Source: Flavobacteriales bacterium
GTDB lineage: Bacteria; Bacteroidota; Bacteroidia; Palsa-965
Reading direction: 5' to 3'
Length of the DNA stretch: 64,000 nt
NCBI GenBank assembly: GCA_040377305.1
Contig: JBEIPA010000008.1
Location: 128,001 to 192,000 of the forward strand
A model generated the notes under the pieces. The model did no database searches and had not been told where the DNA came from. It saw only the letters and a list, made by a program, of their open reading frames with translations. Positions 1 to 64,000 of this stretch are shown here, one piece after another. Both the position numbers and the translations under genes were made by a program. The number at the start of each line of letters is the position of its first letter. The first letter of the stretch is position 1.

Positions 1-828
1 TGCGGTGGCACCGATTACGATCCGAACAACGATCCGGTTACAAAAATGTACGACTCCATTGCGAAAGCAGACTCCATGCGTCAATGGGGACCGCCAACGG
101 CAATTACGTTCGCTGATGCGATGGATACGACAGAGAAATTTAATGATATGCGCGTGACCATCGAAGGTTACGTTTCGGTTGGAAGCAGCATTTATGAAAC
201 AGAATCTTCCACGAATATTCAGTTGTGGGAGCGCTCCGGACAGCACAAAGGAAATTACATGTCGGTGAGTGTGAATCTTGGGTCGGGCAACAACGAAATG
301 AAACGTTTGCCGGATGACTATAAACGTTCAGATCTTTTGCTTCATGATGACAAAGGAACCGAAGTAAAAACGGGCGACAGAATCCGCATCACCGGAATTT
401 ATGATGCACCCTACTCGTTTGGCGACTTTGGCTCAATTGATATTCAGAGCTTCGAGAAGATTGAAGATACACCGCTCGATTATTCTACACTCGGTGCAAC
501 GAAAGTGACAACCGACACGAATGGTTACGCTGCGTTGGAAGACAAACTCGTTTATGCGGATGGCTATCTTGAAATTCCATCCATGGTGTACATCACTGAA
601 ACGGTGTACTTCGATTTGTATCCGTCGCAGGGAGCAGATGAATATATCACAGTAGATATTGTAATTGGAAATGGTCCAAACCTCGTGGAAGATCTTCCGG
701 ATAACTACGGTCAGGACGACATCAAAATTCACGATCACAAAGACATGATCGTAGGCAAGAAAAAAGTTCGTGTTTACGGTGTATGGAAATACGACCGGAT
801 TGCGGCGGAGCACATTGAAATTCTCTAG
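1..828 (+). CDS. Probable lipoprotein with two tandem OB-fold-like repeats (5' end cut by window edge)
   Basis: Frame is open from base 1 (CGGTDYDPNNDPVTKM...), beginning with a likely lipobox Cys. Internal duplication EGY...GSGNNEMKRLPDDY...LHDDKG...RITGIY / DGY...GNGPNLVEDLPDNY...IHDHKD...RVYGVW. Confidence 0.7.
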   Translation, partial: CGGTDYDPNNDPVTKMYDSIAKADSMRQWGPPTAITFADAMDTTEKFNDMRVTIEGYVSVGSSIYETESSTNIQLWERSGQHKGNYMSVSVNLGSGNNEMKRLPDDYKRSDLLLHDDKGTEVKTGDRIRITGIYDAPYSFGDFGSIDIQSFEKIEDTPLDYSTLGATKVTTDTNGYAALEDKLVYADGYLEIPSMVYITETVYFDLYPSQGADEYITVDIVIGNGPNLVEDLPDNYGQDDIKIHDHKDMIVGKKKVRVYGVWKYDRIAAEHIEIL

Positions 829-830
829 TG

Positions 831-856
831 AAAAGGCCTCTACGGAGGTCTTTTTT
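831..856 (+). terminator. Rho-independent terminator
   Basis: AAAAGGCCTC-TACG-GAGGTCTTTTTT hairpin plus T-run right after the stop codon. Confidence 0.75.
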
Positions 857-894
857 GTTTAATCCGGCACGTTGATTGCACGTTAATTACAGAA

Positions 895-1842
895 ATGAAA
901 AAACTCAGCCTATTCTTCTCCTTGTTCGTTGTGACTACTGCGATGATGGCGCAAACAATCGCATTTCCCGATTCTGCTGCGGTGGTAAAAAACAAAGTGA
1001 AAGTCGCGAAGGTGTATTTCACTTCTGCCGATGGGCAACGCTATTTGCAGAAGCTCCTGACGTATGATAAATCCGGCCGTTTACTTACTGAACGTGAAAA
1101 TGAAAACACGTTCTACTACGAATACGTTTACGACGAGAAAGGAAGGAAAATTTCCACCACGCAGAAAACGAAAGACGGAGAGCGAATTCAACAGTTCACA
1201 GAAGAGCATATCGATAAAGACACCAGTCGCAAAGTGCGCTTGTTTCTGAATGGAGATGGTGCACAGCCATCTTATATTTACTACTACGACAAGTACGGGC
1301 GCAAAACCAAAGAAGAACATTACAATCAACTTGGGATGATCAATCGTTACCAATATTGGTACGACGGTAAGGGCAAACAGATTGCTACTTACGATTCCAC
1401 CGGTTACATGTTCACTGCGTCGCTTCGTACAGGAGATCTTCTGACTGAAAGACACATTTACAATGCAGACGGAAAGCTTCTGCATTGGTACACATTCACC
1501 TACAATGAAGCGAAACAAGTAACAGGAATTACTGATTCCACCGGCATTCAACCGACTCAGAAATACGTAGTAGAATATGGCGCAGCGCATGTTGCAATCG
1601 GAGCTACACAAAACGGACAGAAAATGTCAGCGAGCAGTTGGGCGAATTTCAGGAAAGAAGTGTACTTCATTTTTCCCGAATCTCAACCCGAGCGTGAAAA
1701 TGGTTTACCTGCAGCAGAAATTGTAAATGAACATCATTTCACCTACGATAAGAAAGGAAATATTGTTCGTGATGATCTTGTGCAAAAGTCTGGATCGTTT
1801 AGTCAGACGTATGTTTACGAGTATGAATATGAGTTTTACTGA
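895..1842 (+). CDS. Secreted YD-repeat-like protein (paralog 1)
   Basis: Signal peptide; repeated YD(K/E)xG(R/K/N) motifs; ends GSFSQTYVYEYEYEFY. Confidence 0.75.
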   Translation: MKKLSLFFSLFVVTTAMMAQTIAFPDSAAVVKNKVKVAKVYFTSADGQRYLQKLLTYDKSGRLLTERENENTFYYEYVYDEKGRKISTTQKTKDGERIQQFTEEHIDKDTSRKVRLFLNGDGAQPSYIYYYDKYGRKTKEEHYNQLGMINRYQYWYDGKGKQIATYDSTGYMFTASLRTGDLLTERHIYNADGKLLHWYTFTYNEAKQVTGITDSTGIQPTQKYVVEYGAAHVAIGATQNGQKMSASSWANFRKEVYFIFPESQPERENGLPAAEIVNEHHFTYDKKGNIVRDDLVQKSGSFSQTYVYEYEYEFY

Positions 1843-1843
1843 C

Positions 1844-2779
1844 ATGAGAAAATATTTGGTGTTCGTTCTGACATTACTCTATTGCACACTGGGCGCGCAA
1901 AATATTACCATGCCCGATTCTGCAGCAGTCGTGCACAATCATGTGAAATCGGTAAAAATCTATCTCGTAATGGACAAAGGAGAACGAATGATGAATCAAT
2001 ACCTCATCTATGATCGGTTAGGACGGGTTGTGCGAGAAAGCAAAGATGATAAAAGCTACTACCACGTCTATAGTTATGATGCAAATGGTCGCGAAATAAC
2101 CTCTGCAAAATATTCGAAGCAAGGTATGTTCTATCATAAGTACACCACGGAATACATCAACGATACCCTGACCAAGGTTACGCTTTACCAATCATATGAT
2201 TCAACGCAGGCTACACATGTCTATTTTCGCGATCAACACGCAAGAATAGTTCGTGAAGAAGCATACAATCGTGGTCAAATGAATCATCTTAAGATAGAGC
2301 GGTACAATTCCGGTGGTGATGTCACGTACTCGTACGACTCAACCGGCAACAGCGCGGTGATCTATAAAAACGGATTGCTGGTGAAGGTCAGATCGTATAA
2401 CACAGATCGTGCATTAATTCATGATTACACCTACAAACATGGAGAGCATGGAGTAACCGAAATAGTCGATTCGGTTTCCCCTAATCAAGTAACACGTTAT
2501 GTAGTTGTCTATTCCGCTTACGGGCACGTTACCGGTGCAGAACGTAATGGAATTAAATTATCGGAAGCAGAATTCACGAAATTTCAAGGTGATTTTATGT
2601 ATGTTCTTCCACCTACCGATGGGCTAGCGGAAGAAGATGGATTGCCGGTTCCCGAATTGATTAACTCACACAATATTACTCGAGACAAGAAGGGAAACAT
2701 CATTCGCGATGAGTTGACACAGAAATATGGCTCATTTAGCCAGACGTTTGTTTACGAATATGAGTACGAGTTTTATTAA
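1844..2779 (+). CDS. Secreted YD-repeat-like protein (paralog 2)
   Basis: Start moved to ATG 1844 (MRKYLVFVL signal peptide); shares PDSAAVV, YDSTG and GSFSQTFVYEYEYEFY with the upstream gene. Confidence 0.75.
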   Translation: MRKYLVFVLTLLYCTLGAQNITMPDSAAVVHNHVKSVKIYLVMDKGERMMNQYLIYDRLGRVVRESKDDKSYYHVYSYDANGREITSAKYSKQGMFYHKYTTEYINDTLTKVTLYQSYDSTQATHVYFRDQHARIVREEAYNRGQMNHLKIERYNSGGDVTYSYDSTGNSAVIYKNGLLVKVRSYNTDRALIHDYTYKHGEHGVTEIVDSVSPNQVTRYVVVYSAYGHVTGAERNGIKLSEAEFTKFQGDFMYVLPPTDGLAEEDGLPVPELINSHNITRDKKGNIIRDELTQKYGSFSQTFVYEYEYEFY

Positions 2780-2785
2780 TCCGTT

Positions 2786-2865
2786 TGGAGATGGGAGTTG
2801 GGAGACGGGAATGTAGTAAAACGTTAATTTTTAAGCTCCCGTCTCCTATCTCACAACTCCCATCT
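2786..2865. repeat. Heptamer-based inverted repeat element (GGAGAYG family)
   Basis: AGATGGGAGTTG...GGAGACGGGA pairs with TCCCGTCTCC...CAACTCCCATCT. Confidence 0.75.
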
Positions 2866-2872
2866 ATCTTTG
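2865..2872 (+). promoter_or_regulatory. Bacteroidota -7 promoter element upstream of gap
   Basis: TATCTTTG matches TAnnTTTG. Confidence 0.55.
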
Positions 2873-2923
2873 TCTTAGGAATCCGTTCGCGGAGCACAAA
2901 TTCCACACAAAATATTTCACAGT

Positions 2924-3922
2924 ATGAGTAAACCCATTCGCGTTGCAATTAATGGATTCGGTCGTATCGGTCGCACAACGTTGCGTGTGATACTGCAGAG
3001 AAAAAACATGGAGGTTGTAGTCATCAACGATCTTACCGACAGTGCTACACTCGCTCACTTGTTCAAGTACGATTCTGTTCATCGTCGTTACCAGGGAACA
3101 GTAACAGCTGAAGAAGGTGCAATTGTTGTCGACGGAAAAAAGATTCCGGTTACGGCAATCAAAGATCCTGCACAGTTGCAATGGAAGTTGCACGATGTTG
3201 ATGTGGTCATCGAATCAACCGGGAAATTCCTCGATCGTGCAAGTGCGCAGCTTCATCTTGTGGCTGGTGCGAAACGCGTAATCATTTCTGCTCCACCGAA
3301 TGGCGATATAACATCCGTTGTTCTGGGTGTGAACGATTACGTGTTGGATGCAAACGAGAGTATTATCTCCAATGCGTCATGCACCACAAACTGTGCAGCG
3401 CCAATGATTAAAATCCTCGATGACAACTGGCAGATTGACGATGGTTACATCACCACGGTTAACTCGTACACCGGCGATCAACGTTTGCATGATGCTCCGC
3501 ATAAAGATTTACGTCGCGCGCGTGCTGCTGCTGTTTCAATGGTTCCTACATCAACAGGTGCTGCGAAAGCAATCACGAAAATATTTCCTCACCTCAATGG
3601 AAGACTTGGCGGTGCTGGAATTCGAGTTCCGGTTCCTGACGGATCTATAACTGACATTACTTGTCAGCTGAAAAAACTTCCTACTGCTGAAGAAATCAAT
3701 GCAGCATTCAAAGCAGCTGCTGAGAAAGAGATGAAAGGCATTCTGGAATACTGCACCGATCCGATTGTATCCATTGATGTTGTTGGCAACACGCACTCCT
3801 GCGTTTTCGATCCGGAATTCACCAGCGTTGTTGGCAACATGGTGAAAGTGATGGGTTGGTATGATAATGAGATGGGGTATTCGGCTAGGTTGGCGGATTT
3901 GGTAGCCAAGTTGAAGTATTAA
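2924..3922 (+). CDS. gap: Type I glyceraldehyde-3-phosphate dehydrogenase (catalytic His position reads Asn)
   Basis: INGFGRIGR, ASCTTNC, PTSTGAAKA, WYDNEMGYS motifs. Confidence 0.95.
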   Translation: MSKPIRVAINGFGRIGRTTLRVILQRKNMEVVVINDLTDSATLAHLFKYDSVHRRYQGTVTAEEGAIVVDGKKIPVTAIKDPAQLQWKLHDVDVVIESTGKFLDRASAQLHLVAGAKRVIISAPPNGDITSVVLGVNDYVLDANESIISNASCTTNCAAPMIKILDDNWQIDDGYITTVNSYTGDQRLHDAPHKDLRRARAAAVSMVPTSTGAAKAITKIFPHLNGRLGGAGIRVPVPDGSITDITCQLKKLPTAEEINAAFKAAAEKEMKGILEYCTDPIVSIDVVGNTHSCVFDPEFTSVVGNMVKVMGWYDNEMGYSARLADLVAKLKY

Positions 3923-3967
3923 TAGAACGCGGATCTAGCGGATTGAGCGGATCTTCACGGATTTTTT
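3921..3967. repeat. Compact CGGAT-periodic repeat, same end motif as the GxxExxY flanking units
   Basis: AATAGAACGCGGATCTAGCGGATTGAGCGGATCTTCACGGAT; its reverse complement ends ATCCGCGTTCTATT versus ATCCGCGTTCCATT at 17004-17017. Confidence 0.65.
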
Positions 3968-4074
3968 AACGTGAATATTCTTTCAACTCCAATTGACTAC
4001 CATCAAAGATCGCACGCGTATCATAACTCAGCTAATCACCAGGAGTGGTGAAGAGGCTCAACTACCAACTTGGC

Positions 4075-4758
4075 CTACACATCACCCCACATCCGCAACA
4101 AATTACTCCACGACTGAAGTAAAATCTGCGTGTGTTTTCCTTGTGGATCTGTTGCTGCCATTGCGGCGTGTGTCTCTTTAAGATCAGCAAGTATCTGACG
4201 CTGTTCTGCACTTCGAACGGAACATCGGAACCAGGTAACGCAAACGCGCCGTGTTCCTTTCGTAACCTCATTTACATAATGCAGATACTGACAAGGATAA
4301 ATAACAGCTTCGCCGGCTTGTGGTTTGTAGACAACATCGTTCTCGCCATCGCAGATCACGAGTTCACCACCTTCGTATGTAGATGGATCATCCAGAAAAA
4401 TGGTCATCGCCAGATCAGTACGTACAGCAGGAGTTCCCATGAAAGGACTATCGACATGTTTGCCGTATCCCATTCCCGGTCCGTATTTACTGAAGAGGAA
4501 AGGAAAGGCATTTACTGCGTAGAATGTATGTTGAAACTTAGGTTCCGCCATCAGCGCGTTTCCGATCAACTGCTGCAAGTGAGGAAGAACAGTACGATCA
4601 TTCGCGTCTATCTGCTGATTATTCTTCACAGCCTTTGCCGCGTCTGTCGCCGTCAATTTACCATCGATATAAGGAGCAGCATCCAACAACTGCTGTACCT
4701 GCTGAATAACCTCAGCTGTAAGCAGACGAATCGTATAAATGTGACGGACGTTTTTCAT
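4075..4758 (-). CDS. Fe(II)/2-oxoglutarate-dependent dioxygenase, PKHD-type (YbiX/PiuC family)
   Basis: DGKLTA...KNNQQ, YGKHVD, RTDLAMTIFL, YEGGEL, LHYVNEVTKGTR, NLLRMW. Confidence 0.9.
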   Translation of the reverse strand: MKNVRHIYTIRLLTAEVIQQVQQLLDAAPYIDGKLTATDAAKAVKNNQQIDANDRTVLPHLQQLIGNALMAEPKFQHTFYAVNAFPFLFSKYGPGMGYGKHVDSPFMGTPAVRTDLAMTIFLDDPSTYEGGELVICDGENDVVYKPQAGEAVIYPCQYLHYVNEVTKGTRRVCVTWFRCSVRSAEQRQILADLKETHAAMAATDPQGKHTQILLQSWSNLLRMWGDV

Positions 4759-4771
4759 GACGAAAAATAGA

Positions 4772-5521
4772 TTATTTGTACTCTTTCAGTTCGAGGTTCA
4801 CTCCATCAAACACTGCATACGTATCATAACTCAGCCAATCGCCGAGATTGATGTAGCGTGCACTCTCCCCAATTTTCTTGTCGAGTGGCAAGTGACGGTG
4901 ACCGAAAATAAAGTAATCGATCTGGTGATGCTTGAGGTACTCGTGGCAGAATAAGACGAGAAACTCTTTGTCGTCACCGTGATACGTTTTCTGGTCTTCT
5001 TTCTTGTCGAGGCCCATGCGTGAAACATAGTCAGCGAGCCACAGACCGAAGTTCGGATGAAAGCGCGCGAACAGCCACTGAGAAAATTTATTGCGGAAGA
5101 CTTTCTTAATGAATTTATATCCGTGATCGCCTGGACCAAGTCCATCCCCATGACCGATGAAGAATTTCTTGCCGTTCCATTCGCGTACAATAGGCTCATG
5201 GTATAATTTCACGCCGCACTCCACTTCGAGGTAACCGAACATCCACATATCATGGTTGCCGGAGAAAACGTGAACGGGAATTCCTTTGTCGGTGATCTCA
5301 GCAATCTTCCCGAGTAAGCGAACAAATCCTTTCGGAACTGCACGCTTGTATTCAAACCACGCGTCAAACAAATCTCCAACCAGGAAAATTTCTGCTGCAT
5401 CCTTCTCTGCTTCTTCCAACCAGCGAATAATTCTCTTCTCTCGTGCGATACTTGCAGCGTGATCAGGAATTCCGAGGTGGAAATCAGATGCGAAGTAAAT
5501 TTTTCCTTTTCCGTTGCTCAT
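4772..5521 (-). CDS. lpxH: UDP-2,3-diacylglucosamine diphosphatase
   Basis: SDFHLG, GDLFD, GNHD, GHGDGLG, GHRH metallophosphoesterase motifs. Confidence 0.88.
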   Translation of the reverse strand: MSNGKGKIYFASDFHLGIPDHAASIAREKRIIRWLEEAEKDAAEIFLVGDLFDAWFEYKRAVPKGFVRLLGKIAEITDKGIPVHVFSGNHDMWMFGYLEVECGVKLYHEPIVREWNGKKFFIGHGDGLGPGDHGYKFIKKVFRNKFSQWLFARFHPNFGLWLADYVSRMGLDKKEDQKTYHGDDKEFLVLFCHEYLKHHQIDYFIFGHRHLPLDKKIGESARYINLGDWLSYDTYAVFDGVNLELKEYK

Positions 5522-8500
5522 TAGAAAGCCGAGCTCAGGAGACTGCCAAAATTCGCAGGACCGAAGCGCGTGATGTTGAATGTAAAACGGATTTTTGAAG
5601 CATAACCTAAGTCGTTTGTTTTGTAATACTGATCGATATCAGAAGACATCAGAATCGGAAAGTAGATATCGCAAACGCCCGGAATTACAGAGAACATCAC
5701 TCCTGAATTGTACAGGATGGTGTTGGTTGCGAGCGCATCTTTCGAACACGTTCCGATATCAGCATACAGCTTAAACTTGTTTAAGAAACGATTCTTCACC
5801 GGCAAATCAATTCTCAGGTTCATCGCAACAAGCCAGTTATTGCTTTGCCCGATCGGAGAATAAAGTTTGAATGCTCCTTCTTCTTCAGCGAATTGAGCTG
5901 CCAACTTTCCGGTTTGCTCTGTTCGTCCAAGGAAAATATGATCAAACAGATAATCCTGATTCTGCAAACCGCGCGGGCTGTAGCCACTCATTCTCCAGCG
6001 ATAAGGCCCGCTGTTCGTGTTGTCGAGGAATGTACCGCCAAACAGACGAAAGTGGAATCCTTTTCCGTTAGCGTAGTTGAATGTGTAATTCGCCGTCATA
6101 CTGAGCTTCGACATGTCGTCACCCATTTGATAACGCACTTCCATATTCCACGGGTTAACACTTCGGCTATTACGCACCATGTACTTAGCCTCATAGAAAT
6201 TATTTACGACAGGCTCGTAAGTAATATCAGATCCTGTGGAATCAACAGACATGATCAAATGATCTACCGATGTATTGATCATTCGCAGCACAAGCTGATG
6301 CTGAATAGGACTACGCGCCACTTTCTTGTTAAAAGTGAATCCGATTTCCGGTGCGATCTTACGGAACATAAGGGTGCGATCAGGAACTTCTCCAACCGGG
6401 AAGTCCGTTGAGTTCGGCGTGTAGTAACTGTACTGATTACAATTTACACCAAGACGAATTGACTGGAAGATTCCAACGTCGACAAAATTCAGGAAGGCAT
6501 CTGCGTGTCCAACAACTTCCTTGCTGCCGAATCCATACATCCGCATAACAGACCATTCGAACTTCTTCGTCGGAACGACGTGATTGTAGAATCCAGCACC
6601 CAACATAAATCCATCGTACTTGTTGTATCCAAGTGTTGGCGTGAAGAATAATTGCGTCCTTGCAGGATTATCCAGGCTTCCTAAGAATTGCAGTTTCAAT
6701 GGCTCAACCTCTTTCAGAATGCCACTGGTCTTGGTTCGGTTGTTCTTGCGATTAACTTCAGGTGCATCTTCCGGTTGATCAACGATGAAATAATCTGCCT
6801 CAACACCCGGGAAGAATGGAATGCTCTCTCCTGCAAATCCTTCGTACCAGATTGACTTCACTACTTTTCCATCTTTCACAGCGCTTACACAAACCGGCGC
6901 CTGAATTTCACCAACGTTCTTCAAGCTAATCTTCCATCCGCCGTCTACTTTCTTTGCGCCGGTGATTTTGTAATCCAGCTTCTTATCGGTTCCGATCATA
7001 TCATCAAAGAACCATCCCAGTTGGCGGGCTGAAACTTCTTCGAATGTTGCACGGAGATCAGCTGGTTGCGGATGCTTGAAATGCCAGCGATCGAAATACG
7101 TTTGAAAACATTTGTCGTAAAGTGTATCGCCGAGATAACCGCGCAGGTAGTCAAAACACACGGCCGATTTTGAATACATTATTGCAGCATAATTCAAAGA
7201 AAGAAAATCTGCTGAATGTGTTTCAATCGGTTGATCCAATCCCTGACGAGCACTCAAACAGTAGAACTGATGGTATTGTGCTTTCTGTTTGTAACGACCA
7301 AGGTCGAACATTCCAGCCATTTTGTTCGGACCGTTCTTCCCTCCTACCAACGCACCATTCGGATACTTCGTTTCGTTGTAACGCAATTCGTTTGCGGAGT
7401 TTATTCCCTCATCCATCCAACCATGAACGCGTTCGTTGCTACCTAACATTCCGTAGAACCAGTTGTGACCAACTTCGTGCATGATTACGGTCTCCAGCAT
7501 TCCTGCCGACTGCACGCCACCGATTACCGTGATGTTCGGATACTCCATTCCACCACCTGCAGACAATGCTCCGTCAACTGCTGTGCAATGATTGTACTGA
7601 TAATCTCCGTTCCAAAGCGAGTAATAATAAACAGCATCGTTCACATATTCAATTCCGTCTTTCCACAGATGCGCGTATTGATTCGTGAACATGACCCAGG
7701 AAGTCACTGTGCGTTTTGAATGCGGAAGCACTACTTCTCCTTTGAGAACATGGTAACGCTTGTCGCAGAACCATGCAAAGTCGTGTACATTCTCCTGGTG
7801 AAAATGTATGGTCTTCATTTCCGTTGAAGAAGCCGGGTGTGCAAGATCTTTCTTATCGAATTCCTTTTTCCCTTTTGTTGCCTCAGCAAGCTGGTTCAAC
7901 CAATCTACTTCTGCCTGATTGTCTACGATGTCGCCCGTTGCACCCAAAACGTAGTTCTTCGGTAAAGTAATTTTCACATCATAGGTTCCGAACTCCGAAT
8001 AGAATTCACCCTGATCGAGATAGGGAATCGGATTCCATCCATTTGCATCATACACTGCAGGTTTCGGATACCATTGCGTGATCTGGTACTGTTGATCGAT
8101 GTGACCCAAGCGCGAAATTCTTCCGCTTGGAATTTTCACACGGAACGGAGTTGTGATAATTACTTGTCCGCCCGGAGCTAGTGGTTTCGTAAGAATAAGT
8201 TTTACGATATCCGGATTCTTGTAATCAATTTCTGCAGGAACCATTTCTCCGTCAACGTGCCAATCAAGACTGTCGATGTAACCGCGGTCTTCATCCTTCG
8301 CGTAGTAGAAAAACAGTTCACCGTTTTCTTTCAGTTGCTGACCAAGCGCTGTGTTGTTGTCTTTGTACGCATTCGGCCAAATGTGCATGTAGATATATGA
8401 AAGCTCATTCGGTGAATTATTCTTGTACGTCAACTTTTCGTAGCCATGTAACATGTGATTCTGGTCATCGAGGCGAACATCGATTTCAAAATGCACAAAC

Positions 8501-8577
8501 TGTTGCCAATACGCATCGCGCGCTGAAACAGATAAGGCTGCAAGAACAACTAAACAGGAGAGTAAAACTTTTTTCAT
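5521..8577 (-). CDS. M1 family metallopeptidase with C-terminal beta-barrel-like region
   Basis: GGMEYP and HEVGHNW...MDEG zinc motifs; signal peptide from ATG 8577. Confidence 0.9.
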   Translation of the reverse strand: MKKVLLSCLVVLAALSVSARDAYWQQFVHFEIDVRLDDQNHMLHGYEKLTYKNNSPNELSYIYMHIWPNAYKDNNTALGQQLKENGELFFYYAKDEDRGYIDSLDWHVDGEMVPAEIDYKNPDIVKLILTKPLAPGGQVIITTPFRVKIPSGRISRLGHIDQQYQITQWYPKPAVYDANGWNPIPYLDQGEFYSEFGTYDVKITLPKNYVLGATGDIVDNQAEVDWLNQLAEATKGKKEFDKKDLAHPASSTEMKTIHFHQENVHDFAWFCDKRYHVLKGEVVLPHSKRTVTSWVMFTNQYAHLWKDGIEYVNDAVYYYSLWNGDYQYNHCTAVDGALSAGGGMEYPNITVIGGVQSAGMLETVIMHEVGHNWFYGMLGSNERVHGWMDEGINSANELRYNETKYPNGALVGGKNGPNKMAGMFDLGRYKQKAQYHQFYCLSARQGLDQPIETHSADFLSLNYAAIMYSKSAVCFDYLRGYLGDTLYDKCFQTYFDRWHFKHPQPADLRATFEEVSARQLGWFFDDMIGTDKKLDYKITGAKKVDGGWKISLKNVGEIQAPVCVSAVKDGKVVKSIWYEGFAGESIPFFPGVEADYFIVDQPEDAPEVNRKNNRTKTSGILKEVEPLKLQFLGSLDNPARTQLFFTPTLGYNKYDGFMLGAGFYNHVVPTKKFEWSVMRMYGFGSKEVVGHADAFLNFVDVGIFQSIRLGVNCNQYSYYTPNSTDFPVGEVPDRTLMFRKIAPEIGFTFNKKVARSPIQHQLVLRMINTSVDHLIMSVDSTGSDITYEPVVNNFYEAKYMVRNSRSVNPWNMEVRYQMGDDMSKLSMTANYTFNYANGKGFHFRLFGGTFLDNTNSGPYRWRMSGYSPRGLQNQDYLFDHIFLGRTEQTGKLAAQFAEEEGAFKLYSPIGQSNNWLVAMNLRIDLPVKNRFLNKFKLYADIGTCSKDALATNTILYNSGVMFSVIPGVCDIYFPILMSSDIDQYYKTNDLGYASKIRFTFNITRFGPANFGSLLSSAF

Positions 8578-8642
8578 ATCGGGTGCGTTTGGCACTGAGA
8601 CGTGGTGATGATATTAATTGTTACGAAACTTCGTTCAGAAAA

Positions 8643-9848
8643 TTACTTCGTTCGGGTGCTGTCCTCAGCTGTAAATATTTCTTCCAGCATCAAACCGAGG
8701 TCTTCACCACGCACATCTTTTTTGATCATTCGCCCTTCGCGATCAATAAGTACGGTGAACGGAATTCCCTGAAACTTATAAATCTGCACCAGCGGCGTGT
8801 TCCATTCCATGAGATCACTCACGTGGTATTTCCACAACAGTCCGTCTTTCACAATGGCAGCTTGCCAATCTTCTTTCGTACGATCGAGAGATACGCTGTA
8901 CACTTCAAATCCTTTGTCGTTGTACTTTTTGTAGTTGGCAACAACATTCGGCAATTCGGCACGACACGGTGCGCACCACGATGCCCAGAAGTCGATCAAT
9001 ACAACTTTGCCCCGAAGGTCAGACAACTTCATCTGCTTTCCTTCGGCGTTGTTCAATACGATGTCGGGTACAACTTGTCCAACGCACATTGCGCGTTCAC
9101 GTTCCACCATTTCGCGGAGCATGATTACGTTCGGACACGTTTTGTATTTCACTTCGAGCGCTTCAATTGTTTTCTCCCAGTAATCGAAGTTGTCGTATGG
9201 ATCCAACAATCGCAGGGCAGGAATGTTTGCGAAAGAAGCAGGGTGCGCATCAACAAAATCGTACAACCAAAGCGTCGCTTCGTCGGCAATTCCATTGAGA
9301 ATATCCTGTGTTTGATTGAAAGCAGGTTCGATAACTTCTTTCTCCAGTTTCTTCGCAGCAATTGTATCGGTCATCATACCGAGCTGAATCTGGAATGCAC
9401 GTTGCAAAGAATCTAAGCGCTGCACATACGGACGACGACGAACGTCATACTCCATGAAATATTCGTTGAACGCCAGAAAATGTTCCGTGTCTTCAGAACC
9501 AGAAGCTTTCCAGGAGTAACCGAGATTCGTAATATCACCCGTGAAGTTCACAGAATCGCCCGGTTCAAGAATGATTGTTGCAAACTGTTCCGCGCCTTTT
9601 CCGACTTCAATATTGTAAAAGCCTTTGAACTCGAGATCTGCACGAAACTCGAATACACCGTCTGGTCCGACGAAACAGGAATCAAGAACAATCGGATCGA
9701 TCTGGCTTACGTTCACAAGATAAATCGTGTCGACATCAGCTTTGTCAAGTTTACCGTACACAACGGTGTTGCCAACCTTTTTTTCTTCAGATCCGCACGA
9801 CGCAAAAAGCGCCAACGCCAATGGCAAAATGCACACTAGTTTTCTCAT
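8643..9848 (-). CDS. TlpA-like thiol-disulfide oxidoreductase lipoprotein (AhpC/TSA domain)
   Basis: Lipobox FASC; DFWASWCAPCRAE thioredoxin motif. Confidence 0.9.
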   Translation of the reverse strand: MRKLVCILPLALALFASCGSEEKKVGNTVVYGKLDKADVDTIYLVNVSQIDPIVLDSCFVGPDGVFEFRADLEFKGFYNIEVGKGAEQFATIILEPGDSVNFTGDITNLGYSWKASGSEDTEHFLAFNEYFMEYDVRRRPYVQRLDSLQRAFQIQLGMMTDTIAAKKLEKEVIEPAFNQTQDILNGIADEATLWLYDFVDAHPASFANIPALRLLDPYDNFDYWEKTIEALEVKYKTCPNVIMLREMVERERAMCVGQVVPDIVLNNAEGKQMKLSDLRGKVVLIDFWASWCAPCRAELPNVVANYKKYNDKGFEVYSVSLDRTKEDWQAAIVKDGLLWKYHVSDLMEWNTPLVQIYKFQGIPFTVLIDREGRMIKKDVRGEDLGLMLEEIFTAEDSTRTK

Positions 9849-11308
9849 GGATGTTCGTTCAGTACTTTGGTTACGAGTTCACTTGCCACTTTCGGATCGG
9901 CTTTCCCCTTGGAGAGTTTCATTACTTCGCCCATGAAAAGTCCGACGAGTCCGGTTTTGCCACTCTTGTATTCGGCAACCTTCGCAGGAAATTTCGCGAC
10001 GGCTTCTTTTACAATTTTCAGCAGTGCGCCTTCATCGCTTTCCTGTACAAGATTGTTTTCCTCTGCAATCTGTAACGCAGTTTTCGATACGTTATTGATC
10101 ATCACAGGGAATATTTTCTGTGCCGCCGCTGCGAAACTAACTTTACCTGAATCAATCAGAGAAATTAAGTCGGCGAGTTGCACGGGCGTAAACTGGAGGT
10201 TCGTAATGTGAACCGCATGCTCGTTCATGTATGATTTTATCGGGCCCATAACCCAGTTCGCTGCAGCCTTTGCATTCTTCGTGTGCTTCAGAACGCTTTC
10301 GAAATACAAAGCAACTTCTTTCGCATCGGTTAAAACAGCAGCATCGTATGCAGAAAGTCCGAGTTCCGTCGTGTAACGTGCGACTAGTTCAGCAGGCAAC
10401 GGAGGTAATTCCGCTTTCACTTTCGCGATGTATTCCTGTGAAACAATCACGGGCTGCAAATCCGGCTCCGGAAAATACCGGTAATCGTTTGCGGCTTCTT
10501 TACTACGCAATGAAAATGTAGTTCCGGTAACAGCTTCGAAACTGCGGGTGTCCTGATCGACTTGTCCGCCTGCTTCTATAATATCAATGTGACGTTTAAT
10601 CTCATGTTCGATTGCACGTTTCACATTTGAAATGGAGTTCATGTTTTTCACCTCTACACGGCGACCATACTCCTTGCTGCCTTTCAGCATCACCGATATG
10701 TTTGCATCGCAACGAAGAGAACCTTCTTCCATATTCCCATCACAGATTTCGAGATAGCGAACCAAACGACGCACTTCGGTAACATAGCGATATGCTTCAT
10801 CCGCAGAACGGATATCAGGCTCAGAAACCAATTCCACAAGCGGAACTCCTGCACGATTCAGATCGACGAGCGTATCGGTTGGATCTACATCATGCATTGA
10901 TTTTCCGGCATCCTCTTCCATGTGAATGCGCGTGAGTCCGATTTTCTTATCGTTACCCGCATCATCTTTAATCGTGATGTATCCACCCGTGCAGATCGGA
11001 GTTTTGTCCTGCGTAATCTGATATCCTTTCGGAAGATCGGCGTAGAAATAATTTTTGCGTGCGTACTCATTGCGCTCGCGTATGGTGCAGTGCGTTGCTA
11101 ATCCCAAACGAACTGCGAATTCAATCACACGCTTGTTTGACATTGGCAGTACACCCGGAAGTCCAAGTGTTACAGGACTCACCAAAGTATTTGGCATCGC
11201 TCCATATTCCGCCGCATCGCTTGCATACGCTTTGGTATTTGTAAGAAGCTGTGCGTGAACCTCGAGACCGATTACCGGCTGGTACTTATCGTAAATAGAA
11301 TCGCTCAT
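9845..11308 (-). CDS. gatB: Asp-tRNA(Asn)/Glu-tRNA(Gln) amidotransferase subunit B
   Basis: IGLEVHAQL, RKNYFYADLPKGYQITQ, HMEEDAGKS, DYRYFPEPDL. Confidence 0.97.
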   Translation of the reverse strand: MSDSIYDKYQPVIGLEVHAQLLTNTKAYASDAAEYGAMPNTLVSPVTLGLPGVLPMSNKRVIEFAVRLGLATHCTIRERNEYARKNYFYADLPKGYQITQDKTPICTGGYITIKDDAGNDKKIGLTRIHMEEDAGKSMHDVDPTDTLVDLNRAGVPLVELVSEPDIRSADEAYRYVTEVRRLVRYLEICDGNMEEGSLRCDANISVMLKGSKEYGRRVEVKNMNSISNVKRAIEHEIKRHIDIIEAGGQVDQDTRSFEAVTGTTFSLRSKEAANDYRYFPEPDLQPVIVSQEYIAKVKAELPPLPAELVARYTTELGLSAYDAAVLTDAKEVALYFESVLKHTKNAKAAANWVMGPIKSYMNEHAVHITNLQFTPVQLADLISLIDSGKVSFAAAAQKIFPVMINNVSKTALQIAEENNLVQESDEGALLKIVKEAVAKFPAKVAEYKSGKTGLVGLFMGEVMKLSKGKADPKVASELVTKVLNEHP

Positions 11309-11335
11309 AAAATGTTGTGCGAAATTACGCAAAAA

Positions 11336-11491
11336 GGGGGTATGGGGGATGAGGAATGAGGGATGAGGAATGTGGTATGCGGAATGTGAAATCCAGCAGT
11401 TTGCAGAGAATTAAGTGTTTTTATGAAATTGAATATGATCACAACCTTCGGCCCCCTTCCCTCATCCCCCATTCCCCATCCCTCGTTCCTC
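11336..11491. repeat. Heptamer-based inverted repeat element (GGATGAG/GAATGAG family)
   Basis: GGGGATGAGGAATGAGGGATGAGGAATG... versus CCCTCATCCCCCATTCCCCATCCCTCGTTCCTC. Confidence 0.7.
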
Positions 11492-11549
11492 GGTTTTATG
11501 GAAACTCAACGCGTTCTACATCATACATGTAATTAAGCAACCGAAACGT

Positions 11550-12341
11550 ATGAGTAACACCCGCGTCGCCCTCCGAATTGATGAACCCTGTTCACAGAAA
11601 TGGTCAGAAATGACCCCGACAGAAAAAGCCCGCCCGGATGAAAATCCGTTCGGACGGGGTCGCTTTTGCGATAGCTGTCAGAAAAAAGTTTTTGATGTGA
11701 CCACGCTCACTGACAACGAACTTCTGCAGATGGCGAAAGATAATCCTCATGGTTTTTGCGGACAGTTTCGCAAGGATCAACTGAATCGTGCGATAATAGA
11801 AACACAATTCAAAAACAAATCGCGATTGAATGCATTTGTTGCCGGCGTGTTTGTCGCACTTGGCGCAGGAACTGCTTCTGCACAATCGGCTCCATCGCAT
11901 ACGGTCCAAACACAAGTGATCGATGAAAAGCATCCGACTGGTGCTGTTTGTGTTCGTGATACAACCAATGCTGGTTTGAGCGATGTACAACTCACCGTGA
12001 TCGTTCATGCTGATAGTCTCACAGGTGCACTTTTACAAACAGCACAAGTTTCATTGGAGGGAACAGGCATTTTCGCTTATACAGATTCAACTGGCAAAGC
12101 AGTTCTCACCATTCCGGGTGCGCAGGTTACCGATTCAATGTCCATCCGTGTTGGATACATTGGTTACGCAGACGTATTAGTTGCAGTGTCTCCATCTCAA
12201 ACTCTTCCTGCAATGGAAGTTGCACTTGTAGAACACGAATGGATGATGCTCGGTGGTGCTGTTGCGTACGATTACGAATGGGTCGAACCGAAAAAAGAAG
12301 AAGAAGAAAAGAAGAAATCAATTTTCCGCAAGAATAAATAA
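11550..12341 (+). CDS. Carboxypeptidase-regulatory-like domain protein with N-terminal Cys cluster (paralog 1)
   Basis: PC..W..MTP...GRFCDSCQKKV...CGQF motif, TM segment, TDSTGK...GY beta-sandwich. Confidence 0.8.
   Translation: MSNTRVALRIDEPCSQKWSEMTPTEKARPDENPFGRGRFCDSCQKKVFDVTTLTDNELLQMAKDNPHGFCGQFRKDQLNRAIIETQFKNKSRLNAFVAGVFVALGAGTASAQSAPSHTVQTQVIDEKHPTGAVCVRDTTNAGLSDVQLTVIVHADSLTGALLQTAQVSLEGTGIFAYTDSTGKAVLTIPGAQVTDSMSIRVGYIGYADVLVAVSPSQTLPAMEVALVEHEWMMLGGAVAYDYEWVEPKKEEEEKKKSIFRKNK
11629..11658. mobile_element. 30-bp palindromic in-frame micro-insertion (encodes ARPDENPFGR)
   Basis: CCCGCCCGGATGAAAATCCGTTCGGACGGG hairpin interrupts MTPTEK|GRFC. Confidence 0.65.
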
Positions 12342-12347
12342 CGCAGT

Positions 12348-13097
12348 ATGAGCCGCAAATCGATATCAATCCGCATTGAAAAACCTTGTACAGAAGACTG
12401 GGACAAGATGACGCCAACTGATCACGCCCGCCCGGATGGCTCGGTCGGACGGGGTAAGTTTTGCGCTGCTTGCGAGAAGAACGTAACCGACTTCACCGGC
12501 ATGACCGACAATGAAGTGTTGGAGTTTATCCAACATCACACGGGCAAAATGTGTGGACAGCTACGCGGAAGTCAGCTCAACAGATTGATTGTACAAACAA
12601 AATTGCAAGGGAAGAATTACAGACTCAATGCATTCTTCGCTACACTTCTCTTTGCAGGTGGCGCAGGCTCGTTGGCAGCACAGGACACAATTCCTCCGGC
12701 ACCACGGTACAATCCAACCGTGGTCATCAACGAAAAGCATCCGACTGGTCCGGTCTGCATCAATGTTCCTTCAAAGAAAGTGCAAACCGTACTGAAGGCG
12801 ACAATCATGGATACGGTGATTGGAAAGCACGTTGATTATGCTGTTGTCACTTTGCGTGGAACCAATATTTCCGCCGAGACAGATAACAAAGGGAGATTTG
12901 AAATGATCATTCCGGATTCACTTGCCGGAGATTCAATCGTATTGATGGTTCATGCTCCTGGCTATTTCCGCGAGTGGATAACCATTCCTGCCGGGCAAAT
13001 TGCAAAGACTTCTGTTATAGAAGCTGCGTTCAATGAAATGATCATGAAAGGCGATATGATCATTGAAGAGCGTCCACGGAAATGCGGAAATGATTAA
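12348..13097 (+). CDS. Carboxypeptidase-regulatory-like domain protein with N-terminal Cys cluster (paralog 2)
   Basis: PCTEDWDKMTP...GKFCAACEKNV...CGQL; shares EKHPTG(A/P)VC with paralog 1. Confidence 0.8.
   Translation: MSRKSISIRIEKPCTEDWDKMTPTDHARPDGSVGRGKFCAACEKNVTDFTGMTDNEVLEFIQHHTGKMCGQLRGSQLNRLIVQTKLQGKNYRLNAFFATLLFAGGAGSLAAQDTIPPAPRYNPTVVINEKHPTGPVCINVPSKKVQTVLKATIMDTVIGKHVDYAVVTLRGTNISAETDNKGRFEMIIPDSLAGDSIVLMVHAPGYFREWITIPAGQIAKTSVIEAAFNEMIMKGDMIIEERPRKCGND
12427..12453. mobile_element. 27-bp palindromic in-frame micro-insertion (encodes ARPDGSVGR)
   Basis: CCCGCCCGGATGGCTCGGTCGGACGGG at the homologous codon of paralog 2. Confidence 0.65.
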
Positions 13098-13251
13098 CCA
13101 CATAGAATCATAGAAATTCTTTGTTTGCTAAGCGTGCCGAGCAAACTCGTCCGTCATAGTACACAAGAGTGAAATCGCTGGGCGATTCCTCGTGTGAACT
13201 ATGTAATTCTTGACCAACGCAAGAAAACAAAGGGCTATGTTACTATGTGGT
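13097..13251. mobile_element. ~155-bp CATAG hairpin element (MITE/REPIN-like), copy 1, arms A+B
   Basis: TIR ACCACATAGAATCATAG / CTATGTTACTATGTGGT; inner stem CATAGTACACAAGAG...CTCGTGTGAACTATG. Confidence 0.8.
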
Positions 13252-13256
13252 AAAAA

Positions 13257-13910
13257 CTAGTAGTAACGGCCACGCATATAGAAGCACACACCTGCCTGAA
13301 TCACATGATTGTGCGTTTGCTGGGTATTGAATTCCGTGATATCATACGGCAAAACATTCCTGCGTAGAATAGGATTGATTGAGAATGAATAACGCATGTC
13401 GAAATACATGTTGTTATTGATTCGTAAGTGCGCTCCAAACAATGCACTCAAATCATATTTATCGGACCACACTTCATTGAATGCAATCTGTTCGCCATTC
13501 TTAAACATGCGTGGTGAAATCAATCGTGCGTATGATAATCCCAGGTCAATACCAACCCGTTGTTCTCTCGCGCGCGATGAGAACGCGAAACTCTCGAAAC
13601 GATAGAACACAGGAATCTCAATATAATGTAAGCTGAGATTGAATTTGTTTGGATTGTCGTCTACCGGTTTGCGAAATGCGCCTTTGCGGATGTAATTAAT
13701 TTCCATCTGCATATAGTTCTTGTACTTATCTCGACGAGTGATGATGAATCCAGCCGTTCCGGAAACTTTGTTAAAACCAGCGTTCGAAAAGTCGGGTAAG
13801 TGACTAACGAGTGCGCCACCGTGTAAACCGAAATCAAATTTTGGTTGTGCGCCAAGGAAAGTAATTCCTCCGAAGAAAAGCAGAAGAGATAGGGTGATTC
13901 GCAGCTTCAT
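13257..13910 (-). CDS. Outer-membrane beta-barrel protein (PorT/porin-like)
   Basis: Signal peptide, EINYIRKG, LHYIEIP, DMRYS motifs, aromatic C-terminus. Confidence 0.8.
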   Translation of the reverse strand: MKLRITLSLLLFFGGITFLGAQPKFDFGLHGGALVSHLPDFSNAGFNKVSGTAGFIITRRDKYKNYMQMEINYIRKGAFRKPVDDNPNKFNLSLHYIEIPVFYRFESFAFSSRAREQRVGIDLGLSYARLISPRMFKNGEQIAFNEVWSDKYDLSALFGAHLRINNNMYFDMRYSFSINPILRRNVLPYDITEFNTQQTHNHVIQAGVCFYMRGRYY

Positions 13911-13940
13911 GCGGGCAAAAATACAAGAAACATGCCTACC

Positions 13941-14097
13941 GCAATGTGCTAATATGGTAATGTGATAATTTGCTAAAAAGAGACTATAAGAGGGCAGGTG
14001 GACTTCACAAGTGGTATATTCTTCTACATATTTATTGTGTTGGAGAACAACTCGTAACGGAATCAGCTAATCAGACATCAGAAATCAACTAATCAGA
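13941..14097. repeat. Octamer-based inverted repeat element (AATGTGCT family), no cargo
   Basis: CAATGTGCTAATATGGTAATGTGATAATTTGCTAA ... AATCAGCTAATCAGACATCAGAAATCAACTAATCAG (degenerate). Confidence 0.55.
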
Positions 14098-14113
14098 TTG
14101 CGTATATTGTAGA

Positions 14114-15229
14114 GTGAGAACGCTGCTCATTTCTACATTCATTTTTCTTGCTTCGCATCTTCATGCACAGCAAGACTATTTCTATGCGGAAAATCTCATA
14201 GAAAACGGTCAAAAAGCAGAAGCCATTCGGGTTCTGGATCATTTAATTGATTCCGGTGCTTACGTTGATCGACCACGATTTGCAATGATGACACTGAATC
14301 TTGCCGGAAGTACTAAGCGAGCTTTAGGTGATACCGCTGGAGCCAGAAAATGCTTCGAATCGGTAATGCACTGTTATGATACTTTGAGCGGCCCACGCAA
14401 ATCAGACAATTGGAACCGGAGAGAGTATTACAAGGGAGCTTTCTATCTTGCTGAAATGCATTTTCATGAATTAAAGCAATGGAGTACGTCAAATGCTATT
14501 CTTGCGAATATAGGTGAGCCGGGTGATTATTATTCAGCCACGGGTTCAGATGTTCTGCTTGCACAGGAACGCTACTGCAAGTTACGGACTTCCATCTTTC
14601 AGAAACTGAATCAGCCCGACAGTGCGTTTCAGTACATCCGACAGATTCGCGATCGGGAAAATGTGCCCGTGCAACTCCTCGACAGTATTTTTGATGTTTC
14701 CACGAACTCTATCCGCCAGGTGCAATTCGTTTCCTACTCGGCGACAAGTCAAAACACAAATAATATTCCAGGCTGTCTCTATTTCGTGGCGTGGAATGAC
14801 GAAACCAACAATCAACATTCCATTTGGTTTATTAATCCGGAGAGGGGTCAGATACAGATTCTCAATCATTCGGTTTTCAACAATAACGATTCACAGAACT
14901 TTCCGGCCAACTGCTACGATATGTCTTTGTCTACCGATGAAAAATATCTGGCGGTAACATGCTATACCGAAGGAAGCAACTTCATAGACATTTACAGTTT
15001 TCCGGAAATAATCAATGAGCAACGTTGTGTAGAGAAGCATTCTATACTTGCTTATCCGTCATCGGTTGAAATCAAAGGCTGGGAAAGTTCCATGCTCGTG
15101 GTTGAATGTGATCAGGATCTCACCCGACTCAATAAAAAGATGCATCCGAACTGGGATGTTTCAGAGAATCCCGATGTGAAACTTTTGTACTTATTTGATC
15201 CGGAGAGTGGAAAGTATTCGAAGAAATAA
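14114..15229 (+). CDS. Secreted hypothetical protein, TPR-like N-terminus and beta-propeller-like C-terminus
   Basis: 371-aa ORF with signal peptide, helical repeats, SLSTDEKYLAV blade-like motif. Confidence 0.6.
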   Translation: MRTLLISTFIFLASHLHAQQDYFYAENLIENGQKAEAIRVLDHLIDSGAYVDRPRFAMMTLNLAGSTKRALGDTAGARKCFESVMHCYDTLSGPRKSDNWNRREYYKGAFYLAEMHFHELKQWSTSNAILANIGEPGDYYSATGSDVLLAQERYCKLRTSIFQKLNQPDSAFQYIRQIRDRENVPVQLLDSIFDVSTNSIRQVQFVSYSATSQNTNNIPGCLYFVAWNDETNNQHSIWFINPERGQIQILNHSVFNNNDSQNFPANCYDMSLSTDEKYLAVTCYTEGSNFIDIYSFPEIINEQRCVEKHSILAYPSSVEIKGWESSMLVVECDQDLTRLNKKMHPNWDVSENPDVKLLYLFDPESGKYSKK

Positions 15230-16351
15230 TTACTTCCACTGAATCGTAGTCGCAATCGTAAATGCCGCGCCATCGAAGTCGAGACTCAACTGCTCTTCCC
15301 AAATCGGAACAATCGTTTCTACGAGCGCAAATCCACCTGACTGTTTGTGATAAACGTAATAGCGATACGTCGTTGTTGCATTTCCCTCCAATGAAACATA
15401 ACGATAAGTAGCTGCAAATACTTCTACTCCGGGTTGCGATTCAATTTTTCGGAATGTGGTTCCTTCTCTTTCTTTGACATCGAGTGAATCCGAATAAATT
15501 TTGAAGTCATTTCTCGCGGCAATGCTGAAGCTGTCTTCGATCGCAAGGCGCGTGTAGTCGATGTTCACTACATACGGAAATCCTGCAGGCCATACGGTTT
15601 GATGCGTTTCCTTATACTCGTCAACACGCCATCCGAATGGTACGCAAAAGGAATAGCCGTAATCACACGTGTACATCAAGTTAGATTGACCACAACCTTC
15701 GCTGATTACCAATGACGCCGGAACGTATGAAGTAGTTGTGTTCGATTGCTCAATGAACCAGAAGTAATCCATGAAGTAACTTCCTGCAAGATCAACGTGG
15801 ATTCCAACTTCATCACTCAATGGAGCTACATACGGAACCGACAACACAAGTTGTTCGTTAATGGAGAAATCGTATTGATTCGTTTCCATGTTGCGTTCAA
15901 CACGAATGCTGTTCAAACCGTCGCCACTGTAGGCGTAGTTGAATGAATTCGGAGAAACTACAGCGAGCTTTCCTTTCACTTTATTCTCGAAGATGAAACT
16001 ACCGTCGCCATACACAAGAAATGCCATGTATGTTGAGTCATTGTCCGCACGACCCCACACGAGTCCAACGCCTTTGTTAGCTCCTACTCCACTGTCGCGC
16101 TCGATGTTGGTTTCAATCCGGAAATGTTTTTCGAATCCGCCTTTAACAGCGAATGTGTGACGAAAATATCCATCGTTTTTTGATTCGAGGTTGTAACGAC
16201 CGTCTTTAACGTAAACAGTATTTGCGTCGGTTAGGGATTCGGGCCAGCCGTTATCGTTGTTATCGAAGCCGTCGAAGATGTTGCGTTGCGCGTTTAGCGA
16301 CAGCGCACAGCAGATTGAGAGAAACAGCGAGTAGAATTTCAGCACGGTCAA
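15230..16351 (-). CDS. Secreted hypothetical protein (lectin/LamG-like N-domain plus PsbP-like C-domain)
   Basis: Signal peptide; FDGFDNNDNGW...GLVWG...FSINEQLV; YGYSFCVPFGWRV. Confidence 0.6.
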   Translation of the reverse strand: MTVLKFYSLFLSICCALSLNAQRNIFDGFDNNDNGWPESLTDANTVYVKDGRYNLESKNDGYFRHTFAVKGGFEKHFRIETNIERDSGVGANKGVGLVWGRADNDSTYMAFLVYGDGSFIFENKVKGKLAVVSPNSFNYAYSGDGLNSIRVERNMETNQYDFSINEQLVLSVPYVAPLSDEVGIHVDLAGSYFMDYFWFIEQSNTTTSYVPASLVISEGCGQSNLMYTCDYGYSFCVPFGWRVDEYKETHQTVWPAGFPYVVNIDYTRLAIEDSFSIAARNDFKIYSDSLDVKEREGTTFRKIESQPGVEVFAATYRYVSLEGNATTTYRYYVYHKQSGGFALVETIVPIWEEQLSLDFDGAAFTIATTIQWK

Positions 16352-16395
16352 AGATAAAGCAAATCCAATGCCTAGATTGAGATCTCCCGTGGCTT

Positions 16396-16500
16396 AATGC
16401 AACGCGAATTTTGATGCCCAGGGCGTGTTAGTCCTCCTCTCGGATCATCGCGGTAGATAGAAAAACCGGTTATTGGATTTTATGAGATAAACTTGGTTGG
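16396..16500 (-). repeat. Downstream inverted boxed unit of the GxxExxY element
   Basis: Reverse complement reads TATCTCATAAAATCC-N27-TGATCCGAG-N7-CTAACA-N10-ATCAAAATTCGCGTTGCATT. Confidence 0.85.
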
Positions 16501-16502
16501 GC

Positions 16503-16901
16503 TCAAGATGCCTTACGATCATTTTCAAAAATCTTACGTTTGAAACTTGGTTCTTCACCAAAATTCAAGAGCATCCCCACTTCCATTCTTGTCGCTCTCA
16601 AATAATTTAACAATTGGACCTCATTCTCTGGCGCTAATTTGGTTGCCGCTTTCAGTTCAACAATTACCTTTTCTTCAACAACCATGTCAGCGAAATAAAT
16701 TCCTATCTGCTGATCTCTGTAATAAACAGTAATTGGTTCTTGCGTTTTGAACTTAACTTTCATCTTCTGAAGCTCAATTGCCATGGCTTTCTCGTAGTTC
16801 TTTTCAAGAAATCCATATCCCAATTCATTGTAAACGTTGTAATACGCACGCAGAATTTTTCCTGTAACATCGCTGTGTAACATAACATCTGTATTTATCA
16901 T
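16503..16901 (-). CDS. GxxExxY family protein (PD-(D/E)XK nuclease-like)
   Basis: 132 aa; GFLEKNY motif; YFADMVVEEKVIVELKA; QLLNYL...GMLLNFG. Confidence 0.93.
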   Translation of the reverse strand: MINTDVMLHSDVTGKILRAYYNVYNELGYGFLEKNYEKAMAIELQKMKVKFKTQEPITVYYRDQQIGIYFADMVVEEKVIVELKAATKLAPENEVQLLNYLRATRMEVGMLLNFGEEPSFKRKIFENDRKAS

Positions 16902-16911
16902 TCATATAAAA

Positions 16912-17292
16912 CCTAACGAGCCTATCTCATAAAATCCCAAAATCTAAACGAACTATTCACCCTACTGATCCGAGATCACCGCTAACACCAAACACACATC
17001 AAAATCCGCGTTCCATTCATCCTCAACTTTAACAAGCCTATCTCATAAAATCCAATATCCAGCCTTTCAAATTTACCGCACTGATCCGAGCGATAACCTA
17101 ACAATTAACGTATATCAAAATCCGCGTTCCATGTTCACCGCTAACACCAAACACACTTCAAAATCCGCGTTCCATTCATCCTCAACTTTAACAAGCCTAT
17201 CTCATAAAATCCAATATCCAGCCTTTCAAGTTTACCGCACTGATCCGAGCGATAACCTAACAATTAACTTATATCAAAATCCGCGTTCCATT
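16912..17292 (+). repeat. Array of three boxed ~105-bp units plus one partial unit, including a 157-bp tandem duplication
   Basis: Units at ~16912-17017, 17028-17132, 17187-17292; 16976-17132 repeated at 17135-17291 with 3 substitutions. Confidence 0.9.
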
Positions 17293-18369
17293 TCAAAACA
17301 GCGACAACTGCGCAGCCCCAGCCTTCGGATTAAAGTCCTGCGTATTCCAGGGCATGGGATCCTGATTCAACCCAAGACGACTTGCCGTTAGCTTAAACAG
17401 TTTCGCAATACTCTCCGCCATCTGTCCTTCACCAGTCATGCGAACTCCGTAACGCGTGTCGTTGACTTTTCCACCGTGAGCGCCTTCGATGTGATGCAGG
17501 ATTTTTTCAGCACGATCAGGATACGATTTGCGTAACCAGTCGCGGAAGATATCGCCAACTTGTCCGTTGAGACGTACCATCGTGTAGCCAGCGCTCCGAG
17601 CTCCGTTGGCTGCTGCAGTTTCGAGTACTTCCGGAATCTCGTGTGAGTTCAATCCCGGAATAACCGGTCCGAATAAAATTCCGGTTCTGATACCTGCTTC
17701 GGAAAGAATGCGCAATGTCTCAAAACGATTCTTGTATGTAGAAGTTCTCGGCTCGAGTTTCTGACGAACATCTTCATCCATTCCGGTAATGCTGATCATC
17801 ACATGCACGAGATTTTTCTTCGCCATGTCCGCAAGAATATCAATATCGCGACAGATGAGAGAATTCTTCGTGATCATTGCTGCAGGGTGACGAAACTTCA
17901 GCAAAACTTCCAGCATCTTCCGCGTGAGTTGAAGCTTTCGCTCAATGGGTTGATAGCAATCGGTGTTGCCGGAAAACATCATCGGCTCTGCTTTGTGACG
18001 AGGATTGCTGAGCTCTTTCTCGAGCAATTCAAATGCATTCATCTTCACAATCACCTTGCGTTCGAAATCGAGCCCAGCGCTATATCCCCAGAACTCGTGT
18101 GAATTTCTCGCATAACAATACACACACCCGTGCTCACAACCCTGATAAGGATTCAACGACAAGTTCATCAGATCCGGGCTATCGACTTTATTTATAATCG
18201 TCTTTGGAAACGTCTGCAGATACTCCGTCTTGTCATCGAGCAGCATGGGCTCATCAATTACCTCGATGTGCTCCATAACTCGTTGCTGCTTGAAGAAACG
18301 GTTGTTTGGATTTATCTGCGCACCGCGCCCGTGAAATGTTTGATTGTCGTAAATGTTGCTCGCGATCAT
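17293..18369 (-). CDS. PA0069-family radical SAM protein (SplB-like); start uncertain
   Basis: GRGAQINP, NPYQGCEHGCVYCYAR, SGNTDCYQP, QLSLF end. Confidence 0.92.
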   Translation of the reverse strand: MIASNIYDNQTFHGRGAQINPNNRFFKQQRVMEHIEVIDEPMLLDDKTEYLQTFPKTIINKVDSPDLMNLSLNPYQGCEHGCVYCYARNSHEFWGYSAGLDFERKVIVKMNAFELLEKELSNPRHKAEPMMFSGNTDCYQPIERKLQLTRKMLEVLLKFRHPAAMITKNSLICRDIDILADMAKKNLVHVMISITGMDEDVRQKLEPRTSTYKNRFETLRILSEAGIRTGILFGPVIPGLNSHEIPEVLETAAANGARSAGYTMVRLNGQVGDIFRDWLRKSYPDRAEKILHHIEGAHGGKVNDTRYGVRMTGEGQMAESIAKLFKLTASRLGLNQDPMPWNTQDFNPKAGAAQLSLF

Positions 18370-18443
18370 GGCTTTCCCTCTTTTGATCAAAGCTAGAGAG
18401 GCAGGAAGCGGACGGCAAGGTATTTAACGCATAGCTAAATTTT

Positions 18444-18607
18444 TTAGCCAGGATGGCTAACGCTGCAAGGGTTACGCGCGCGCGTACGCGAACCCTGCAG
18501 GAGTTAAACGCTTGCGGGGTTCGAGATTCAGACACGCTCCAAGGGTTAAGCCCTTGAAGGGTTACACGTGCGCGCGAACCCTGCAGGAGTTAAACGCTTG
18601 CAGGGTT
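18444..18607. repeat. Cluster of REP-like palindromes with CG-alternating linkers
   Basis: AACCCTGCAGGAGTTAAACGCTTGC(G/A)GGGTT at 18491-18521 and 18577-18607, each preceded by a decayed ...AAGGGTT palindrome and an ACGCGCG-type linker. Confidence 0.75.
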
Positions 18608-18646
18608 AAAAAAAAGATGCCTTCGTTCTCTCAAACAAAGGCATCA
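18608..18646 (-). terminator. Rho-independent terminator of the choice-of-anchor B gene
   Basis: GATGCCTT...AAGGCATC hairpin followed by a T-run on the minus strand. Confidence 0.6.
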
Positions 18647-18675
18647 GAAATAATAAACTGTATAATCAGTTCAGC

Positions 18676-20079
18676 TTACTCTTTCACCAGCTTCGCAGTA
18701 CTCACCATCTCTTCTCCTTCTATCATCACAGAGTAAATTCCGCGAGCTAAGTCTGCAGCAGGAATTTCAAGGATAACAGGCCCAGCCGGAACACTTTCAG
18801 TTGCTGAAAGCACCAAGCGACCAGTTGCGTCGTACACACTCCACTTCACGTTTTGTGAATGTGTTGTGTTCATGTTCACGAAGAAATTCGAGTTGAATGG
18901 ATTTGGATACGCTGTTAGGTCGACTGCCGGTGTTGCGAATTCAGATGCCCCAGTAATCGCGGCGGTAATGTCCAGTATGAACAATCCGTTCTGCATATCA
19001 GAGCAGATGATCAAGCCTGAAGGAAGATCGGTGTAAGCGCCCCAACATCCGTGGTAAGCCTGCGTATAGTTTGGAAAATTGATCAGCGTATCCGTATCGA
19101 AATAGCCAGTGCGCACAATGTTCGAAGGATTACTGATGTTGAACACTTGCAGTCCATCTGTATAGTTCGCACCAATGAGAATGTCATTGCCCATGATATA
19201 CGGATTGTGCGGTGTGTTGCCGGTGTTTGAACGGAAAGTTTGATTCACAGAAATGTTCCCCATGTTAGAAACATCAATTGATTTGATTCCACGACCTGCG
19301 GGAACTTCATCCATAAAGATGAGCGTGCTTCCGTCGGAGGTTAAGAAACTGCTGTGGTTGTAACCGCTCTCGGGGTACGAAGTCAGAATTCCGATCTGCT
19401 GGAACGTGGTTGAGAATCTGTAAATGAACAATCCGTCGTAACCACCTGACGCGTACACCGTGTCATTGCGCACAAACATATCGTGAACTGAACCCGGATT
19501 GTTGTAATCCTGACCAAGGTGACGAATCAACGTTGGCGTAGTTGGATCGGCAGAAAGATCGTACACAGCCATTGAATAGAAGAACGCGTTGTTATCGCCG
19601 GTTACACTTCCGCACCAGAGGTTATCGCCATCAACATAAATTGTGTGACAACGTTCGAAGATGGAATTGTCGTTACGTACTATGTGAACTGAATCCGGCA
19701 GGTAACTCATATCTGCAATGATGAAAGAGTTTGGTGCAGCGTCATCTGATACGATGTAGCAATAGTTCTGATACGTTTTGACTTCGTGCCAGATCAGATC
19801 ACCATGCGTCGCAGGAATGAAATCGCACAACACAGGTAACGCAGGATTTGTAATGTCGATAAAGAATGTTCCGTCAGATGCACCCATGATTGCGTACTCG
19901 CGATTGTTCACGGTGTCTGCCCAACCCCAGATACCCTGGTACTGGATGCCGTAAACCGGTTCCGGATCCTGTGTAGGATTGAACCAATGTCCGATCATAT
20001 TGACATTCTGTGAAGCATACGATTGTGCGTTCACTGCGAAAGGAAGCAGTGCTAATAGGAAAAAGTAGATTTTCTTCAT
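18676..20079 (-). CDS. Choice-of-anchor B (LVIVD repeat) protein with T9SS C-terminal domain
   Basis: IWGW...REYA, WHEVKTY, YNHSSFL, PHNPY, GCWGAY; YPNPF...GIYSV CTD. Confidence 0.85.
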   Translation of the reverse strand: MKKIYFFLLALLPFAVNAQSYASQNVNMIGHWFNPTQDPEPVYGIQYQGIWGWADTVNNREYAIMGASDGTFFIDITNPALPVLCDFIPATHGDLIWHEVKTYQNYCYIVSDDAAPNSFIIADMSYLPDSVHIVRNDNSIFERCHTIYVDGDNLWCGSVTGDNNAFFYSMAVYDLSADPTTPTLIRHLGQDYNNPGSVHDMFVRNDTVYASGGYDGLFIYRFSTTFQQIGILTSYPESGYNHSSFLTSDGSTLIFMDEVPAGRGIKSIDVSNMGNISVNQTFRSNTGNTPHNPYIMGNDILIGANYTDGLQVFNISNPSNIVRTGYFDTDTLINFPNYTQAYHGCWGAYTDLPSGLIICSDMQNGLFILDITAAITGASEFATPAVDLTAYPNPFNSNFFVNMNTTHSQNVKWSVYDATGRLVLSATESVPAGPVILEIPAADLARGIYSVMIEGEEMVSTAKLVKE

Positions 20080-20120
20080 GATGAGATATTGAGAGGTCAA
20101 GATACGAAATCGCGGGAGAA

Positions 20121-20210
20121 GGAATTAGGGGATTAAGGGATTGGGGGATTTGGGACTACAAGTGGTATGAACCGCCCAAATCCCACAATCCCCCAATTCC
20201 GCATCTCCTC
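20121..20210. repeat. 8-9-mer inverted repeat element (GGGGATT family)
   Basis: GGAATTAGGGGATTAAGGGGATTGGGGGATTTGGG versus CCCAAATCCCACAATCCCCCAATTCC. Confidence 0.7.
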
Positions 20211-20238
20211 AACGACTAATAACGAGGGAATGCTTTTG

Positions 20239-21054
20239 TTATAACTCCGCTACCATTTGGGCAATAATCTTCGTCATCTTCTTCTCTGCAATTGCCGCCA
20301 CATGCTGCACTTCTTCGTGTGAAACCACAACAATTTTTCCGGGAACACCCAAATCTGTGATCACCGACATGGCAAAACAAGGTAGACCCATGTGACGCGC
20401 AACGATGACTTCAGGAACAGTACTCATTCCAACTGTATCAGCGCCGATATTGCGAACGTATTTGTATTCAGCCGGTGTCTCGAATGTTGGACCGCTTAAT
20501 CCAGCATAAATACCGTGCACAACATTAACTTGCAATGATGCTGCAACTTTCTCGCACAGTTTCACCAATGATTTGTCGTATGCATCACTCATATCCGGAA
20601 AACGCGGACCGAATCGCTTATCGTTTGGACCAACGAGCGGATGTGCAGGAAATAAGTTGATGTGATCGGTAATGATCATGAGATCACCGATTTCAAAATC
20701 AGGATTTACGCCACCGGATGCATTCGAAAGGAACAGGCGCTGTATACCGAGAACCTTCATCACACGAACCGGAAAAGTTACTTCCTGCATTCCATAGCCT
20801 TCGTAGTAATGAAAACGACCCTGCATAGCAACTACATTCTTTCCGCTGAGCTTGCCGAAAATCAGTTTTCCTGAATGACCTTCCACGGTCGATACCGGAA
20901 AATCAGGAATGGTGTCGTACGGAATTACAAAATCAGCTTTGATTTCATTAACGAGTCCGCCTAAACCGGTGCCGAGAATAATTCCGGTTTCAGGAACGAA
21001 TCCGTTGGTCTTCTCATTGAGAAACTTTACGGTTGATTGAATGCGATCGAACAT
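20239..21054 (-). CDS. punA: Purine nucleoside phosphorylase (trimeric type)
   Basis: ILGTGLG, STVEGHSG, MQGRFHYYEG, GPTFETPAE, VGMSTVPE. Confidence 0.93.
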   Translation of the reverse strand: MFDRIQSTVKFLNEKTNGFVPETGIILGTGLGGLVNEIKADFVIPYDTIPDFPVSTVEGHSGKLIFGKLSGKNVVAMQGRFHYYEGYGMQEVTFPVRVMKVLGIQRLFLSNASGGVNPDFEIGDLMIITDHINLFPAHPLVGPNDKRFGPRFPDMSDAYDKSLVKLCEKVAASLQVNVVHGIYAGLSGPTFETPAEYKYVRNIGADTVGMSTVPEVIVARHMGLPCFAMSVITDLGVPGKIVVVSHEEVQHVAAIAEKKMTKIIAQMVAEL

Positions 21055-22111
21055 ATTCAGTTACTTGGAGGTTAAAATCTTCTGCGTCATCATGAAACGC
21101 AATTTCAATCGGAATGTAGTAAAGCGGAAGATCGCCGATGTATTCTTTGAGTCCCGGTTTCTCCAGACGCATCGCATCCTTCTCGGTCATCAGCACAATC
21201 TTCTTATGATTCGTGTTAGCTTTAAACAATTCCTGCAAACGTAGCAGATCGGCAGGAGAAAACTCGTAATGATCACGAAATTTATACGGGATCAATTCCT
21301 TGACCTGATCCTGAAGATAATATTGAAGCGAATCTGCGTTGGCGATACCCGTCATCAGGAAAACAGTATAGCCTTCGCTTGCAATCTGTTCACGAGGAAT
21401 TTCGTTCAGTCCTTCCATGCCTTTCAACGGAATGATATTGCCATAGCGAATCGTAGAGAAATAAATTTTCTGGTACGGTTCAGCTTTCAGATCTTTCATC
21501 ACACGTTTTCGCTCAAGCGGAGAAAACATCTCAGGCGTTTTCGTCACGATGATAATGTCGGCACGCTTCGATCCTCGTTTTGATTCCCGAAGATTCCCGG
21601 TTGGAAGAATATAATCTTCGTAATACAGCTGCGAATAATCGGTAAGCAGAATCTGCAAGCCGGGTTTAATTCGCCTGTGCTGAAAAACATCGTCGAGTAG
21701 AATCACCTGACGATCCGGAAATTGTTCACGCAGTTTTTTCACACCACGCACACGGTTTCCATCTACAGCCACAGGAACGTCCTCCGGAAAACGGTGACGA
21801 AATTGTTTGGGCTCGTCACCAATATCCAAAGTCGTCATGGAACGATCGGCAACAAGAAATCCAGAAGTCTTTCTTCCGTAGCCGCGACTCAGTGTTGCAA
21901 TTCGGTACTTCGGGTGCAGCAACTTCACGAGATATTCAACGTGCGGGGTTTTTCCTGTTCCGCCAACTGTAAGATTTCCCACTCCGATCAAAGGAATATC
22001 ACGAAACTCTGTCACTGGAAAAATTCCGAGATCAAACAGCTTGTTGCGAAGCCAGGTAGCAAAGCCGTAAATTATGGCGATTGGGAAAGCGAGTATGCGG
22101 AGAAGTTTCAC
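21014..22111 (-). CDS. lpxK: Tetraacyldisaccharide 4'-kinase
   Basis: VGNLTVGGTGKTP, LSRGYG, GDEP, LDDVFQH; start set at GTG 22111. Confidence 0.95.
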   Translation of the reverse strand: MKLLRILAFPIAIIYGFATWLRNKLFDLGIFPVTEFRDIPLIGVGNLTVGGTGKTPHVEYLVKLLHPKYRIATLSRGYGRKTSGFLVADRSMTTLDIGDEPKQFRHRFPEDVPVAVDGNRVRGVKKLREQFPDRQVILLDDVFQHRRIKPGLQILLTDYSQLYYEDYILPTGNLRESKRGSKRADIIIVTKTPEMFSPLERKRVMKDLKAEPYQKIYFSTIRYGNIIPLKGMEGLNEIPREQIASEGYTVFLMTGIANADSLQYYLQDQVKELIPYKFRDHYEFSPADLLRLQELFKANTNHKKIVLMTEKDAMRLEKPGLKEYIGDLPLYYIPIEIAFHDDAEDFNLQVTEYVRSHSINRKVSQ

Positions 22112-22298
22112 TAATGCGAAGATAGCGGTTAGGCCGGAGTTAAGCTGCCTGAAACGCAGACGTACTTCAATCTTACACGAAACAATGGCCTTTCTACACA
22201 ATTATACAATCACGATTTACTACTAGACCGTCAAAGGATATAATGAGTAAATTAGTTCATTCAGATCAGCTTGTCAACTTCCGAAGAACAGGATTCCA

Positions 22299-23159
22299 AT
22301 GAGAAAACTTCACACTATTTTCCTGTTCGCCACGTGTAGTTTTTCTGTTGGGTTGTTTGTTCAACAACTAACACCTGATCAATACATTCCACTAGACGCT
22401 ACACTGAGCAAAACGAAGAATGTTTCATTGGGTAAAGACGATTATTTAATAAAGAGAAACACGAAACCTGTGCCGGATATTAGTCGCAAGTTCATATTAC
22501 TCGAAACCGGAGTTTCCAGGCTTTCAATTCCAAACCACATGCTGCAGCTCGATAGCACAGTCCCATCACAAGGATTGTACGCTCCGATTGTATCTTTCAC
22601 TTGGGCCACTCAGAAAAGGTTGCATTGCTTCTTTAGTCAATCAGTGGTGATTGCGACGTTTGCACAGACAAGTTCTTATGGAACGGGATATTCGAATGAT
22701 CCGCACTCTCCGGGATATTCTGTAAAGGAACGTATCGCAATATTTTCACGACTGTCTTTCACGGGATGGACAGCTAATCTTAATCTGGAATTTGGGAACA
22801 GATTTTACTGGGGAGCCAAGTTCTCTGCTGGACTTGGATTAGGAGGTTTTTATGACCGCTATTGGCAACATTATTACAAAAAAACTACTTTCAGTCCTCA
22901 AGCCACTACCGTCTTAACTGAGGTAACCAGCGGAACAATGGCAGTTGGATTGGCATTCGCATTTTATGGCGGTGCTGCAATACATCTAGGTTATGCCCTG
23001 AACGATCAATTCGCAATATCGTTTACAGCTGCAGAGAATATATGGTTATTGCCAGGTCACGCTTTGGTTGAGGGATATTACCTTGAAGATGGGATGATCG
23101 ACAGGCTCGATCCTGTAGCACAGGTAGGAGTTCGCTATACTTTCCGTAAAACGGAGTGA
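22299..23159 (+). CDS. Hypothetical outer-membrane beta-barrel-like protein
   Basis: Signal-like N-terminus, amphipathic strands, C-terminal QVGVRYTF. Confidence 0.55.
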   Translation: MRKLHTIFLFATCSFSVGLFVQQLTPDQYIPLDATLSKTKNVSLGKDDYLIKRNTKPVPDISRKFILLETGVSRLSIPNHMLQLDSTVPSQGLYAPIVSFTWATQKRLHCFFSQSVVIATFAQTSSYGTGYSNDPHSPGYSVKERIAIFSRLSFTGWTANLNLEFGNRFYWGAKFSAGLGLGGFYDRYWQHYYKKTTFSPQATTVLTEVTSGTMAVGLAFAFYGGAAIHLGYALNDQFAISFTAAENIWLLPGHALVEGYYLEDGMIDRLDPVAQVGVRYTFRKTE

Positions 23160-23224
23160 GATTAATTTAAAGCTCTGCCACTTCCGCTTTCTCTGTTTGT
23201 ACTCCTCTGGCCTATCTTTACCGG

Positions 23225-24322
23225 ATGAAAATCTCCGAAGTAATATCTAATCTCGAATCGTGGGCTCCGCCATCACTCCAGGAATCGTACGACAATTGCG
23301 GACTCATCGTGGGTAATGCGCTTACGGAAATCACCGGCGTGCTTGTTTCTCTCGATTGCACAGAAGCCATTATCGATGAAGCTGTGAAGCATGGATGCAA
23401 CCTTGTTGTTGCTCATCACCCGATTGTATTCTCCGGATTGAAAAAGTTCAACGGAAAAAACTACGTCGAGAGAACAGTTATTTCTGCAATCAAAAACAAC
23501 GTAGCCATTTACGCCATTCACACCAATCTAGATAATGTTCACAACGGGGTGAACAAGAAAATTTCGGACGTGCTTGGATTGCAGAACGCAAAAATTCTTG
23601 CGCCGAAGTCGGGCTTGTTAAAAAAGTTTGTGACGTTTTGTCCGGCTGATTCTGCGGAGAAAGTTCGTGAGGCATTGTGGGAAGCAGGCGCAGGCACCAT
23701 TGGAAATTACGACAAAGTGAGTTACAATCTGGATGGAACGGGAACGTATCGCGGTAATGAGCACTCGAATCCGGTTGTTGGTGAAAAAGGAAAGATGATG
23801 CGTGAACCGGAAGAGCGAATCGAAATCATATATGCAACTCATCAGGAAGGAAAAATTCTGCAGGCGTTGCGCGCTTCACATCCGTACGAGGAAATTGCAT
23901 ACGATCTTTACCCGATGACTAATCAGTGGCAGCAAGTGGGCTCCGGAATGGTCGGTGATCTTGCCGTTCCTTTGGGTCAGAATGAGTTTTTAGGTCTGGT
24001 TAAAACCATGCTCAAGGCGCCCGTGATCCGGTACACACCAACGCCCGGAAAACAGATCAAAAAAGTGGCAGTTTGTGGTGGATCGGGCAGTTTTTTGCTT
24101 CCGGATGCAATTCGGGCCGGGGCTGATGCATTCGTCACGGCCGACTTCAAATACCACCAGTTCTTCGACGGGGAAGGAAAAATCCTGATTGCTGACGTGG
24201 GACACTTTGAAACTGAGCAGTTTACAATTGACCTTATCAGCGACAGGCTAAGGGAATTTATCACTACATTTGCAGTCCGCAAAACGGAAATTGTCACAAA
24301 TCCGATAAATTACCACGTATGA
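23225..24322 (+). CDS. Nif3-like dinuclear metal centre protein (GTP cyclohydrolase I type 2 family)
   Basis: YDNCGL, AHHPIVF, HTNLD, HPYEE, CGGSG, GHFETE. Confidence 0.93.
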   Translation: MKISEVISNLESWAPPSLQESYDNCGLIVGNALTEITGVLVSLDCTEAIIDEAVKHGCNLVVAHHPIVFSGLKKFNGKNYVERTVISAIKNNVAIYAIHTNLDNVHNGVNKKISDVLGLQNAKILAPKSGLLKKFVTFCPADSAEKVREALWEAGAGTIGNYDKVSYNLDGTGTYRGNEHSNPVVGEKGKMMREPEERIEIIYATHQEGKILQALRASHPYEEIAYDLYPMTNQWQQVGSGMVGDLAVPLGQNEFLGLVKTMLKAPVIRYTPTPGKQIKKVAVCGGSGSFLLPDAIRAGADAFVTADFKYHQFFDGEGKILIADVGHFETEQFTIDLISDRLREFITTFAVRKTEIVTNPINYHV

Positions 24323-25146
24323 ACATGACGAAGGCGAAAAAGGCCGATGAGAAATCGGACATCCCGGTAGAAGAAAAACTCAAAGCACTTTACGAATTAC
24401 AACAGATCGATTCACAGATCGACCGTATCCGTACAGTACGTGGAGAATTGCCGTTGGAAGTTCGCGATCTTGAGGACGAAGTAGCAGGTTTGCAGACGCG
24501 TGCAAACAACCTCAACGACGAAATCAAGGCGTTGGAAGATTCAATCAACGATAAGAAAAACGTTTCGAAAGACGCGTTAGCTGCAATTAAAAAATATGAA
24601 GGTCAGCAAGGGAAAGTTCGCAACAACCGCGAGTTTGATTCCCTGAGCAAAGAGATCGAGTTTCAGAACCTCGAGATTCAGCTTGCTGAGAAGCGTACTA
24701 AAGAGTTCAAAGCTCAGATCGCTGCGAAAAAAGAAATCATTGACGGTTCACAAGCTACTCTCGACGAGCGTAAAGAAGATTTGCGTTTGAAGAAAGAAGA
24801 GCTCGAAGACATCGTTGCAGAAACACGCAAGGAGGAAGAAGAATTGCTTGAGCACTCAAAAGTTGCTGAGCAGAAAATCGAAGCTCGCTTGCTGAATGCA
24901 TACCAACGCGTTCGCCAGAACGTTCGCAACGGCCTCGCTGTTGTACACGTACAGCGTGATGCTTGCGGAGGATGTTTCAATAAAATTCCACCACAGCGCC
25001 AGTTGGATATCCGTACACACAAGAAAATTATCGTGTGCGAACATTGCGGACGCATCTTGGTAGATGCTGATTTCCTACTCGGAAACGGTCGCCCGGTTGA
25101 GCCTGTAGTTGAGAAGAAAGTTACTCGCTCACGCGCTACAAAATAA
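24319..25146 (+). CDS. Coiled-coil C4-type zinc-ribbon protein (DUF164-like)
   Basis: Long coiled coil; CGGC...CEHCGRIL. Confidence 0.9.
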   Translation: MNMTKAKKADEKSDIPVEEKLKALYELQQIDSQIDRIRTVRGELPLEVRDLEDEVAGLQTRANNLNDEIKALEDSINDKKNVSKDALAAIKKYEGQQGKVRNNREFDSLSKEIEFQNLEIQLAEKRTKEFKAQIAAKKEIIDGSQATLDERKEDLRLKKEELEDIVAETRKEEEELLEHSKVAEQKIEARLLNAYQRVRQNVRNGLAVVHVQRDACGGCFNKIPPQRQLDIRTHKKIIVCEHCGRILVDADFLLGNGRPVEPVVEKKVTRSRATK

Positions 25147-25190
25147 TTGACAGTTGTGCCGAAAGGCACTCTGCAGTCAAAGTAAATAGG

Positions 25191-25221
25191 AAGAGGAATC
25201 GTGAAAGCGGTTCCTCTTTTT
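25191..25221 (+). terminator. Rho-independent terminator
   Basis: AAGAGGAATCG-TGAAAG-CGGTTCCTCTTTTT. Confidence 0.75.
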
Positions 25222-25342
25222 GTTTAAGTAACTTCCTTGGAGCGGTGCGAAATTATTTCAAGTAGCAGATACACGCTGCACGATGACATTCGGGGAAGGT
25301 GAAAAATTTATCGAACATCTTCTCGAACAGATGAAGCAATAA

Positions 25343-25400
25343 CCGTTGCTTACATCATTATCGCCGTTCCTTACATGTGGCGTGCGTACGTTACATGTGC
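25343..25400 (+). promoter_or_regulatory. Putative transcription-factor direct repeats (LytTR-like period)
   Basis: CCGTT(G/C)CTTACAT at 25343 and 25364 (21-bp period); third TTACATGTG at 25391. Confidence 0.45.
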
Positions 25401-25449
25401 CGAGGTGATGCGATAATAGAGAGTTAGGTTTAACAAATAAACCTACTCT

Positions 25450-27651
25450 ATGAAAACAACAAACTCAAAATCTAAATGGCTAAGCCGTGCAACGTTATTA
25501 ATTGCGCTGGTAGCAAGCACACTCACTCATGCGCAGGCGCCATGCGATGTCTACGATTGTAACGCTGCTCCAGGACCATGGACCCAAGTGGGCACAGGTG
25601 TCTCACTTAGCGGTACCAATATTTCCATGTCCGCGGCGGGATCTGGTGGACCTGCACGATATGTGCACACAACCCTAACTGGTGGTGTGCTCAATAACAA
25701 TTGGGTATGCGATTTCGAATTCAAGGTAAGTAGTGGTTCGGGACCCGCTCATTCTTTAGTTTCGTTTACGGAAGGGTCAGGTGCAGGTGTCGTGAGCGCT
25801 CATGGTTATTGGTCTGGTGCAACTTTTCAGTATTACCGGACACATTGCATAGAAGCATATCTGATCGCTCCATACGGCACCTCAAATCCTAATTCGTGGG
25901 AACTGCGCGGGCAATCAAAATTGCGTGTGGGTGGTGCATATGGATCCACTACGACTACGCCAATTCCATGGGCAAGTTCAGCTCCCATTTCTCTTGGGCC
26001 GAGTTGGAGCAGTTCAAAAATATACTACGGACGTTTGCAACGACTCGATGCGACCCACGGTCTAATAAGTCTATTTTCCGATCCTTTGCGCACGGTATCG
26101 ATGGGATCACAATGCTTTCCAATTGATCCAGGTATAACAGGACTCACAGCTGTTCAGAACGGAACATTTGCTGAAGGATCGGTGGGTCGGTGGGTTACGG
26201 GTAGTGTGGATAATATCAGCGTGTGTAAACTTTCTCCAGTGATAAGTGGACCAACTTCCATTTGTGCTTCTGGTACGGGTGTATTCACGATGTGGAGTGG
26301 AAACTCGGCCATTACGGGTGGTATAAATGGTTTTCCCGGATCCACTGGTATTACATGGTCAGGAGGATCTTCTTACTCACCCGGTCCAGGTGGAATTTCG
26401 AGCACAAGTCCTCCCGGACTTCACAATGAATGCACCATTAGTATGACTGCTACCGGATGGATCAGTTGTACAATTAACTATCCATGTGGTGCTTCCGTTA
26501 CCTATTCCAAATACGTCATCGTAAATCCGCTGCCCACCTCCGTCATAACGGGCCCAGCTATGTTCTGTGCAGGTGCACCAATCCTACTCAATGGATCCGG
26601 ATCAACCAATGAAACTTCACACCGCTGGAAAGTAATTGAAACAGATGCATTCGGAGTGCCAGTTGCTGGTGCTTTATGGTGCGGTTATCCTACATGGACT
26701 CCTGGACCGGCAGGTTCGGTGAACATTTCTGCAATTCTACCTTGTTTATTTCCTTGTGGCAAACATTACAAAGCACGACTAGAAACACAAAACAGCTGCG
26801 GTAATGGTTCTGCTGAACACATATTTTTTGTGGCTTGTCCTCCAACTATCACAGTAACAGGTCCACCAGCGATCTGTGCAGGATCATGTGCTACGCTGAC
26901 CGCTTCTGGTGCAAGTCCGTTCTCGTATGTGTGGAGTCCATCAACCGGGCTCAGTTGCACCAATTGTGTGAGTCCGACGGCATGTCCAACATCAACTCAA
27001 GTTTATACTGTGCAAGGGACTTCTCTATTTGGTTGTACGGGTACTACAACCTATACACTGAATGTGAATCCAACCCCTACAGTTACACTTGGTCCGGATA
27101 TGTTTATCTGCTGTAGCAATTACTCGAACATCGACACCATCCCTCCTCCTACCGTAACCGGAGGTACCGGTCCATATTCATGTGTATGGACGTCGACTCC
27201 TGCCGCTGCCACCAGTATGTTGGCGTGTTCTCACTCGGGAGCGCATACGGGTACAACTTGTCACGCTCCAATGTTTCTCTGGCCTTGTCCTACATCTCCA
27301 ATAACGTATACAATGACAGTTACGGATGGAAACGGTTGTACCGGGATGGATGTTATTGTTCTCACGAATGATCCTGGCTGTCGCATGGCACAACACGCAA
27401 TCGACGATCAAGATGACACGCATCCAGCTTCGATCTTCCCTAACCCTGCCACCAAACTAATCACGGTGAACACTACAGAGGTTGCGAATCAGATCTTCAT
27501 TACGGATGCAATGGGACGTTCTGTACTAACGGTACAACCAGTAGCTGAACAAACACAGATTGATATCAGCACACTGTCGCCTGGAATTTACTTCGTGCAG
27601 ATCATGCAAGGTGAAGTCATTCAGACGGAACGATTGATCATTGAAGAATAA
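25450..27651 (+). CDS. Cys/Gly/Thr-rich secreted protein with PKD/SprB-like repeats and T9SS CTD
   Basis: Signal peptide; ICAG..TLTASG..YVWSPSTGLSCTNC..P repeats; IFPNPA...GIYFV CTD. Confidence 0.85.
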   Translation: MKTTNSKSKWLSRATLLIALVASTLTHAQAPCDVYDCNAAPGPWTQVGTGVSLSGTNISMSAAGSGGPARYVHTTLTGGVLNNNWVCDFEFKVSSGSGPAHSLVSFTEGSGAGVVSAHGYWSGATFQYYRTHCIEAYLIAPYGTSNPNSWELRGQSKLRVGGAYGSTTTTPIPWASSAPISLGPSWSSSKIYYGRLQRLDATHGLISLFSDPLRTVSMGSQCFPIDPGITGLTAVQNGTFAEGSVGRWVTGSVDNISVCKLSPVISGPTSICASGTGVFTMWSGNSAITGGINGFPGSTGITWSGGSSYSPGPGGISSTSPPGLHNECTISMTATGWISCTINYPCGASVTYSKYVIVNPLPTSVITGPAMFCAGAPILLNGSGSTNETSHRWKVIETDAFGVPVAGALWCGYPTWTPGPAGSVNISAILPCLFPCGKHYKARLETQNSCGNGSAEHIFFVACPPTITVTGPPAICAGSCATLTASGASPFSYVWSPSTGLSCTNCVSPTACPTSTQVYTVQGTSLFGCTGTTTYTLNVNPTPTVTLGPDMFICCSNYSNIDTIPPPTVTGGTGPYSCVWTSTPAAATSMLACSHSGAHTGTTCHAPMFLWPCPTSPITYTMTVTDGNGCTGMDVIVLTNDPGCRMAQHAIDDQDDTHPASIFPNPATKLITVNTTEVANQIFITDAMGRSVLTVQPVAEQTQIDISTLSPGIYFVQIMQGEVIQTERLIIEE

Positions 27652-27669
27652 CACAACCAGATAAAACGT

Positions 27670-27710
27670 AAACGTCCGGAAGATTATACTTCCGGACGTT
27701 TTATTTTTTT
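27670..27710. terminator. Bidirectional terminator between convergent genes
   Basis: AAACGTCCGGAAG-ATTATA-CTTCCGGACGTTT followed by T-run. Confidence 0.8.
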
Positions 27711-27724
27711 ACATCAGTTGATCA

Positions 27725-29188
27725 TTACTCCGTCACCGGCTGTTCGCCAAAGCGAAAACCAACCGTAAGCAGAACATTGATTGACTTCCACTTGTTCTCT
27801 ACCGGTTTTGCCAGCGACTGATCATAGAAGAAATAATTCTCCGTGTAACGCTGTGATACAAATCCAAGATCAACATAGAATGCATCGTTCGGATCGCGGT
27901 AACCCACACCACCTGTGATATACAAGCGGGCAACTTCGTTATTCACTTGCGGATTATACGGTGATCCATAGTAACCCATCCCTGCACGAACACTAAACGG
28001 AACAAATTTCATTTCTACACCCGCACGGATATTGCTCGCAGCTTTGTACTTCATTCGCACCTGCGCATTCTCGTCGAAAAAATTGTAGTCGGTCGATTTG
28101 AGTTTGCCGTCTGAGTAATCGACCATCTCATATTCCGCACTGATGAGCGCAAACTTTCCTACCACAACCGCAACGCTACCGGTCACACGCATTGGTGTAC
28201 GAATGGTGTAATTATAGTTTCCACTTGGCGATTCATACGCACGTAACGTATCACCAAGAATGGACTTCATCTTCGAGAAATACGTATCGCTGAGTTTCAA
28301 ATTCGTTGGTGAAGCAAATGCAAGTCCCACTCGTAACCAATCTGTCGCACGGAATATCACTCCGGCCTTGAAGTTGATACCGCGGCCTTTAGTTTCGAGA
28401 TACTGCTGAAACTCCAGATAGTCGAAATTCGAAACAGTATCGTACACTTCCTCTTCGGTGTAGAAAGTCGTTTCTTCATACTTCACGGTGGGAATACCAA
28501 TGCTCGCGCCGATGTAAAGTCGGTTATCGTAATTCGCGCCACCACCAAATGTCCACTCGCCCATTCCTCCGCGCATTTCAACCTGCTTGAACTGCCGAAG
28601 TGAATCTCCATCCGGAACACGATCGATGTAGTGAGTCGTATCCATGTACGGATCCATGAGATATGTTTCCCAGGCCAGACCTTCGTTGAAATAATCGAGA
28701 CTTGAAGGACCAGTACCAGCTGCACTTCGGGTCCAACTGTCGAGCATTGAAGTGTTCGAAGTTCCGGTCATCATCAGATTCGCCTGGAACGAATTGGTGC
28801 GGTTGTATGAAATTCCCATGGCGAGCATCTGCCAGCCGTGATCGGTTCGTATTTCAGGACGGGTAGCAACAACAAAACCGAACTCATCAACTTTCATGTT
28901 GAAGCGTTGGTCGCTGCTCATTGTGTCGTTGTAAGTCGAATTTACCGTCATGTTGTAGAACGACGGCGTGAACGAGAAATCGCTTTTGCGGAACACAGCT
29001 ATGCCGGCAGGATTGGTCGACATGGTTGAAACGTCGCCACCTAATGCACCGAATGCCCCGCCCATTGAAACGAACCGTGCTGTGCCGCCAAATCCCTGTC
29101 GGGAATAACGCAACACATCCTGTTCATTCTGACCAAATGCAAAAAGGGAAAGTAGTACGGAAGCACCGCACAGGATTAACTGCTTCAT
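27725..29188 (-). CDS. OmpP1/FadL-like outer membrane transporter
   Basis: GTARFVSMGGAFGALGGD...NPAGIAVF signature; beta-strand C-terminus. Confidence 0.85.
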   Translation of the reverse strand: MKQLILCGASVLLSLFAFGQNEQDVLRYSRQGFGGTARFVSMGGAFGALGGDVSTMSTNPAGIAVFRKSDFSFTPSFYNMTVNSTYNDTMSSDQRFNMKVDEFGFVVATRPEIRTDHGWQMLAMGISYNRTNSFQANLMMTGTSNTSMLDSWTRSAAGTGPSSLDYFNEGLAWETYLMDPYMDTTHYIDRVPDGDSLRQFKQVEMRGGMGEWTFGGGANYDNRLYIGASIGIPTVKYEETTFYTEEEVYDTVSNFDYLEFQQYLETKGRGINFKAGVIFRATDWLRVGLAFASPTNLKLSDTYFSKMKSILGDTLRAYESPSGNYNYTIRTPMRVTGSVAVVVGKFALISAEYEMVDYSDGKLKSTDYNFFDENAQVRMKYKAASNIRAGVEMKFVPFSVRAGMGYYGSPYNPQVNNEVARLYITGGVGYRDPNDAFYVDLGFVSQRYTENYFFYDQSLAKPVENKWKSINVLLTVGFRFGEQPVTE

Positions 29189-29204
29189 CACTCGTAAATT
29201 CTAA

Positions 29205-30506
29205 TTACCGCGGACGATTTCCGGCGCCACCTGCGTTATTTCCACCACCACCACCAGAACCACCATTGTCTCTTCCACCATTGTTGGCAGGCGCAGGAGA
29301 ATTACCTCCATTGTTATCGCGACCACCCTGATAAGAAGGTGTAGGTTCCGGAGCTGTAGTATTGCTTGGACGACTGAAGTCTGGAGCCGGTGGTGTCTGG
29401 TCGCGTTGCTGCGAAGTACCGCCGTTCGAGAAATCAGGTGCTGCAGGAACACCGTTACCTTGCTGCTGTGTATTTGTCGTTGTTGGAACTCCATCGCGAC
29501 CCACATTCGTACTTCCTGGCTGCGCATTTGTAGGTGCATTCGCATCGCGTCCTGTATTCTGCGCTTGCGTTGCTACATACGTCTCGCGCGTTACACGATT
29601 AACGTCTTCAATAGTTGCATCCTGAATTCCATGTGATTCAGCAATAGCCGTAGTGTAGCGCTCACCAAATGCCGGACCGCCCGAACCAGCTACACGACCA
29701 TCAGTCGCTGTTGGTTGATGACGTGGACCATAGTAGTCGCTATTCTCGTCGAATGAGTTGTAGTAATAGTTGTTATTGTTGCCATTACCGTAATTGTTCC
29801 CGTTACCATAGCCGTAACCATTGCCATAGCCGTAACCATAAGGGTTATAACCATATCCATACGGATTGTACCCGTAATTGCAGTAACCACTATTCCATCC
29901 CGGATTGTAGCTGTAGTAAGGATTGTATCCCCAACCTTGGTTTGCCCATGGATCATAATATCCACCATAACCATAAGGATTGCCATAATACATTCCCGTT
30001 CCCCATGCCCAACCACTGTTGTAATAGAAGTAGGCCGATGGGCAGTAGTTATACGCGTAAGCGGAAGGTCCCCAGAAGCTGTAGCTGTTGTACAAGCTTG
30101 TTCCGTAGTAATTCGGATTCTGGTTGTAGTAGTACGAGTTCGTGTAATAGTTGTCGTAATAGTTCGTCGCAGGAGCCGAAGAATGGAAACGTCTCAGGCG
30201 TGCAGCGTATTCGTAATCGTAATAATCATCGTAGTCAAACGGCTGATCGTAATAGTCAGTACCCGGTGAAGTAGCCATTGCTTTGGCATTATTCGCCTGA
30301 ATCTGTTTTTGAGCAGCCTCTTCTTCCTTACGTTTTTGATCAGCTTCTGCTTTTTTCTTCTCAGCAGCACGTTCTTTTTTCGCGTCCTTCATTGAGAAGT
30401 ACACATCGTCCCCATCCTTCTGTTTCGAAAGATCCTTGAACGATTTGCAGGAACTATAGCCTATCAGCAATACTGAGGCTAAGAATATTTTCACGGCAGT
30501 TTTCAT
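29205..30506 (-). CDS. Lipoprotein with Tyr/Gly/Asn-rich low-complexity region
   Basis: Lipobox YSSC; DDVYF and [14 protein letters not shown] motifs; start at ATG 30506. Confidence 0.75.
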
Positions 30507-30620
30507 TTGGATCAGATTACCTTTGAAATTCAGCAAATTCGCACAGGGGATGATAATGTGCTATTTTTGCATTCTATTCTAGTAAAGTTACAAAAATCAT
30601 TCCAAAAAACACCCGGATTT

Positions 30621-32102
30621 ATGTCCAAGATATTGACAAGCCGCAGTCAGGATTACAGCCAATGGTACAATGATATTGTCATGAAAGCTGACCTTGCCGA
30701 CCATTCTGCCGTCCGTGGCTGTATGGTCATTAAACCAAGCGGCTATGCTGTATGGGAAATGATGCAACAGGCGCTGGACAAGATGTTTAAGGACACAGGA
30801 CATGTCAATGCATACTTCCCGTTATTAATCCCGAAATCTTTCCTGAGCAAGGAAGCAAAACACGTTGCCGGATTTGCTCAGGAATGTGCTGTTGTAACAC
30901 ATCATCGCCTGAAAACAGTTGGCGATACTCCTGAAACACGTCAGGTGGTTGTTGACGAGACTTCAAAGCTGGAAGAAGAACTGATAATTCGTCCGACTTC
31001 GGAAACCATCATCTGGAATACATACCGCGACTGGATCAAAAGCCACCGCGATCTGCCTTTGCTCATTAACCAGTGGGCAAACGTAGTTCGCTGGGAAATG
31101 CGCACGCGTTTGTTTCTTCGTACTGCAGAATTTCTCTGGCAGGAAGGTCACACTGCGCACGCAACCAAAGCAGAAGCGATAGAAGAAACAGAAAAAATGC
31201 TTGGCGTGTATTCCGATTTTGCGGAACAGTTCATGGCTATCCCGGTGATACGCGGAATTAAGACGGAGAGTGAACGTTTTGCAGGAGCAGAAGAAACCTA
31301 TTGCATCGAAGCATTGATGCAGGACGGAAAAGCTTTGCAGGCGGGAACATCCCATTTCCTTGGACAAAATTTTGCAAAGGCATTCGAAGTGAAGTTTGCA
31401 AATAGCGAGAACAAGCTCGAGTACGTTTGGGCAACCTCCTGGGGTGTTTCAACACGTTTAATGGGTGCGCTCATTATGAGTCACTCCGATGATAACGGAT
31501 TGGTTCTTCCGCCGAAGCTGGCTCCTACACAGGTAGTGATCGTTCCGATTTTCAAAACCGATGAGGAGCGTGCTGCTATTGGAGAAGCTGCTGAAAAGAT
31601 CATGCTGGAACTGCGTGCGAAAAACATCACGGTGAAATTTGACAAGCGCGACAAAGAACGTCCGGGCTACAAGTTTGCAGAACATGAGTTGCGCGGAATT
31701 CCTGTGCGACTTGGAATCGGACCAAAAGACCTTGCCAACGGCAGCGTGGAAATGGCTCGTCGCGACACACTGACTAAGGAAGTAGTTCCGATGGATGGTC
31801 TTGCTGACCGCATTGCGACGATGCTGGAAGATATTCAGTCATCACTATATAAGAGAGCACTTGAACGTCGGGAAGCAATGAGTCACTACGTAAATACGTG
31901 GGAAGAATTCGAAGCGGCCCTCGACAAAGGCGGATTCATTTTCGCTCACTGGGACGGAACAGCTGCCACTGAAGCCAAGATTAAAGAAAGAACGAAAGCG
32001 ACCATTCGCTGTATTCCTTTGAACAACAAACAGGAAGAAGGAAAATGTATTCTTACCGGTGCGCCTTCGAAAGAACGCGTTGTATTTGCACGCGCGTACT
32101 AA
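30621..32102 (+). CDS. proS: Proline--tRNA ligase (archaeal/eukaryotic type)
   Basis: [40 protein letters not shown] end. Confidence 0.97.
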
Positions 32103-32133
32103 ACCTTAAAGGTTTTTAAAACCTTTAAGGTTT
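32101..32133. repeat. 33-bp REP-like palindrome, copy 1
   Basis: AAACCTTAAAGGTTTT-T-AAAACCTTTAAGGTTT overlapping the proS stop. Confidence 0.85.
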
Positions 32134-32157
32134 AACCGCGCAAACACACCCCATCGT

Positions 32158-32841
32158 ATGCCGACAACAAACGAAATGATCCTGAAAGTCCTCAAAGAGA
32201 AATCTTCCCTTAAGCAGGACGTATTCGCCAAGAACCTTGCTGTCTTCAAGACGCTGAAAGAAGTGTGCCGCGATCTGGCGAAAGAACTCAAACCCAAGGC
32301 CAACGAAATCGACAAGCGTCTGGTCGTTGAATTCAAAGACAAGAGCGAGTTTGAATTCGAAATGCGCGTTGCCGGCGATGTACTCGTCTTCAGCATGCAC
32401 ACCAACGTGTTTGAGTTCGATTCAAGTCACCAGATGTGGAAGTCCTCGTATGTCCGCGATAATGAATCGGCTTCCTATTGCGGGATGATCAACATTTACA
32501 ACTTCCTCGCCGATTCGTTTAAGTATAGCCGCAGCAATGACCTTGGATACCTGGTGGCACGCATCTTCGTGAACTATGAAGATCACTTCTTTGTGGAAGG
32601 TAAACGTCAGCTCGGATTCCTTTACAATGACTTCCAGAACAGCGTGGTTAGCCGGGAGCAGCTTCTCAATATTGTGGAGTCGGCAATTCTTTACTGTCTG
32701 GATTTCGACCTCTTCACGCCACCATTCGACGAGGTCAAGGTGATCAGTCTCGGCCAGGTTGAAGAAGCCAGCGCCATGATGTCTGTAAAGACCGGTAAGC
32801 GCCTCGGATTCCGTTTTCAGGCCGACACTGACCTTGAGTAG
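32158..32841 (+). CDS. Conserved-looking hypothetical protein
   Basis: 227-aa ORF with strong codon bias; MHTNVF, HFFVEGKRQLGFLY, TGKRLGFRF motifs. Confidence 0.75.
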   Translation: MPTTNEMILKVLKEKSSLKQDVFAKNLAVFKTLKEVCRDLAKELKPKANEIDKRLVVEFKDKSEFEFEMRVAGDVLVFSMHTNVFEFDSSHQMWKSSYVRDNESASYCGMINIYNFLADSFKYSRSNDLGYLVARIFVNYEDHFFVEGKRQLGFLYNDFQNSVVSREQLLNIVESAILYCLDFDLFTPPFDEVKVISLGQVEEASAMMSVKTGKRLGFRFQADTDLE

Positions 32842-32939
32842 CCAACAAAAATTAAAATCGCTCTACGGCCATTTCTGGAAGTCGCAATATTTTGTGGGCA
32901 ACCTCGTGTTTGATTTTTTGTTGGAATTAAAAAAACAGC

Positions 32940-32947
32940 TACATTTG
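32940..32947 (+). promoter_or_regulatory. -7 promoter element for tRNA-Glu
   Basis: TACATTTG with TTG about 20 nt upstream. Confidence 0.65.
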
Positions 32948-32989
32948 CGCTCCCTAATTAAAAAAAGGGAGTCGTTCTTACAAAAAATT

Positions 32990-33064
32990 GGCCCGTTCGT
33001 CTAGGGGTTAGGACAGCAGATTTTCATTCTGTAAACAGGGGTTCGATTCCCCTACGGGCTACCA
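32990..33064 (+). tRNA. tRNA-Glu (anticodon TTC), CCA encoded
   Basis: Acceptor GGCCCGT/ACGGGCT, anticodon arm GCAGA-TTTTCAT-TCTGT, T-arm GGTTCGATTCC, 3' ACCA. Confidence 0.97.
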
Positions 33065-33066
33065 CG

Positions 33067-33096
33067 AAAGCCGCTCTCTTCTGAGCGGCTTTTTTT
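33067..33096 (+). terminator. Terminator after tRNA
   Basis: AAAGCCGCTC-TCTTCT-GAGCGGCTTTTTTT. Confidence 0.85.
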
Positions 33097-33111
33097 CATT
33101 TTCTGCATTTC

Positions 33112-33363
33112 GGTTTTCATTGACACCACCCTCTGTATCCCTTGCTGCATAAGGCTTTCAGAGGCGCGACCATTTTTACCAATGAAAAAATCCGGTTTGC
33201 CTTCGTCACAACAGCGAAGTAGAAAAATCTCCATTGGGGAGCAGGATTTTTTCATTGAGAAGTTGCTTTTCTGACACACAAAAACAGCGACTTTTTTCAT
33301 TGGTAAACCGTACTTTTTCATTGGAGACCGGAACGGCTGAAAAGTGTTTCTCCAATGAAAAAA
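33112..33363. repeat. Dispersed TTTTTCATTGG motif cluster
   Basis: Seven copies in both orientations; CATTG cores at 33118, 33232, 33253, 33298, 33319; CAATG at 33180, 33353. Confidence 0.55.
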
Positions 33364-33518
33364 GACACCTAAGAGCGGTTTTCAGAAGAGAAAAATCAAA
33401 AAAGTTTTCAATACTCTAAGAGAAGAAACGGTTGATAACATTCTACGTTCTCCTATTGTGCGCTATAGAGTAGAAACTATTTTTGACTCAACACTTAACT
33501 AATTAATCAAAAGTAACC

Positions 33519-33869
33519 ATGGCTAAAAAAGCAGCTAAGAAAAAAGCAGCTCCTAAGAAGGCAGCAGCTAAGAAAAAGGCAGCGCCTAAAAAGGCAGCAG
33601 CAAAAAAGAAAACAGCACGGAAACCAAATCCTGCGTTCATGAAGCCTTTGACTGCATCTGCAGCACTCGCTGAAGTAATCGGAAGCAAGCCGATGCCACG
33701 TACTGAGATCGTTTCTCAGATCTGGAAGTACATCAAGAAGAACGGTCTTCAGGACAAAAAGAATCGCCGCATGATCAATGCTGACGCGAAACTGAAGCCA
33801 GTATTCGGAAGCAAGTCGCAAATCTCTATGTTCGAGCTTGCGAAAGTTGTTTCTAAGCACGTGAAATAA
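33519..33869 (+). CDS. SWIB/MDM2-domain protein with histone H1-like Lys/Ala-rich N-terminus
   Basis: KKAAPKKAAAK repeats; FMKPL..SAALAEVIG...RTEIVSQIWKYIKKNGLQD...INADAKL. Confidence 0.92.
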   Translation: MAKKAAKKKAAPKKAAAKKKAAPKKAAAKKKTARKPNPAFMKPLTASAALAEVIGSKPMPRTEIVSQIWKYIKKNGLQDKKNRRMINADAKLKPVFGSKSQISMFELAKVVSKHVK

Positions 33870-33885
33870 GCCTTAACAGGTTATT

Positions 33886-33922
33886 AAAAAAAGGGTTTTC
33901 TCTTCGGAGGAGACCCTTTTTT
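33886..33922 (+). terminator. Rho-independent terminator
   Basis: AAGGGTTTTCTC-TTCG-GAGGAGACCCTTTTTT with UUCG loop. Confidence 0.85.
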
Positions 33923-33950
33923 CTTTTGGGGCCAACAGCGAACTTCGGTC

Positions 33951-34047
33951 GGGGCATTAGGGCATTAGGGTATTTAGGTTAGAAATCGTTTTCAATTTGT
34001 GTTGCCCATTTGCCACAATGCCCTAATGCCTTAATGCCTCATTCCCT
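33951..34047. repeat. Octamer-based inverted repeat element (GGGCATTA family)
   Basis: GGGGCATTAGGGCATTAGGGTATT versus AATGCCCTAATGCCTTAATGCCTC. Confidence 0.75.
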
Positions 34048-34058
34048 ATCTTCGTTCT

Positions 34059-35471
34059 ATGGAATGGATCTCCATTATACTTTCTGTTTTGTGTCTTCTC
34101 GCGCTTGTGGTTCTCCTCGTGCGCAAGAACAATTCCTCCACAGAAGGAATCGCTTCCTTATTAAAGGACAATCGCCAGGAGGTTATGCAGCAATTGAAGG
34201 AAAACCGAACGGAACTGAACCAGACCATTGGGGAATTCCGGAAAGAACTCACCGAATCAATGGGTGGACTTTCGAAACAACAACGCGAATCGCTCGACAA
34301 ACTCGAAGAGAAATTCAAGACACTTACTGATAAGAACGACGCTCAACTCGAGAAAGTGAATACCAAGCTCGAGGAGAAACTGGCGGATGTTACTAATCAA
34401 ACCAGAAGCGAGAATAAGCTTTTGAAAGAATCGCAGGAGAAATCGCTGAAGGAATTCCAGGGCAGCTTCGATAAAAACGTACAGTCGTTTAATGACTTGC
34501 AACGTGAGAAGTTCGCTCAGATGGAAAACCAACAGAAGGAAATGGTGCAGCTGACAGAGAAGAAACTCGAAGAAATGCGGGTGACTGTTGATGAGAAGTT
34601 GCAGAAGACATTAAATGAGCGAATCAGTCAGTCGTTCGAACAGGTGAGCAAACACCTGGAGAACGTACAGAAAGGTTTGGGCGAAATGCAAACGCTTGCG
34701 CAGGATGTTGGCGGACTGAAGAAAGTCCTGAGCAATGTGAAAATGCGTGGAGGTATAGGTGAAGTTCAGTTGGCCATGCTGCTAGAACAGATTCTCGCTC
34801 CTGAGCAATACGAAGCGAATGTGAAAACGAAGAAAGGTTCTTCCGAACTCGTGGAATTCGCAATCAAGCTTCCGGGAAAAGAAGAAGACGGTTCTCAGGT
34901 CTGGCTTCCTGTCGATGCGAAATTTCCACAAGACATGTACGCGAAACTGCAGGAAGCATACGATGTTGGTGATGTCGCTATTATTGAACGGGAAGGAAAA
35001 GCGTTGGAGAATACAGTTCGCGTGATGGCGAAAGACATCCGCGATAAATACCTCGATCCTCCGGGCACAACAGATTTCGCAATCATGTTTCTGCCCTTCG
35101 AAGGAATTTACGCAGAGATTATTCGTCGCTCAGGATTTGTAGACATGCTCATGCGTGACTATAAAGTCGTAATCACCGGACCAACTACTTTCGCAGCCAT
35201 ACTTAATAGTCTGCAGATGGGCTTCCGCACACTCGCAATTCAGAAACGTAGCGGTGAAGTTTGGGAAGTTCTGAAAGCTGTAAAAACGGAATTCGGAAAC
35301 TTCAGCACCGTTCTCCAAAAAGCGCAGAAGAATATTCAGGACGCAAACGACGAAATTGAAAAACTCGTCACTACACGCACACGAAAAATTCAACTTCGTT
35401 TACAGGATGTCGAGAAACTCAGCAATGAGGATGCGACCAAGGTTATCGGCGCCAGCGAACCCGAACCATGA
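34059..35471 (+). CDS. rmuC: DNA recombination protein RmuC
   Basis: N-terminal TM, coiled coil, RGGIGEVQL, PVDAKFP, TTDFAIMFLPFEG. Confidence 0.93.
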   Translation: MEWISIILSVLCLLALVVLLVRKNNSSTEGIASLLKDNRQEVMQQLKENRTELNQTIGEFRKELTESMGGLSKQQRESLDKLEEKFKTLTDKNDAQLEKVNTKLEEKLADVTNQTRSENKLLKESQEKSLKEFQGSFDKNVQSFNDLQREKFAQMENQQKEMVQLTEKKLEEMRVTVDEKLQKTLNERISQSFEQVSKHLENVQKGLGEMQTLAQDVGGLKKVLSNVKMRGGIGEVQLAMLLEQILAPEQYEANVKTKKGSSELVEFAIKLPGKEEDGSQVWLPVDAKFPQDMYAKLQEAYDVGDVAIIEREGKALENTVRVMAKDIRDKYLDPPGTTDFAIMFLPFEGIYAEIIRRSGFVDMLMRDYKVVITGPTTFAAILNSLQMGFRTLAIQKRSGEVWEVLKAVKTEFGNFSTVLQKAQKNIQDANDEIEKLVTTRTRKIQLRLQDVEKLSNEDATKVIGASEPEP

Positions 35472-35557
35472 TGAGATGATTGGATTATAAAATGATCGGA
35501 TTATATTAGTGGTGCTAACCCAATCCTATCATCCAATCATCAGAGCATCCCATCATC
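35469..35557. repeat. 8-9-mer inverted repeat element (ATGATTGGAT family)
   Basis: TGATGAGATGATTGGAT...ATGATCGGAT versus ATCCTATCATCCAATCATC...ATCCCATCATC. Confidence 0.65.
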
Positions 35558-36553
35558 ATGAGCAAACTCATCTTAACCGCCGACGACTACGGTGCCTGCA
35601 ATTACATCGATAGCGGCATCATTAAAGCACTGAAAGAACGCCGATTGAATTCCGTTGCTGCGTTTGTTTGCTTTCCCGATTCTCACGATCGTATTGAGCA
35701 ATTGGTGAAACTTCGGAAAGACGAAGGGCTGAGCTTTGGAATCGGTTTGCACTTTTCCGCAACAGCGGGTTTTCCATTAACAGCAGCAAAAACTTTGCGT
35801 AGAGATGCGAATAATCCCGCTTCTCCGTTCAAAGGTCCTGATACATTCTTCGACGGCACGAATTATAATCGCGATGAGCTGAGTGGTGAAATTGAAGCAC
35901 AAGTTCATGCGCTGGAAGCAATTCTGCAGGACGCCGGGTACGACAAGAATTCCAGGCAGATTGATTCTCTGTCGAATCATCACGGCGTTGTGTATATCGA
36001 CAACAAATTATTCCGTGATTACATTCGACTTGCAGAATTCTTTGCGATTCCGATCCGCAGTCCGCAACCGTGGAGCACATCGAAGCTTAAGAAAATGAAC
36101 TTCGATGGGAAGATATTCAATGCTGCTGTGCGTGAAGGTATGAAGCTTGGATTTCTCCAGCGATTCTGGTCGGCACCCGGATCAAAAGGTCGTGTAAAAC
36201 TTGCTGATGAACGCGGACTTTTGTTTCCGTACTGCTTGCTCGACGAGTTTTATGGTCAGCCGAGTGCGGGATACCTGCAATACCTGCTGAACAATTACAC
36301 GTCGAAAACATTTGCATCGGAATTCATGTTTCATCTTGGTGATCCTGCTTTGCGCCACGAGATGCATGCGTTGAAAAATGCCGGCACCGATGATAAAGTT
36401 CTGCCCGGAATTAACTTCGCGTACTTCGATAGTCGTGAACGTGAACTGGCGGAGTTGGTTTCTACTCCACTTCCATCGTTGGTGAAGAACAACAAGATTA
36501 CGCTGTGTACGTTCCGGGATCTGGATGTTGATGATTCTCTCGAACCGAGATAA
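35558..36553 (+). CDS. ChbG/HpnK (YdjC) family deacetylase
   Basis: LILTADDYG, IGLHF, EIEAQ, NHHG, EFMFHLG, RERELAEL. Confidence 0.8.
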   Translation: MSKLILTADDYGACNYIDSGIIKALKERRLNSVAAFVCFPDSHDRIEQLVKLRKDEGLSFGIGLHFSATAGFPLTAAKTLRRDANNPASPFKGPDTFFDGTNYNRDELSGEIEAQVHALEAILQDAGYDKNSRQIDSLSNHHGVVYIDNKLFRDYIRLAEFFAIPIRSPQPWSTSKLKKMNFDGKIFNAAVREGMKLGFLQRFWSAPGSKGRVKLADERGLLFPYCLLDEFYGQPSAGYLQYLLNNYTSKTFASEFMFHLGDPALRHEMHALKNAGTDDKVLPGINFAYFDSRERELAELVSTPLPSLVKNNKITLCTFRDLDVDDSLEPR

Positions 36554-36560
36554 AATATTC

Positions 36561-36686
36561 AGCACAACGTTCACGAAGACACAAAGAAATTCCTTCTGAG
36601 AACCTGAATCGTGGCCTTCTTGTGAGAACCTAGATCTTCATGGTCAATAACCACAAAGGCGCAGAGACGCAAAGGACCGCAAAGAA
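36561..36686. repeat. Degenerate CACAAAG/CGCAAAG-periodic repeat between convergent genes
   Basis: AGCACAACGTTCACGAAGACACAAAG and AACCACAAAGGCGCAGAGACGCAAAGGACCGCAAAG. Confidence 0.45.
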
Positions 36687-37544
36687 TTAAATGTGCTGTT
36701 CCGCGTGATATGAACTTCTCACCAGCGGTCCGCTCTCCACATAACGAATTCCGATTTCCAAACCGATTCGCTTGTAGAGTGCAAATTTTTCCGGATGCAC
36801 GAATGCCTTCACCGGCAAATGCTTTTTGGTTGGTTGTAAGTACTGACCGATCGTCATAACGTCAACGCCAACCCTGTGAAGGTCATGCATGGTCTCGAAA
36901 ACTTCTTCGTCAGTTTCTCCGAGTCCAACCATGATTCCGGATTTTGTTCTGCAACCACCGTCGTGCAAGTATTTCAACACGGCAAGACTGCGATCGTATT
37001 TCGCCTGGATGCGAACTTGTTTTGTAAGGCGTCGAACTGTCTCCATATTGTGAGAAACAATCTCAGGCTTTACATCAACAATGTTCTGCACGTTATGCAT
37101 TTCTCCCTTGAAATCGGGAATCAAAGTTTCGAGTGTTGTTCCCGGACTCACGCGACGCACTGCACGAATTGTTTCTGCCCAGATTTCGCTTCCGCCATCT
37201 TTCAGATCATCGCGATCAACAGAAGTGATGACACAATGTTTCACTTCCATGAGCTTCACCGATTCTGCAACACGTTCCGGTTCTTTCCAATCGGCAGCAA
37301 GCGGACGACCTGTTGCAACTGCACAGAAGCCGCATGAACGCGTACAGATATTGCCGAGAATCATAAACGTTGCGGTGCCTGCGCCCCAGCATTCGCCCAT
37401 GTTCGGACAATTTCCACTCTCACAAATTGTATGAAGTTTGTGGTCCTCAACGAGCTTGCGAACCTTGAGATAACTCTCTCCGGTTGGCAATTTAACTCTG
37501 AGCCAGTCTGGTTTTTTGATTTTTGATTCGCGTACTTCTGCCAT
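36687..37544 (-). CDS. lipA: Lipoyl synthase
   Basis: [32 protein letters not shown]. Confidence 0.97.
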
Positions 37545-37600
37545 TTTCCTAATCTTGTTGCTTGCGAATTGTCAGACCGAGCGGAGTCGAGGGTTGACAA

Positions 37601-38371
37601 TTAAAACCACTTTCTACCCATGCTAAACTGCAAATACAGCGACATCAGAACGATCTGATCTTTATCCTGAGCCATGATTTTAACAGGAGTGATATACACG
37701 TCTGTAATGAATCCAATTTCGACTGAACGAATTTCTGTGTCGAGTGGTCCGTATTCGAAATTCAATCCCACTTTTCCGTAACCACCCGGACGAATTCCAA
37801 TTTCACCTAATCCGCGAACGAATGGTGCACGGCCGTAGATATTATCCGGATAGTGTTTGTCGGGATCGTACTTTTCCGTGACTACAAGTTTGGTTCCTGG
37901 CATTTGATTGTCGTAAAGAATTTCCAGGTAAACCGGTTTTGCAATTCCAACAGACACCCCAAAGAATGCCACGTAACGAATTTCAACTCCGTTCTTCTCC
38001 GGCTTTGTGTAAATGACATTCTGAATTCCCACACCCGTTCTGAAAATGAAGAAGCTGTTCAACTTTCCGTAGTAGTAACCTTTCGCGTTATCGTAAAACG
38101 GATTGGTCACTTTAACTTCTTTCGGGTGCTTGTAATTCGTCACGTCGAATTCCCAAATGCCTTTGCGCGCAGCAGTAACATGTTTGCAACGACGATAATT
38201 CAATCCGAATCCGTGAGAGTTGATGATAATTCCACCATTTGCTTCGTTGCGGTACAACAAGCCGGCATCTTCATACAGGTTGGCATTTGTTTGCACGATT
38301 TGCGTATCGACCTGCGCGAACAACGCGGGCGAAGCAACAATCATGAACAAAAAGAGAAGTTTAAATCTCAT
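37601..38371 (-). CDS. Hypothetical outer-membrane beta-barrel protein
   Basis: Signal peptide from ATG 38371; KHPKE...YYGKLNSF; ends GRKWF. Confidence 0.7.
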   Translation of the reverse strand: MRFKLLFLFMIVASPALFAQVDTQIVQTNANLYEDAGLLYRNEANGGIIINSHGFGLNYRRCKHVTAARKGIWEFDVTNYKHPKEVKVTNPFYDNAKGYYYGKLNSFFIFRTGVGIQNVIYTKPEKNGVEIRYVAFFGVSVGIAKPVYLEILYDNQMPGTKLVVTEKYDPDKHYPDNIYGRAPFVRGLGEIGIRPGGYGKVGLNFEYGPLDTEIRSVEIGFITDVYITPVKIMAQDKDQIVLMSLYLQFSMGRKWF

Positions 38372-38448
38372 ACAAATACCGAACTTTGCCTGCATTAGCT
38401 TACTAACAAAGTTAGCAAGAAAATTCATCGATTTTACACCCATAACTC

Positions 38449-38859
38449 ATGTCGAAAATTGCCGAAACAGAATACCTCGGAGGGCTTAGAACCTCATCCA
38501 TACATCAACGTTCGGGCCAGTTAATTATTACTGATGCTCCACCCGATAATAACGGAAGAGGTGAAGCTTTTTCCCCTACCGATCTCATGTCAACCTCGCT
38601 TGCCTGTTGCATGATGACGATTATGGGAATAGTTGCAAATCGTCACAATATCAACCTTGATGGAATGAAAGCCGACGTTTCCAAGATCATGGGTACAGAA
38701 CCAAGACGTGTGACTGAAATTGTGGTTGCTTTGAGCGTGCCGGGAAAGGATTTGACGGATAAAGACAAGCAGATATTGGAGAATGCGGCGTACACGTGTC
38801 CGGTGGCTAAAAGTCTGCATCCGGATCTGAAGCAGACTGTAAGCTTTGAGTGGATCTAA
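38449..38859 (+). CDS. OsmC family protein
   Basis: TDAPPDNNGRGEAFSPTDL...CMMTIMG...CPVAKSL. Confidence 0.92.
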   Translation: MSKIAETEYLGGLRTSSIHQRSGQLIITDAPPDNNGRGEAFSPTDLMSTSLACCMMTIMGIVANRHNINLDGMKADVSKIMGTEPRRVTEIVVALSVPGKDLTDKDKQILENAAYTCPVAKSLHPDLKQTVSFEWI

Positions 38860-39003
38860 ACACATAGAATCATAGCCCGTTATTTTCCAGCGTTAGTCAA
38901 GAATTACATAGTTCACAGGAGAATATCGCTCAAGCGATATTCTCCTGTGAACTATGATCGCGAAGCGCCTTAACACCAAGCACAAACTATGATTCTATGT
39001 GTT
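38859..39003. mobile_element. ~145-bp CATAG hairpin element, copy 2, arms B+C
   Basis: Perfect 17-bp TIR AACACATAGAATCATAG; perfect 24-bp inner stem CATAGTTCACAGGAGAATATCGCT. Confidence 0.85.
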
Positions 39004-39006
39004 AAT

Positions 39007-39035
39007 AAAAAAGCCCTCCGGTCTGGAAGGCTTTT
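39007..39035. terminator. Terminator (likely for the small minus-strand lipoprotein gene)
   Basis: AAAAAAGCCCTCC-GGTCT-GGAAGGCTTTT. Confidence 0.65.
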
Positions 39036-39053
39036 CATCAAGAATGAACTTGA

Positions 39054-39182
39054 TTAAGAATTTCTCTGCTCAGCTTTAGAGCTAGTTGAAGTGTATGCCT
39101 CACACTTTTCTTTGCTCTTGCATGATGAAACAGAAACAGCAATCACGAAAAGAGCAAGAGCTGTGATGAATACATTTTTCAT
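39054..39182 (-). CDS. 42-aa small lipoprotein absent from the ORF track
   Basis: MKNVFITALALFVIAVSVSSCKSKEKCEAYTSTSSKAEQRNS*: signal peptide II with lipobox VSSC; own terminator. Confidence 0.75.
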   Translation of the reverse strand: MKNVFITALALFVIAVSVSSCKSKEKCEAYTSTSSKAEQRNS

Positions 39183-39359
39183 TTTCCTCGGGTTAGTTGT
39201 TTTGTATGTGTTTGCAAATACCGTGCAAATTTACGCCGAATCATGTTACTACATGAATTATAAATGCGATTTTTTATTCACACGCATAAAAATTACATTT
39301 ACTACCCTTTTTGGGGCATTTTATATACGGAGTTTTATCATTTAAGATTTTATCAGATC

Positions 39360-40049
39360 ATGAGTACTACTGTTTCCAACGCACCACAGATTCACGAATC
39401 GTGGAAAGCTGCGCTAAATATCGAGTTTGCGAAACCCTATTTCGCGGAACTCAAGCAATTTCTTCTGGAAGAAAAACAGCAATTTCCGGTGTATCCTCCA
39501 GGTCCGCTCATTTTCAATGCATTCAATCACACGCCATTTGAAGACGTGAAAGTGGTGATTCTCGGACAAGATCCTTATCACGGAAACGGTCAGGCGAACG
39601 GAATGTGCTTTTCAGTTTCACAAGGAATCAAGCATCCACCTTCCCTCGTGAATATTTTCAAGGAGATGCAGAAAGATCTGAATGTACCTTATCCGAAAAC
39701 TGGTGACCTGACTGGTTGGGCAAAGCAAGGTGTGTTGCTTATGAACACAACGTTAACCGTGCGTGAAGCAACACCAGCATCGCATCAAGGTCGTGGCTGG
39801 GAAGAATTCACTGATTCTGTGATTCGCAATCTGAGTGAGAAACGAGAAGGAATTGTTTTCATTTTGTGGGGACGTCACGCGCAGAATAAGAAACCACTGA
39901 TTGATATCAGCAAGCATCATATTCTGGAAGCGGCACATCCGTCTCCGTTCTCTGCGAATGGATTCTTCGGTTGTCGCCATTTCTCGAAGGCGAATTACTA
40001 TTTGATGCAAAACGGACAACAGCCAATCAACTGGATCGCACTTGGGTAG
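39360..40049 (+). CDS. ung: Uracil-DNA glycosylase
   Basis: GQDPYH, PPSLVNI, HPSPFS. Confidence 0.97.
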   Translation: MSTTVSNAPQIHESWKAALNIEFAKPYFAELKQFLLEEKQQFPVYPPGPLIFNAFNHTPFEDVKVVILGQDPYHGNGQANGMCFSVSQGIKHPPSLVNIFKEMQKDLNVPYPKTGDLTGWAKQGVLLMNTTLTVREATPASHQGRGWEEFTDSVIRNLSEKREGIVFILWGRHAQNKKPLIDISKHHILEAAHPSPFSANGFFGCRHFSKANYYLMQNGQQPINWIALG

Positions 40050-40101
40050 TGAACATGCCGAAGCGCTCAGTACTATACGATCATAATTTACACATCAGGA
40101 T

Positions 40102-41601
40102 ATGTTAAGCATTCAGAAAGTTGTGGCTTTGCTTGGAGAAGATCATCTCCGGGAATTTCGCGACTATCTGAAAAAGAATGGTGCTGAATTGCCTCTCAAA
40201 CTGGTTGATGCCGTTCACACACACGGATGGAAAGAAGCCGACTCCGATGAGCTGTGCAAAATGATTTACGGTAAAGCAGGCGCACAAGAGAAGAGAAAGT
40301 TCTTTCAGCTCGCTCACCACACATTTAAGCTCACCGGTTTTCTCAGCCGGAATTACCCTTCGTACTTACAACATAACGTTGGCAAGATCGAAGTTCTGGT
40401 GAATTCAGGAAATCTGAAAGATGCAAACGTGCTGGCGGAAGTTCTCGTTGACATTGCAGAGAAAATTGAAGACTTTTCTACGTCGCGATCGGTGTTGCAG
40501 TTTCTTGCGCAACAATCGAACGTCCGCGAGAAAAAGACAGAATCTGTCCGTTTCCTCGAGACCAATTCACGTGTGATTGATTCGGAGAAAGCCCTCAACG
40601 ATATTCATCTTTACCTGAGAAGTTATCTTCACTTCAAAGACAAAACTTCCGGTGACGATCTTGTTGCAGAGAAACATCTTTCCTACTTCAAGTCGTTTCA
40701 GCAGCACACTTCTTTTGCAGTTCGCATTCTGAGTCGTTATGCCTGGTGCTATGCAATGGATTTCATGAACGACGAGCGTTTCTATTCGCAGGAGATGCTG
40801 GACGAGCTGAATAACATCAGTGATGAGCTGGAGAAATCGCCGTATGTAATTTTCTCCTTCACCGATGATATTGAACTCAATGTTGATTACCTGAAACTGA
40901 AACTGCTCATTTCCTGGGTAGAGAAAGATGAGTTGCAGAAGATTGCATCCACGCTGCTCAAGAAAAGAGAAACACCGAAATTCTGGCGCAACTATCTTAA
41001 CTCCGCACAGATTGCTTTCATCAGCATTCAAACCAGCTTGCTTGCGAGTAATTACGGTTTCTGTTACCGCAAAGGCTGGTACGAAAGCCGAAGCAACGAA
41101 GTAGCAGAAGAAATTGCGCTGTATAAAAAGTCCTGCGAAGAAATTCTGGCGAATCCGATGTGGGAAGAAGAAAGCCTGCATGTGCGCTATATCAACATCA
41201 GCAATATTTTCTGTTGCTTGTTGTTGATGAATAGCTACGAAGATGTAAAACGTGTTCCTCCGCTCATTGAAGGATTACTGTTCAACTATCAGCAGGTTGC
41301 ATTTCACAGAATGTACGATCAGATTTTCGCAACGTTGATTATGTCGTATTTCATTCTGGAAGATTACCAGAAAGTGCAGGAATGCTACAAGCGTTACGAG
41401 AAACTCACGGCGAATTCCACGAAGAACATGGAGAATGATCTTACGATTAAGGCGTACTACTATGCTGCACAGTGGATCAATTCAGGCAGAAAGCAGTACC
41501 AGGATAAGATGAATGCGCTGCTGGAAAAATCGGAGGGCGTGAAGAATCTGGAGAATGTTCGCTCGCTGGTGGTTGACATGAAAGAGTATTTCTCTTTCTG
41601 A
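40102..41601 (+). CDS. Hypothetical all-helical (TPR-like) protein
   Basis: 499-aa ORF with normal codon usage, helical pattern, no catalytic motif recognised. Confidence 0.7.
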   Translation: MLSIQKVVALLGEDHLREFRDYLKKNGAELPLKLVDAVHTHGWKEADSDELCKMIYGKAGAQEKRKFFQLAHHTFKLTGFLSRNYPSYLQHNVGKIEVLVNSGNLKDANVLAEVLVDIAEKIEDFSTSRSVLQFLAQQSNVREKKTESVRFLETNSRVIDSEKALNDIHLYLRSYLHFKDKTSGDDLVAEKHLSYFKSFQQHTSFAVRILSRYAWCYAMDFMNDERFYSQEMLDELNNISDELEKSPYVIFSFTDDIELNVDYLKLKLLISWVEKDELQKIASTLLKKRETPKFWRNYLNSAQIAFISIQTSLLASNYGFCYRKGWYESRSNEVAEEIALYKKSCEEILANPMWEEESLHVRYINISNIFCCLLLMNSYEDVKRVPPLIEGLLFNYQQVAFHRMYDQIFATLIMSYFILEDYQKVQECYKRYEKLTANSTKNMENDLTIKAYYYAAQWINSGRKQYQDKMNALLEKSEGVKNLENVRSLVVDMKEYFSF

Positions 41602-41612
41602 TTCTCGCGCAG

Positions 41613-41771
41613 ATGTTTTGCCCCTACAGGGCAATTTTCATTCCGGCGATCATTTTTTGTATGCATGTTTGGCCTCGCTGAGGCCATCGTGAAAAATAGG
41701 CTCCATAGGAGCCAAACATGCATACAAAAAATGACCAAGACCCGTAGACTTGCCCTGTAGGGGCAAAACAT
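41613..41771. mobile_element. 159-bp REPIN-like nested palindrome
   Basis: Perfect 22-bp outer IR ATGTTTTGCCCCTACAGGGCAA; perfect 24-bp inner IR TCATTTTTTGTATGCATGTTTGGC; four GC mini-hairpins. Confidence 0.8.
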
Positions 41772-41777
41772 GTGAAT

Positions 41778-42368
41778 TCAGGATTCGCCACGATCCATCC
41801 ACTTCTCTTCCGTCTTCACATCAAACGTCTTCATCTTCTCCATCAAGCCTTCAACTGTAGAATCAACAATCATCAGCTTGCGATTATTCGTGCTGAGAAA
41901 ACCTTCCTCCACCATCTTGTCCATTTGCGCCACTAGGTGATCCCAGTATCCATTCACATTCAGAATTCCTATCGGCTTGCGATGTAATCCCAATTGCGAC
42001 CACGTGAGCATTTCGAAAACTTCGTCCATGGTTCCGTAACCGCCGGGAAGGACAATTACTCCATCGCACAAGGTTTCCATTTTCGCCTTTCGTTCGTGCA
42101 TGGATTGTACCACGTGTATTTCAGTAAGACCGCTGTGACCAACTTCTTTCACGTTGAGAAAATCAGGAATAACGCCGATCACCTTTCCGCTTGCTGCGAG
42201 AACTGTATCCGCAATGATTCCCATGATACCGATTGAGCCGCCACCGTACACGAGTGTTTGATTATTCTTTGCGAGATAATTTCCGAGTTCAATGGCAGCG
42301 TCGCGGTAAATGGGTTTGTTGCCAGCGTTGGCACCGCAATAGACGAGGATGGATTTTAGATCGCGCAT
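41778..42368 (-). CDS. LOG family protein (TIGR00730-type)
   Basis: VYGGG, MHERK, LPGGYGTMDEVFE. Confidence 0.93.
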   Translation of the reverse strand: MRDLKSILVYCGANAGNKPIYRDAAIELGNYLAKNNQTLVYGGGSIGIMGIIADTVLAASGKVIGVIPDFLNVKEVGHSGLTEIHVVQSMHERKAKMETLCDGVIVLPGGYGTMDEVFEMLTWSQLGLHRKPIGILNVNGYWDHLVAQMDKMVEEGFLSTNNRKLMIVDSTVEGLMEKMKTFDVKTEEKWMDRGES

Positions 42369-42381
42369 GGCTAAATGTAGC

Positions 42382-42414
42382 AAACCTTAAAGGTTTTAAA
42401 AACCTTTAAGGTTT
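42382..42414. repeat. 33-bp REP-like palindrome, copy 2
   Basis: Exact reverse complement of 32101-32133; followed by ACGCGCGCGCG. Confidence 0.85.
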
Positions 42415-42429
42415 ATACGCGCGCGCGAA

Positions 42430-44811
42430 CTAAAAATCTATCTGATAATAAAACAACGGCAAAAACCCAAGCTGATACTGTTCCTGAATCGGACTCTTTC
42501 CGGGAGTTGAACTCGGTGAATACGTCAAGCCAAGAATGTTCTTTTGCCCGGTGAGATTGAGCAAGTCAATTCCAACTTCGTGAGTGACCTTCTTCGCATT
42601 GTATTTCCAGACTACACGAACGTCGAGTCGGAAATACGGTGTGCTGAATTGCTGTGTATTGCGAAGAGAATCGATAAATGTTTCTTCGTTCTCCAATGCT
42701 GAAGCAACAGTATCTATTGGTGTGTACCAGCGTTTGCCAGCCATGGTAACTTTTGTCCCGAACTGAAGTGTTTGCTTTTCTCCAATCTGGAATTCATAAG
42801 CACCGAGCAAGTTCATTGCATAACGCGTGTTGAAATCTGTATCGCGGGTGATTCCGTCGCTACCCGTGTATTTGGCATCGAACACAGAAGCTGTATACAT
42901 GAAGAAGAATTTCTTGCTGAAGAATTTTTCGAGTGTAAACTCAACACCTACATTGCGGCCTGTTCCTGTATTCACCAATGTATCGGGGAAGAATCGGGAG
43001 AATCCGGATCCCTGGTTGAGCACCGAGAATGAAGATGATTTCTTCTCGACCGGAACGTTGTAGAGATACTGATAGTAACCCTCCACTTTCACGCGCATGT
43101 TGTTGCCGATGGTAAGATCATAACCAACAACGGAATGAATGCTCTTCATGAAGTCGACTTCCTTATTATGTAAACGTTTCAGTGAATCTCCTGCAACGTG
43201 CGTGTAGTATACATACGCGGGTAACATCTGGCTGTGCATTCCGCCCGCAACCTGTACAGATTGCTTGTCGGTCATCTGCCAACTTACGCTCAAGCGAGGT
43301 TCAACCGCCAGGCTTCCGTTCAACGTAAAATATTGTCCGTGAACACCACTGTTGATCGTCACTAAATCAGTTGGACGGAATTTCCACTGTACGTAAGGCT
43401 GAAACAACATCGAATTGCCTGTGTAGTCCTGTCGCACTTGCCATTCCTGTGAAACGAGGGAATAAATACTATCGTGCAGGTCGTTGATGTAAAGATCATT
43501 GAACATCCCCGCTTTGATTGTGTGTTTTGAATTCACACGAGTCAGGAAGTAGAAGTTGAACGAATATCGTTGTTCATTGTTTCTGTAACCCATCTTTGCG
43601 GTAATTGAATCGACTGCGAATGTTGAATCGCGCCACACGAGATCGTGATTCGCAGCCGAGTAACGTGCGCTACCTGCAACTACTCCACGGAAAAATGTTT
43701 TATCGCTGAGCGACTTTGCATACACAATTCCGCTGAAGCCCATTCCCGTTCGGAAATACTGATCGCGATTATCAACACCGTACAATTCATCGTTAGGTTC
43801 GGTGAGATCACTCACCCTGATATCGATCTTACTGTTTCCAGCTATTCCGAACCACGAGAGGTTTCCACCGTTCTTCAAGGGAAAATTCAGTTTGAAAGCA
43901 CCGTCCATGTAAGAAGGAACGGCTCCCGTACCAATTGGCATGTTCAGGGCCTCGAACATCTTCAGCGTTGAATAGCGATAGTTTACAAGAAACGACGAAC
44001 CTTTCTTTCTGTTCATTGGACCTTCTGCAGAAAGTTCTGTCCCAAGAAATCCGAATTGACCGTTGAACTCAAATTTCTCATTGTTACCGTTGCGCAATTT
44101 CAAATCGAATGCGGCTGCAATACTATTTCCGTATTCCGCCGAGAACGCGCCTGTGTAGAAATCTGAATTCGCGAGTACTTTATTGTTCAGCATGCTCACA
44201 GGTCCACCGGTAGTTCCTTCAATTGCAAAGTGATTCGGATTCGGAATATCGACTCCTTCTACTCTCCACAAAACTCCTGCTGGAGAATTTCCACGCACGA
44301 CTATATCGTTGCGGGAATCATTTGCTCCCTGCACACCCGCAAAGTTCGACGCCATACGCGCAGGATCGCCACGACTTCCTGCATAACGATTCGTTTCTTC
44401 TACCGAAAACATGCGGCCACTTCCCGCCCCCATTTCGTTGACTGTTCCGTCTTTCTTCTGTCCAACAATTACAACTTCATTTGTAGTTGCGACACTCATC
44501 TCCAATTCGAGATTGAGAATCGTTTCCTTTCCGGTATTCACAATCACGTTTGGAATCACTTGCATGAGATAACCCGTGAACTGCACCCGGATGGTGTATC
44601 GACCTACATCAACATTGTCAATTCGAAAATTGCCATCAACGTCTGCAGCCGCTCCGCCTTTCATGGTGGAGTCGCCGTACAATTGAACTACGGCTCCCAC
44701 AAGTGGTGCGCGCGTGTCCTTATCTAAAACTTGTCCGCGAACGGAAGACGTTCCTTGGGCGAATGATCCGATTGTGATCAACAGAAGGAGGAGCGTGCAG
44801 TGAATTCTCAT
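42430..44811 (-). CDS. TonB-dependent receptor with N-terminal carboxypeptidase-regulatory-like domain
   Basis: YAGSRGDPARMA, RNDIVVRGNSP, PNPNHF, EPR, ends YQIDF; start at ATG 44811. Confidence 0.92.
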   Translation of the reverse strand: MRIHCTLLLLLITIGSFAQGTSSVRGQVLDKDTRAPLVGAVVQLYGDSTMKGGAAADVDGNFRIDNVDVGRYTIRVQFTGYLMQVIPNVIVNTGKETILNLELEMSVATTNEVVIVGQKKDGTVNEMGAGSGRMFSVEETNRYAGSRGDPARMASNFAGVQGANDSRNDIVVRGNSPAGVLWRVEGVDIPNPNHFAIEGTTGGPVSMLNNKVLANSDFYTGAFSAEYGNSIAAAFDLKLRNGNNEKFEFNGQFGFLGTELSAEGPMNRKKGSSFLVNYRYSTLKMFEALNMPIGTGAVPSYMDGAFKLNFPLKNGGNLSWFGIAGNSKIDIRVSDLTEPNDELYGVDNRDQYFRTGMGFSGIVYAKSLSDKTFFRGVVAGSARYSAANHDLVWRDSTFAVDSITAKMGYRNNEQRYSFNFYFLTRVNSKHTIKAGMFNDLYINDLHDSIYSLVSQEWQVRQDYTGNSMLFQPYVQWKFRPTDLVTINSGVHGQYFTLNGSLAVEPRLSVSWQMTDKQSVQVAGGMHSQMLPAYVYYTHVAGDSLKRLHNKEVDFMKSIHSVVGYDLTIGNNMRVKVEGYYQYLYNVPVEKKSSSFSVLNQGSGFSRFFPDTLVNTGTGRNVGVEFTLEKFFSKKFFFMYTASVFDAKYTGSDGITRDTDFNTRYAMNLLGAYEFQIGEKQTLQFGTKVTMAGKRWYTPIDTVASALENEETFIDSLRNTQQFSTPYFRLDVRVVWKYNAKKVTHEVGIDLLNLTGQKNILGLTYSPSSTPGKSPIQEQYQLGFLPLFYYQIDF

Positions 44812-44951
44812 ACGGTGTGCTTTGTTTCGGTCAAATATAGAACACGCAGCTGTCGCGTCAAGACCACTTGAAATATCAGCAAAAGTTTTGAGATGAGTGG
44901 GCAGAATCTGCAAGTTAAGGTTAGCCCGATTTGCAAAATCTGCAAACGTAA

Positions 44952-45109
44952 ACCACATAGAATCATAGATATTTCTGTGTTTGCTAAGCGAGCCGAACAA
45001 GTTCGGCCGTCATAGAACACAAGAGATCATCAGCAAGCTGATGATACTCATGTGACCTATGTAGTTCTTGACTATCGCTAGAAAACAAAGGACTATGATC
45101 CTATGTGGT
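44952..45109. mobile_element. ~158-bp CATAG hairpin element, copy 3, arms A+B
   Basis: TIR ACCACATAGAATCATAG / CTATGATCCTATGTGGT; colinear with copy 1. Confidence 0.85.
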
Positions 45110-45113
45110 GAAT

Positions 45114-46142
45114 TTAGAAGCGGAAATTCTTAACAACATCCACGAAAAATTTCACCTTCTCTTTTTCGAGATCAGGATAAAGGCCGTGTCCAAGATTTGC
45201 AATGTGACGATCAGGTCCGAATGCGCGCAGCATTTTTTCTGTCTCCGACTTGATGGTATCGAAATCGGCATACAGCAAACATGGATCTGCATTGCCTTGT
45301 AAAGTTTTTCCGTTGCCAATGAGCTTGCGCGATTCTGCAATGTCCATAGTCCAGTCGAGACCGATGGTGTTGCATTTTAGTTGCGACAATTCCTGTCGAA
45401 CGAAGAATGCATCCTTCGCGAAAACGGTGATTGGTGCGTACCCATGAAGTTCGTCGCAGATTCGTGCAATTGCGGGAAGTGCAAATTGTTTGTACTGAGC
45501 CGGAGAAAGGACGCCTGCCCATGAATCGAAAATCTGAAGCATGTCGGCACCCGCTTTCACTTGTGCTTTGAGATAGTGAATCGTACTCTCCACAATTTTC
45601 TCAAGCAACATTTCGGCAAGTCGAGGCTCCGTATATAAAAACTTCTTCGCTTTCGAGAATGTTTTTGATCCGCTTCCTTCAACCATGTATGCGAGTAACG
45701 TCCAGGGCGCTCCGGCAAAACCGATCAAAGGAACTCTGTTTGAAAGAGCAGCTTTGGTTAGACGAATTGCATCACACACATACGAAAGATCATCTTCACC
45801 ATTCGCAACACGCAATTTATTGATGTCCGCTTCACTCTTAATTGTATTCTCAAACCACGGACCTTTCGCTTCCACCATGGTGTAAGGAAGACCCATTGCT
45901 TCCGGAATCACAAGGATATCCGAGAAAATAATTGCTGCATCAACACCGAGAATGTCGACCGGTTGTACAGTTACTTCACACGCGAATTCAGGAGTTTTTA
46001 CGAGTTCAATGAATCCACCCATCTTCGCTCGTACTTCGCGGTATTCAGGTAACACACGTCCTGCCTGACGCATTAGCCAGACTGGAGTTCTTTCCGTTTT
46101 TTCACCGCGTGCTGCACGAAGAATGAGATCGTTTTGTAACAT
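45114..46142 (-). CDS. hemE: Uroporphyrinogen decarboxylase
   Basis: [30 protein letters not shown]. Confidence 0.97.
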
Positions 46143-46154
46143 AGTGCAAAGGTA

Positions 46155-46188
46155 GTGAGACGACAGACTGGAGACGGGGGACGGGAGT
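46155..46188. repeat. Solo arm of the GAGACGG heptamer family
   Basis: GAGACGACAGACTGGAGACGGGGGACGGGAG, nearly identical to 62226-62249. Confidence 0.6.
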
Positions 46189-46258
46189 AAAAAGTTGTGA
46201 GATATATTGGAAATCATTGACGCCCTTGTGACAATTCGTAAAACGAATAACTTTAAGC

Positions 46259-46510
46259 ATGCTCACACGAATCAGACCCAAACACGTTATGATCTTTGGT
46301 ATTGTTGCCATGCTGTGCGGAATTGGAATTTACGCCTTGTGGAATCACACAGAATTGCCTCGTGGCTTTCGCAGATCAGATTTGGGCAAGTGGATACGAA
46401 AAGACCTTGGGCGATATTGGATTTGCGGAATCTATTTCTTTGGTGGGCTGGTAGCTTTCCTGCGTGGATATATGGGAATGCGGGTAGAAGAACGCACTCG
46501 TATTCGCTAA
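46259..46510 (+). CDS. Small two-TM membrane protein
   Basis: 83 aa, two hydrophobic segments; TAACTTTA promoter-like motif just upstream. Confidence 0.5.
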
Positions 46511-46612
46511 CTCTGACGATTTAACGATTCTGGAAGCAAGTCGTCGGTTTTGGGGATTGGAAATATGTGATTTTATTAATTTCACAACACCGATACCTAA
46601 ACAAACCTGAAA

Positions 46613-48844
46613 ATGAAATTCCGCTTCTTACTTTCTCTATTCGTAACCCACTTTCTTTCTACATCTGCTCTTGCGCAATTGCCTTTTGAATGGGCGACGA
46701 GCACAGGCTCATCAAATACCATGTTCCGCGATGATGGTAATGCGATTACGACAGATGCATCGGGCAACGTATATGTTACCGGAACATTTGCCGGAGCAAC
46801 AGATTTTGATCCGGGCCCGGGAACATACAACCTAACTCCGGCTGGCACCGCAGACGTGTTCATTCAGAAACTGGATGCAGCGGGCAATTTTGTGTGGGCC
46901 ATCAACTTTGGTGCAGCAACAACCGTGCACGACGCAGGCTATGAAATTAAAATCGGACCGGACGGAAATATTTACACCTCAGGTTTATTTAACAACACCG
47001 TCGATTTTGATCCCGGTATGGGTGTGTACAATATGACCGCTAATGTTGTTGGTGGATCAGATGTTTACCTGCTGTGCCTAGATGCGAATGCAGGATTTCT
47101 TTGGGCTGCACGCTTTGGCGGAACCGGTGGTGGTGAACACATTTACACAATCACATTTGACGACGACAGCAACCTCCTTGCCGGTGGCGATTTTCAGGCG
47201 ACCGTTGATTTCAATCCCGGTGCAGGAACATACACCCTGACATCATTCGGCTCATACGATGGCTTTGTATTGAAACTCGATCTCGCCGGCAATTTCATTT
47301 GGGCAGGACGGATCGGTGGTTCCGGTGGAAGCGAAGTCGTAAATGAAATAGCAACCGACAGTGCAGGGAATGTGTACACCAGCGGCACATTCGAAGGCCT
47401 CACTGATTTTGATCCAACAGTTGGAGTATCGAATCTTGCGTCTGATGGAAACGGAGAACCGTTCCTCGCCAAATGGACAGGCAACTGCACGTTGGTGTGG
47501 GCGCGACAGATCAGAGGCATTCCGAATGCGAACGGCACTTCAATTGCAGTGGATGCAGCCGGGAACGTGTACGGTACAGGTCGCTTTTGGGGAATCTCCG
47601 ATTTCGATGGAGGTCCGGGAACAGCTACTACTGCATGGCATGGCGACTATGACATTTACGTGATCAAACTCGACCCTGCAGGTTTATTTCGCTGGGCAGT
47701 CGGCATCGGTTCAACCACTGAAGATTATGGAAGACGTTTAACGCTGGATGAAGAAGCAAACATTTACGTTGCCGGATATTTCACTGGTACCGTAGACTTT
47801 GATCCAGGTGCGGGCACGACAAGTTTGTCCGGCCCAGGTGCATCCTACGATGCGTTTCTGTTAAGTCTTGATTCCGCCGGTAATTTCTTATGGGCAAAGG
47901 ATCTCAGCGGAACCGGCAGTGTTCAGATCTTTGATATACATCGGGATGAAGCGGGAAGCATTTATACTACCGGTGTCTTCGGCATCACCACGGATTTCGA
48001 TCCAGGCGCAGGAGTTTTCAATCTCACCTCGAATGGAGGAGGAGATTTCTTCGTTCAGAAATATTACGAGTGCAACAATGCTGGATATACGATCAGTCCC
48101 GTGACCTGCGATAGTTTTACTTCACCAAGCGGACTGCACGTATGGAATACTTCAGGCGTGTATTACGACACGATTGTGAATCCTGCAGCATGTGATAGTG
48201 CACAATACACTATAGTCGTCAATCTCACGATTACGCAACCGAGCTCGGGCACAATCAATCCGACTGCATGTGGAAGTTATCTTGCTCCGGACGGCGCCAT
48301 TTACAACATGAGCGGAACTTACACTGCAATAATTCCAAACGCTGCCGGATGTGACAGTACAATCACAATAAACTTAACGATTGAAACTGTGGATGTTTCT
48401 ATCACGCAAAACGGATTGACACTAACCTCCGGAGCAAGCGGCGCGCAATATCAGTGGATCAATTGCAGCAACAACTCCGCAATTCCCGGAGCAACCAATC
48501 AGAATTACACAGTAACGGTGAACGGTAACTACGCGGTTGTGGTGACACAGAATAATTGCACCGATACATCCGCTTGCTTCCTCGTAAATAGTGTTGGAAT
48601 TGATGACGCATCTCAAGCTGCAGTGAAGGTTTATCCGAATCCGGCTGGAGACGTTTTGAATGTTGAGTCGTTTGGGTACGGTTTACTCACGCTGGTGAAT
48701 GTTGCCGGAGAAGTTGTGTTTACTACATCGATCACCAAAACAAATACCCAACTTGATGTAACCGGATTACCAAATGGAATCTACTTCCTCCAGATTAACA
48801 GTGCGCAAGGAATCGCAGTACGTCAGGTGGTTATAGCCCGATAA
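46613..48844 (+). CDS. SBBP beta-propeller repeat protein with T9SS CTD
   Basis: Repeats of D.SGNVY.TG.F...DFDPG.G...D.F..KLD..GNF.WA; GCDS repeats; YPNPA...GIYFL CTD. Confidence 0.9.
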   Translation: MKFRFLLSLFVTHFLSTSALAQLPFEWATSTGSSNTMFRDDGNAITTDASGNVYVTGTFAGATDFDPGPGTYNLTPAGTADVFIQKLDAAGNFVWAINFGAATTVHDAGYEIKIGPDGNIYTSGLFNNTVDFDPGMGVYNMTANVVGGSDVYLLCLDANAGFLWAARFGGTGGGEHIYTITFDDDSNLLAGGDFQATVDFNPGAGTYTLTSFGSYDGFVLKLDLAGNFIWAGRIGGSGGSEVVNEIATDSAGNVYTSGTFEGLTDFDPTVGVSNLASDGNGEPFLAKWTGNCTLVWARQIRGIPNANGTSIAVDAAGNVYGTGRFWGISDFDGGPGTATTAWHGDYDIYVIKLDPAGLFRWAVGIGSTTEDYGRRLTLDEEANIYVAGYFTGTVDFDPGAGTTSLSGPGASYDAFLLSLDSAGNFLWAKDLSGTGSVQIFDIHRDEAGSIYTTGVFGITTDFDPGAGVFNLTSNGGGDFFVQKYYECNNAGYTISPVTCDSFTSPSGLHVWNTSGVYYDTIVNPAACDSAQYTIVVNLTITQPSSGTINPTACGSYLAPDGAIYNMSGTYTAIIPNAAGCDSTITINLTIETVDVSITQNGLTLTSGASGAQYQWINCSNNSAIPGATNQNYTVTVNGNYAVVVTQNNCTDTSACFLVNSVGIDDASQAAVKVYPNPAGDVLNVESFGYGLLTLVNVAGEVVFTTSITKTNTQLDVTGLPNGIYFLQINSAQGIAVRQVVIAR

Positions 48845-48900
48845 ACCTTCATCCGGAATGCGTACCGATTCTTTATCTTCGCAGAACTAAATTTCAAGCT

Positions 48901-50118
48901 GTGAATCATTCGTTCGATGTAGTTGTAGTTGGCGGAGGTTGCGTAGGCCTCGCCGCTGCATATAAAATCAACACGCGTTATCCTCACCTCAAAGTTGCTG
49001 TACTGGAAAAGGAAGATCATTTATCTCCTCATCAGACCGGACACAACTCGGGCGTAATTCACTCCGGCATTTATTACAAACCAGGTTCATACAAAGCGAA
49101 ACTGTGTGTGGAAGGACGGCGCGAATTAGTTGCATTTGCCAAAGAGCACAACATTGCACACGATATCTGCGGTAAGATCATTGTCGCGACTCACGAAAGT
49201 GAAATAGCGCACATGACCAAAGTGTTCAACAACGGGAAAGCAAATGGCGTGGAAGACATTGAGCTCATCGATGCAAAACGTATTAAAGAAATCGAACCCT
49301 TTGTTGAAGGCATTGCCGGAATCTGGGTTGGATGCACCGGCATTATTGATTTTCCCGGAGTAACACGAAAACTTGGTGAACTCCTTGAGAAGAATTTTCC
49401 GGGAAGCAAAGTCTTCACCAAAACAGAAGCCAAAGATTTCGAACACAAGGGTGCAACAACAGATATACTCACGAACAACGTAACGTTCACAGCGAAGTAC
49501 ATTGTGACTTGTGCAGGATTGCAGAGCGATCGCATTGCGAAGAAAGAAGGAACGAAGTCGGATGCGGCTATTGTTGGTTTCCGTGGAGACTATTACGATC
49601 TCACGGAAATCGGAATGAAGAAAGTGAAGAACCTGATTTACCCTGTGCCGAATCCGAAATACCCTTTTCTCGGTGTTCACTTCACTCGCATGGTTCACGG
49701 AGGCGTTGAGTGCGGACCCAATGCAGTTTTCGTTTTCAAACGCGAAGGCTACAAGAGAACTTCATTTAGTTTACGCGATACACTATCCGCTTTCACTTTC
49801 TGGGGCACGTGGAAATTCTTCGCGAAGAACATGAAGTTCGGTCTTGATGAATACCGTGGTGCATTCTCGAAGCGCTACTTTCTGAAACGTTTGCGTACAC
49901 TCATTCCGTCATTGCAATCGGAAGATATTGTTGCATCACGCAGCGGCGTTCGTGCAATGGCGCTTTCTCCGGAAGGAAATATGCTCGACGATTTCAAGAT
50001 TGAACATCGCAACAATGCGATTCACGTATTGAATGCTCCTTCTCCTGCAGCGACTGCTTGTCTTTCCATCGGAAAAGCGATTGAAGAGATGGCGACGGAG
50101 AAGTTCGGCTTAAAATAA
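48901..50118 (+). CDS. lhgO: L-2-hydroxyglutarate oxidase
   Basis: GGGCVG, HQTGHNSGVIHSGIYY, YPVP...FLGVHFT, NAPSPAATA. Confidence 0.93.
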   Translation: MNHSFDVVVVGGGCVGLAAAYKINTRYPHLKVAVLEKEDHLSPHQTGHNSGVIHSGIYYKPGSYKAKLCVEGRRELVAFAKEHNIAHDICGKIIVATHESEIAHMTKVFNNGKANGVEDIELIDAKRIKEIEPFVEGIAGIWVGCTGIIDFPGVTRKLGELLEKNFPGSKVFTKTEAKDFEHKGATTDILTNNVTFTAKYIVTCAGLQSDRIAKKEGTKSDAAIVGFRGDYYDLTEIGMKKVKNLIYPVPNPKYPFLGVHFTRMVHGGVECGPNAVFVFKREGYKRTSFSLRDTLSAFTFWGTWKFFAKNMKFGLDEYRGAFSKRYFLKRLRTLIPSLQSEDIVASRSGVRAMALSPEGNMLDDFKIEHRNNAIHVLNAPSPAATACLSIGKAIEEMATEKFGLK

Positions 50119-50160
50119 TGTGCTAATCTGCTTCCGCCGCGGCGGAGGGTTAATGTGCTA

Positions 50161-50730
50161 ATGAAGACGAGAGTAAATTTGATCATTGTACTTCTTTCAC
50201 TTGTCTTTGTTTCGTCGTGCGCACCACCGGCGAAACCTCTTGAGTATGGCGACATTATTTTCGATATAGACTCTGCCAAAGCTATCAGAGAAGCGATCAA
50301 GGATGAACGTAAATCGCGTTTTGATTTGTTCGGTCAATATGCAGGTGTGAGCTTTGATACCACCGGAAAACAGCTCGATACATTTTATTTGTACGATGTT
50401 CATTTCGCATGTACCTGTCCAAACTGGGCAGATACGGTTACTTGGAAAGACAGTACTGCATACTACTACCTCGATCCCGCAGACCCTTCTATTGAGCTCC
50501 CATATGAGTTCACGTTTCCTACGAATACTATTCGGTTTTATGGTACCCTTTTACCCAACTGGGGTCTGCCTAAATACGAGGAATTATACGGTCATCCTCA
50601 AGATGGGCCGGTAATTGTTTATTACGGTTACGAAATGATTCGCCCATGGACTTTCTGGGGTCCGGAAGTAACGACGTACGAAAGAGTCGAAGACACGACG
50701 AGCATGGCTTCTCAATTAATCGTGAAATGA
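50161..50730 (+). CDS. Hypothetical lipoprotein (paralog 1)
   Basis: Lipobox VSSC; shares GD, LDT, P.W.DT, NT.RFYG, YYGY, WGP with the next gene. Confidence 0.7.
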   Translation: MKTRVNLIIVLLSLVFVSSCAPPAKPLEYGDIIFDIDSAKAIREAIKDERKSRFDLFGQYAGVSFDTTGKQLDTFYLYDVHFACTCPNWADTVTWKDSTAYYYLDPADPSIELPYEFTFPTNTIRFYGTLLPNWGLPKYEELYGHPQDGPVIVYYGYEMIRPWTFWGPEVTTYERVEDTTSMASQLIVK

Positions 50731-51290
50731 AAAATAAATTTCAGATGCGCGTAACGATATTATCTGTGAGCATTACACTTGCGACTATTCTCATCCTTTC
50801 GTGTGGTACAGAGCCGCAACTTAAAGATGGCGACACAGTATTTTTCCCAGATACAATTGCATTCAAGCAGGAATGGAAAATGGAAGAACAGCAAATGCTA
50901 ACAGAAGTGTTTGCAGCAGATACTTCTTACAATCAACTCGGTCTTGACACAATTGACCTTACTTTCAAGTTTAGCAGTGGTCCCGACTGGATTGATACTT
51001 CAAAACTGGCACTTGACTGTAAAGAGTGCAGTGAATTCTATACCGAACCCGCAGTATACAGCTTAATGTTCCCAACAGCATTCTTATATGATGGAAATAC
51101 GGTGCGATTTTATGGAGTTCGGATACCAGGTGTGAATGTGCCGGCTGGGAGAGAATTCAGCCCTCCGTCAGCAGTATTTCGATATTACGGTTATGACGTG
51201 ATTGGTACTTTCAAGGTATGGGGACCTACAATGAGCATAACTCAAAACCAAGACACAGTAGAACAACAGGTGATCTTGGTTTTTGATTAG
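50727..51290 (+). CDS. Hypothetical lipoprotein (paralog 2)
   Basis: ATGA overlap with the previous stop; lipobox ILSC; NTVRFYG...YYGYD...WGP. Confidence 0.7.
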   Translation: MKNKFQMRVTILSVSITLATILILSCGTEPQLKDGDTVFFPDTIAFKQEWKMEEQQMLTEVFAADTSYNQLGLDTIDLTFKFSSGPDWIDTSKLALDCKECSEFYTEPAVYSLMFPTAFLYDGNTVRFYGVRIPGVNVPAGREFSPPSAVFRYYGYDVIGTFKVWGPTMSITQNQDTVEQQVILVFD

Positions 51291-51334
51291 CGCATTAACC
51301 CAGCACATTAGCACATTAACCCATTAGCACATTG

Positions 51335-51871
51335 CTAGGTGGTCTTCTCCCCTACAAACTGATCATCCTTATCCTGAAACAACACATTAAACGTTGTGAG
51401 GCTTCCGTAAATTTTCGTGATGTATTGTTGCATCTCCACCTTGTCTTCGTCGGTGAGTTTCTGATGCGCGTTAATTTTCTGTTCGAGTACACGCAGGCGA
51501 TCGCGCAACATAACAATCTTGTGGAAGAACGATTCGATAGAAACTTCCTTCGACTTCAGTGAAGTATCACCCGGTTCCATAATCATGTTTCCGCCCTGCC
51601 ATTTCCCGGCGAGTTCAACGTTACTGCCAACATGATAGTCATCCAGAATACGGCGCAATGTTTTTTCGAGTTCGTCCATGGTGAAAGGGTATTGACTGTT
51701 TTCCTCGCCGGGAGCAGCGAGTAATGTGAGAAGTTCTGCTTTTCGTTTCGAGACTTCCATGATTCCGCGAGCACCGAAATCGATGGTCCAGAATACCGGT
51801 TGATCTCCGGTAATTTTTCCTTTACCGTAGTGTTCGTGATCGACAATTGCACCTACTGTGAATTCTTCCAC
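51335..51871 (-). CDS. Hypothetical protein (SH3-like N-domain plus helical C-domain)
   Basis: VDHEHYGKGKI; FFHKIVMLRDRLRVLEQKIN...QQYITKIYGSLTTFNVLF. Confidence 0.75.
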   Translation of the reverse strand: MEEFTVGAIVDHEHYGKGKITGDQPVFWTIDFGARGIMEVSKRKAELLTLLAAPGEENSQYPFTMDELEKTLRRILDDYHVGSNVELAGKWQGGNMIMEPGDTSLKSKEVSIESFFHKIVMLRDRLRVLEQKINAHQKLTDEDKVEMQQYITKIYGSLTTFNVLFQDKDDQFVGEKTT

Positions 51872-51919
51872 GGTTCTATTTTTGCTTAGGTATCAATGTT
51901 GTTTTGACTCAGGTGCGTT

Positions 51920-52804
51920 TTACCAACGCGATTTTGCTTTCTGCACGTCAAATATTTCTTTCACCTGCTTCTTTATCTTGTCCGCAATTTCGTCTGTCGG
52001 TAAGTCATTCGCGTCATGTCCAAACGGATCTTCAATTTCCTCTGCAAGTAACTCAAGACTGGCGAATGCGTAGAAAATAAATCCTACGATCAGGACTGTC
52101 CAATAGCCATAAGTCGTAGAGATACCGAACGGAATAGTTATGGTATAGAAAAAAACGATTTTCTTAATGAACATACTGTATGAGAATGGAATCGGGGTTG
52201 AGTGAATTCGTTCACAGGCTCCCATATTCTCAGCGAAAGAACGGAGTTCATCATTGAGCATAAGCATCTCTACATCTGTAATGACACCGCGATCCTTCAA
52301 CATGTGTACTTCACTAATAAGATCAGCCAACAACACGTTCGGCACATGTGACGCATTCTTGTAACGATCCATCTGCACGCCGGGAATTTCTATCCAACCT
52401 TCGGTGGACATTTCCTTTCTTAAATGATCCTTACACGCGTAGAAATAATTCGTAAGCAGTGCCCGAATTCTGAGCGCATCCTCTTTGGTTAAAAATGCCG
52501 CAATCTTCATGGAAAAGCTTCGGCTGTGATTCACAAATCCACCCCATAGCTTTCTTCCTTCCCACCAACGGTCATAAGCAGTGTTGGTTCTGAATACCAG
52601 CATCAGGGAAATCACAAATCCGATCAAGGAGTGAATCGCAATAGTTCCTTCAAAGGTCCAGCCAAAAACAGTTTTAATGAGATACACAATTCCTGCAGTG
52701 TAGAGGGAAATTCCAATCATGATTGGAATGAGCATGCGGAACGTATCGCTCTTGTGGAAAGAGAGGATGAACTTGTAGCGGTCTTTAGGGTTGTAAGCGA
52801 TCAT
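51920..52804 (-). CDS. Bestrophin family ion channel (YneE-like)
   Basis: FRTNTAYDRWWEGRKLWG, CERI..TPIPFSY, EIEDPFG..NDLP. Confidence 0.93.
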   Translation of the reverse strand: MIAYNPKDRYKFILSFHKSDTFRMLIPIMIGISLYTAGIVYLIKTVFGWTFEGTIAIHSLIGFVISLMLVFRTNTAYDRWWEGRKLWGGFVNHSRSFSMKIAAFLTKEDALRIRALLTNYFYACKDHLRKEMSTEGWIEIPGVQMDRYKNASHVPNVLLADLISEVHMLKDRGVITDVEMLMLNDELRSFAENMGACERIHSTPIPFSYSMFIKKIVFFYTITIPFGISTTYGYWTVLIVGFIFYAFASLELLAEEIEDPFGHDANDLPTDEIADKIKKQVKEIFDVQKAKSRW

Positions 52805-52847
52805 GGTTGCGAATATAACTGATTACATCATTTCGTAAATTCGAAAC

Positions 52848-53219
52848 ATGAGTGAAAATCACCGCATAGACAAATGGCTTTGGTCGGTACGCCTCTTCAA
52901 AACACGCTCCGAAGCAGCGGAAGCGTGTCGCGGAGGCAAAATCAAGTTGAACGGTGATGCTGTCAAAGCGGCAAAAGAACTGAAACCAAATGACCTGATT
53001 TCCTTCCGAAGTGGCACGATCCAGCGTACAATACGGGTCGTGGATTTTCCTAAATCGCGGCTGGGAGCGAAACTCGTGGCAGGTTATTTTGAAGACCTAA
53101 CGCCTCCCGAAGAGTATGAGCGACAAAAGCTTGAAAAAGAGTATGAACGCCCGTTTTTTTACACCGGAAAAGGACGCCCTACGAAGCGGGACCGAAGAAA
53201 ACTTGACGGTATGACTTGA
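52848..53219 (+). CDS. hslR: Ribosome-associated heat shock protein Hsp15 (S4 domain)
   Basis: RIDKWLWSVRLFKTRS...GRPTKRDRR. Confidence 0.92.
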   Translation: MSENHRIDKWLWSVRLFKTRSEAAEACRGGKIKLNGDAVKAAKELKPNDLISFRSGTIQRTIRVVDFPKSRLGAKLVAGYFEDLTPPEEYERQKLEKEYERPFFYTGKGRPTKRDRRKLDGMT

Positions 53220-53260
53220 TTCGAAATTAGAAGATTCGAATTGCTAACTTCGCTAGCGAA

Positions 53261-53533
53261 ATGGCAGAAATTAATTACGACGATCTACGCGCCAAGCTAA
53301 ACGCAGGAGGTTCCTGGCCCCAGCTTTACATGTTCAAGTTCATTGTTCCATCCGACAATCAGAAAATTGCGCTGGTGGAAAGACTGTTTAACGACGAGGC
53401 GGAAATCAAACTGCAACCGAGTTCGAAGGGTACATACACGTCTTTGACCGTTCGTGTAGTAATGCTGGACGCCGAGGCCATTATCACCGTATACAAACAG
53501 GCGTCTGAAATTGAAGGAATCATCTCTCTATAA
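53261..53533 (+). CDS. DUF493 family protein
   Basis: WP.LYMFKFIVP...SSKGTYTS...IEGIISL. Confidence 0.85.
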   Translation: MAEINYDDLRAKLNAGGSWPQLYMFKFIVPSDNQKIALVERLFNDEAEIKLQPSSKGTYTSLTVRVVMLDAEAIITVYKQASEIEGIISL

Positions 53534-53539
53534 ATCGAT

Positions 53540-55729
53540 ATGAAGAAGTACATCGCTGTATTGTTCACCGCATTGCTGTTTGTTACTGTTAACGCGCAGA
53601 AAAATCTAACCCTGGATGAAGTGGTCATGAGCAGAGCACGACTCTCTCCTACCGGCTTGCTCAATCTGCAATGGATCGCGGGCACCAATAGTTATTCGTG
53701 GATTCGCACAATTGGCGTGGGTGAGGAACTATGTTCTTCCAGCGGCGATGGCAAGAAAATTAAGACGCTTGTTACACTCGTCGAACTGAATGCTAAGGTG
53801 CAGCAGAAACAACTCACCGCTCTCGGGCCAGAGAAGTATTTTCCTGCTGTGCATTGGATTGACGCAAACAAGTTTTACTACGACGCACAGGATTATCGTG
53901 TAACGTTCGATCTGAAATCGAGAACGGCTACTGCTACTAAGCGTGAGCTGTTCCCAGGTGGCGCAGAGAATCACGACCAATCCGATGTTTCGGGTTACAC
54001 CGCATTCACGACCAACAACAATTTGTTTGTGATGATGGATGGTCAGCAAAAACAAGTTACGAATGATCTGAATCCGGGAATTGTAAACGGAAAATCGTAC
54101 CACCGTGAAGAGTTCGGAATCTACAAAGGAACTTTCTGGTCGCCTTCCGGAAAATCATTGGCTTTTGCACGCATGGATGAAACGATGGTGACCGAATATC
54201 CCATCATGGAAATCGGTTCTATTCCTGCAACGGCACGAATGATTCGCTATCCGATGGCCGGACAAAAAAGTCACCAGGCTACGATTGGAGTTTACAACAC
54301 CGTAACGGGTAAAACTGTATTCCTTCAAACAGGAGAACCCGTTGAACAGTATCTCACAAACATTGCGTGGAGTCCCGACAACAAATGGATTTACATTTCA
54401 GTTGTCAACCGCGGACAAGATCATTTGTGGCTGAATCGTTACAATGCAGAGACCGGTGCATTCGACAAAACTCTTTTTGAAGAAACGGATAAAGAGTGGG
54501 TGCAGCCGATGTACACCTTGAAATTTGTCCCTGGGCATGATGATCAGTTTGTGTGGAATTCGGAACGTGAGGGGTACAATGCATTGTACTTGTACAAAAC
54601 CGATGGGACATTGTTACGACAACTAACACCAACCTATCCTAAACCTTCTGAGGGACAAGCCTTCATTGTTACCGAAGTCTATGGTTTTGATCCAAAGGGT
54701 AACACTTGTTTTTTTCAATGTGCTCCTGAGGGCTCCATCAATCGTATAATTTGCAGGGTTGATTTGGCACAAGGAATTCCATCCTTCAAACAATTGCCGA
54801 CATTGGGCGGAACCGCGTCGGCGAAATTTTCCAAAGACTTTTCTCAATTCATTTGCGACTTCAGCAACCTGACAACGCCTAAAACAATTTCGGTAGTCAA
54901 AAGTACAGGTGATCTTCTCGGAACGATTCACACAGCACCCGACCCGTTGGCGGCGTACACAAAGTGCAATGTGAAGTTGTTCACGATCATGGCAGCTGAC
55001 GGAAAAACACCGCTCTGGTGCCGCCAAATTACACCAGCAAACTTCGACTCCACGAAAAAATATCCTTCACTCACGTATGTGTACAACGGACCCAACGTGC
55101 AGACTGTTGTGAACACGTGGATGGCAGGGAACGATTTGTTCCTCTACTACATGGCGCAGCAAGGATATGTTGTTTTCACTGTGGATGGTCGTGGTTCAGA
55201 CAATCGCGGAACTGAATTCGAACAAGCGATTCACCGTCATCTGGGTACTAATGAACTCGCTGATCAGAAAAAAGGAAGCGATTACCTCAAGTCGAAATCG
55301 TGGATCGATGGAAATCGCATGGCGGTGTACGGCTGGAGCTACGGTGGCTTTATGACAACGTCAATGCTTACACGTAGTGATGTGTATCGTTGCGGAGTTG
55401 CGGGCGGAGCAGTAATCGACTGGCAGTATTATGAAATCATGTACACAGAACGTTACATGGATACTCCTCAGGAAAATCCGGAAGGATACAAAGAAGCGAA
55501 CACGCTGAACTACGTCCAGAATCTGAAAGGAAAACTGCTGGAAATTCACGGAACTTCAGACGATGTTGTTGTGTGGCAACACACGCTTGCTTACACGCAG
55601 CAGGCGATCAGCAAAGGTGTGCAAACAGATTACTACATGTATCCTGGACATCTGCACGGTGTGCGTGGTAAAGACCGCATTCACCTGTTGACGAAGATTT
55701 CGAACTACGTGATTGAGAACACGAAATAA
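53540..55729 (+). CDS. S9 family dipeptidyl peptidase IV-like protein
   Basis: FWSP, RYPMAG, GWSYGG, HGTSDDVV, YPGHLH triad motifs. Confidence 0.93.
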   Translation: MKKYIAVLFTALLFVTVNAQKNLTLDEVVMSRARLSPTGLLNLQWIAGTNSYSWIRTIGVGEELCSSSGDGKKIKTLVTLVELNAKVQQKQLTALGPEKYFPAVHWIDANKFYYDAQDYRVTFDLKSRTATATKRELFPGGAENHDQSDVSGYTAFTTNNNLFVMMDGQQKQVTNDLNPGIVNGKSYHREEFGIYKGTFWSPSGKSLAFARMDETMVTEYPIMEIGSIPATARMIRYPMAGQKSHQATIGVYNTVTGKTVFLQTGEPVEQYLTNIAWSPDNKWIYISVVNRGQDHLWLNRYNAETGAFDKTLFEETDKEWVQPMYTLKFVPGHDDQFVWNSEREGYNALYLYKTDGTLLRQLTPTYPKPSEGQAFIVTEVYGFDPKGNTCFFQCAPEGSINRIICRVDLAQGIPSFKQLPTLGGTASAKFSKDFSQFICDFSNLTTPKTISVVKSTGDLLGTIHTAPDPLAAYTKCNVKLFTIMAADGKTPLWCRQITPANFDSTKKYPSLTYVYNGPNVQTVVNTWMAGNDLFLYYMAQQGYVVFTVDGRGSDNRGTEFEQAIHRHLGTNELADQKKGSDYLKSKSWIDGNRMAVYGWSYGGFMTTSMLTRSDVYRCGVAGGAVIDWQYYEIMYTERYMDTPQENPEGYKEANTLNYVQNLKGKLLEIHGTSDDVVVWQHTLAYTQQAISKGVQTDYYMYPGHLHGVRGKDRIHLLTKISNYVIENTK

Positions 55730-55732
55730 TTC

Positions 55733-55896
55733 ACCACTTAGGATCATAGTTTGCCTTAGGTGTTAAGGCGCTACGCGATCATAGAACACACGAGGATCGA
55801 AATCGCAGGCGATTTCTCTCCTGTGAACTATGACGGACCGGCTTGCCCGGCTCGCTTCGCAAACAAATAAATAAATTTTCTATGACCCTATGTGGT
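55733..55896. mobile_element. ~164-bp CATAG hairpin element, copy 4, arms C+A
   Basis: TIR ACCACTTAGGATCATAG / CTATGACCCTATGTGGT; left arm is the reverse complement of arm C, right arm of arm A. Confidence 0.85.
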
Positions 55897-55900
55897 AAAA

Positions 55901-56107
55901 CTACGTCAGAAGAATTTCCTGATCGCCGACTTTAACTTTCATGCCCGGTCTAAGCTTCGCGCGCTTCCTCAATTCAATTACACCATCAACCATTACTTCA
56001 CCTTGTGTGACGAGAATTCCTGCTATGCCACCTGTGTCGGCGATGCCGCTTACTTTCAGCAATGCGATTAGCTCGATGTATTCTCCTTTAATTTTGAAAT
56101 CTTCCAT
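55901..56107 (-). CDS. S4-domain RNA-binding protein (YbcJ/YaaA family)
   Basis: EYIELIALLK..GIADTGG.A...V.VDG..E.RKRAKL. Confidence 0.88.
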   Translation of the reverse strand: MEDFKIKGEYIELIALLKVSGIADTGGIAGILVTQGEVMVDGVIELRKRAKLRPGMKVKVGDQEILLT

Positions 56108-56147
56108 TTTCTGTGTGTTATTCGAGGTATCGGGAGAAGGCTGACAA

Positions 56148-57251
56148 TCAGATGAGCTGATACCACTTATTATCATTCAGTGAGCGATACAATCTTCCCT
56201 TGCGCATTTTGAACCGGTAACCGAAGTTGAAATCAATTGAATGATAGCGCGGTTCAATTCGCATTCCGGTATTTACGTAAGAGTTGTAATCTACGCGATA
56301 AGTCAGTGAGAAAAACATTCGCTTTCCGTTCAAACCCATCGCTGCACGAAAATCTGCTGCTGCTCCTACACGCCACTTTTTCGAAGAGAATGAATTATCG
56401 AATGTTGTAATGTTGCGATGCTGGAAATCAAATCCACTGGTCAATGTGAGGTTGAGATAAAGCGTTTTGAAAATTACAAGATTAAATGAATAACCAGGTC
56501 CGATAGAAATTCCCTGCACGCGATACTGGTTCATCATACCATACATTCCGTAAAAGGGTCGGGATGCCACCGGAATCATCGACGTATCGGATGTGAAATT
56601 GTAATCGTAGATATTGCTCACTGCAAGTAATGATCCTGCTGACTTCAATTGGCGTTGCGTATTAAAGTATGCCGAGCTGTATGAGAACTTCCGCTTATTG
56701 AACACGAAAAGTGTTTTCACGCGAATGGAACGCACCGTCATGGAAGGATTCTGAAAATAGACACCATCGTGCTGGAAGGTTGTATCATACACAGGTGTCT
56801 TCACATCATAAAAGCCATTGTACTTGCGATACGACGATTCAAATCGAAAGCGATAGAAAGTAAACGACAGACTATACGAGCTGTACTTTGTTTTTCCTCT
56901 GCGCGCAATGATTGTATCTGTTGGAGGAACAGAACGTAATCCGAAACAGAATGAAATTTTATCGAAGTCGATGGAGATTCCGGTAACTGCATTGCCATCC
57001 GCAATCATTTTCGGTGCACCAATTCCTGCTGTATCAGACATCAAGGTTTGACTGAAACGCACATCATACTGACGATATGACTGTGAAAGCGTTACAATAA
57101 ACCGATCGGGATACTTCTTGACAAAGTTCGTATCCACTGTGTTGTGGTAACGACGGAGTGAATCGCGCCCGGACCTATCGGGACCTGTTCCACCAGCGTT
57201 AAGTTCTAGTCCTACAATCAGCAGCAGGACAAATATTGGACAAGATTTCAT
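56148..57251 (-). CDS. DUF4421-like outer membrane protein
   Basis: VDTNFV, NKRKFSYSSAY..QRQLKSAGS, GPGYSFN, FGYRF. Confidence 0.8.
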   Translation of the reverse strand: MKSCPIFVLLLIVGLELNAGGTGPDRSGRDSLRRYHNTVDTNFVKKYPDRFIVTLSQSYRQYDVRFSQTLMSDTAGIGAPKMIADGNAVTGISIDFDKISFCFGLRSVPPTDTIIARRGKTKYSSYSLSFTFYRFRFESSYRKYNGFYDVKTPVYDTTFQHDGVYFQNPSMTVRSIRVKTLFVFNKRKFSYSSAYFNTQRQLKSAGSLLAVSNIYDYNFTSDTSMIPVASRPFYGMYGMMNQYRVQGISIGPGYSFNLVIFKTLYLNLTLTSGFDFQHRNITTFDNSFSSKKWRVGAAADFRAAMGLNGKRMFFSLTYRVDYNSYVNTGMRIEPRYHSIDFNFGYRFKMRKGRLYRSLNDNKWYQLI

Positions 57252-57545
57252 GGGATCACCGCGAAACTAAATTATTTAAGTCATTCCTGAAAATGGCAAT
57301 CCGAACTAACCATTTAGTGACGTAAATCATTCTACATATGTAGACAAATAGCCATACATTCGCAACTTGAATAGGAATAACCCCGAATTAATAACGTTCA
57401 TATCTCACTGATTTTTGTGTATTCCTTAAAGACCTTCGGGATTTAGCGGACAGGCACAATATTTCGAATAGTACCTATTGGGCAATCTCAGATGCTCGGA
57501 TAAACGTAGTTACAATACACAGATCCACAAATTAACACAACACAC

Positions 57546-59822
57546 ATGAAAAACACTTTACGCAATAGTCAGAGAGTGCCCCGACTATTTGCACTATTAC
57601 TTGGTTCATTCATAATGAGCCAGGTGTGGGGTCAAACACTTGTGCAATACGATGCATCTGCATTGCCTAATGCCGCAAATACGAACATTCCTGTTTTTTC
57701 CAATAATTCCAATGTAACAGCTACCACAGTTACACGTGGTGCCGGATTATCAGCAGCGGTATCCTCGGGCTCCCTTTCCTCTACCGGATGGCCTGTTGCT
57801 GCTACCGCTCCTGCAGGCAGTGACTACTACACGTTTACGATAAACGCGAATAGTGGATTTGTCCTTGATGTGCGCGGAACGGTGCTCAGTTTTGGGACAC
57901 AGCGTACAACTAATGCCGGGGTAACAAAGGTGTATGTGTACACGAGTGCCGACGGATTTACTGCGCCGTTGAGTACAACTACACTTAACACAACAAACGT
58001 GTTCAATGTCACGTGTACATTGCCGAACACAGGTGTATACAATAACCTGTTTAACCTTGAGGTGCGTATATATGGAGATGCTGCAACCAATGGTGCAATT
58101 CCGTTGCTGCTTCGCGATCCATCTGCAGGCCCAACGAATATTCAACTTAGCGGTGGCGCTGTAGTGAACTGTATTCCACAGTTGACCTTCATTTCCAGCC
58201 AACCTCCTATTTGCGATGGAGACGACATCAATCTGACCGCAACTTTCACTTCTCCTATTACGCCAACTTATAGCTGGGTTGGACCTAGTGCATTCTCATC
58301 AGGAATTCAGAGTCCAAGTATTTCAGGTGCAACGGGTGCTAATGGCGGTACGTATACCGTAACGGCTACTTCTGCTGGTTGTGGCTCTGCAAATGCTACA
58401 ACTACTTATAACGTTTCTGATATTCAATCTACGATCAACAGTACACTTGAAACTTGTCCGGGTACCTGCGACGGAGCGAGCATTGTAAATCCAGGCGGTG
58501 GTATCGGACAGTATACATTTTCGTGGTCACCATCTGGTGGTACTTCAGCCAGCGCAACAGGATTATGCAGCGGTCACTACACCGTTACAATTACTGATGG
58601 CATTGGTTGTACTGCAACAAATTCAACGGCGATTTCAGCTAACGATTGCAGTAACTCGACACAACTCAACAGTGTGTGGTGCGAGGCTACAAATTGCAAC
58701 CTCTCACAAACAATTGCTTGTGTTGCTGTACCAGGTGCAACGAATTACGAATATCGTTTCACCAATAACGCGCTTGGTTACAGCTACAGCCGCGTAAAAG
58801 GTAACGGAATGAATAGCATTCCTTTGTCGTGGATCCTGGGCTTGCAATATGGATATACTTACCAGGTTCAGGTTCGTCCATATGTAAACAATATGTGGCA
58901 GAACTATGGTCCGGTTTGTAACCTGAGCATGGCTGCAACTGTACCTAATACACAGTTAAACGGAACGAGTTGCGGTGCAACAAATCATACGCTATCCAGC
59001 GCATTATATGTTGTTCCTGTTGGAGGTGCTGCTAACTACGAATACCGAATCAGCAACGGCACGCAACCGTATAATTATACACGGCAGCGCGGTGCTTCGA
59101 CTACATCCATTCCGCTTTCATGGTTTCCAGGACTACAGTATGGCCAAACTTACGACGTAGAAGTGCGCGCGCTAGTTGGTGGCGACTGGGGCACATTCGG
59201 GCCTGTCTGCACATTCTCCATGCAAGCGAATCCACCTTCACCAACCGTTACAACTTGCGGTGGACCATTTGCACTCACGCAGCCATTGTATTGCACAGCG
59301 GTTGTTGGTGCTCAGGATTATGAATGGAAATTCGTAGGTGCGCAAACGTATACCCGTACTCGTGGCAATAATTCAACCAGCTTCTACGTGAGTTCAATCG
59401 CAGGCTTCGTTCCAGGCACCTATATGGTTTCTGTACGTGCTAAAGTTGGCGGTGTCTGGTCGAACGTGTACGGATCCGAGTGCTCAGTTACTTTCAGCAG
59501 CCCTGCGCGTATGCAGAATCCTGAAGCAACCAATCCGGATGCAACCACCATCGAAACGGTTCCTATGTCGTTGTTAATTTATCCGAATCCGGTAGGCCAA
59601 GGAATTACTCCAACAATAAACTTGCAAGGAGCAGACGGACAAGTTGCAACGATAACCGTTGTGGATCTTTCAGGTCGCCTTGTAACAAGCTATCAGGTAA
59701 CTGTAGCGGGCAATGACTTCAACACACCATTGGTAAACTGTGAAGGCATCCCGTCAGGAATGTATTTCATGACAGTAATCATTGGCGAAGAAGCTTTGAA
59801 TTCCAGATTTATCCAGGATTAA
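57546..59822 (+). CDS. Secreted protein with SprB-like and three FnIII-like repeats and T9SS CTD
   Basis: Repeats V.GA.NYEY...GLQYG.TY.V.VR......W...GPVC; IYPNP...GMYF CTD. Confidence 0.85.
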   Translation: MKNTLRNSQRVPRLFALLLGSFIMSQVWGQTLVQYDASALPNAANTNIPVFSNNSNVTATTVTRGAGLSAAVSSGSLSSTGWPVAATAPAGSDYYTFTINANSGFVLDVRGTVLSFGTQRTTNAGVTKVYVYTSADGFTAPLSTTTLNTTNVFNVTCTLPNTGVYNNLFNLEVRIYGDAATNGAIPLLLRDPSAGPTNIQLSGGAVVNCIPQLTFISSQPPICDGDDINLTATFTSPITPTYSWVGPSAFSSGIQSPSISGATGANGGTYTVTATSAGCGSANATTTYNVSDIQSTINSTLETCPGTCDGASIVNPGGGIGQYTFSWSPSGGTSASATGLCSGHYTVTITDGIGCTATNSTAISANDCSNSTQLNSVWCEATNCNLSQTIACVAVPGATNYEYRFTNNALGYSYSRVKGNGMNSIPLSWILGLQYGYTYQVQVRPYVNNMWQNYGPVCNLSMAATVPNTQLNGTSCGATNHTLSSALYVVPVGGAANYEYRISNGTQPYNYTRQRGASTTSIPLSWFPGLQYGQTYDVEVRALVGGDWGTFGPVCTFSMQANPPSPTVTTCGGPFALTQPLYCTAVVGAQDYEWKFVGAQTYTRTRGNNSTSFYVSSIAGFVPGTYMVSVRAKVGGVWSNVYGSECSVTFSSPARMQNPEATNPDATTIETVPMSLLIYPNPVGQGITPTINLQGADGQVATITVVDLSGRLVTSYQVTVAGNDFNTPLVNCEGIPSGMYFMTVIIGEEALNSRFIQD

Positions 59823-59842
59823 GCTTCCGGAAAAAATGAATT

Positions 59843-59875
59843 AAAAAAGGGATGCAGAAATTGCATCCCTTTTTT
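59843..59875. terminator. Bidirectional terminator
   Basis: AAAAAAGGGATGCA-GAAAT-TGCATCCCTTTTTT. Confidence 0.85.
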
Positions 59876-59893
59876 GTTGAACAAAACTTAAGA

Positions 59894-62161
59894 CTATGCC
59901 TTTACGTTTGCGCGAATGATATTCAACGCACCGCCTGCTTTGAACCATTCAATCTGCTGCGCATTGTACGTGTGATTCACTTTGATCGAATCAGAAGTTC
60001 CGTCTGCGTGATTGAGCACAACTGTAAGTGCAGTGTTTGGTGTAAATGAAGTCAACCCGATGATGTCGATAGAATCGTTCTCCTGAATCTTATCGTAATC
60101 CGCTTTGTCGTTGAACGTAAGCGCGAGCATTCCTTGCTTCTTCAGGTTTGTTTCGTGAATACGTGCGAACGACTTAACAAGCACCGCACGAACTCCAAGG
60201 TGACGTGGTTCCATCGCTGCGTGTTCGCGTGAAGAGCCTTCACCATAGTTTTCATCTCCAACTACGATTGAACCGATCTTATTCGCTTTGTACGCACGCT
60301 GAACTTTCGGAACACCTTCGTAAGTACCGGTAAGCTGGTTCTTCACGTTGTCTGTTTTCTCGTTGAAGAAATTCACAGCACCAATCAACATATTGTTTGA
60401 AATGTTGTCGAGGTGACCGCGATATTTCAGCCACGGACCTGCCATTGAAATGTGATCGGTTGTACACTTACCTTTTGCTTTGATGAGAAGCTTCAATCCT
60501 TTCAGATCAATTCCTTCCCATGGAGCGAATGGATCAAGAAGCTGAAGACGATCTGAAGTTGGTGATACAGCTACTTCAACATTGCTGCCATCTGCAGCGG
60601 GTGCCTGATAACCTGCATCTTCCACTGCGAATCCGCGCGTTGGTAATTCGTCACCAGATGGTTCGTCGAGTTTTACTTTCTCCCCTTTTTCATTCACGAG
60701 ATAATCTGTGATCGGATTGAAAGTAAGATCGCCGGCAATTGCAAGTGCTGTTACCAATTCAGGTGACGCAACAAATGCGAACGTGTTTGGATTTCCATCA
60801 GCGCGTTTTGCGAAGTTGCGGTTGAATGAGTGAACAATCGTGTTTTTTTCTTGCTTCTCTGCTCCCACACGATCCCACATTCCGATGCAAGGACCGCACG
60901 CATTCGTAAATACTTTTGCGCCGATCTCATCAAATATTTTCAGGAATCCATCGCGATTGATTGTGAAGCGGATTGTTTCTGATCCCGGGTTTATGCAGTA
61001 TTCTGCTTTTGCTTTCAGTCCTTTTGCAGAAACCTGCTTCGCGATTGAAACCGCGCGTGATATATCTTCATACGAAGAGTTGGTGCAGGAACCGATCAGA
61101 CCAACTTCTACTTTCGTTGGCCAGCCGTTTGCAGCAGCAACTTCTTTCATCTTGCTGATTGGTGTTGCCAGATCCGGAGTGAATGGACCATTCAGGTGAG
61201 GCTCGAGATCAGAAAGATTGATTTCAATTACCTGATCGAAATATTTATTCGGAGATGCATATACTTCCGGATCAGCAGTAAGGTGAGCTTTCACGCCATT
61301 GGCAAGATCAGCCACTTCATTGCGTCCTGTTGCACGGAGGTAACGCTCCATCGATTCATCGTAACCGAATGTTGAAGTAGTTGCTCCGATTTCTGCACCC
61401 ATGTTACAGATCGTTCCTTTACCTGTGCAGCTCAATGCGATTGCACCTTCACCGAAGTATTCTACGATTGCTCCAGTTCCACCTTTCACAGTGAGAATGC
61501 CAGCCACTTTCAGGATGACATCTTTCGGTGCTGTCCAGCCGCTTAGTTTTCCGGTAAGCTTTACGCCAATGAGTTTCGGAAACTTAAGCTCCCAGGGAAG
61601 TCCAGCCATTACGTCGCATGCATCAGCACCGCCAACACCAATAGCAACCATGCCGAGACCGCCTGCATTTACCGTATGAGAATCTGTACCGATCATCATG
61701 CCACCCGGGAACGCATAGTTTTCGAGAACAACCTGGTGAATAATTCCAGCACCTGGTTTCCAGAATCCGATGCCGTATTTGTTGGAAACAGAAGCGAGAA
61801 AGTCGAATACTTCACGGCTCTCTTTCGTTGCCACTGCTAAGTCCGGAGAAGCTCCGTCTTTCGCAGTAATCAGGTGATCGCAATGTGCAGTAGAAGGAAC
61901 AGCAACTTTCTTGCGTCCGGCCTGCATGAACTGCAGCAATGCCATTTGTGCTGTTGCATCCTGCATCGCCACGCGATCCGGATTAAAATCAACGTAATCT
62001 TTTCCGCGCTCGAATGGCTTTGCAGGCATAGCATCGACTAAGTGCGAGTAAAGAATTTTTTCTGTGAGTGTGAGCGGACGTCCAGCGAGTTTACGTGCAG
62101 CTTCAACTTTCGCGGGCAAAGCGCCGTAGACCCGCTTAATCATGTCAAGATCAAAAACCAT
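59894..62161 (-). CDS. acnA: Aconitate hydratase (mitochondrial-like type)
   Basis: [45 protein letters not shown]. Confidence 0.93.
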
Positions 62162-62218
62162 TTTGAGAGGATATAGTGTAAGTGAGAAATCTCATTTGAG
62201 TGGTACAAATTTAACAAT

Positions 62219-62311
62219 TAGACGGGAGACGACAGACGGGAGACGGGAGAAAAAGACCGAGAACTCATGAACTTTTAAACTACTCCCGTCTGGCGTCTGA
62301 TGCCTGTCGTC
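62219..62311. repeat. Heptamer-based inverted repeat element (AGACGGG family)
   Basis: AGACGGGAGACGACAGACGGGAGACGGGAG versus CTCCCGTCTGGCGTCTGATGCCTGTCGTCT. Confidence 0.75.
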
Positions 62312-62332
62312 TAAACCGTACCTTTGTACGGT

Positions 62333-63571
62333 ATGAATTCCCGCTCGCTTGAGAATATCAGGGTTGCTTTGTCCTCCATTAAGGGGCAGATGCTTCGGGC
62401 TGTACTTACTATGATCATCATTGCGCTTGGAATTGCAGCACTGGTGGGCATCCTCTCATCGATTGACGTGATTAAAGGCTCGCTGAACAGCAACTTCAGT
62501 AGCATGGGTGCAAACACCTTTACCATTCGGAATAAAGAAACGGTAGTACGTATTGGCAGAAGCGGTAAACAGCCCCGCCGTCACAAGTCAATTAACTTTG
62601 AGGAAGCAATGGCTTTCTCGAATCAGTTCGAGTTTCCGGGGACGGTTTCAGTTTCTACAATTGCTTCCTGGTCTTCAACGCTCAAATACAAATCAGAGAA
62701 ATCGAATCCGAATGTGCAGGTTTTCGGAACGGATGTAAATTACCTCGACGTTTCCGGATACTCGCTCGACAAAGGACGCAATTTCACTCCGCAGGAAGTT
62801 CACGATGGTACGCACGTAGCCATTCTTGGAAAAGACATGGTGAGCGAGCTTTTTAAAAAAGAAGATCCGCTCAATAAAGTAATCAGTGTGGGTGCCAACA
62901 AGTATGTGGTGATCGGTGTGCTCGCTGCAAAAGGCAATTCGATGGGAATGGGCGGAGATAAAATTGTGCTCCTACCCATAGAAAACGTACGCGTGTATTT
63001 CTCTCGTCCTGATATGACGTATACGATCAACGTGCTTACGGAAGGACCCGGTCTCATGGATGCAACAATCGGTGAAGCGATCGGCGAGTTCCGTACAATC
63101 CGCAAGCTGCAACCTCAGGATGAAGACAATTTCGAGATTACCAAAAGCGATAGTGTTGCAACCACACTTATCGATAATCTCCAATATGTTTCCTGGGGCG
63201 CAACCATTATCGGAATCATAACGCTACTGGGAGCGGCAATCGGATTGATGAATATCATGCTGGTTTCAGTCACTGAGCGTACCAAGGAAATTGGCACCAG
63301 AATGGCTTTGGGTGCAACCCGAAGAGCAATCCGAAATCAGTTCATCGTAGAAGCTATTGTAATCTGTCAGCTCGGTGGTTTGATCGGAATTCTACTTGCA
63401 ATGATTTTTTCGGGATTGATTTCTTACGGCATGGGCGGCGCTTTTCTTATGCCTTGGATGTGGATTTTCCTCGGATTAGGAATCTGCTTCGTGGTAGGCA
63501 TGATTTCCGGAATTTACCCTGCTGTTAAAGCCTCAAATCTTGACCCAATTGAGGCTTTACGCCACGAATAG
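62333..63571 (+). CDS. ABC transporter permease (MacB/FtsX family)
   Basis: GRNF, GLMNIMLVSVTERTKEIGTRMALGA, YPAVKASNLDPIEALR. Confidence 0.93.
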   Translation: MNSRSLENIRVALSSIKGQMLRAVLTMIIIALGIAALVGILSSIDVIKGSLNSNFSSMGANTFTIRNKETVVRIGRSGKQPRRHKSINFEEAMAFSNQFEFPGTVSVSTIASWSSTLKYKSEKSNPNVQVFGTDVNYLDVSGYSLDKGRNFTPQEVHDGTHVAILGKDMVSELFKKEDPLNKVISVGANKYVVIGVLAAKGNSMGMGGDKIVLLPIENVRVYFSRPDMTYTINVLTEGPGLMDATIGEAIGEFRTIRKLQPQDEDNFEITKSDSVATTLIDNLQYVSWGATIIGIITLLGAAIGLMNIMLVSVTERTKEIGTRMALGATRRAIRNQFIVEAIVICQLGGLIGILLAMIFSGLISYGMGGAFLMPWMWIFLGLGICFVVGMISGIYPAVKASNLDPIEALRHE

Positions 63572-63645
63572 GCCGCTTGAGAATTCGCTGATAAAAAACT
63601 CTGTTTCCATAATATCCAGTCAATCCGCTTCTACTATATTTAACC

Positions 63646-64000
63646 ATGGCTCCACTAGTTACTCTTTACTTTATACCGATCGGCTTAATTATTGTCGTGA
63701 TCATTGCAATCGTTCGTTTGATTATTCGTGCATCCAGCGGCGGCAACTCAAATGCGAACAACACGAATTATACAAACTATCGTCAACCGCCGAATACCGG
63801 ACAGCCTGGTCAGCAGAATCCGTATAACACCGAACAAAATCCTTATGGGCAAAATCCGAATCCGTATCAGACGAATCCAAATCCGTATGTGAATCCGGCT
63901 GATCCGAACGCACCTCCTCCACCTCCGCCTGCATGGCAGAATCCGGGAACGTATCAGCAACCTGATTACACACAACCGAACTACACACAACCTGATTACA
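63646..64000 (+). CDS. Membrane-anchored Pro/Gln/Asn/Tyr-rich protein (3' end cut by window edge)
   Basis: MAPLVTLYFIPIGLIIVVIIAIVRLII TM, then QNPY repeats, poly-Pro and 15-bp QPDYT/QPNYT repeats; no stop before 64000. Confidence 0.7.
   Translation, partial: MAPLVTLYFIPIGLIIVVIIAIVRLIIRASSGGNSNANNTNYTNYRQPPNTGQPGQQNPYNTEQNPYGQNPNPYQTNPNPYVNPADPNAPPPPPPAWQNPGTYQQPDYTQPNYTQPDY

What the first reader, a model, noticed from the sequence alone, without database searches (positions are those of the whole stretch)
16396..17292. GxxExxY nuclease-like gene enclosed by ~105-bp inverted boxed units: candidate autonomous element of a non-transposase mobility system
Seen: the 132-aa GxxExxY gene has one unit ending 2 bp from its stop and, inverted, three units starting ~10 bp before its start. 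Every full unit reads TATCTCATAAAATCC-N27/28-TGATCCGAG-N7-CTAACA-N10-ATCAAAAT(C/T)CGCGTT(C/G)CAT. Boxes and spacer lengths are conserved while spacer sequence differs (AGGAGGA/ATCACCG/CGATAAC; CGCCCTGGGC/CCAAACACAC/ATTAACGTAT). The array ends exactly at the TGA of the radical SAM gene. Known: GxxExxY proteins are PD-(D/E)XK-like with no established function. Inference: the units are recognition or cleavage ends, and the protein mobilises itself and related solo repeats, as RAYT does for REP/REPIN but with a different enzyme fold. Alternatively the boxed units yield small structured RNAs.
Basis: partly seen in the sequence, partly recalled or inferred. Interest (0 to 1): 0.85.

Follow-up and report, generated by a model that had tools for sequence, protein, structure and literature searches.

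The report
Nuclease gene inside roaming DNA palindrome
A small predicted DNA-cutting gene of unknown function sits in the middle of a ~190-base mirror-image repeat that also occurs about 50 times without the gene, mostly right behind stop codons, and seven of this genome's eight such genes have a repeat family of their own, which suggests that each enzyme likely spreads and maintains its own repeat.

Summary
Confirmed, and larger than reported. The boxed ~100-bp unit is one arm of a genome-wide family: 151 units in 69 clusters, mostly ~190-bp inverted doublets docked at stop codons. The GxxExxY gene replaces the 10-13-bp centre of one doublet. It has a PD-(D/E)XK fold with invariant catalytic motifs, and it sits at the same site in sister species G015 despite saturated silent sites. 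Elsewhere, the long arm was found only in G015 among 185,579 species genomes. Seven of eight paralogs have a private dispersed family, and flank sequence tracks protein clade, not genome. Of 31 syntenic G015 sites, 16 lack the element here. A doublet's two arms keep the boxes but mismatch more than random arms, and copies carry species-specific marks even at shared sites. Best reading (55%): a REPIN/RAYT-like system run by a hydrolytic nuclease, a fixed gene whose product likely cuts its own boxes so that repair copies or rewrites gene-less doublets. Self-mobility of the gene and small RNAs from single units are unsupported; no activity was tested. Not found in the searched literature. The scan noted the GxxExxY/inverted-repeat link before on other genomes; the long arms, slot turnover and arm mismatch were not in the notes I saw.

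The parts
16396..16502 (-). Downstream arm of the doublet (box C 16401-14, CTAACA 16426-31, box B 16439-47, box A 16475-89, inner extension up to the stop)
16503..16901 (-). GxxExxY gene (TIGR04256, PF13366); likely start 16883 (126 aa). Predicted PD-(D/E)XK nuclease with D72, E82, K84, Q96, Y100 invariant in 134 of 134 aligned sequences. It occupies the centre of the doublet.
16912..17016 (+). Upstream arm, unit 1; inverted partner of the downstream arm (box A 16923-37, B 16966-74, CTAACA 16982-87, C 16999-17012)
17030..17132 (+). Unit 2, tandem extra arm
17136..17175 (+). Partial unit (CTAACA and box C only), made by the 159-bp duplication
17189..17292 (+). Unit 3, tandem extra arm; its outer end abuts the radical SAM stop codon
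16969..17286 (+). Recent 159-bp tandem duplication (16969-17127 / 17128-17286, 96% identical); G015 has one full arm plus a short end piece here
17293..18390 (-). PA0069-family radical SAM gene; host gene on one side of the slot
15230..16351 (-). 373-aa protein without Pfam/NCBIfam hit; host gene on the other side. It follows the radical SAM gene directly in relatives with an empty site.

Best explanation
The GxxExxY gene fills the centre of one copy of a ~190-bp inverted doublet that occurs about 50 times without a gene, and its predicted nuclease likely recognises the boxes of its own arms and cuts there, so that host repair would copy gene-less doublets into new slots behind stop codons and rewrite old ones. 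SHOWN: the anatomy; one gene to one repeat family (7 of 8 paralogs); a fixed, purifying-selected gene; gain of gene plus family in a two-species lineage; presence/absence of doublets between the sister species; boxes kept while a doublet's own arms mismatch; species-specific marks at shared sites. INFERRED: the protein binds the boxes, probably in the single-stranded hairpin, where the outer stem pairs in 50 of 50 and the inner stem in 45-47 of 50 predicted folds. It nicks by metal-dependent hydrolysis. Because this chemistry leaves no protein-DNA link to rejoin with (established knowledge, recalled), copying would need host recombination or repair rather than true transposition, which fits the missing target duplication. 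Spacer mismatch would be selected because a perfect ~190-bp palindrome with a 10-bp loop is unstable (recalled). The gene behaves like a domesticated RAYT: it stays put while its repeats turn over.
For: Only this gene fills a doublet centre among 69 clusters. No Y1 transposase gene lies within 2 kb and no four-helix-bundle gene within 6 kb of a unit (0 of 10, 0 of 9). The gene-bearing copy has the same unequal pair of inner ends (GGCT[T/C] upstream, AACT[T/C] downstream) that are joined in solo centres. 7 of 8 paralogs have a dispersed family of 12-138 hits, each adjacent only to its own gene, with 0 hits in reversed DNA. 86 of 115 GxxExxY loci in relatives and 48 of 66 in metagenomes have inverted flanks, against 0 of 75 shifted controls. 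Shared flank 6-mers rise from 0.044 (<40% protein identity) to 0.28 (>=60%) between genomes, and are 0.045 for distant paralogs in one genome; Mantel r 0.446, null maximum 0.061. The doublet pattern is in 2 of 35 genomes of the order, the two with the 79%-identical gene. The radical SAM-373aa junction lacks gene and units in G003, G011, G022, G006, G004, G005. 16 of 31 syntenic G015 sites lack the element in G000. Arms at shared sites lean to their own species' profile (mean log-odds -4.2 vs +2.0; T after box B in 2 of 26 vs 9 of 27, p 0.04). Own arms match at 0.354 of variable columns vs 0.447 for random arms (0 of 1000 permutations as low). This holds after orienting arm types and is lower in 8 of 8 segments in G015. 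Fold and motifs are of an intact PD-(D/E)XK nuclease.
Against: No binding, cutting, excision or insertion event was observed; the runs were contigs only. Flanks are physically linked to the gene, so their covariation with protein clade is expected from linkage alone. G015 is also the closest relative (radical SAM 94-95%), so gene-family co-occurrence is a single evolutionary event. There is no sign of recent whole-element copying: nearest-neighbour arm identity has median 0.78, and only 2 of 100 arms have a >=90% neighbour. Presence/absence could be loss rather than gain. Boxes kept at shared sites and the docking at stop codons (45 of 60 ends within -4 to 14 nt) fit host selection on RNA equally well. 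29 of 115 and 18 of 66 related genes show no significant inverted flank. The species-specific shift is small (0.013 identity). Doublet units score only slightly above non-doublet units (71.3 vs 68.7 bits).
Confidence: 0.55

Rival explanations
1. Host RNA-level element with a passenger gene: the doublets are 3'-UTR hairpins kept by selection on each transcript (stability, termination or translation control, as for E. coli REPs). They are spread by another enzyme or by recombination, and the GxxExxY gene was merely captured between two arms or is controlled by them.
For: 45 of 60 ends facing a 3' end lie within -4 to 14 nt of the stop. 17 of 49 doublets are between convergent genes vs 190 of 1381 background gaps (crude ORF calls). 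Whole doublets fold as RNA (-64.8 vs -40.1 kcal/mol shuffled). 9 of 16 unshared slots hold some other inverted repeat vs 90 of 400 background gaps, as if any hairpin can fill the slot. A 15-nt limit for REP control of translation is stated in passages of 10.1101/2024.07.17.603846.
Against: It does not explain why each paralog has a private family or why flanks follow protein clade. Arms are less complementary and fold more weakly than chimeric arm pairs (-64.8 vs -75.9), the opposite of selection for a stem. No other enzyme gene is near a unit. It can be true in addition to the best explanation.
Confidence: 0.17
2. Ssn-like host function: the protein is a site-specific ssDNA nuclease whose job is to cut incoming or recombining DNA bearing its repeat (control of gene transfer). 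Repeat spread is a by-product or a relic.
For: Precedent: SsnA cuts ssDNA near its NTS repeat, its gene is flanked by the repeat, and it modulates transformation (PMC11893778, abstract and sections 6, 7, 12). The gene here is fixed and under purifying selection. The top Foldseek hit is the Cas4 protein SSO0001 (E 2e-4); that Cas4/RecB-type nucleases act on ssDNA is recalled.
Against: A different fold (not GIY-YIG). Single arms form no hairpin of their own, unlike NTS. Nothing here bears on transformation. Eight paralogs with separate families look more like competing replicator populations than one filter.
Confidence: 0.15
3. One reading: gene plus arms is an autonomous mobile element that moves itself as a unit and mobilises solos as internal-deletion derivatives.
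For: Gene plus arms was gained once at an ancestrally empty junction. Solo centres equal the two gene-side arm ends joined. The family is described as showing multiple transfers (table row in PMC3424549). Paralogs sit at 8 unrelated sites.
Against: One copy only; same site in G015 with saturated silent sites (2-fold sites differ at 0.57, the top of the range 0.16-0.57). Other paralogs also keep their sites in G015 or further relatives. No target duplication was seen. The arm pattern had 0 matches in viral contigs.
Confidence: 0.1
4. Each boxed unit is transcribed and processed into a small structured or guide RNA whose variable spacers carry information.
For: Fixed boxes with fixed-length variable spacers, and tandem arrays.
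Against: Single units fold no better than shuffles; no Rfam match at E<=1. Spacers are variants of one consensus with recurring words (TAGAAAACAAC in 17 of 100 arms), not foreign sequence. Most units are in inverted doublets, not arrays.
Confidence: 0.03

Closest known systems
REPIN / RAYT systems (PMC3116915; RAREFAN 10.1101/2022.05.22.493013; PMC6006769; passages seen)
   Same: Extragenic inverted doublets in many copies. A single-copy, vertically kept enzyme gene flanked by the repeat. Several divergent enzyme copies per genome, each with its own repeat population (as stated for Group 3 RAYTs). Confined to one lineage.
   Different: The enzyme is a PD-(D/E)XK nuclease, not an HUH tyrosine transposase. 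Arms are ~95 bp with three boxes and are not themselves palindromic REPs. REPIN spacers show compensatory pairing, whereas here a doublet's arms are less complementary than random arms. The gene sits in the doublet's centre. No excision intermediate is shown.
Ssn / NTS (SRM) system (PMC11893778; abstract and sections 6, 7, 12 read)
   Same: A small single-domain non-transposase nuclease whose gene is flanked by a cognate repeat dispersed in the genome; the authors themselves draw the IS200/REP parallel.
   Different: GIY-YIG fold vs PD-(D/E)XK. NTS is a ~30-nt self-hairpin, here a ~190-bp doublet with non-folding single arms. Ssn activity is shown, none is shown here.
GxxExxY / PDDEXK_3 family (TIGR04256, PF13366)
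   Same: Full member by both models; function listed as unknown (PMC3424549 table row).
   Different: Usual flanks in this clade are 30-50-nt arrays of short RCGGAT-like units. This subclade has ~100-bp boxed arms that share only the outer GGAACRCGGAT end and, in a ~220-bp subtype, an inner TTCGC-N-GCGAA mini-hairpin (by eye).
MITEs / non-autonomous IS derivatives (recalled)
   Same: Gene-less copies made of the two ends of a gene-bearing copy.
   Different: No DDE or HUH transposase in the element, no target duplication seen, and copies are only ~65% identical.
Cas4/RecB-type nucleases and Hjc resolvases (fold relatives)
   Same: Core fold; D, ExK and QxxxY motifs (motif names recalled).
   Different: Weak, tied structural scores (Z 6-8, restriction enzymes equally close); no Cas4 Fe-S cysteines; no CRISPR context at this locus.

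Membership tests
GxxExxY / PDDEXK_3 | Score above curated cut-offs of TIGR04256 and PF13366 | tested here: met
   131 bits vs 35; 134 bits vs 22
PD-(D/E)XK nuclease | Fold and intact D...ExK catalytic motif | tested here: met
   Model pLDDT 91.8; top matches are PD-(D/E)XK proteins; D72, E82, K84 invariant in 134 of 134
PD-(D/E)XK nuclease | Metal-dependent nuclease activity | not testable with these tools
   needs purified protein
REPIN/RAYT | Extragenic inverted doublets, over-represented as a unit | tested here: met
   107 of 137 full units are in doublets; 136 of 138 hits outside ORFs
REPIN/RAYT | Doublet can form a hairpin in ssDNA or RNA | tested here: met
   Mean -33.2 vs -16.6 (DNA) and -64.8 vs -40.1 (RNA) kcal/mol against shuffles, 50 doublets
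REPIN/RAYT | Compensatory changes keep the two arms paired | tested here: not met
   Own arms less alike than random arms
REPIN/RAYT | Each end holds a short palindromic REP | tested here: not met
   Single arms fold no better than shuffles, 6 of 6
REPIN/RAYT | Associated HUH (Y1) transposase gene within ~200 bp of the repeat | tested here: not met
   0 of 10 Y1_Tnp genes within 2 kb; nearest 2152 bp. The assembly has 60 contigs.
REPIN/RAYT | Single-copy, vertically inherited enzyme gene per repeat family | tested here: met
   (two species only)
REPIN/RAYT | Doublets more conserved than singlets | tested here: inconclusive
   71.3 vs 68.7 bits, model seeded mostly on doublet arms
REPIN/RAYT | Excision intermediates in reads | not testable with these tools
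   only contigs were available
Ssn/NTS | GIY-YIG nuclease | tested here: not met
   Pfam gives PF13366 only; fold is PD-(D/E)XK
Ssn/NTS | Gene flanked on both sides by its dispersed cognate repeat | tested here: met
Ssn/NTS | Site-specific ssDNA cleavage near the repeat | not testable with these tools
   bench assay needed
IS / MITE pair | Target-site duplication and multiple near-identical copies | tested here: not met
   None seen at 15 site pairs read by eye; 2 of 100 arms have a >=90% neighbour
Structured ncRNA array | Unit folds or matches an RNA family | tested here: not met

The most novel reading that the evidence does not exclude
GxxExxY proteins are a very large, undescribed class of sequence-specific nucleases that each breed their own repeat population without a transposase. 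They cut their boxed doublets and let repair copy, invert and rewrite them in place, so that several nuclease-repeat pairs in one genome compete for the same slots behind stop codons. Each gene carries its recognition site in its flanks, which gives thousands of ready-matched 126-aa enzyme/substrate pairs.
Probability: 0.35. Interest if true: 0.9.

Novelty: new variant of a known kind. Interest (0 to 1): 0.72.

Why it matters
GxxExxY is a very common family without a known function (6807 of the 8000 candidates scored passed E<=1e-20). This genome gives a direct test: seven paralogs, each with its own predicted substrate, allow a 7x7 cognate/non-cognate binding and cleavage matrix. If confirmed, dispersed bacterial repeats would have a third kind of partner enzyme beside RAYT and Ssn, one that cannot religate DNA by itself, and a source of tiny site-specific nucleases. 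The arm-mismatch pattern (boxes kept, palindrome broken) also points to which bases an enzyme must read.

Tried and rejected
RAYT or four-helix-bundle gene as partner: none near a unit. Small RNA from single units: no fold, no Rfam match. Sigma-70 promoter or intrinsic terminator at the locus: 1 and 0 found vs 2.0 and 1.1 in shuffles (this consensus does not cover all promoter types). Solved homolog by sequence: 0 at E<=1. Arm pattern in viral contigs: 0. Helical periodicity of conservation: no clear 10-11-nt peak; ATCC recurs at alignment columns 16, 49 and 85. Strict two-type (left/right) arm model: significant only for the centre and the segment after CTA. Centre orientation is uncoupled from that segment (0.57 and 0.62), which could mean internal inversions or mosaic copying; undecided. 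Slot replacement by multicopy families: 10 of 16 vs 760 of 1879 background by 13-mer count, weak; none of the 16 slots matched the six other paralog models that gave hits, though by eye several resemble other repeats of this genome. The model for the C53 paralog's 18-nt arm found nothing, although its 16-mers occur up to 21 times. Read joints 16494 to ~16997-17033 were rejected as evidence of excision: they are explained by solo doublets elsewhere. No RNA holder listed. Genomic context of the 12 other close homologs (P0001-P0013 except G015's) could not be obtained, so whether they carry long arms is open. No dimer prediction was obtained. The careful tree did not finish; the quick tree is descriptive only.

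Full report
OBSERVATION. The sequence at 16396-17292 is as described: one unit on the minus strand below the gene, three full units on the plus strand above it, spacers 27/28, 7 and 10 nt, and the array ending at the radical SAM stop. There is also a partial unit, and units 2-3 come from a 159-bp duplication. The ORF is a GxxExxY protein, probably 126 aa from M7.

THE UNIT IS HALF OF A DISPERSED ELEMENT. A profile seeded on 105 regex-found units gave 151 hits in 69 clusters and 0 in the reversed genome. 46 clusters are simple inverted pairs. 50 of 51 full doublets could be parsed; they span 185-198 bp with box A back to back across a centre of mostly 10-13 nt. The GxxExxY gene lies where that centre would be and is the only gene in such a position; two other short genes lie between two doublets. 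Solo centres read like the two gene-side arm ends joined. This fits loss of the gene from a full copy, or its capture into a solo; the direction is not shown. With crude ORF calls, 45 of 60 doublet ends facing a gene's 3' end lie -4 to 14 nt from the stop (median 5; median 96 to starts). 17 of 49 lie between convergent genes, against 190 of 1381 background gaps.

ONE GENE, ONE FAMILY. The genome has 8 GxxExxY genes. Seven have inverted flanks that beat 200 of 200 shuffles and seed dispersed, almost wholly extragenic families of 12-138 hits, each adjacent only to its own gene. The eighth (18-nt arm; 1 of 200 shuffles as good) gave no model hits. No Y1 transposase (0 of 10) lies within 2 kb and no four-helix-bundle gene (0 of 9) within 6 kb of a unit. 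In metagenomes I tested 66 of 78 loci (7 fragments not entered, 5 with short flanks skipped): 48 have inverted flanks, 15 also a direct match, and 0 of 75 shifted controls pass. Of 116 loci from this genome and relatives (8 own, 28, 80 more of its listed matches), 86 of 115 testable pass. Flank similarity follows protein identity whether or not two genes share a genome (Mantel r 0.446, null max 0.061, 86 loci). Linkage alone predicts part of this; the extra evidence is that the same motifs exist as gene-less copies.

HISTORY. The doublet-centre pattern is in 2 of 27 genomes of the genus and 2 of 35 of the order (several are incomplete; the tallies include the unpublished G012 as one negative). 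G015 is the closest relative and holds the 79%-identical gene with the same arms between the same neighbours. The junction has neither gene nor units in G003, G011, G022, G006, G004, G005; G007 has a different insert. Silent sites of the gene are saturated (4-fold 0.70, 2-fold 0.57; medians 0.59 and 0.34 over 56 gene pairs, a set that includes five GxxExxY pairs) while dN is 0.16. The gene is therefore old at this site and under purifying selection. Of 44 G015 loci, 13 lacked two-sided synteny and were dropped; of 31, 15 are shared and 16 lack the unit in G000. The unshared slots are mostly not empty: 9 of 16 hold another inverted repeat vs 90 of 400 background gaps (shuffle thresholds 100 vs 50), though a 13-mer test was weak (10 of 16 vs 760 of 1879). 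No target duplication was visible at 15 site pairs. At shared sites arms are barely closer than random (0.64 vs 0.60; 3 of 27 rank first) yet keep their boxes, and they lean to their own species' profile. So copies are either rewritten or refilled in place, or selected in place with lineage-specific drift.

AN UNUSUAL CONSTRAINT. A doublet's two arms agree less than arms of different doublets: 0.592 vs 0.646 overall, and 0.354 vs 0.447 at variable columns (0 of 1000 permutations). The spacer word AGAAAACAACG (or close variant) is in exactly one arm in 39 of 50 doublets and in both in 0 (7.6 expected). The deficit persists outside that word after orienting by it (0.364 vs 0.424, 0 of 2000). With anchor-based extraction it holds in 7 of 8 segments in G000 (6 at p<0.05) and 8 of 8 in G015 (6 at p<0.05). 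Doublets still fold as long interrupted hairpins but more weakly than chimeric arm pairs. This is opposite to the compensatory pairing described for REPINs (PMC3116915 passages). I infer selection to keep boxes while avoiding a perfect long palindrome (instability recalled); internal inversions between unlike arms could contribute (undecided).

PROTEIN. The AlphaFold2 model has pLDDT 91.8. Foldseek's best match is the Cas4 protein SSO0001 (E 2e-4), then exonucleases, MGME1, AddAB and Hjc. VIA-align gives tied Z 7-8 for restriction-type and Cas4 folds (BpuSI Z 8.0, rmsd 3.2, 96 aligned), so the superfamily is clear and the subfamily is not. G28, G30, Y36, D72, E82, K84, Q96, Y100 are invariant in 134 sequences.

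MECHANISM. Shown and inferred steps are separated in Best explanation. In short: a fixed gene, a cognate boxed repeat, likely cutting, and likely copying or rewriting by host repair. A host use of the hairpins in 3' UTRs may explain which copies persist.

LITERATURE. Searches: GxxExxY (3 papers hold it, 2 listed), PDDEXK_3 (1), PF13366 (2), and topic searches. I saw no description of repeats flanking this family. Seen: 10.1101/2021.01.26.428298 one passage; PMC3424549 one table row, function unknown; PMC6006769 passages; PMC11893778 abstract and sections 6, 7, 12; PMC3116915 and 10.1101/2022.05.22.493013 passages; 10.1101/2024.07.17.603846 passages; 10.64898/2026.09.22.753630 abstract, outline and a term search with no GxxE/PDDEXK hit; PMC12085832, PMC9756366, PMC3733652 search listings only. 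The library lacks most subscription papers and I read no supplements, where the link could be noted. Earlier notes of this scan report the GxxExxY/inverted-repeat layout on at least eight other windows; my reading was recorded before I saw them, and they are not independent support.

VERDICT. A real feature. It works like a REPIN/RAYT or Ssn/NTS pair but fails membership in both on the enzyme. It is a new variant of a known kind, with no activity yet shown. Interest 0.72.

Noticed in passing
window 18455-18610: Another dispersed palindromic repeat family (core CCCTGCAGGAGTTAAACGCTTGC, 33 copies in the genome at <=1 mismatch) upstream of the radical SAM gene; nearest Y1 gene is 3 kb from any copy; partner gene unknown.
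   Followed up: partly
G000 vs G015, 16 syntenic slots (e.g. G000 C17:92266-92428, C45:214181-214336, C60:20789-20915, C15:29820-30014): The same intergenic slot behind a stop codon holds a different inverted-repeat family in each sister species; this genome carries many such families.
   Followed up: partly
L202, L194, L190, L207, L191, L211, L199, L227, L229, L230; G000 C52:170158: A ~216-223-bp doublet subtype in which one box A is replaced by GACGCGGAT plus a small TTCGC/ATCGC-N-GCGAA/GCGAT hairpin, resembling flanks of other GxxExxY genes in metagenomes (L137-L148); by eye.
   Followed up: partly
G000 C50:74847-75218; L023, L028, L029, L231: The sister-clade GxxExxY paralog keeps its place behind the same upstream gene (RadA-like 3' end, recalled) in G000, G015, G010, G014 and G007, while its short flanks differ.
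   Followed up: partly
L009-L018 (Y1_Tnp genes of G000): Several subclass-1.2-like and other Y1 genes are flanked by their own palindromes (e.g. C46:1073, C52:172669, C49:214544), and a motif CCGTTTACAAACGTTT (30 copies) lies upstream of both Y1 and GxxExxY genes; a shared regulator site is possible.
   Followed up: no
window 11550-13097: Two tandem paralogous ORFs (263 and 249 aa) with a Cys-rich N-terminal motif; the 249-aa one had no Pfam hit.
   Followed up: no
G000 C60:124379-124756 and C45:174125-174472: Short genes enclosed between two complete doublets (outer ends facing), a composite-element-like layout.
   Followed up: no
window 17230-17269: Run X3 has a contig (depth 2.9) with 3 substitutions and a 1-nt gap in unit 3, one of which makes it match unit 2; possible conversion within the array, low depth.
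   Followed up: no
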